This document shows positions 1 through 20,000 of a stretch of 20,000 nt of DNA, piece by piece. The stretch lies in the IMG/VR virus record IMGVR_UViG_3300028805_000115. One strand, given 5' to 3'. The position numbers were made by a program, and so were the translations under genes. The notes below the pieces were generated by a model. That model did no database searches. It saw nothing but the letters and a program-made list of their open reading frames with translations, and was not told the DNA's origin. How positions within the stretch are numbered: the first letter of the stretch is position 1; each line of letters begins with the position of its first letter. This stretch comes from an uncultured virus (IMG/VR IMGVR_UViG_3300028805_000115) (lineage: Duplodnaviria > Heunggongvirae > Uroviricota > Caudoviricetes).

Positions 1-61
1 CAACACTCTGGTCAAATTCCCAATTAGCTTTTGGAACAACTTTATCTATCTCGTTTTTCAT
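1..61 (-). CDS. 5' end of a gene running off the window; possible CmoA-like (carboxy-SAM synthase-type) SAM-dependent methyltransferase
   Basis: ATG at 61 overlaps the polymerase stop (ATGA coupling). Translates MKNEIDKVVPKANWEFDQSV..., resembling the N-terminal W-x-FD-x-x-V motif of CmoA-family proteins. Only 20 codons are visible. Confidence 0.45.
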   Translation of the reverse strand, partial: MKNEIDKVVPKANWEFDQSV

Positions 62-2373
62 ATCTCAATCGCCTTTCCGTACCACTCTTTTGTTATCTCG
101 ACATCACACTTGATTGGCATCTTTAAGATTTCCTCAGCGGCCTCTGACATCGTTTTTGCCAACAGCTCGGAACATTCTTTGATGTTTTCCTCAGGACACT
201 CTGCTATGACCTCATCATGCACGGGTATAAGCAATCTGAATCCAAGCTCTTTCAGTCTCTCGCTTTTACTCAGCTTTATCATTGCCAGCTTTGTCAAATC
301 TGCGGCACTGCCTTGTATTCTCGAATTTACGACCTGTCGTGTAGCATCAGCAATCTTACCACCGTTGTCGATTATCAGAATCCCCTTTTCTTGCGCTTCT
401 TTTTTGATTTTAAGCTTATCCTTAAACCATGCTCGTTTAAGGCGCTTTCTGAGCGAATCTTGCACTTTAGCGGGCACTTCCTGAGTTATCTGAACCGGCT
501 TTCCGTTCTCATCAAACGGTAAATCGCTGTTGAAGTCTAAAACGTCATCATCCACAGGAACACCATTGATATATTTAAACTCATATTCCTCAAGCTGAAG
601 CTCTGGCAATCTGCGCTTTCTTCCACAAACTGTTGTGACATAACCTAAATCATATGCCATATCAAGTGAATCTTGCTCGAACTTCTCGATTGCGGGAAAT
701 CCTCTGAATACGCTTTCTTTTATTGCTTTTGCTTTTGCTTCAGTACATCCTAATTGCTCCGCTATACTTGCTTCACCTCTACCGTACAAAACTCCCAACA
801 GAATGCTCTTTGCCTGCGTTCTACGCTCCTTGCCTTCTTTGTTTTTGCTCCCGTCTGCATTAAACTCTCTGCACTCATCATAAGGCTTGTTAAAAGCTTT
901 GGAAGCAATCTCAGAATACAAATCCTTACCCGCCATGAATGTGTTATACATCTGTGGGTCTCCTGCTTCTTTACAAAGTGCGGCAAGACATTTGGGTTCC
1001 TGCTGTGAGAAGTCACTACTCATCAGCAAGTATCCGGGTGATGCTGTAAACATCTTTCTGATGTCTTTATTATGACTCGGTATGTTCTGAAGATTTGGCT
1101 CACTGCTTGACATTCGTCCCGTCTTTGCCCCGTATTGATTAAACTTGCAATGTATCTTCCCATCATCGGGATTGACACACTCAGGAAGCTTATCTATGAA
1201 CGTGGAAACAAGTGTTGCCAAGCTTCTATGCTCTAATACTGCTTTTGATACATCGTTATTTATCTTTGTAAGCGTCTCCTCATCTGTACTTCTCGGAGAC
1301 TTCTTGTTTACAGGCTCTATGCCCATTATATCGTAAAATAATATCGCAAGCTGTGTGGAACTGCCTATATTGATTGGATTGTCAAGCTTTGCTCCGTTCT
1401 TTCGTGCTTTGTCTATCTCAGCTTTATATGGCTTCAAAGTCTCGTAAAAAGCTTGCACCTTTTCGTCAAGAAGTGCATTATACTTTTCCGACAAACTCTT
1501 GCTATACTCAGTATCAATCAAAACACCAGTATCTTCCATATCTGCTACAACAGGAACACAAGCCATCTCAATATTCTTGAACACCCAATAAAGCTGTCGC
1601 ATATCTTCACGCTCATGGTCAGGTCTCAAATACTGTCTCTGATAATCACAATACTCTGTTGTTATTATCGGGTCGTGTGCGGCATACAGATATCCAACAT
1701 TGTATGGTATCAATGTAAACGGTATGCCTTTAAACAGCTCATCAAATGTGAAGGCATCGCCCTGTCCATTCATTACGTACTTTTGATGCAATGGCTTCAG
1801 CTTGTTTGTAGGCTCGTTTTCGTTAAGAATACGCGCTCCTAAATAAGCATCCCATGTACAGTAGATATCTAGAACACCAAAGTGTCGCATGACTCTGATA
1901 TCAAAGTCGGCATTGAACATATCAATATCTGGCTTTTTCTTCAGTAATCGCTTGAACTCCTCACGCACAAAATCAGCATCAAGCTGTCCAACAGCTTTCT
2001 GTTGCGTGATATAGCTGATATGATTGATTGGAATGTATGCACTCTTTTGACCATATGTGTAAATACATGGTCCTGCAATCTTATTACGCATCGGGTCAAG
2101 ACCATCAGTCTCAGTATCAAGCGAAAAGTATCCATTGCCTATACATTCTGTGATGTAATCATGAAGCACTTCCTTATCTGTGATACATAAATACTCATCA
2201 CGATACTTTCCAAGATTCTTTTCGACCATCTGCTTAATCTGTTCAATTCTACCGATTAAACTGGTCCCGCCCTTTAATGACGGGACCACTTGTTTTGCTG
2301 TAGCTGTCTTGCCTGCGATTGACTTATCTAAAGCTCTGTTTGTCTTTGTCTTAGGCAACGTAAACAACGGCAT
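58..2373 (-). CDS. polA: Family A DNA polymerase with 3'-5' exonuclease domain and no 5'-3' exonuclease
   Basis: Exo motifs LDTET, FNADFD, YAAHD; TGRMSSSEPNLQNIP; motif A SSDFSQQEPK; motif B RTQAKSILLGVLYG; NSRIQGSAAD; motif C LLIPVHDEV. Confidence 0.97.
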   Translation of the reverse strand: MPLFTLPKTKTNRALDKSIAGKTATAKQVVPSLKGGTSLIGRIEQIKQMVEKNLGKYRDEYLCITDKEVLHDYITECIGNGYFSLDTETDGLDPMRNKIAGPCIYTYGQKSAYIPINHISYITQQKAVGQLDADFVREEFKRLLKKKPDIDMFNADFDIRVMRHFGVLDIYCTWDAYLGARILNENEPTNKLKPLHQKYVMNGQGDAFTFDELFKGIPFTLIPYNVGYLYAAHDPIITTEYCDYQRQYLRPDHEREDMRQLYWVFKNIEMACVPVVADMEDTGVLIDTEYSKSLSEKYNALLDEKVQAFYETLKPYKAEIDKARKNGAKLDNPINIGSSTQLAILFYDIMGIEPVNKKSPRSTDEETLTKINNDVSKAVLEHRSLATLVSTFIDKLPECVNPDDGKIHCKFNQYGAKTGRMSSSEPNLQNIPSHNKDIRKMFTASPGYLLMSSDFSQQEPKCLAALCKEAGDPQMYNTFMAGKDLYSEIASKAFNKPYDECREFNADGSKNKEGKERRTQAKSILLGVLYGRGEASIAEQLGCTEAKAKAIKESVFRGFPAIEKFEQDSLDMAYDLGYVTTVCGRKRRLPELQLEEYEFKYINGVPVDDDVLDFNSDLPFDENGKPVQITQEVPAKVQDSLRKRLKRAWFKDKLKIKKEAQEKGILIIDNGGKIADATRQVVNSRIQGSAADLTKLAMIKLSKSERLKELGFRLLIPVHDEVIAECPEENIKECSELLAKTMSEAAEEILKMPIKCDVEITKEWYGKAIEI

Positions 2374-3137
2374 TATTTATCTCCTCTTCTCTGCGGTGTA
2401 CGTCTCTCAGAACGTGCGGAACTACGTCTTGCGGGCTTCTCATCTTCTTCCTCATCGTCTGCATCATCTTCCGCATCTTCTTCCTCATCGCGTCTGCTTG
2501 AACGTCTGCGCGTTGTTGCTTCTTCTCTGCTTGAACGTCTGCGCGGTCTTTCTTCTTCCCCATCATCTTCAGGCGGGAACTCTTTTTCCTCAAGATAATA
2601 CTCCATGTCATCAGCTGACTTCTCAAGAACAAGACCACCAAGAAGCTTCGGCATATCGTCCTCAAAATCTTCAAGCTGTGTATCATCTTTCTCGACCTCA
2701 TAAATCTCATAGGTCGTGTTTGTGTCTTTGGGCTTTCCGTTTCTCTCGACTTCAAAAATGTGCTGTACAAGATTATCCTTGTTTGCGTATCTGCTACACA
2801 AACTGGACATCTTCTCGAACATCTTCTTACCTCTGTCCCACACCTGTACTTGGTCCTCATCTACATTGTAGACAGGAATTAAAAGCTTGACCTGTGTTTT
2901 TATCTTTTCACGACAGAACGGACACATATCAACAGGGTCTCTGTAAGTACGTAAACAGTTTACGTATCTCTTCTTATCGTCAATATCTACCTCATGAACG
3001 CTGAAGCCCTCAATGTCGTTCTCGTTGTTGTAAAGAAATCTGACTCGCTTTACTCCCTTGTTTTCTGAAATACTGAAGAAGCCCCCGCCTCCCTGTCCGC
3101 CATAATTGGCGGACTCACTCGCATTAAATCGTGCCAT
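2373..3137 (-). CDS. Single-stranded DNA-binding protein, gp32-like, with acidic/Arg-Ser-rich tail
   Basis: RVRFL...H...YVNC...CPFC putative Zn ligands, WDRG, R-x-G...T-T-Y pattern; highly acidic C-terminus; RBS AAGGAGG; adjacent to polA. Confidence 0.75.
   Translation of the reverse strand: MARFNASESANYGGQGGGGFFSISENKGVKRVRFLYNNENDIEGFSVHEVDIDDKKRYVNCLRTYRDPVDMCPFCREKIKTQVKLLIPVYNVDEDQVQVWDRGKKMFEKMSSLCSRYANKDNLVQHIFEVERNGKPKDTNTTYEIYEVEKDDTQLEDFEDDMPKLLGGLVLEKSADDMEYYLEEKEFPPEDDGEEERPRRRSSREEATTRRRSSRRDEEEDAEDDADDEEEDEKPARRSSARSERRTPQRRGDK
2493..2545. repeat. 20-bp direct repeat (TCTGCTTGAACGTCTGCGCG x2, 33-bp period) encoding RRRSSR twice in the SSB tail
   Basis: Identical copies at 2493-2512 and 2526-2545. 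Confidence 0.9.
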
Positions 3138-3152
3138 AAGTTTTTCCTCCTT

Positions 3153-3800
3153 TTAGTTTTTTGCAAGATTTACGACTGCTTTAACATTGCTATACTCAAT
3201 AGTAGCTGTCTTGTTGTACTTTGACTTTGAATACTTATTATCAACAGCTACATCAGCAATCTGTGAATAACTCGCGCTACTCTCGCGAATGTAAACTCTG
3301 ATATTCGACTTGTTTGTTAAGATGTAAGCGAAACACTTGTTGTCCTTATCTATAAGTCGAATACGCTTTCCAACTATCTTGTACTTAGCTTTTGCTTTAT
3401 CAAGCTCATCAGACACAAAACCCTGACCAAGCTCACGACTTGCAACTGCGCTGATTTTCTTCTGCTTCTTCTCTTTGACAATCTCAACCTTATCAGCATC
3501 AACTAACGAACACTCAGTTTCAGACTCTTTCTTTGCTTTCTGCTTCTTCTCAGCTTTTCTCTTATCCTGAATCTTCTTGACTTCCTTATCAACATCTGCA
3601 AGCTTCTCAGCTCCGGGCATAGGAACAAGCTTTGACTCATCAACCTTAATCTCATCTGCCTGCTTCTTCTCAGCTTCAAGAATCTTTGCTACTGCTTTTG
3701 CCTTTGCGCCTTTCTTATCAATCTTGATACCAAGCTTATTAGCAACCTCAACTAAGCAACCCATTGTCATCGAATAAAGCTTTTCTTCACGTGTCATCAT
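3153..3800 (-). CDS. Lys-rich hypothetical protein, possibly nucleic-acid binding
   Basis: 215-aa ORF with RBS AAGGAGG and its own consensus promoter; helical N-terminus, charged linker, beta-rich C-terminal domain. Confidence 0.8.
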   Translation of the reverse strand: MMTREEKLYSMTMGCLVEVANKLGIKIDKKGAKAKAVAKILEAEKKQADEIKVDESKLVPMPGAEKLADVDKEVKKIQDKRKAEKKQKAKKESETECSLVDADKVEIVKEKKQKKISAVASRELGQGFVSDELDKAKAKYKIVGKRIRLIDKDNKCFAYILTNKSNIRVYIRESSASYSQIADVAVDNKYSKSKYNKTATIEYSNVKAVVNLAKN

Positions 3801-3870
3801 AACCGTTTCCTCCTTGTGATGTCTTTGATTTTTGTGATTTTGTCAGCGCATCTCTCTCACTGACAAGAAC

Positions 3871-3899
3871 ATTATACTACACGTTTTTCTATCTGTCAA
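3871..3899 (-). promoter_or_regulatory. Sigma-A/70 consensus promoter P1
   Basis: TTGACA (3899-3894), 17 bp, TATAAT (3876-3871); A-tract UP element upstream. Confidence 0.9.
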
Positions 3900-3932
3900 G
3901 CACTTTTTTGAATTTTTTTTTCAAGAATGAGC

Positions 3933-3952
3933 AAGCGGGCTTATGCCCGCTT
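3933..3952 (-). terminator. Hairpin/probable terminator after the 169-aa gene
   Basis: AAGCGGGC-ATAA-GCCCGCTT 8-bp stem directly after the stop; weak U-tract. Confidence 0.55.
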
Positions 3953-3956
3953 TGAT

Positions 3957-4466
3957 TTATCTGTTGCACCAGCGATTAGCTTTCTCAGCAACTTCCTGCA
4001 TCTCATCATCGTTAAGTGGAATCAGCTTTGCTACTGTCTGACAGTGAATGTCAACTCTGCCAACCTTGAAAAGCTGAACATACGCAAACTTTGACTCATC
4101 ACTGAACTGACAAAGACCAACGATATCTTCTGTCTGCACGATGGGAAGATTAGCACTGTTTGCAAGCTCCATCAAATCGCTGTACCCGAATGAACCAGAA
4201 AGACAGCAACCCCAACTCGTAATCTCCCAAACTGAAGTACCATCTGCATTGATTGTCTGTCCGATACTGCATGTCACATCGATGCTACCACGTGATGTCT
4301 GCTTGTTGACTTTGATGATGTCGCGCCAGCTCTTGTATGTGTCGTACTCTTGCTTCTTATCAAGGTCAATCTTGACTGTCTTTATCTTTCCGCTGTTGAA
4401 TGTGTAAGCATAACCCTGTCTGCCACCAATGAAGTTTCCTTTAATCTGAATGTCATTTGTTCTCAT
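3957..4466 (-). CDS. Hypothetical protein (169 aa, start MRTNDIQ)
   Basis: ORF with RBS GAGGAG before the ATG at 4466; own promoter and downstream hairpin. Confidence 0.8.
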   Translation of the reverse strand: MRTNDIQIKGNFIGGRQGYAYTFNSGKIKTVKIDLDKKQEYDTYKSWRDIIKVNKQTSRGSIDVTCSIGQTINADGTSVWEITSWGCCLSGSFGYSDLMELANSANLPIVQTEDIVGLCQFSDESKFAYVQLFKVGRVDIHCQTVAKLIPLNDDEMQEVAEKANRWCNR

Positions 4467-4525
4467 AAGCGTTTCTCCTCTCAAGTCTTGTGATTTTTTC
4501 GACTGTCATCTCAACTGACAAGAAC

Positions 4526-4554
4526 ATTATATAACACGTTTTTAAATTTGTCAA
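4526..4554 (-). promoter_or_regulatory. Sigma-A/70 consensus promoter P2
   Basis: TTGACA (4554-4549), 17 bp, TATAAT (4531-4526); A/T-tract UP element. Confidence 0.9.
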
Positions 4555-4573
4555 CTACTTTTTTAAAAATTTT

Positions 4574-4771
4574 TTAAATTTTTTTCTTGAGACCTAAAAA
4601 GTAGTCTCTTGACATAGCTCCAATATCTTTGAAAGTCTTGATATTCCAACGATATTCAGTGATTATCTTGTTATCTACCTCTTCTCGTATTCGTTCTCTC
4701 GCCTTTAGTCCTGCTTTGTCCATATCTGTAGCAAGTATTAATTCTCTGCATGGAAGTTCTCTCAGCTGTTC
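4574..4771 (-). pseudogene. Displaced 3' fragment of a DNA primase gene (TOPRIM C-terminal part)
   Basis: EQLRELPCRELILATDMDKAGLKARERIREEVDNKIITE...KDIGAMSRDYFLGL aligns with the primase C-terminus AQIKKLPCRKVILATDKDDAGKKARIRLREELSNKIVTE...KDMNDMTREEFYAL; no RBS. Confidence 0.85.
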
Positions 4772-5573
4772 TACCCTTATGATAACCTTCTGGAACATCT
4801 TCTGTAGTTCTCAAACGTATATTATTCGTTCCATTTGTCACCCACATCCAAATACCTCGTTCTCCCTTATTATAAGGCTCTTTTCCCTTCATTGGGTTTT
4901 GCCAACCACTTGCATATCTTTCTCTTAACAGTTGTGATTTTAAGTTTCTTGTTTCTTCTGATTGCTTTGTACCTACTAATTTTTGCCTTATCTTTTCTTT
5001 TGTTTCTTCTGTATGACAACCTGTAAAACCAGAACTTCCTTTCTTAAACATTCCACCATTTCTAAAATCAGGATGTTCTCTATGAAATTTTTTCTTTGCT
5101 TCACTTCTTGTTTTATCTCGTTCTGGTGTATGTAAATATCCTTCAATAAAACCGCTGTCTAAATACTTTTGTAATTCAAATTGTTTCACATATTTTTCGA
5201 TTTCGCCATTATTTATAACAGTGCGTCCAGACATAGACACTTTCATTTTCTCCCGTCTATGTTCTTTTTCAGCATCAGTTAATCCAGAAAATGTATCTCC
5301 ACCGTCTCCGCCTTTAGAGATATTATATCCAACAAACATATTATCACTATGATGTACATGAATATAAATCTTCTCATATCTATTTATGTCTGAACGAGTT
5401 TCACACCACTTTAATAATTCTGTCTTAAAATTATCAATTCCGTATTTTTCAAATGCTCTACGAATTAACTTACCACTACCGTGATATTCTTTATCAAACA
5501 CTTGTGACTTATGCTGACCAATATAAATCTTTCCATTTACTAAATTAGTTGTTTTATAAATATATCCATACAT
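4671..5573 (-). CDS. GIY-YIG homing endonuclease with NUMOD-type DNA-binding repeats
   Basis: MYGYIYKTTNLVNGKIYIGQH, YHGSG, GYNISKGGDGG; HTEETKEKIR and QSEETR NUMOD3-like repeats; WVTNG...PEGYHKGR modules. The last ~30 codons run out of frame through the primase remnant. Confidence 0.93.
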   Translation of the reverse strand: MYGYIYKTTNLVNGKIYIGQHKSQVFDKEYHGSGKLIRRAFEKYGIDNFKTELLKWCETRSDINRYEKIYIHVHHSDNMFVGYNISKGGDGGDTFSGLTDAEKEHRREKMKVSMSGRTVINNGEIEKYVKQFELQKYLDSGFIEGYLHTPERDKTRSEAKKKFHREHPDFRNGGMFKKGSSGFTGCHTEETKEKIRQKLVGTKQSEETRNLKSQLLRERYASGWQNPMKGKEPYNKGERGIWMWVTNGTNNIRLRTTEDVPEGYHKGRTAERTSMQRINTCYRYGQSRTKGERTNTRRGR

Positions 5574-5574
5574 A

Positions 5575-6534
5575 CTACAAAACTTCTCCTAACGCATAAA
5601 ATTCTTCTCTTGTCATATCGTTCATATCTTTAGCATGGTCTGGGTATGTTCTATAGTCTAATTCAGTAACAATTTTATTGCTCAACTCCTCTCTTAATCG
5701 TATTCTTGCTTTTTTACCAGCATCATCTTTATCAGTTGCAAGTATAACTTTTCGACACGGAAGTTTCTTTATTTGTGCAATAGATAATTCATTACCCAAA
5801 CCATTTAATGCTACTGCATATTTATTATAGCACCAAATAGTTAAAGCGTCAATCATACTTTCACAAATATAAATTTCATCTGGAAATTTTTCTAACTGAT
5901 ATAGCTCAAATATGCCATAAAGCGGTTTTTCTACTCCTTCGGGATAGTGATATCTCTTTGTCTTAACGGCTCGTGTAGCAACAAAAAGGGTGTTGCCAGA
6001 AATATCACGGACAGGGAAAGTAATACAATCACTGCTTTTATCATAGCCAATATCAAAAGTCTCAATAATCTCATCGTCCAGACCACGCTCATACATATAA
6101 GGGTGAGTATAGCGATATTTGTCCAATACATCTTCAGACACATACTCCTTTCTTTTGTGCTTTCTGCTTCTTGACATATCAAGCGGTATATCATTTCTAC
6201 TTTCTGTCTCAAGATGTGAAAAGTTCTTGAGCAACCACTTGTTTCCAAACTTGCCTAATATGTCATCATCTTTACCAAAACAGAATGAAATCACTTCTGG
6301 CAAGCTGTGAATCTCGCCACATGCGAAACAATGAAACTTTCCATCGTCTTTTCTCAGTCCTGCGGAAGGCTTCTTCTCTTGCCCTCCGCTATGATATGGA
6401 CATTGAACCATGATGTGTGTCTGTAGATTGTTACGCTTTTGTAAAAGCTGTATTCCATTGGCTTGTAGCTGAATAGCCAGCTCATCAAGAATATCTGACA
6501 GCTCGACATTGTAATAGGTCTCGCCTATCTTCAT
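5575..6534 (-). CDS. dnaG: DNA primase (CHC2 zinc finger + TOPRIM)
   Basis: CPYH...CFAC zinc finger; ICESMIDAL and ATDKDDAG TOPRIM motifs; KDMND. Confidence 0.93.
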   Translation of the reverse strand: MKIGETYYNVELSDILDELAIQLQANGIQLLQKRNNLQTHIMVQCPYHSGGQEKKPSAGLRKDDGKFHCFACGEIHSLPEVISFCFGKDDDILGKFGNKWLLKNFSHLETESRNDIPLDMSRSRKHKRKEYVSEDVLDKYRYTHPYMYERGLDDEIIETFDIGYDKSSDCITFPVRDISGNTLFVATRAVKTKRYHYPEGVEKPLYGIFELYQLEKFPDEIYICESMIDALTIWCYNKYAVALNGLGNELSIAQIKKLPCRKVILATDKDDAGKKARIRLREELSNKIVTELDYRTYPDHAKDMNDMTREEFYALGEVL

Positions 6535-7835
6535 CAGAATACGTCCTCCTTAGCATCTGACTTTTTAGTATTGCGCTTTCTTTCTTCACGCGGTTTACTA
6601 TCTCGCGCTACAGCATCATCAACAGTAGGTAGATACGTGAATGTTCCTGTGTCGATATCCCAATTATATGCTACCTCTCCACCAACTGTTCCGTATCGAT
6701 TCTTCTTGACTCCTATCTTTAGCACATTATCCTTTGTCTGTCTGATTGACAGAACTTTTGTAGCATTCATGGCTATACCATCACTGTCTCTGATGCTCTC
6801 AAGCTCAGGTACTCCCTCTTTGTCAGCATCTATAACTCCATTTCTGTTCGCCTGAACTACTACCATGACAGGAATCTCAAGTTCTACACTCAGCGCGATT
6901 AAATCCTCACTTATGTTTGTAAGCATCGTGGTTTTTGAATCTCCACGCTTATATCGCTCATCTGAAAGATACGTAATACCATCAATCGCGATACAATCAA
7001 GCTTGTACTTCTTAACCCAATTCTTTAACTTGGTCACTGTTATCTGTCGCTGAAAATCTGCTGGCGTAGCCACTATGAATTTATTATCACGCTCTGCGAC
7101 TTCCTCGATATATGCTTTATAGTCTGCATCATCAACGCCATCTTTTGACCACATCAAGCCTGTATTTGAATAATTCTTATACAGCGTATCAAAACGATAA
7201 CCTACACTGCTTGCTGACATCTCTGGTGATACATACCCAACATTGTAACCAATCTCCCATATGTGTGTGCATATCTTCTCAAGCACAAAGCTCTTGCCCA
7301 TGTTTGTACGTGCTACGATGACGATAAATTCCTCTTTACGCTGTATGCAATGAATCAGACCATCAAGCTCCTCAAAACCACATGTAAAGAACCAATCGTT
7401 CTGATGTGTCTTTCTCTCTTGATACTGCTTATATCTGTTTACAGCATCTTTGATGATGTCAATTCCACCAACATCATATTCAGGCTGTAAATGTCGCATC
7501 TCGTTTATAAGATATTCAGCGGCCACGTTTGAATCTGTCTTTAAAAGCTCTGCGGCCTTTGTAATAACGGGAACTGACCTGAAGTAAAGATATTCTTCTC
7601 GAATCTTCTCTACCAGATATCTGTCGCTTTCAGTGACTTCTACAAGCTCTACATCTGAAAACTCGTTAAGGAATGTAGCTTTGTCAGGCACATTTCCATA
7701 CTTCTCGTAATGCTCTAATATATAATCAATTTCCTCTTTGTATTCAGGAAAATAGTCAGCTGTGATGTTATTGTCTTGCATGATGGCAAGACTTCCTGTA
7801 CTCAGCACTTTTGATATAATCTGCAAATCAACCAT
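6534..7835 (-). CDS. dnaB: DnaB-like replicative helicase
   Basis: Walker A ARTNMGKS, SPEM, AIDGITY, VVQANR, KNRYG. Confidence 0.93.
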   Translation of the reverse strand: MVDLQIISKVLSTGSLAIMQDNNITADYFPEYKEEIDYILEHYEKYGNVPDKATFLNEFSDVELVEVTESDRYLVEKIREEYLYFRSVPVITKAAELLKTDSNVAAEYLINEMRHLQPEYDVGGIDIIKDAVNRYKQYQERKTHQNDWFFTCGFEELDGLIHCIQRKEEFIVIVARTNMGKSFVLEKICTHIWEIGYNVGYVSPEMSASSVGYRFDTLYKNYSNTGLMWSKDGVDDADYKAYIEEVAERDNKFIVATPADFQRQITVTKLKNWVKKYKLDCIAIDGITYLSDERYKRGDSKTTMLTNISEDLIALSVELEIPVMVVVQANRNGVIDADKEGVPELESIRDSDGIAMNATKVLSIRQTKDNVLKIGVKKNRYGTVGGEVAYNWDIDTGTFTYLPTVDDAVARDSKPREERKRNTKKSDAKEDVF

Positions 7836-8494
7836 TATCTCATGTCTCCGCCTTTCAGTGTTATTATCTCACTTGCCCCATATATTCTGCTTGTTAATCT
7901 CTCGCCTAAAATCTTCTCAAGCTCGCTTTCAGTCATTATGTTTGAAGTAAATATATTTGACTTGCCTGCCAATATCCTGTTGTTTATTGCTGTGAAAAGC
8001 TGTGTATAATCGTACTGTGATATTCCTGTAATTGCTACATCATCCCACACAACAAGCGGAACATTCTCAAGATTATCCTTATACTCTTTTGATAATGGAC
8101 TGTTAAAGTCTTTCAGCTTTATCAAGTAATCTGAAACAGAGACAAACATTCCTTGTAATCGCTCATAGTTTCCAGCTGACCTTTTGTGAAAGTATGTATG
8201 AAGCATTCTTACAGCCCAACTTGTTTTACCGTTTCCAGCTCTTCCACAGATATACAGATTATTTCCGTCAGACACAAACTTTTCAATATCTGCTTTAATA
8301 GCTTTTAAACGCACGTAAGCGGGTCTATCTACGCGATTTACATCGTTGATATACATCTCTATAGGCTGACGCAATTTAACCGGCAATCCGCTGTTTTCCA
8401 TTTGCCAGCGCATCTCTAAAAATGTCCGACACATAAAACATCTGTCTGTACAAACATCTTTATACCAGCACTCAGAATTTCTCTGATTTTCCAT
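7835..8494 (-). CDS. DnaC/DnaI/IstB-like AAA+ helicase loader
   Basis: N-terminal Cys cluster; Walker A GRAGNGKT; Walker B VVWDD; IFTSN; RLTSRI; G-D-R end; lies between initiator and helicase. Confidence 0.9.
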   Translation of the reverse strand: MENQRNSECWYKDVCTDRCFMCRTFLEMRWQMENSGLPVKLRQPIEMYINDVNRVDRPAYVRLKAIKADIEKFVSDGNNLYICGRAGNGKTSWAVRMLHTYFHKRSAGNYERLQGMFVSVSDYLIKLKDFNSPLSKEYKDNLENVPLVVWDDVAITGISQYDYTQLFTAINNRILAGKSNIFTSNIMTESELEKILGERLTSRIYGASEIITLKGGDMR

Positions 8495-9251
8495 TTTTTA
8501 TTTCCTCTCTAAATTGTATCTTATCTACCTTCTTGCGCTCATCATCGTAAGTATCAAAATTTGATTTTGATTTACTCTTGCAATCATACTTGCCCTCAAG
8601 TATGCTGATAAACTTATCCTCACGTAGAATGAAATCAATATCAGCTTTCCAACCTCTATCATTCTTTCCTGTAAGAAAACTCGATTTCTGCGCTTTCGTA
8701 AACACTGCTTTGATATCTTCAAGTGAATATCTCTTTATCAGCTTCTTTATAGCTTTCTCTCTTTTCTCTGTAAGCTTTACGCATTTAGGTAAATCAGTGC
8801 ATATTTGGTGGTATAATTCTACGAAGGTATAAATTTCAGAATCCGTTTTTTCACTCTTAGCATTAATAGATTTATCTATTAATGCCTTTTTATTACTTGT
8901 TTTATTGCTTATATTATTAGCTCGTAAAATCTGCGATTCAGCATCGTAAATTTTATCATTCTGCTTAGTAAATTTTACTACTCTGCTTAGTACAGATAAA
9001 GTTCTATGTCTCCCATCAAAGTTCAAAACTCTGATGTATTCAAGCTCTGTTAGATGTCTTATAGCTTTAGATACTGCGCTTTCACTACAATTACAAAACT
9101 GCGCGAAATAATCATTTCCAGCTGTACAATGATTTTCATTATCCAAACTGTCTATCTCGGTATATATTACTTTTTCAAGCATTGACAGCTCATTATTAAG
9201 CCAAATCTCTTTTGGTATCCACACACCCTTAAAGTCTCGTTGTTCTTGCAT
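8472..9251 (-). CDS. Phage replication initiator / replisome organiser (N-terminal winged HTH)
   Basis: FKGVWIPKEIW...EIDSL...C-A-N-YFA...SESAVSKAIRHL wHTH; C-terminal FLTGKNDRGWKADIDFI...ILEGKY; RBS AAGGAG; upstream of the loader. Confidence 0.88.
   Translation of the reverse strand: MQEQRDFKGVWIPKEIWLNNELSMLEKVIYTEIDSLDNENHCTAGNDYFAQFCNCSESAVSKAIRHLTELEYIRVLNFDGRHRTLSVLSRVVKFTKQNDKIYDAESQILRANNISNKTSNKKALIDKSINAKSEKTDSEIYTFVELYHQICTDLPKCVKLTEKREKAIKKLIKRYSLEDIKAVFTKAQKSSFLTGKNDRGWKADIDFILREDKFISILEGKYDCKSKSKSNFDTYDDERKKVDKIQFREEIKNGKSEKF
8860..8992. repeat. Putative replication origin inside the initiator gene: ~22-bp iterons, AT-rich tract and palindrome
   Basis: GCATCGTAAATTTTATCATTCT (8941-8962), GCTTAGTAAATTTTACTACTCT (8963-8984), partial copies at 8920-8940 and 8985-8992; AT-rich 8886-8919; GCATTAATAGAT-TT-ATCTATTAATGC (8860-8885). 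Confidence 0.7.
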
Positions 9252-9267
9252 GATTTATAACTCCTTC

Positions 9268-9441
9268 TCAGAAAAAGTAAAAAGTACAAATTCTTCATCG
9301 CTCCCACACGATGTTGAATTTGTACTTTGTCGGGGTCAAGTACGCTTCTCTTGAATATGAGGTCTCATATACAGCGACAACTGTGGGAGAAGCCGTCACT
9401 TGACCTATTTGTTTAGCATATAACAGTTCAATCACTGTCAT
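9268..9441 (-). ncRNA. Structured cis-regulatory leader RNA (multibranch stem plus terminator-like hairpin with long-range pairings) upstream of the initiator
   Basis: GGUCAAGU/ACUUGACC, GCUUCUC/GAGAAGC, ACAG/CUGU and AUAUGA/UCAUAU stems; AAAGUACAAAUUC/GAAUUUGUACUUU hairpin plus U-tract; CUCCCACA/UGUGGGAG and UUGUCG/CGACAA complementarities. Confidence 0.75.
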
Positions 9442-9447
9442 AATAGT

Positions 9448-9476
9448 AGTATAACATGTTTATTTCAGATTGTCAA
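9448..9476 (-). promoter_or_regulatory. Sigma-A/70 promoter P3 for the replication operon
   Basis: TTGACA (9476-9471), 17 bp, TATACT (9453-9448), with extended -10 TG. Confidence 0.85.
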
Positions 9477-9479
9477 CAA

Positions 9480-9752
9480 CTATTTAAAAGTTCTTGAAAT
9501 ATCTTCAATCTGATTATCACACTCAGCATTTACAGTATCCCATAAAAGCTGTCTTTCTTTCTCGATATCTACTCCTGTAACGTCAGGAATCGCTCTTTCC
9601 TCATGATATTCTACTGTAAAGTAGTTATCCTTTATCTTTACGCTTGCACGACTCGTGGCCGCGATTACCGTGATTTTGGCAATGCTTTCGTAAGCTTTCT
9701 CTTTTGCTTTCGTAGTCTTTGTTGTTACTTTCTTTGTTGTTTTAGTCGGCAT
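9480..9752 (-). CDS. Hypothetical protein
   Basis: 90-aa ORF, Lys/Thr-rich N-terminus, tightly packed in the operon. Confidence 0.75.
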   Translation of the reverse strand: MPTKTTKKVTTKTTKAKEKAYESIAKITVIAATSRASVKIKDNYFTVEYHEERAIPDVTGVDIEKERQLLWDTVNAECDNQIEDISRTFK

Positions 9753-9756
9753 GATA

Positions 9757-10161
9757 TCACCCCTTTTTCTTTGTGATTTTAAGACTTACTGTAACAGATT
9801 TATCTTTACAGCTCGCCATCTTCTCTACAAAGTCAGGACCCATCAGATTGTGATAGATAGCGTTCTCAAGCGCGTTTTCATCAACCTGCTCTACAGTCTT
9901 AATTAATCCTAACTCTTTAAGCTGTTTCTTGCTAAAAGTGCTGTGAAGCAAATATAACAGCTTTTCCTCATCCATGCTCTCTCGAACAGATTCTATGTAG
10001 TTAGCTGTATAACCGTCAGTTTCGTACTTTTTAAGACCTGCACTTGCCATGATATCTTTGATTTCTGCGTTTTCGGAGTCACATACTTTCTTTAATTCGC
10101 CGGCTTCAGCTTTGTGCATTGCAAGCTGTGGTATAAGTTCATCCAACTTCTGTGTACTCAT
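9757..10161 (-). CDS. Hypothetical protein (helical; loosely Gam/gp157-like)
   Basis: 134-aa ORF, RBS AAGGAGG; N-terminal coiled coil; family assignment tentative. Confidence 0.7.
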   Translation of the reverse strand: MSTQKLDELIPQLAMHKAEAGELKKVCDSENAEIKDIMASAGLKKYETDGYTANYIESVRESMDEEKLLYLLHSTFSKKQLKELGLIKTVEQVDENALENAIYHNLMGPDFVEKMASCKDKSVTVSLKITKKKG

Positions 10162-10171
10162 GATATCCTCC

Positions 10172-10429
10172 TTATAATGGTAAAGTTAAATCGATGTTCT
10201 CAATCTCAGCACGAACTTCCAGTATGTGCAAATATTTACCCATAGCTCTTGCTTGCTTCTGTAACAGCTCAAGACTGCATACAGGCTCGAATCCAAGTGT
10301 CCCTGCTTCCATCTTTATGATGGTCGAATGTAATTTGTTATACCTGATTTTTGTCTGATGATATTCTGCACGAAATCTTTCTTTGTAGTTGTCGGATGTC
10401 ATCGCATCCACTGTGTTTGCTAATTCCAT
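10172..10429 (-). CDS. Conserved phage helical-hairpin protein (crAss001_48-like)
   Basis: YKERFRAEYHQTKIRYNKL...C-LELLQKQARAMGKYLHILEVRAEIENIDL pattern recalled from that family; RBS AAGGAG. Confidence 0.65.
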   Translation of the reverse strand: MELANTVDAMTSDNYKERFRAEYHQTKIRYNKLHSTIIKMEAGTLGFEPVCSLELLQKQARAMGKYLHILEVRAEIENIDLTLPL

Positions 10430-10432
10430 TTT

Positions 10433-10711
10433 TTACTCTCCTTTTTTAACATACTTTTGTGTTACTGCACCCATAGCTCCGTTACGACCGATGGGTATCT
10501 TCTCTTTAAATTCTTTGACTTTCCAGATGTCACTGAATTTCCAGCTTCTTGTACCTCTTGCATGGTCCTGCTCAAAGTCAGGAAGAAGCTTTGACAGCTC
10601 ATGGTCAGGCTCTGCCTGTTTGAATGCATACCAGTTATTGATTGTCTTAACAGATACACCAACTGACAGCGCAAGCTCCTCTACTTTGATGCGTCTTTCT
10701 TTAGTTGCCAT
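10433..10711 (-). CDS. HTH (MerR/Xis-like) DNA-binding protein
   Basis: IKVEELALSVGVSVKTINNWY helix-turn-helix plus R-W wing; ATG at 10711 after AAGGAGG. Confidence 0.75.
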   Translation of the reverse strand: MATKERRIKVEELALSVGVSVKTINNWYAFKQAEPDHELSKLLPDFEQDHARGTRSWKFSDIWKVKEFKEKIPIGRNGAMGAVTQKYVKKGE

Positions 10712-10748
10712 ATTGATTCCTCCTTTCTTAAACATTTACTTTAAACAT

Positions 10749-10777
10749 AACATAACACATTTAAAATGCGCTGTCAA
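10749..10777 (-). promoter_or_regulatory. Sigma-A/70 promoter P4
   Basis: TTGACA (10777-10772), 17 bp, TATGTT with extended -10 TG. Confidence 0.7.
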
Positions 10778-10794
10778 TCTCTTTTTTAACTGTC

Positions 10795-12468
10795 TCACGA
10801 CAGGAGGAAGTCAATGACTTCCTCTTTGTTGACAGTAAGCTTACCATCTACAAGCATATCTGCCATCGCGCCTTTCTTGTAAACAAGCTGATGTATTCTC
10901 TCATCGATGGTGTTCTTTGCAAGCAATGTATAGATTGTTACGTTCTCTTTTGTACCAACTCTGTGGCATCTATCTTCTGCTTGCTCTTTGTTAGCTCTGT
11001 TCCAAGGCTCATCCATGAAGATTTCTACTGTGCCAGCTGTAAGTGTTAAGCCTGTTCCCATCGCTCCTGTCGTTCCGATGATGACTTTACACTTGGGATT
11101 GTTCTGGAACTCATTCTTTGCTGTCTCTCGCGCTTCAGCATTAAGCTCTCCTGTGATTGATACACAGTAATATTTCTTTTCAAGTCTCTCACGTATCGGT
11201 GTTGTCATCTGTGTCCAGTTGCTGAAGATGACAACTTTCTTACCGTTTGCTACAGCTTCTTCAACAAGCTCTTCCATTCTGTCAAGCTTTGCGCTTTCTC
11301 TGATACTGCTTGAAAGAATGCCGGTGTAACCAGTCGCCTGTCTCATTCTGATTAACTCAGCAAGTGGATTACTTGCTTTCTTTATCTGGTCGATGTTTGC
11401 TTGTATATCTGCTGTGACTTCTTTGTAAATCTGTAACTGCTTGGGTGTAAGCTCGACAAACTCATCAATATAAAGCTTTTCAGGAAGGTCAAGCACATCA
11501 CTCTTTAAACGTCTCAGCATGATTTCATTAAGTCTCTCGCTAAGCTCATCAAGATTCTTGTAACCGATGATTTCATATCCGCCGTATCCACCATATTCAC
11601 AATAGTGCTTTTTGAAGCTGTAGAATGCATGACTCTCATATCCTAACCACTTCAGTATGATGAACAAGTCAATGGGCTGATTCATAACGGGTGTACCTGT
11701 CATCGCGATTCTTACCTTAGGCTCAAGCTTTAACAGTGCTTTGCCCTGCTGACTTGTAGGGTCTTTGCATTTATGTACTTCATCAACAGCGATGATACCA
11801 ATCTTGCCTGATTTGCAAAGCTCGCTTATCTTAGTCTGTATTGACTCATCGCGGATGCTCTCTATGTTTGTGATAATGAAATAGCTGTCTATGTTATCGA
11901 TGTTCTCTAAATCTGCTAACTTCTCTTTGTTACCCTTGATTTTACCATTTCTGTTACCAAGTATGTATCCTGTCTCGTTGCTGTGAATGCTTATCTCATT
12001 CTGCCAGTTGTACTTCAGACCGTTGACACAACAGATAATCAAGCACTTTTTGATTTTGTACTGAAGCTTTTTAGCTACTGCGATGTCAATTACTTGCTTT
12101 GTCTTACCAAGTCCCTGCTCATCAGCAAGCAACCATCTGTCGTGATTCAAGCCATAATTGAAACCATCTATCTGATGCTCAAAGGGTTTTGTTTTGAACT
12201 GAAATCCGTCGGGCATCTTAACTTCCTGCTTTGTCAGTGATACATACTCATTAGCGTTAATCTCGATTTCAAAGTCTGAAGCTTTCTCAATGAACTCAGC
12301 AAGCTTATTGAATGGAAGCTCCCACTCTTTGTTCTTAGCGTCCCAATGCTTCATCGGAAAGCTTCTCACTGCATCAACAAGTGACTGATTGTAAGGAAAC
12401 GAAATAAACAAGCTGTTATCATCTATGCCGACATTTTCTCTCTTGCGAATATCGATTTTTACTGTCAT
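10795..12468 (-). CDS. SNF2-family helicase/ATPase with N-terminal HARP-like domain
   Basis: DEQGLGKT, DEVH, MTGTP, MLRRLK, GTGLTLT, QAEDRCHRVG; N-terminal ISFPYN...WDAKNKEWELP; ATG at 12468 after AAGGAG. Confidence 0.92.
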   Translation of the reverse strand: MTVKIDIRKRENVGIDDNSLFISFPYNQSLVDAVRSFPMKHWDAKNKEWELPFNKLAEFIEKASDFEIEINANEYVSLTKQEVKMPDGFQFKTKPFEHQIDGFNYGLNHDRWLLADEQGLGKTKQVIDIAVAKKLQYKIKKCLIICCVNGLKYNWQNEISIHSNETGYILGNRNGKIKGNKEKLADLENIDNIDSYFIITNIESIRDESIQTKISELCKSGKIGIIAVDEVHKCKDPTSQQGKALLKLEPKVRIAMTGTPVMNQPIDLFIILKWLGYESHAFYSFKKHYCEYGGYGGYEIIGYKNLDELSERLNEIMLRRLKSDVLDLPEKLYIDEFVELTPKQLQIYKEVTADIQANIDQIKKASNPLAELIRMRQATGYTGILSSSIRESAKLDRMEELVEEAVANGKKVVIFSNWTQMTTPIRERLEKKYYCVSITGELNAEARETAKNEFQNNPKCKVIIGTTGAMGTGLTLTAGTVEIFMDEPWNRANKEQAEDRCHRVGTKENVTIYTLLAKNTIDERIHQLVYKKGAMADMLVDGKLTVNKEEVIDFLLS

Positions 12469-12511
12469 ACGTTTGCTCCTTTCAAGTGTCTTATCTCTCA
12501 TCGACAAGAAC

Positions 12512-12540
12512 ATTATATAACACGTTTAATCATTTGTCAA
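12512..12540 (-). promoter_or_regulatory. Sigma-A/70 consensus promoter P5
   Basis: TTGACA (12540-12535), 17 bp, TATAAT (12517-12512); A-tract UP element. Confidence 0.9.
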
Positions 12541-12892
12541 CACTTTTTTGAAAAAATTTTTGTAAATCGTCCAAAGTCTTGTAAATATGCGCTCTTTCAT
12601 CAGCTGAATGGGTTGAAATGTGCAATGCAATTATAAATTCTTTTATCTCTTTGCACAAATCACGCATCAGATTTACAACAGCTCTTTCTCCTGCATTTCC
12701 AAGCTCATATTCGCGTTTTATGTTCGCGTATGAAGAATATGTCGGCAAAATATCTAAAAGCTCTTTTTGAGTGCTTTCCGTGCGTTGTAGATGGTCTCTG
12801 ACAATGTATAAAGATGCTAACTTCTGGCATGAGTCATAAGAGTTATCCTGTAACAGTCTTTTTATCTCGTTGTTTATATCATCTGTATTCAT
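12530..12892 (-). CDS. Hypothetical helical protein, last gene of the accessory cassette
   Basis: 120-aa ORF, RBS GGGAGG; CQKLASLYIVRDHL motif. Confidence 0.8.
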   Translation of the reverse strand: MNTDDINNEIKRLLQDNSYDSCQKLASLYIVRDHLQRTESTQKELLDILPTYSSYANIKREYELGNAGERAVVNLMRDLCKEIKEFIIALHISTHSADERAHIYKTLDDLQKFFQKSVDK

Positions 12893-12903
12893 ATATCCTC
12901 CCT

Positions 12904-12934
12904 AAAAAAGGCACCTCATCTCTGAAGTGCCTTT
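12904..12934 (-). terminator. Rho-independent terminator
   Basis: AAAGGCACUUCA-GAGA-UGAGGUGCCUUUUUU; GNRA loop, G-U pair specific to the minus strand, U6 tail. Confidence 0.85.
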
Positions 12935-12938
12935 AAAA

Positions 12939-13493
12939 TTATTTAATCTTCATGATGCAGTCTTTAATCGCCTGTCGTTCATGTTCGCTCATGGTATCAT
13001 CCATCAGTGTCTCTAACTTCTGTACCATCTTCTTTCTGGAAGCGTCTCTGCTATATTCGTTGGAATTTCCTTCTGCATTTGACCATCCTCTATCCTGACT
13101 ATTACGAAAGTTATCTCTGCTTTCGTTATATCGTCCGTCGCCATCTCCGTCTCGACCTCTACGTGCATTTGACTGCCCCTCATAAGAGTTGTTAGACTGA
13201 CCGTCATATGTATTTCCCATCCAAGGTCTCATGTTAGATGTGCCTTCCATTGAATAAGGATATCTGGCATTGGACATACCGCCAAAACTGTAATCCATGC
13301 TCTGTCCGCCATCTTTCATCCTATCTTCCATTTCGTGCTTTTCAATACACTTGTCAACCACTTTAAGTGAAGATGTAAGTTTGTACAGATTATCCAGACT
13401 ATCCTTATTTAAGTCATGTTTTCTTTCGATTTCTCCAATCTCCCGTTCAAGCATATCACGGAGATTTTCATACATTTGAATTTTGTGTCCCAT
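12939..13493 (-). CDS. Hypothetical protein: helical ends with a central G/S/N/Y/R low-complexity region
   Basis: 184 aa; (S/T)-x-(E/D)-G-x-SN repeats; RRGRDGDGDGRY; RBS AAAGGAG. Confidence 0.85.
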   Translation of the reverse strand: MGHKIQMYENLRDMLEREIGEIERKHDLNKDSLDNLYKLTSSLKVVDKCIEKHEMEDRMKDGGQSMDYSFGGMSNARYPYSMEGTSNMRPWMGNTYDGQSNNSYEGQSNARRGRDGDGDGRYNESRDNFRNSQDRGWSNAEGNSNEYSRDASRKKMVQKLETLMDDTMSEHERQAIKDCIMKIK

Positions 13494-13506
13494 AATATTC
13501 TCCTTT

Positions 13507-13974
13507 CTATGCTATTCTTGATACTGTCATATTAGCGTTCTGAACTAATATAGCAGGTGCCGGGTCAGTGGGTGTTGCGCCCTCAGAAGTATTCTCTGCT
13601 GAAACATTGAAGCAACATCCCCTTGGTACATCGATTGTAGCGGTACTTGTTACATTAAAGAAATTCTCCTGTGTTGGAGGTTCTGTGGCAACTTCCGCGG
13701 GTGTTACTATTGCTCTGCTTGTTAAGATGGGTTCACCATCCAATGCTAAAGCAACACTGATGGGACCTGCTGTACCTGTAGAAGGTACAGCAATATTCCC
13801 ATTAAATGTCACCTGATAACGTGCAAAACAATTATTCGTAATACCACGGAGAGTTACAATACCACTTCCGTTTCTGTGGTATACATAACCTTTATTACAT
13901 CCAATACGTGTATTGAGTGTAACAGGCTGATTAGCAAGTACAGTCTGTACTTCGTTTTTTGTAAACTCCGCCAT
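13507..13974 (-). CDS. Beta-sandwich protein, possibly BclA-C/C1q-like
   Basis: 155 aa; alternating beta pattern (VQTV...VTL, G-VTL-G, YQVTFNGNI, ISVALALDGEP, ANMTVSRIA); RBS AAGGAGG; fold is inferred. Confidence 0.7.
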   Translation of the reverse strand: MAEFTKNEVQTVLANQPVTLNTRIGCNKGYVYHRNGSGIVTLRGITNNCFARYQVTFNGNIAVPSTGTAGPISVALALDGEPILTSRAIVTPAEVATEPPTQENFFNVTSTATIDVPRGCCFNVSAENTSEGATPTDPAPAILVQNANMTVSRIA

Positions 13975-13987
13975 AGCTTATACCTCC

Positions 13988-14857
13988 TTAGAAATTGCCA
14001 TTACCGCATCCACAGCCACATCCGCCAATGTTGTTATTTGACAGATTGGTAGCGCAAGTGAAAATAGGTGAACGGCCGAAAACGGGAGTAGTGTCTACGG
14101 GACAGGTGGCAAGGCGGTTATAAATACCGTCTACGATTCTCTGGTCCTGAGCAATCTGTGAAGCCTGACCTCTTGCGTACAAGTTCTCCTGACGGAGCTG
14201 TGCGATTTCATCATTCTTAGCATCAATCTTGTCCTGGTATCTCTGGTCGCTCATAGCTTTAAAGCCGTCATTGATAGCATTAAGGATAGCCTGAGTGTTC
14301 TGAGTATCAGTTGCTCTTGTTGAGCAAGCTTCTGTAGCAATGGTGTACTTCACATCATTTGTTGCAAGTCTGTTTTCACAGCAACAGTCAGCTAACTTAG
14401 ACTGGACACCATTAAAACCAGCATTCATTGCGGTCAGCTGATTAAAAGCAGTCTGCATATTTGCCATCTGGCGTGCATTAGCACCCTGCTCAACACCAGC
14501 AAAACCATTAGCAATAGCCATCTGAGTGCTGTTAAATCCATTACAAAGCTGAGTTGAAATATCAGCAATGTTGTCTCTGATGCCGTTTATACCATCATTG
14601 AGCATTGCATCACGGAAACCATTGTTGGTGTTAGCGTTGATGTTATTCTGTCCGTTGAGTAACCAAGGGAAGTCATATCCTAACTGTGCTCCTCCGAAAC
14701 CGCCGAAGCCTCCGCCCCAACCTCCGTTGCAACAAAGCAGTAAAAGTATGAGCCACCAGCCATCACCGCCGAATCCTCCACCCATACTACCTGAATATGC
14801 AGGACCTACGGGCATGTAGAAGCCATTGCCTACGCCATTTTCCATTGAAAGTGACAT
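13988..14857 (-). CDS. Gly-rich membrane-segment plus Asn/Gln coiled-coil protein with CCC and C-terminal GCGCGC
   Basis: 289 aa; GGFGGDGWWLILLLLCCNGGWGGGFGG; LADCCCENRLA; IDAKNDEIAQLR; RBS AGGAGG. Confidence 0.88.
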   Translation of the reverse strand: MSLSMENGVGNGFYMPVGPAYSGSMGGGFGGDGWWLILLLLCCNGGWGGGFGGFGGAQLGYDFPWLLNGQNNINANTNNGFRDAMLNDGINGIRDNIADISTQLCNGFNSTQMAIANGFAGVEQGANARQMANMQTAFNQLTAMNAGFNGVQSKLADCCCENRLATNDVKYTIATEACSTRATDTQNTQAILNAINDGFKAMSDQRYQDKIDAKNDEIAQLRQENLYARGQASQIAQDQRIVDGIYNRLATCPVDTTPVFGRSPIFTCATNLSNNNIGGCGCGCGNGNF

Positions 14858-14888
14858 AATTTTTTCCTCCTATAAATTTTTTAGGTTA

Positions 14889-14942
14889 ATGACTACTTCA
14901 AGATGTAGTCGTCTATAACAAAAGTCCTGCGCACTGACTTTT
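14889..14942 (-). promoter_or_regulatory. Two tandem hairpins in the leader of the 289-aa gene, one with a TGCGCA palindrome in its loop
   Basis: AAAAGUC-AGUGCGCAG-GACUUUU (14942-14920); GACUAC-AUCUUGAA-GUAGUC (14910-14891). Confidence 0.6.
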
Positions 14943-14943
14943 A

Positions 14944-15162
14944 TCATCTAAATAGATTCTGAATTTGTGGGTTATTTCTCATCTGCATGGCAGTATTTAC
15001 CTGCTGTTGAGATACCTGACCTGTATTCAATAAATGTTGTACTATATCCTGAGGCTGATTAATATTTTGAGGTATATTGTATCTACTGGATACTATTTGC
15101 ATAGGATTCTGTTTGAACTGTGCTATCATCTGTAACATATTAGCATTCACCAATTCTACCAT
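14944..15162 (-). CDS. Small Gln/Asn-rich helical protein (start uncertain, 15162 or 15138)
   Basis: MLQMIAQFKQNPMQ...PQDIVQHLLNTGQVSQQQVN. Confidence 0.8.
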   Translation of the reverse strand: MVELVNANMLQMIAQFKQNPMQIVSSRYNIPQNINQPQDIVQHLLNTGQVSQQQVNTAMQMRNNPQIQNLFR

Positions 15163-15553
15163 CTCCCTCCGGTCTTTTTCGGTTGTCACCCTTTAGGGCA
15201 AGTATCTCTTCCTGTAAATCCATCACTTTATTTACCAGGTCCGCCAAATCATTCTTGAGGGCATATTTGTTGGCATCCATTGCCGGTAACGTCTTTTCAT
15301 CCGTTTCTTCCTTTATCAATTTATATCTCTCAAAAACAGGTGTATCAAATTGATTGAACCCCATTGTCTTTGTATAGATATAGGGTTTATTTTCGTCTTT
15401 GAATATTACAGAGTATCCGGGTCCAACAGGATACATTCTGGCTTCATTCTCATTTCGAACACTTAAAAGAGTGCCTGTTTGAATAGTTTGCTGTTGTGCG
15501 GCCTGTTGCTGTTGATAATAAGGTTGATAAGACTGCTGATAATAATTATTCAT
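15140..15553 (-). CDS. Hypothetical protein with Q/Y-rich N-terminus and C-terminal coiled coil
   Basis: MNNYYQQSYQPYYQQQQAAQQQ; EARMYPVGPG...YIYTK; starts immediately after the upstream stop; RBS AAGGAGG. Confidence 0.85.
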   Translation of the reverse strand: MNNYYQQSYQPYYQQQQAAQQQTIQTGTLLSVRNENEARMYPVGPGYSVIFKDENKPYIYTKTMGFNQFDTPVFERYKLIKEETDEKTLPAMDANKYALKNDLADLVNKVMDLQEEILALKGDNRKRPEGDGRIGEC

Positions 15554-15934
15554 TTATACCTCCTTTTTCCAATAGTAAATTGGAATTTCATTTCCACTAT
15601 CCCAGGTGTCAAAGTAATTTCCGTCTTTGACAGCTACTACATGTGTACCAGTCGCTAAAAGATATTCACCCTGTGGATAGTCTCTTGTAAAATCTTTTAT
15701 TGTATAACAATCAGGACAGGTGTTAGGGATTGCTCTACGTTGAAAACCATTTTGATGTAAATACGCTCCCCAAACTGCATTAGAAGATGGCATGTCGTGC
15801 ATCATGAATCCTTGTAGAACTACGTTCATATACGCTGTTTCCCAATCCTGCTTCATCAACAGACTTATTCCACGTATCACGCAATCTCCCGTCAGATTGT
15901 TTGATGGATTTGGATTGATGTAGATGTACGCCAT
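15554..15934 (-). CDS. Putative papain-like/C39-like cysteine peptidase-fold protein
   Basis: YINPNP...GDCVIR (Cys), THVVAVKDG (His), YFDTWDS (Asp) in papain-like order; function inferred. Confidence 0.65.
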   Translation of the reverse strand: MAYIYINPNPSNNLTGDCVIRGISLLMKQDWETAYMNVVLQGFMMHDMPSSNAVWGAYLHQNGFQRRAIPNTCPDCYTIKDFTRDYPQGEYLLATGTHVVAVKDGNYFDTWDSGNEIPIYYWKKEV

Positions 15935-15953
15935 CTTTCTCACCCGCCTTTAA

Positions 15954-16106
15954 TAAAAGAAAAGCACATAACGATGAACACTGCTTATCTTTCATTGTAG
16001 ATGTTAAAATACTGCTAATATCCATCATTATGTGCTTCCCCCTGTTTTTTGTTTTATGCAAAAAGTATAAAACAAAAAAGAGACTCAAAACTATTGAGTC
16101 TCTTTT
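15954..16106 (-). promoter_or_regulatory. Structured leader/attenuator with three hairpins upstream of the cassette's structural genes
   Basis: AAAAGAGACUCAA/UUGAGUCUCUUUU plus U-tract; overlapping UUUUUUGUUUUAU/AUAAAACAAAAAA; ~19-bp AAGCACAUAAUGAUGGAUA/UGUUCAUCGUUAUGUGCUU with G-U pairs, followed by UUCUUUU. Confidence 0.7.
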
Positions 16107-16139
16107 AAAAAACTGTGAGAAAACTGTTATGAAAAAGCC

Positions 16140-16349
16140 TTAAAGGATTTTCATCATTTTTCTTTTTACTTCTCTTGCTATTGCGTATACAGTTGATTCT
16201 GAAGTATTCATTTCCATTGATATTTCAATATTTGATTTATCTTTTGCTCTTAAATTGAAATACTGTAATTCAGATGATGTAAAATTACATAATCTCCTGA
16301 ATACTTCTAATTCCGGCTCCGTAAACCGACAAATCTTCAACTGCTTCAT
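16140..16349 (-). CDS. Small LuxR/sigma-region-4-like HTH regulator (69 aa)
   Basis: NFTSSELQYFNLRAKDKSNIEISMEMNTSESTVYAIAREVKRKM; ATG at 16349 just after the lysin stop, RBS GAAGGA. Confidence 0.78.
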   Translation of the reverse strand: MKQLKICRFTEPELEVFRRLCNFTSSELQYFNLRAKDKSNIEISMEMNTSESTVYAIAREVKRKMMKIL

Positions 16350-16350
16350 A

Positions 16351-17127
16351 TTATCCTTCCCATATAAATCCCAATTTCTCTGCCGTCTTTTTACCGATTG
16401 TTCCTGTCTTATCATTAAGACCGTTATCATGTTTGAAGTTTTTACTTGCTATCTCTGTGTTCTTACCAAATATCCCATCAATCGTTCCGGGATTATAACC
16501 ATGAGCTTGAAGTAATAACTGTGCCTCTCTTACATCTTCACCACGCATACAAGGGTCGGTGAGTTTTAATTCTCTTTTCAGTATTGGCTTTTTGGGTTCA
16601 ACGACATACCAATCAGGACGTGTAGCATATTTCCATTTACGGTTGGCAATAACAGTTTCAACAACACCCTCATCATGATTCTTGCTTTCAATGGCTGATG
16701 TTTCACTGACTGCATATCCTATATGCCATTTATTATCGTCAGTGCCTTCAAAAAGATAATCACCATTACGTACTTCAGACAACGGTATCTCTTTTCCGTG
16801 TTTTTTAGTGTATCTGTAAAGAGCGTCAGCCGTCATATCCCCGTCAATGATACCATTCTCAAGTAAGAATTTGACCGCTAAACCACCGCAATCTTCACCA
16901 CGTATATCAAATATATTGACACCTTGTAAAAGCCTTTTATGAAGTAATGTCAATACTCGCTGGGTGTTATTAAAGGCTTCCTTTTCAGTATGGTTAATCA
17001 TTTCCATGTTCTTTATTCGTGGAAGCTGATTTACAAATAATTCACCATTACCGCTGTAAACATACAGGTCAATATTAACACGTGAGAAAAGGTAGTTATC
17101 CCAATCTTTAAGATATATTTTCGTCAT
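16351..17127 (-). CDS. Endolysin: NlpC/P60-like catalytic domain plus C-terminal PG_binding_1 domain
   Basis: YVYSG...DCGGL...TADALY...GDYLF...HIGY; GEDVREAQLLL...GY...DGIFGKNTE; ATG at 17127 after AAGGAG; follows the holin. Confidence 0.88.
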   Translation of the reverse strand: MTKIYLKDWDNYLFSRVNIDLYVYSGNGELFVNQLPRIKNMEMINHTEKEAFNNTQRVLTLLHKRLLQGVNIFDIRGEDCGGLAVKFLLENGIIDGDMTADALYRYTKKHGKEIPLSEVRNGDYLFEGTDDNKWHIGYAVSETSAIESKNHDEGVVETVIANRKWKYATRPDWYVVEPKKPILKRELKLTDPCMRGEDVREAQLLLQAHGYNPGTIDGIFGKNTEIASKNFKHDNGLNDKTGTIGKKTAEKLGFIWEG

Positions 17128-17323
17128 GCTCTGTCTCCTTTTCTTTCTTGCCCGATTGTGTACCAAAGTAGAAAGATACTACCATTAGGAAGACTTGTAA
17201 GAAGTCCTGTCCACTGATAGTCCCTTTGATTGATAAGTATGCAAATACACCTGTAAGTACAAAAGTGACGATTGATTTAACGTCTACTAACTTAGCAATC
17301 CTTTTTAAAATCGTCATCATCAT
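17108..17323 (-). CDS. Holin (2 TM segments)
   Basis: VKSIVTFVLTGVFAYLSI and FLQVFLMVVSFYFGTQ hydrophobic helices; charged tail; upstream of the lysin. Confidence 0.82.
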   Translation of the reverse strand: MMMTILKRIAKLVDVKSIVTFVLTGVFAYLSIKGTISGQDFLQVFLMVVSFYFGTQSGKKEKETEHDENIS

Positions 17324-17396
17324 TCCCTCCTTTCAATATTGCTAAAAACATACCTACTGTGACAATATAAAGTAAACCACATACTACATATTTCAT
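17292..17396 (-). CDS. 34-aa single-TM peptide, not in the ORF track
   Basis: MKYVVCGLLYIVTVGMFLAILKGGNDDDDFKKDC*; RBS AAGGAGG before the ATG; overlaps the holin start. Confidence 0.65.
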   Translation of the reverse strand: MKYVVCGLLYIVTVGMFLAILKGGNDDDDFKKDC

Positions 17397-17497
17397 GCTT
17401 CCTCCTTTTTTCAAATTTCCGAGGGTGGATATTTCGCCAGCCCTCGGTATAAACCCGTAGGTTTCAATAGTAAAATTTTGGTTTTATGTTGGTTATT

Positions 17498-17686
17498 TTA
17501 TAAATTTAAACTCGGTAAACCAAAGTGTGTGCATAACGCATTACATACATTAGCACATCCACAATTAAAATAGTAATCAGACTTTCTATCTCCTGTTGTT
17601 GTACCGTCTGATTTACTTGTGTGATTGCTGAAATATAATTCCTCTAATTTCTTATAAAGTTTTTTCTTTGATATTAAACCAAACAT
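17498..17686 (-). CDS. Small Cys-containing hypothetical protein (62 aa)
   Basis: MFGLISKKK...CGCANVCNALCTHFG; RBS AAAGGAG. Confidence 0.7.
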   Translation of the reverse strand: MFGLISKKKLYKKLEELYFSNHTSKSDGTTTGDRKSDYYFNCGCANVCNALCTHFGLPSLNL

Positions 17687-17699
17687 TGTTTTTCTCCTT

Positions 17700-17942
17700 T
17701 TATTCATCATATTCAAAATATGGGCAATCCTCATCATCCGATAACCCTAATTTACATTTACCATCCTTAAATACCTTACAGGAATCGCACAATTTCTCGT
17801 TTGTTTCTTCACCTGTTTCAATAGCAAACCCTGTTTCGTGGCATTGTGGACATTCTAATTCCGTTAATAAAACATCACGTTCTCTAACCGATACCCAACG
17901 CTTTAAACATTTAAGACATATTACTGTTGATACTTTCCACAT
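17700..17942 (-). CDS. Small double zinc-finger-like protein (80 aa)
   Basis: CLKC...CPQC ribbon and CDSC...C...CPYF; RBS AAGGGGA. Confidence 0.75.
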   Translation of the reverse strand: MWKVSTVICLKCLKRWVSVRERDVLLTELECPQCHETGFAIETGEETNEKLCDSCKVFKDGKCKLGLSDDEDCPYFEYDE

Positions 17943-17951
17943 AATTTCCCC

Positions 17952-17980
17952 TTTACAGTTTTAAAATATAATGATATAAT
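17952..17980 (+). promoter_or_regulatory. Plus-strand sigma-A/70 promoter
   Basis: TTTACA (17952-17957), 17 bp, TATAAT (17975-17980), with extended -10 TG. Confidence 0.75.
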
Positions 17981-17986
17981 AATTTT

Positions 17987-18049
17987 GCGTTGATATACTA
18001 CGGTTTTAACCGTGGATGGGAAGTCGGCATCTATTTGTCGGCTTTTTTT
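17987..18049 (+). ncRNA. Putative ~60-nt small RNA (internal hairpin plus intrinsic terminator)
   Basis: Follows the promoter; CUACGGUU-UU-AACCGUGG hairpin; AAGUCGGCA-UCUAUU-UGUCGGCUU-UUUUU terminator whose G-U pairs work only on the plus strand; no ORF. Confidence 0.65.
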
Positions 18050-18079
18050 ACTGAATGATAAAATGGTTATTTTATGGGG

Positions 18080-19999
18080 TTACTCTTTTGCCACATATGC
18101 AAATGACGTAAATACTTTTTCTGTTGATGAAGTAGTATAACTTGCCGCTGAACCGCCATAAGAATAAATATACTGACAACCAATTCCACCATCTGCTTGA
18201 ATCCTAAATCTTGCCATACGGCTATCAATCAATATCATTGCTGAATCATAAACTTCTATCGGCTTATCAATATCATCAACATAAGTAAGCATTTTTCCAA
18301 CGGGACAATTCCATGCGGTCAATATTCTTATTCTACCAATACGATAAATCTTCCAATTTTCGTTTGAACCCGAATAGTAAACTTTAACATCAACGTTCTT
18401 CAAACTATCTCCAAGAGCATTTAATGTTTCGCCCAACTGACTAACATCCGCCAAACTTGCCATCTCGCCGTTGTGGTAAGCAAGGCTGATTGAAGTGCCG
18501 TTAGTAGAGATGTAATTGTACCCCTGTGAAAGTGCGATTTCATGGGGTGTGAGTTGGATGGTGAATGGTGTGGCTAATTCATAAATAAATTGTCCCGTAG
18601 GTGAATTGCTATCCCCGACTACCAATCCTTTGCCTTGTCCGACAACTATTCTACCCGTTGTAAATGAATTATATGCCGCAACCTCAAATTTTGAACAATA
18701 AGCAACCGGAACCGCTGAATTTGATGAGGGAATCTTTATATCACTAATAGCGGCAGACGCATAACGAGGTGGTTCATTAGAATAGAATGTCCATGATAAG
18801 GTGGACAAGTCAACCTCTTTATGCGTAACCGTAAACTTCCCCGTCCTCGGATTGTACGTTCCACCATACACCGTCTGCCCCAAAGATTCGGATAAATCTG
18901 TGGTTTTAACGGGTGCTTGATAGGTTGTTGCTGTTTGACCTTCTTCAACTTGTATTTGAATGTTGTTTGTATTGTCATTCGTACAATAAATTAACAAATA
19001 CTTTGCACTTGCTGATGTCTGAACCGTTTGTGTACCCGTTGTTATTGCCCCGCCATTGTAAAGTGATGTATATACTCCATTAACAACAGGATATTCGGGA
19101 GATTCTGCAATACTAAATCTTGAACCGCCATTTTTATAAACAGTATAATATGTGCTTGCCTTTACCCTAACGATTGCTAATCGGCAACTTGAATCCGTCT
19201 TATATGTTGTACCATTTTCAAGGTAAGCATTTTGTAATGTTCCGTCCCATATATTCTTCCCACACGATGAAACCTCAATTTTATCGTAGCCAGATATAGG
19301 ACAGATGTTGGAGTAGGGAGCATATGCTGTGGGTTGACTTCCGCTTTCAATCTGTATATTTATAAGACCTACTGTTCCCGGAGTATAAACTGTTACTTTT
19401 GTAGCGTTTCCTGTCAAACTAAACGTGTTATATGATTGACTTGGCTGTAATGTAACCGTACCCAATAAATTGTCGCTCGCGTCATAAAACGAAAATGACA
19501 CATACGTTGTTCTTGTTGATGATGAGCCGATAGACATTACATAGTCACCGCTTGCAATAGTATCAATAGCCTCTTTATTTAATATCTGAGCACTACCACT
19601 TACATTGCCATAACTCCATTTATTCTTCCCCCCACCTGCGGGATAAGGCTTGCTCTGACCGTGTAAGTCCTGTATAGGCTCAAAGGTTATAACGGGATTT
19701 AACGCTATCTGTGCTGATTTGAGGTCTGCGATTGAGATGGGATTGCCCGACACGGGAGTTGTACTCTCGTCCATCTTGTCCGTGATGTTGTAAATTGCTT
19801 GAGTAAATGCCCTGTTCTCGACAGGATTAGTGCTTGTTGTGCTTAATGCCGAATCAACAGTGACACCAGTTGTGGGTGCATCTGTGATGTAATATGTGCC
19901 AGAAGCTTTCTGTTCAGGAGTAAGTGCGTCATATTCTGCTTGAGTCAAATCACGAGCGTTATCTAACTTAGTCGGATCAGTACGCTTGAGTATGTTCTC
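18080..19999 (-). CDS. Tail fibre / receptor-binding structural protein (5' end outside the window)
   Basis: Frame is open to the window edge (ENILKRTDPTKLDNARDLTQAEYDAL...); VDSALSTTSTNPVEN; two GKN-x-W...QxExGxxxTxYxP modules; YELATP; C-terminal YRIGRIRIL beta domain; upstream of the lysis genes. Confidence 0.82.
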   Translation of the reverse strand, partial: ENILKRTDPTKLDNARDLTQAEYDALTPEQKASGTYYITDAPTTGVTVDSALSTTSTNPVENRAFTQAIYNITDKMDESTTPVSGNPISIADLKSAQIALNPVITFEPIQDLHGQSKPYPAGGGKNKWSYGNVSGSAQILNKEAIDTIASGDYVMSIGSSSTRTTYVSFSFYDASDNLLGTVTLQPSQSYNTFSLTGNATKVTVYTPGTVGLINIQIESGSQPTAYAPYSNICPISGYDKIEVSSCGKNIWDGTLQNAYLENGTTYKTDSSCRLAIVRVKASTYYTVYKNGGSRFSIAESPEYPVVNGVYTSLYNGGAITTGTQTVQTSASAKYLLIYCTNDNTNNIQIQVEEGQTATTYQAPVKTTDLSESLGQTVYGGTYNPRTGKFTVTHKEVDLSTLSWTFYSNEPPRYASAAISDIKIPSSNSAVPVAYCSKFEVAAYNSFTTGRIVVGQGKGLVVGDSNSPTGQFIYELATPFTIQLTPHEIALSQGYNYISTNGTSISLAYHNGEMASLADVSQLGETLNALGDSLKNVDVKVYYSGSNENWKIYRIGRIRILTAWNCPVGKMLTYVDDIDKPIEVYDSAMILIDSRMARFRIQADGGIGCQYIYSYGGSAASYTTSSTEKVFTSFAYVAKE

Positions 20000-20000
20000 G

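Follow-up and report, generated by a model that had tools for sequence, protein, structure and literature searches.

A replication module and its upstream region

The window analysed here is a 20,000-nt stretch of DNA from an uncultured virus of the Caudoviricetes (IMG/VR record IMGVR_UViG_3300028805_000115), and it carries a set of replication genes on its minus strand. The first of these encodes a replication initiator or replisome organiser with an HTH_36 domain (8472..9251), followed by an IstB-like loader (7835-8494), DnaB (6534-7835), and a primase (5575-6534), all assigned with Pfam, PHROGs, and annotated relatives. The promoter and leader features described below are likewise on the minus strand. 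The promoter (9448..9476) comprises a -35 element TTGACA (9476-9471), a 17-nt spacer, a TG dinucleotide (9456-9455), and a -10 element TATACT (9453-9448). In a consensus scan it has 11 of 12 matches, with TG present upstream of TATACT, and the sequence alignment of relatives indicates that it is also kept in related loci. Transcription is predicted from the sequence to start near 9441, giving a leader of ~190 nt that ends in a long hairpin and a U-tract ~20 nt before the ribosome binding site (RBS) of the initiator gene (GAAGGAG, 9261..9267; ATG, 9251-9249). A preliminary description of this DNA had named a consensus promoter, the same positions for the U-tract, RBS, and ATG, the initiator-loader-helicase-primase order, and a Bacillota phage as the source. 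All of these claims were borne out, the last by Clostridia MAG titles.

Immediately upstream of the promoter lies a conserved gene of 90 aa (9480..9752, minus strand), whose function is unassigned. The AlphaFold model of its product (pLDDT 78.6) consists of a beta-hairpin and a long helix, and comparison with the PDB gave no match at E<=0.001 and no recognisable RNA-binding fold; no homologue was found among cultured phages. Loci adjoining relatives of this gene (n = 87) yielded 80 distinct leaders, and because most loci were gathered via the upstream gene, the sample represents one phage group. The leader was also recovered by a search independent of that gene; the 90-aa gene adjoins it in three of the five loci found in this way and is missing in two. 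In the loci checked, the leader is always located upstream of a replication-initiator-like gene, with HTH_36 detected in 15 of 30 sampled downstream products and most of the others lacking a Pfam match. A tyrosine integrase is absent from three of four near-complete relatives and a serine recombinase from all four, which makes lysogenic immunity unlikely; the group is probably composed of virulent Clostridia phages. In addition, we considered and rejected an open reading frame within the leader (9295-9441, 48 aa, no Pfam match) as a leader peptide, since its ATG lies inside a lineage-specific 28-nt insertion that relatives lack and the frame is thus not conserved.

The leader fold and its loop-loop pairing

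The minimum free energy (MFE) fold of 9445-9252 reaches -65.8 kcal/mol, compared with -38.3 +/- 3.8 kcal/mol in 200 shuffles, none of which is as stable (z -7.26). It holds, at the same coordinates, the 5' hairpin, multibranch domain, and long hairpin that had been proposed before. The 5' hairpin (9419..9442, MFE fold) is specific to the window's lineage and sits in a 28-nt stretch that the relatives L006/L007, L008, and L041/L043 lack. It is followed by single-stranded ACAAAUAG (9405..9412), which corresponds to a family consensus AAA.AG conserved to at least 93% (alignment A7, 45 leaders), and by the outer helix P1, formed in the MFE fold between GGUCAAGU (9398..9405) and ACUUGACC (9334..9341; partners 9405-9398 and 9341-9334). 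P1 encloses the hairpin P2 (9373..9400, arms 9400-9391 and 9382-9373), which forms in an open state with 10 pairs, three of them G-U, and carries in its loop a strand that we call the kissing strand. A further hairpin, AUAUGA-GACC-UCAUAU (9355..9370), is invariant within the window's clade and contains ACCUCAUA (9363-9356), which is conserved family-wide. Among 45 leaders, C.U.AUA is at least 91% conserved, and AAA.AG likewise. The leader thus displays conserved unpaired core nucleotides (AAA.AG, C.U.AUA) amid covarying helices, an arrangement of the riboswitch type. On visual inspection the 72-nt domain does not qualify as tRNA-like, as the helix order does not fit.

The long hairpin, here called T (9281..9328), is composed of a basal stem (9328-9316 / 9293-9281), an AA/AA internal loop, and an apical stem (9313-9309 / 9300-9296, MFE fold), amounting to 48 nt and -22.1 kcal/mol, and is directly followed by the U-tract UUUUUACUUUUU (9272..9283). 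Together these have the structure of an intrinsic terminator, a stable hairpin and then a U-tract, and judging from this sequence T would act as one. A simple consensus terminator scan lists the apical part of T alone, and on the opposite strand; in relatives, A-to-G changes in the 5' arm yield G-U pairs on the minus strand alone. Across 73 leaders T has a median of 18 bp and -22 kcal/mol, and the gene start lies 6-78 nt past T in 68 of them. At least seven U within 11 nt of the 3' foot of T are present in 53 of the 73, a set whose selection already required at least four T of nine, and U-tracts are poor in some relatives. The available RNA data comprise three metatranscriptome runs from two studies, as low-depth assembled contigs, one of which (236 nt, depth 2.6) spans 9276-9511 and ends in the U-tract, a weak hint at most, since contig ends do not define RNA ends. 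Positions 8204-9275 have no contig, which does not count as a finding.

The kissing strand in the P2 loop, CUCCCACA (9382..9389), is complementary in 8 of 8 nucleotides to the loop of T, UGUGGGAG (9301..9308). These two sites account for every occurrence of the 8-mer and its complement in the window (20 kb; 0.30 expected), and because the two strands covary in relatives, their pairing is far beyond chance. We compared the T loop (+/-3 nt) of each leader with the preceding 140 nt. A kissing-loop (KL) complement, perfect over 6 nt or more, is present in 73 of the 80 distinct leaders, reaching p<=0.05 in 58 of the 80 (200 shuffles each). It measures 7 nt in 43 leaders, 6 nt in 18, 8 nt in 11, and 10 nt in one, and its upstream partner lies 37-61 nt before the foot of T in nearly all leaders. 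The 73 leaders display 49 different kissing sequences. In 59 of them the complement equals the whole T loop (+/-1 nt), and in 64 a local hairpin with a stem of 4 bp or more presents the kissing strand as its loop, compared with 325 of 1146 control positions. The pairing between 9389-9382 and the T loop that the preliminary description had put forward is therefore real.

Covariation was quantified in an alignment of 13 leaders. Six of the seven KL pairs have changed on both sides, with 98.9% of cells paired. For all 34 pairs 96.3% of cells are paired, compared with 26-40% when partners are slid, and in the column count none of 500 shuffles reaches the observed values. P1, P2, and the T stem each covary across the family. 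On this comparative evidence, helices P1, P2, and T and the KL pairing exist, with the proviso that covariation does not discriminate pairing in cis from pairing in trans. The distance from P2 to T and the length of the T 5' arm show no correlation (r = 0.00), a comparison that is uninformative about geometry.

The same description had extended the kissing strand to a 15-nt segment that would pair both with the T loop and, through UUGUCG (9380-9375), with CGACAA in the linker and terminator foot (9327..9332), looping out the 5' arm of T. Both complementarities do occur in the window, and L002/L003, in which CGACAA becomes CGGCAA, retain the second through a G-U pair. However, CGACAA is deleted in L004, L008, L006/L007, and L041/L043. 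Of the five clade sequence types differing from the window, three have lost it, and because the three remaining lineages of the clade lack the site, the UUGUCG/CGACAA pairing is not supported beyond chance. UUGUCG is the 3' arm of P2, the very hairpin that presents the kissing strand, and in 59 of 73 leaders the complement goes no further than the loop itself. The loop-loop half of the bipartite pairing is thus the part that is conserved, and we regard the 15-nt model as extremely improbable. What stands of the pseudoknotted switch once proposed is the conserved loop-loop structure together with alternative folds of the 5' domain.

The terminator arms and the RBS region lack complementarity of this kind. 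The 5' arm of T matches upstream sequence at p<=0.05 in 4 of 73 leaders (mean longest complement, 5.22 versus 5.09 in shuffles), the 3' arm and tail in 5 of 73, and the 40 nt past T are complementary to the 5' domain in excess in one of 73. We therefore reject a classical antiterminator, since neither terminator arm has a conserved complement in the 73 leaders, and, since the same set shows no excess complementarity, RBS sequestration by the 5' domain. A second kissing-terminator element within the window was likewise rejected: a generic scan gave noise, with overlapping pairs numbering 100 for the minus strand and 50 for the plus strand versus 31-62 per strand in shuffles, and from this the known element alone stood out.

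A leader family in uncultured Clostridia phages

A covariance model, R1, was built from 13 relatives of another sub-lineage, the window's lineage not being included in the seed. It matches the window at 9270..9412 (minus strand) over its entire length (model positions 1-124 of 124) with 36.5 bits and E 5e-7, and among 81 sources it matches 45 leaders. Of the cells in the R1-fitted alignment of these 45, 95.4% are paired, and compensatory change is seen in 25 of 26 pairs. R1 misses at least 28 leaders that share the KL-plus-terminator plan, their 5' domains being too different. The leader is present in one copy per phage contig in five of five contigs. A pattern scan for AGGTTAGC..ACCTCATA returned mostly chance matches and recovered true members at 8 of 80 loci, and a metagenome scan returned few further leaders among the matches listed.

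Rfam 15 has no match in the window at the gathering threshold, and on 9100-9600 it yields chance snoRNA-type matches alone (E 0.1-6); it has no match in 20 related loci, and none at E<=1 in 8 related loci. The earlier statement that the leader fits no named family is upheld by these searches. Searched against the DNA of cultured phages, the leader gave no match, and the surrounding 7 kb gave short matches alone, which fall in genes for a homing endonuclease, helicase, and primase. Related initiators occur in four cultured phages (Lysinibacillus vB_LspM-01, Roseburia Shimadzu, Ruminococcus phiRM10, and Clostridium HM T); the gap before their initiator gene is at most ~110 nt and therefore leaves no room for the leader. 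The best reading is that the leader is a member of an undescribed RNA family in uncultured Clostridia phages of rumen and gut samples. In the literature and Rfam we found no description of a terminator that offers its own loop as the conserved partner to a hairpin loop further upstream in the same RNA. A 2023 catalogue lists 8,495 unnamed phage RNA candidates (PMC10690425), and a piece of this leader family may be among them.

Alternative folds and models of control

In the MFE fold the 5' domain adopts a closed state, in which GCUUCUC (9387..9393), sharing 3 nt with the kissing strand, pairs with GAGAAGC (9350-9344; 9344..9350). In the window's clade the partner strands of this helix change together, CAUCUUCC/GGAAGAUG occurring in L004 and UUCUCC/GGAGAA in L006/L007 (read by eye); here both the KL and the closed-state helix were read row by row, as MAFFT loses register. 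Support for the closed state thus consists of thermodynamic prediction and limited covariation in this clade, and the closed-state pairs AGGU/ACCU are untestable by covariation because their nucleotides are invariant. When the 5' domain is folded in isolation, the MFE structure pairs at least part of the kissing strand in 71 of 73 leaders, and exposing that strand is predicted to cost a median of 6.9 kcal/mol. By a crude estimate, the open fold with KL differs from the closed fold by a median of -2.6 kcal/mol, with 39 of 73 leaders within +/-3 kcal/mol. The 5' domain accordingly looks bistable in these predictions, with the kissing strand masked in a closed fold and displayed by an open hairpin of near-equal energy.

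Taken together, these features suggest to us, with moderate confidence, that the leader is a cis-acting transcription attenuator gated by the kissing loop. In this model a host-type promoter would produce an RNA with a 5' domain (P1 enclosing P2) and the long terminator-like hairpin T, the 5' domain carrying a few invariant unpaired nucleotides, ACAAAUAG and ACCUCAUA. In the closed fold, the region of ACCUCAUA, with its 3' neighbour, would pair with the P2 5' arm and part of the kissing strand. The state of P2 at the moment the T loop leaves the polymerase would decide whether the two loops, fully complementary over 6-8 nt, form the KL contact in cis during transcription. This contact would alter the efficiency of T in halting RNA polymerase, so that the choice between closed and open folds would be the switch, setting the mRNA amount for initiator, loader, helicase, and primase. 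Because there is no classical antiterminator, the route from loop contact to altered termination is conjecture; we lean slightly toward antitermination, with the KL impeding closure of the long basal stem. Possible inputs are a factor that binds the invariant nucleotides, the speed of transcription, and RNA dose. T by itself is strong (-22 kcal/mol) and therefore may terminate regardless of the KL.

This last property would also fit a leader that does not switch, in which the KL compacts or stabilises the RNA (nuclease protection, fixed partial termination) or, as a variant, joins leaders hand in hand into oligomers. In phage phi29, complementary loops on one pRNA give such oligomers, which lends the variant a precedent by analogy, and the stability of T and the lack of an antiterminator are consistent with either form. 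However, the kissing strand is hidden in the predicted 5'-domain ground state in 71 of 73 leaders, and in the window's clade the hiding helix changes along with it, a combination that is hard to explain without a switch. In addition, Rfam gives no pRNA match, and a position straight before essential genes argues for control. We consider a purely architectural role highly unlikely.

A reading that we take to be fairly unlikely places the contact in trans: the terminated leader (~170 nt) would act as a small RNA that kisses the loops on nascent leaders of sibling genomes, so that a higher copy number of the phage genome would lower (or raise) read-through into the replication genes. Such a system would equal plasmid antisense copy control or P4 CI immunity, with the RNA encoded on the sense strand. 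Two fully complementary hairpin loops of 6-8 nt are the hallmark of antisense-RNA kissing pairs (ColE1, R1, pT181), a likeness by analogy that the leader loops share, and with its near-consensus promoter the leader should be abundant. Close relatives differ in kissing sequence while their flanks are alike: the window's clade has three different kissing pairs amid almost invariant flanks, L122 and L133 combine 91% identical flanks with different pairs, and the kissing sequence is common to just 6 of 44 leader pairs at 75-85% flank identity. Yet a per-site divergence of 20% predicts 0.8^7 = 0.21, or ~9 of 44 pairs sharing it versus the 6 seen, so the KL changes at about the predicted rate and no diversifying selection is shown. 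In L111, L119, and L127 an unbroken T stem of 21-22 bp lies 0-1 nt from P1; an intramolecular loop-loop contact looks geometrically hard there, and such long stems without a linker make pairing in cis appear strained. On the other hand, a partner in the same molecule will always be closer than one in another RNA, the genome has one leader copy, and the 20-kb window offers no further site for the kissing 8-mer. As part of the trans reading, each phage lineage would possess a private kissing code that prevents interference with co-infecting relatives.

The conserved unpaired nucleotides bear on a riboswitch or protein-controlled leader, in which ACAAAUAG, ACCUCAUA, and the junction would serve as the binding site for a metabolite or for a protein of phage or host, for instance the 90-aa neighbour. 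Binding would fix the open or the closed fold, with the KL as expression platform, comparable to cobalamin riboswitches. A few invariant unpaired nucleotides amid covarying stems, two near-isoenergetic folds, a constant gene association, and the adjacency of the 90-aa gene in three of five independently found loci are in line with this proposal. Against it, the 5' domains of the at least 28 leaders outside R1 are too divergent for that model, unusual for a single ligand pocket, and no ligand can be named; the 90-aa protein, without a recognisable RNA-binding fold, is missing from the two remaining loci. We judge such control to be quite unlikely. A more far-reaching formulation, in which a sense-strand RNA bearing both kissing partners is either a trans-titrating controller of replication copy number or timing or a riboswitch for an unknown signal acting via a kissing-loop platform, we put forward as a doubtful and tentative one. 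If a riboswitch reading were true, an unknown cellular signal would time phage DNA replication.

Structured leaders that gate transcription and kissing hairpins in plasmid replication control are known already, and the cis-acting attenuator can be set against several of them. In pT181, pIP501, and pAMbeta1, antisense RNA drives transcription attenuation of rep genes. Attenuation of this kind is the subject of PMC3753616 and PMC4878617. The phage leader resembles these systems as a Bacillota leader before a replication-initiator gene, with a hairpin loop that kisses a complementary loop, an intrinsic terminator just before the rep RBS, and the amount of initiator mRNA as output. It differs in that its complementary loop belongs to the terminator of the same RNA and not to a countertranscript, and in lacking an upstream preemptor strand for the terminator 5' arm (4 of 73 leaders at p<=0.05); a consensus scan of 8000-11000 found no plus-strand promoter-like site for a pT181-type countertranscript within 9262-9476. 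In the IncB and IncI-alpha repZ leaders, a hairpin loop pairs in cis with a linear stretch near the RBS and activates translation. The phage leader likewise has, in a replication-initiator leader, a hairpin loop with a distant complement; here, however, the partner is the terminator loop and the RBS region is unpaired with the 5' domain.

Premature termination is the output of P4 CI RNA. Like P4 CI and the P1/P7 C4 RNAs, the phage leader is a structured RNA complementary to downstream sites on the same transcript, in a phage operon with replication or antirepressor genes, but it targets a hairpin loop and not linear sites. Of the two target sites that characterise P1 C4 and P4 CI, the loop site alone is conserved here, and neither the window nor 9100-9600 matches Rfam C4-type models. 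The comparison with P4 CI and P1 C4 offered in the preliminary description thus holds as an analogy and fails as membership, given the lack of an Rfam C4 match and of an integrase in three of four relatives. phi29 pRNA and ColE1 RNA I / RNA II make intermolecular contacts through short complementary loops. Short, fully complementary, covarying loops and a three-way-junction RNA are the shared traits; position and gene context differ, contacts there are intermolecular, and Rfam finds no pRNA match. In cobalamin riboswitches, aptamer loop L5 kisses expression-platform loop L13 in cis. The phage leader shares this loop-loop contact in cis from sensing domain to expression-platform hairpin, with no strand exchange at a terminator arm. 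Unlike them, it has no Rfam cobalamin match, its loops vary freely in sequence, and its 5' domain is of ~70 nt with no ligand known.

Kept in dozens of related gut and rumen phages and unmatched in Rfam 15, the leader design probably represents a new type of on/off valve controlling phage replication. Should the loop contact prove to set read-through, it would represent a new expression-platform logic, a loop contact and a bistable presenter without strand exchange at the terminator arm, and, if true, would show how probably virulent Clostridia phages meter or time their replication proteins. In addition, with 49 natural orthogonal kissing pairs carried by one shared scaffold, the family would supply a ready-made parts set for RNA circuit design.

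The leader, its neighbors and its closest relatives

All genes surrounding the leader lie on the minus strand. Upstream we observe an SNF2 helicase gene, several small genes and a gene for a 90-aa protein (9480-9752, -), which ends 3 nt before a promoter located by promoter scan (TTGACA-17-TATACT with TG upstream; 9476-9448, -). The leader is followed by genes for a replication initiator or replisome organizer (8472-9251, -; HTH_36 in Pfam, replication-initiation families in PHROGs), an IstB-like loader (7835-8494, -), a DnaB helicase (6534-7835, -) and a primase (5575-6534, -), with an SSB-like protein and a family-A DNA polymerase encoded farther downstream (Pfam, PHROGs). Between the primase gene and the next genes lies a SegE-like GIY-YIG homing endonuclease gene (4671-5573, -), in which approximately 200 bp show about 72% DNA identity to Staphylococcus phage homing-endonuclease genes. 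Most relatives conserve the 90-aa protein in this position, directly upstream of the leader promoter. Pfam and PHROGs assign it to no family, the PDB gives no match, and cultured phages contain no homologue. Its AlphaFold model (pLDDT 78.6) predicts a lysine-rich N terminus of low confidence, a helix of 27 residues and a long beta-hairpin.

The 194 nt at 9445-9252 have a predicted folding energy of -65.8 kcal/mol, versus -38.3 ± 3.8 in shuffled sequences (z, -7.26). The preliminary description had proposed a multibranch fold, a terminator-like hairpin (T) and an upstream segment able to pair with two downstream sites; its coordinates are all correct in the window, and every helix listed is present in the predicted fold. 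The multibranch fold is the minimum-free-energy (MFE) structure, pairing GCUUCUC (9393-9387) with GAGAAGC (9350-9344) and ACAGU with GCUGU, and leaves the strand complementary to the T loop, here called the kissing strand, mostly paired. An alternative local hairpin (arms 9400-9391 / 9382-9373) holds UCUCCCAC in its loop.

No match to the leader DNA was found among cultured phages, and four cultured phages with related initiators have no space for such a leader. In viral metagenomes, contigs that encode a related initiator also have the leader, 72 to 97% identical, with six distinct leader sequences in this clade. The outer helix of the 5' domain (P1), the hairpin AUAUGAGACCUCAUAU and the T 3' arm with its U-tract are invariant, while the T 5' arm shows A-to-G changes that preserve G-U pairs on the transcribed strand only. 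A 28-nt stretch with the 5' hairpin and the start of a 48-aa open reading frame (ORF) is absent from half of the clade. Both strands of the main long-range pairing change jointly, giving three pairs: CUCCCACA/UGUGGGAG in the window and related loci L002 and L003, CCCCGACAU/AUGUCGGGG in L004 and L008, and CUCCCCAG/CUGGGGAG in L006/L007 and L041/L043. The second proposed pairing is lost, CGACAA being CGGCAA in two relatives and missing from the remaining clade members; its partner UUGUCG is part of the 3' arm of the alternative hairpin. The preliminary description holds as an observation and in part as an interpretation.

The L002 and L003 leaders are 96 to 97% identical to that of the window, and since their initiators match the window's from residue 111 onward only, the leader has persisted through a swap of the initiator's N-terminal module. 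The exchanged module is a DNA-binding module, and at least six N-terminal initiator types come after members of the leader family.

A kissing contact conserved across the wider family

The 90-aa gene is more widely conserved than the window's clade, and a search with its alignment (A3) recovered 80 viral loci and 9 genome loci. The genome loci belong to bins titled Lachnospiraceae, Clostridia, Clostridium and Ructibacterium, apart from one in a Bacteroidales bin and an unrelated weak match. From the 330 nt after this gene, a fixed rule selected the simple hairpin of greatest stability that had a T-rich tail (at least 4 T of 9; background, 32% T) and a ribosome-binding site (RBS)-like word behind it. 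The longest perfect complement of the hairpin loop (±3 nt) was then sought in the 140 nt upstream, with 200 shuffles per leader. A complement of at least 6 nt was found in 73 of 80 distinct leaders (87 loci), nearly always 37 to 61 nt before the hairpin foot, and 58 of the 80 reached a P value of ≤0.05. The other seven were L050 (a truncated contig), L079 (a mispicked hairpin), L056, L071, L064, L104 and L116, the last two with 5 nt; a further distinct leader, L107, had no hairpin satisfying the rule. In L056, another structured stretch (~1734-2130) stands in place of the kissing leader, followed by sequence resembling tRNA genes by appearance.

The 73 leaders display 49 different kissing sequences, often differing between close relatives, though roughly as often as overall divergence predicts (shared in 6 of 44 pairs versus about 9 expected). 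Among the 73, the complement matches the entire terminator loop (±1 nt) in 59, and its 5' partner forms the loop of a local hairpin (at least 4 bp) in 64, versus 325 of 1,146 control positions. Judged by complementarity, the contact is a fully complementary kissing pair between two predicted hairpin loops. The same test gave chance values elsewhere: 4 of 73 (P ≤ 0.05) for the terminator 5' arm, 5 of 73 for the 3' arm and tail, and 1 of 73 for the 40 nt after the terminator. The loop contact is thus the sole conserved long-range pairing among the regions tested; the test shows no classical antiterminator, which would pair with the terminator arms, and no sequestration of the RBS.

Covariation was counted in A5, a MAFFT alignment of 13 leaders from one sublineage. 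The annotated helices were P1, the enclosed hairpin carrying the kissing strand (P2), T and, written as a pseudoknot, the kissing helix. Of 430 cells, 96.3% are standard pairs, versus 26 to 40% with slid partners, and 27 of 34 pairs have changed on both sides. Within the kissing helix, 98.9% of cells are paired and 6 of the 7 pairs vary in both strands; 0 of 500 shuffles reached the observed values on any measure. The covariance model built from A5 (R1) finds the window's leader, outside its seed, at full length (36.5 bits; E, 5e-7). Each of five related phage contigs yields a single R1 match, and four of these contigs have a completeness of at least 90%. R1 matches 45 leaders in 81 sources, including L079, and gives two spurious reverse-strand matches on terminator hairpins. 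In the model-fitted alignment of these 45, 95.4% of cells are paired, with compensatory change at 25 of 26 pairs; unpaired nucleotides conserved in at least 91% are AAA.AG before P1 and C.U.AUA of ACCUCAUA. Leaders missed by R1 share the plan of P1, kissing hairpin and terminator, with 5' domains too divergent. RNAalifold additionally suggests AGGU/ACCU between the two invariant blocks, which lies beyond the reach of covariation because neither side varies.

A pattern scan for two RNA motifs, independent of the 90-aa gene, led to 80 fetched loci, of which R1 retained 8 as true members, 5 of them new. All five have the kissing pair and, after the terminator, a gene whose start appears initiator- or replisome-organizer-like by eye, with no tblastn match to the window's initiator; three have the 90-aa gene upstream. 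A gene starts 6 to 78 nt past the terminator in 68 of 73 leaders, and 30 sampled products comprise 15 HTH_36 proteins, 1 T5orf172 endonuclease and 14 without a Pfam match. In L068 (=L008), a T5orf172/MUG113 (GIY-YIG-like) endonuclease gene (1967-2473) is inserted between terminator and initiator.

The element is a real, conserved RNA family, apparently undescribed, whose defining feature on sequence evidence is a covarying kissing contact of a presented hairpin loop with a terminator loop, before phage replication genes. Neither the window nor 20 + 8 related loci match Rfam 15, in line with the preliminary description, and a literature search gave no description of such a leader. Part of the family may sit among the 8,495 unnamed RNA candidates catalogued from IMG/VR in PMC10690425, whose table of downstream domains has no HTH_36 entry.

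Competing folds and a possible gate on termination

In 71 of 73 leaders, the MFE structure of the 5' domain taken alone pairs at least part of the kissing strand. The hiding strand is the conserved ACCUCAUA region with its 3' neighbor, often as an inward extension of P1, and in the window's clade the hiding helix varies jointly with the kissing strand on row-by-row reading. Exposing the kissing strand costs a median of 6.9 kcal/mol (73 leaders), and the kissing duplex has a median of -10.0 (nearest-neighbor estimate). The open-plus-kissing state lies a median of 2.6 kcal/mol below the closed one and within ±3 in 39 of 73, values that are indicative only, as loop geometry is ignored.

The T hairpins (median, 18 bp; range, 13 to 27; median, -22 kcal/mol) have at least 7 U in 11 nt at their foot in 53 of 73 leaders, with poor U-tracts in some members, and are probably transcription terminators. 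Because just 6 to 78 nt separate T from the start codon, all transcription into the replication genes crosses it, and T must therefore be leaky or regulated. Three metatranscriptome runs from two studies provide assembled contigs, one of which (236 nt) covers 9276-9511 and stops within the U-tract, a weak hint given that it is assembled.

We infer that the loop contact modulates termination, and favor a cotranscriptional gate acting in cis. P2 would fold first, and the later strand around ACCUCAUA together with the P1 3' strand could displace it; if P2 were still open as the terminator loop emerged, the loops would kiss. The linker from P1 to the T 5' arm measures 0 to 5 nt in most leaders and reaches 14 nt in a few, so that a preformed kiss would close a ring, which the T 3' arm would need to thread for more than one helical turn. 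With such threading the basal stem might zip more slowly, which would favor read-through; the opposite direction is also possible, the kiss nucleating or stabilizing the terminator. The input may be a factor binding the invariant nucleotides, transcription speed or leader RNA dose acting in trans. Covariation is blind to cis versus trans pairing, and in members with an unbroken 21- to 22-bp terminator and no linker the cis contact looks strained. The leaders of L118, L082, L132 and L095 begin with a tiny hairpin, GUC-GNRA-GAC or GUC-AAAA-GAC, which lies downstream of the -10 box and ahead of the ACAAA block and may be a 5'-end stabilizer or a tetraloop for tertiary contact.

Known systems and phage lifestyle

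The closest functional analogue is pT181-type attenuation, which likewise combines kissing hairpins in a rep leader with a terminator ahead of the RBS; unlike pT181, the leader has no preemptor and, by promoter scan, no countertranscript promoter. It shares a kissing loop to an expression-platform hairpin with cobalamin riboswitches, and leader complementarity to downstream sites with the P4 CI and P1 C4 RNAs, although only one site is conserved in this family.

The phages look virulent: among four near-complete relatives, integrase is absent in three and serine recombinase in all four. The sole carrier of a tyrosine recombinase gene is G002 (81.9 kb; C1:17915-18451), whose contig is approximately 20 kb longer than the others. 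In the window, 10172-10429 (-) encodes a small protein of a crAss001_48-related family (PF21825; E, 1e-17); the phage's relatives are binned with Clostridia. Finally, TTGACA at 10777 belongs to a second strong promoter-like site, and an 8-nt complement (10776-10764 / 10673-10664, -) connects its -35 region with the loop of a short hairpin that lies about 100 nt farther downstream, within ORF 10433-10735; this may be due to chance.
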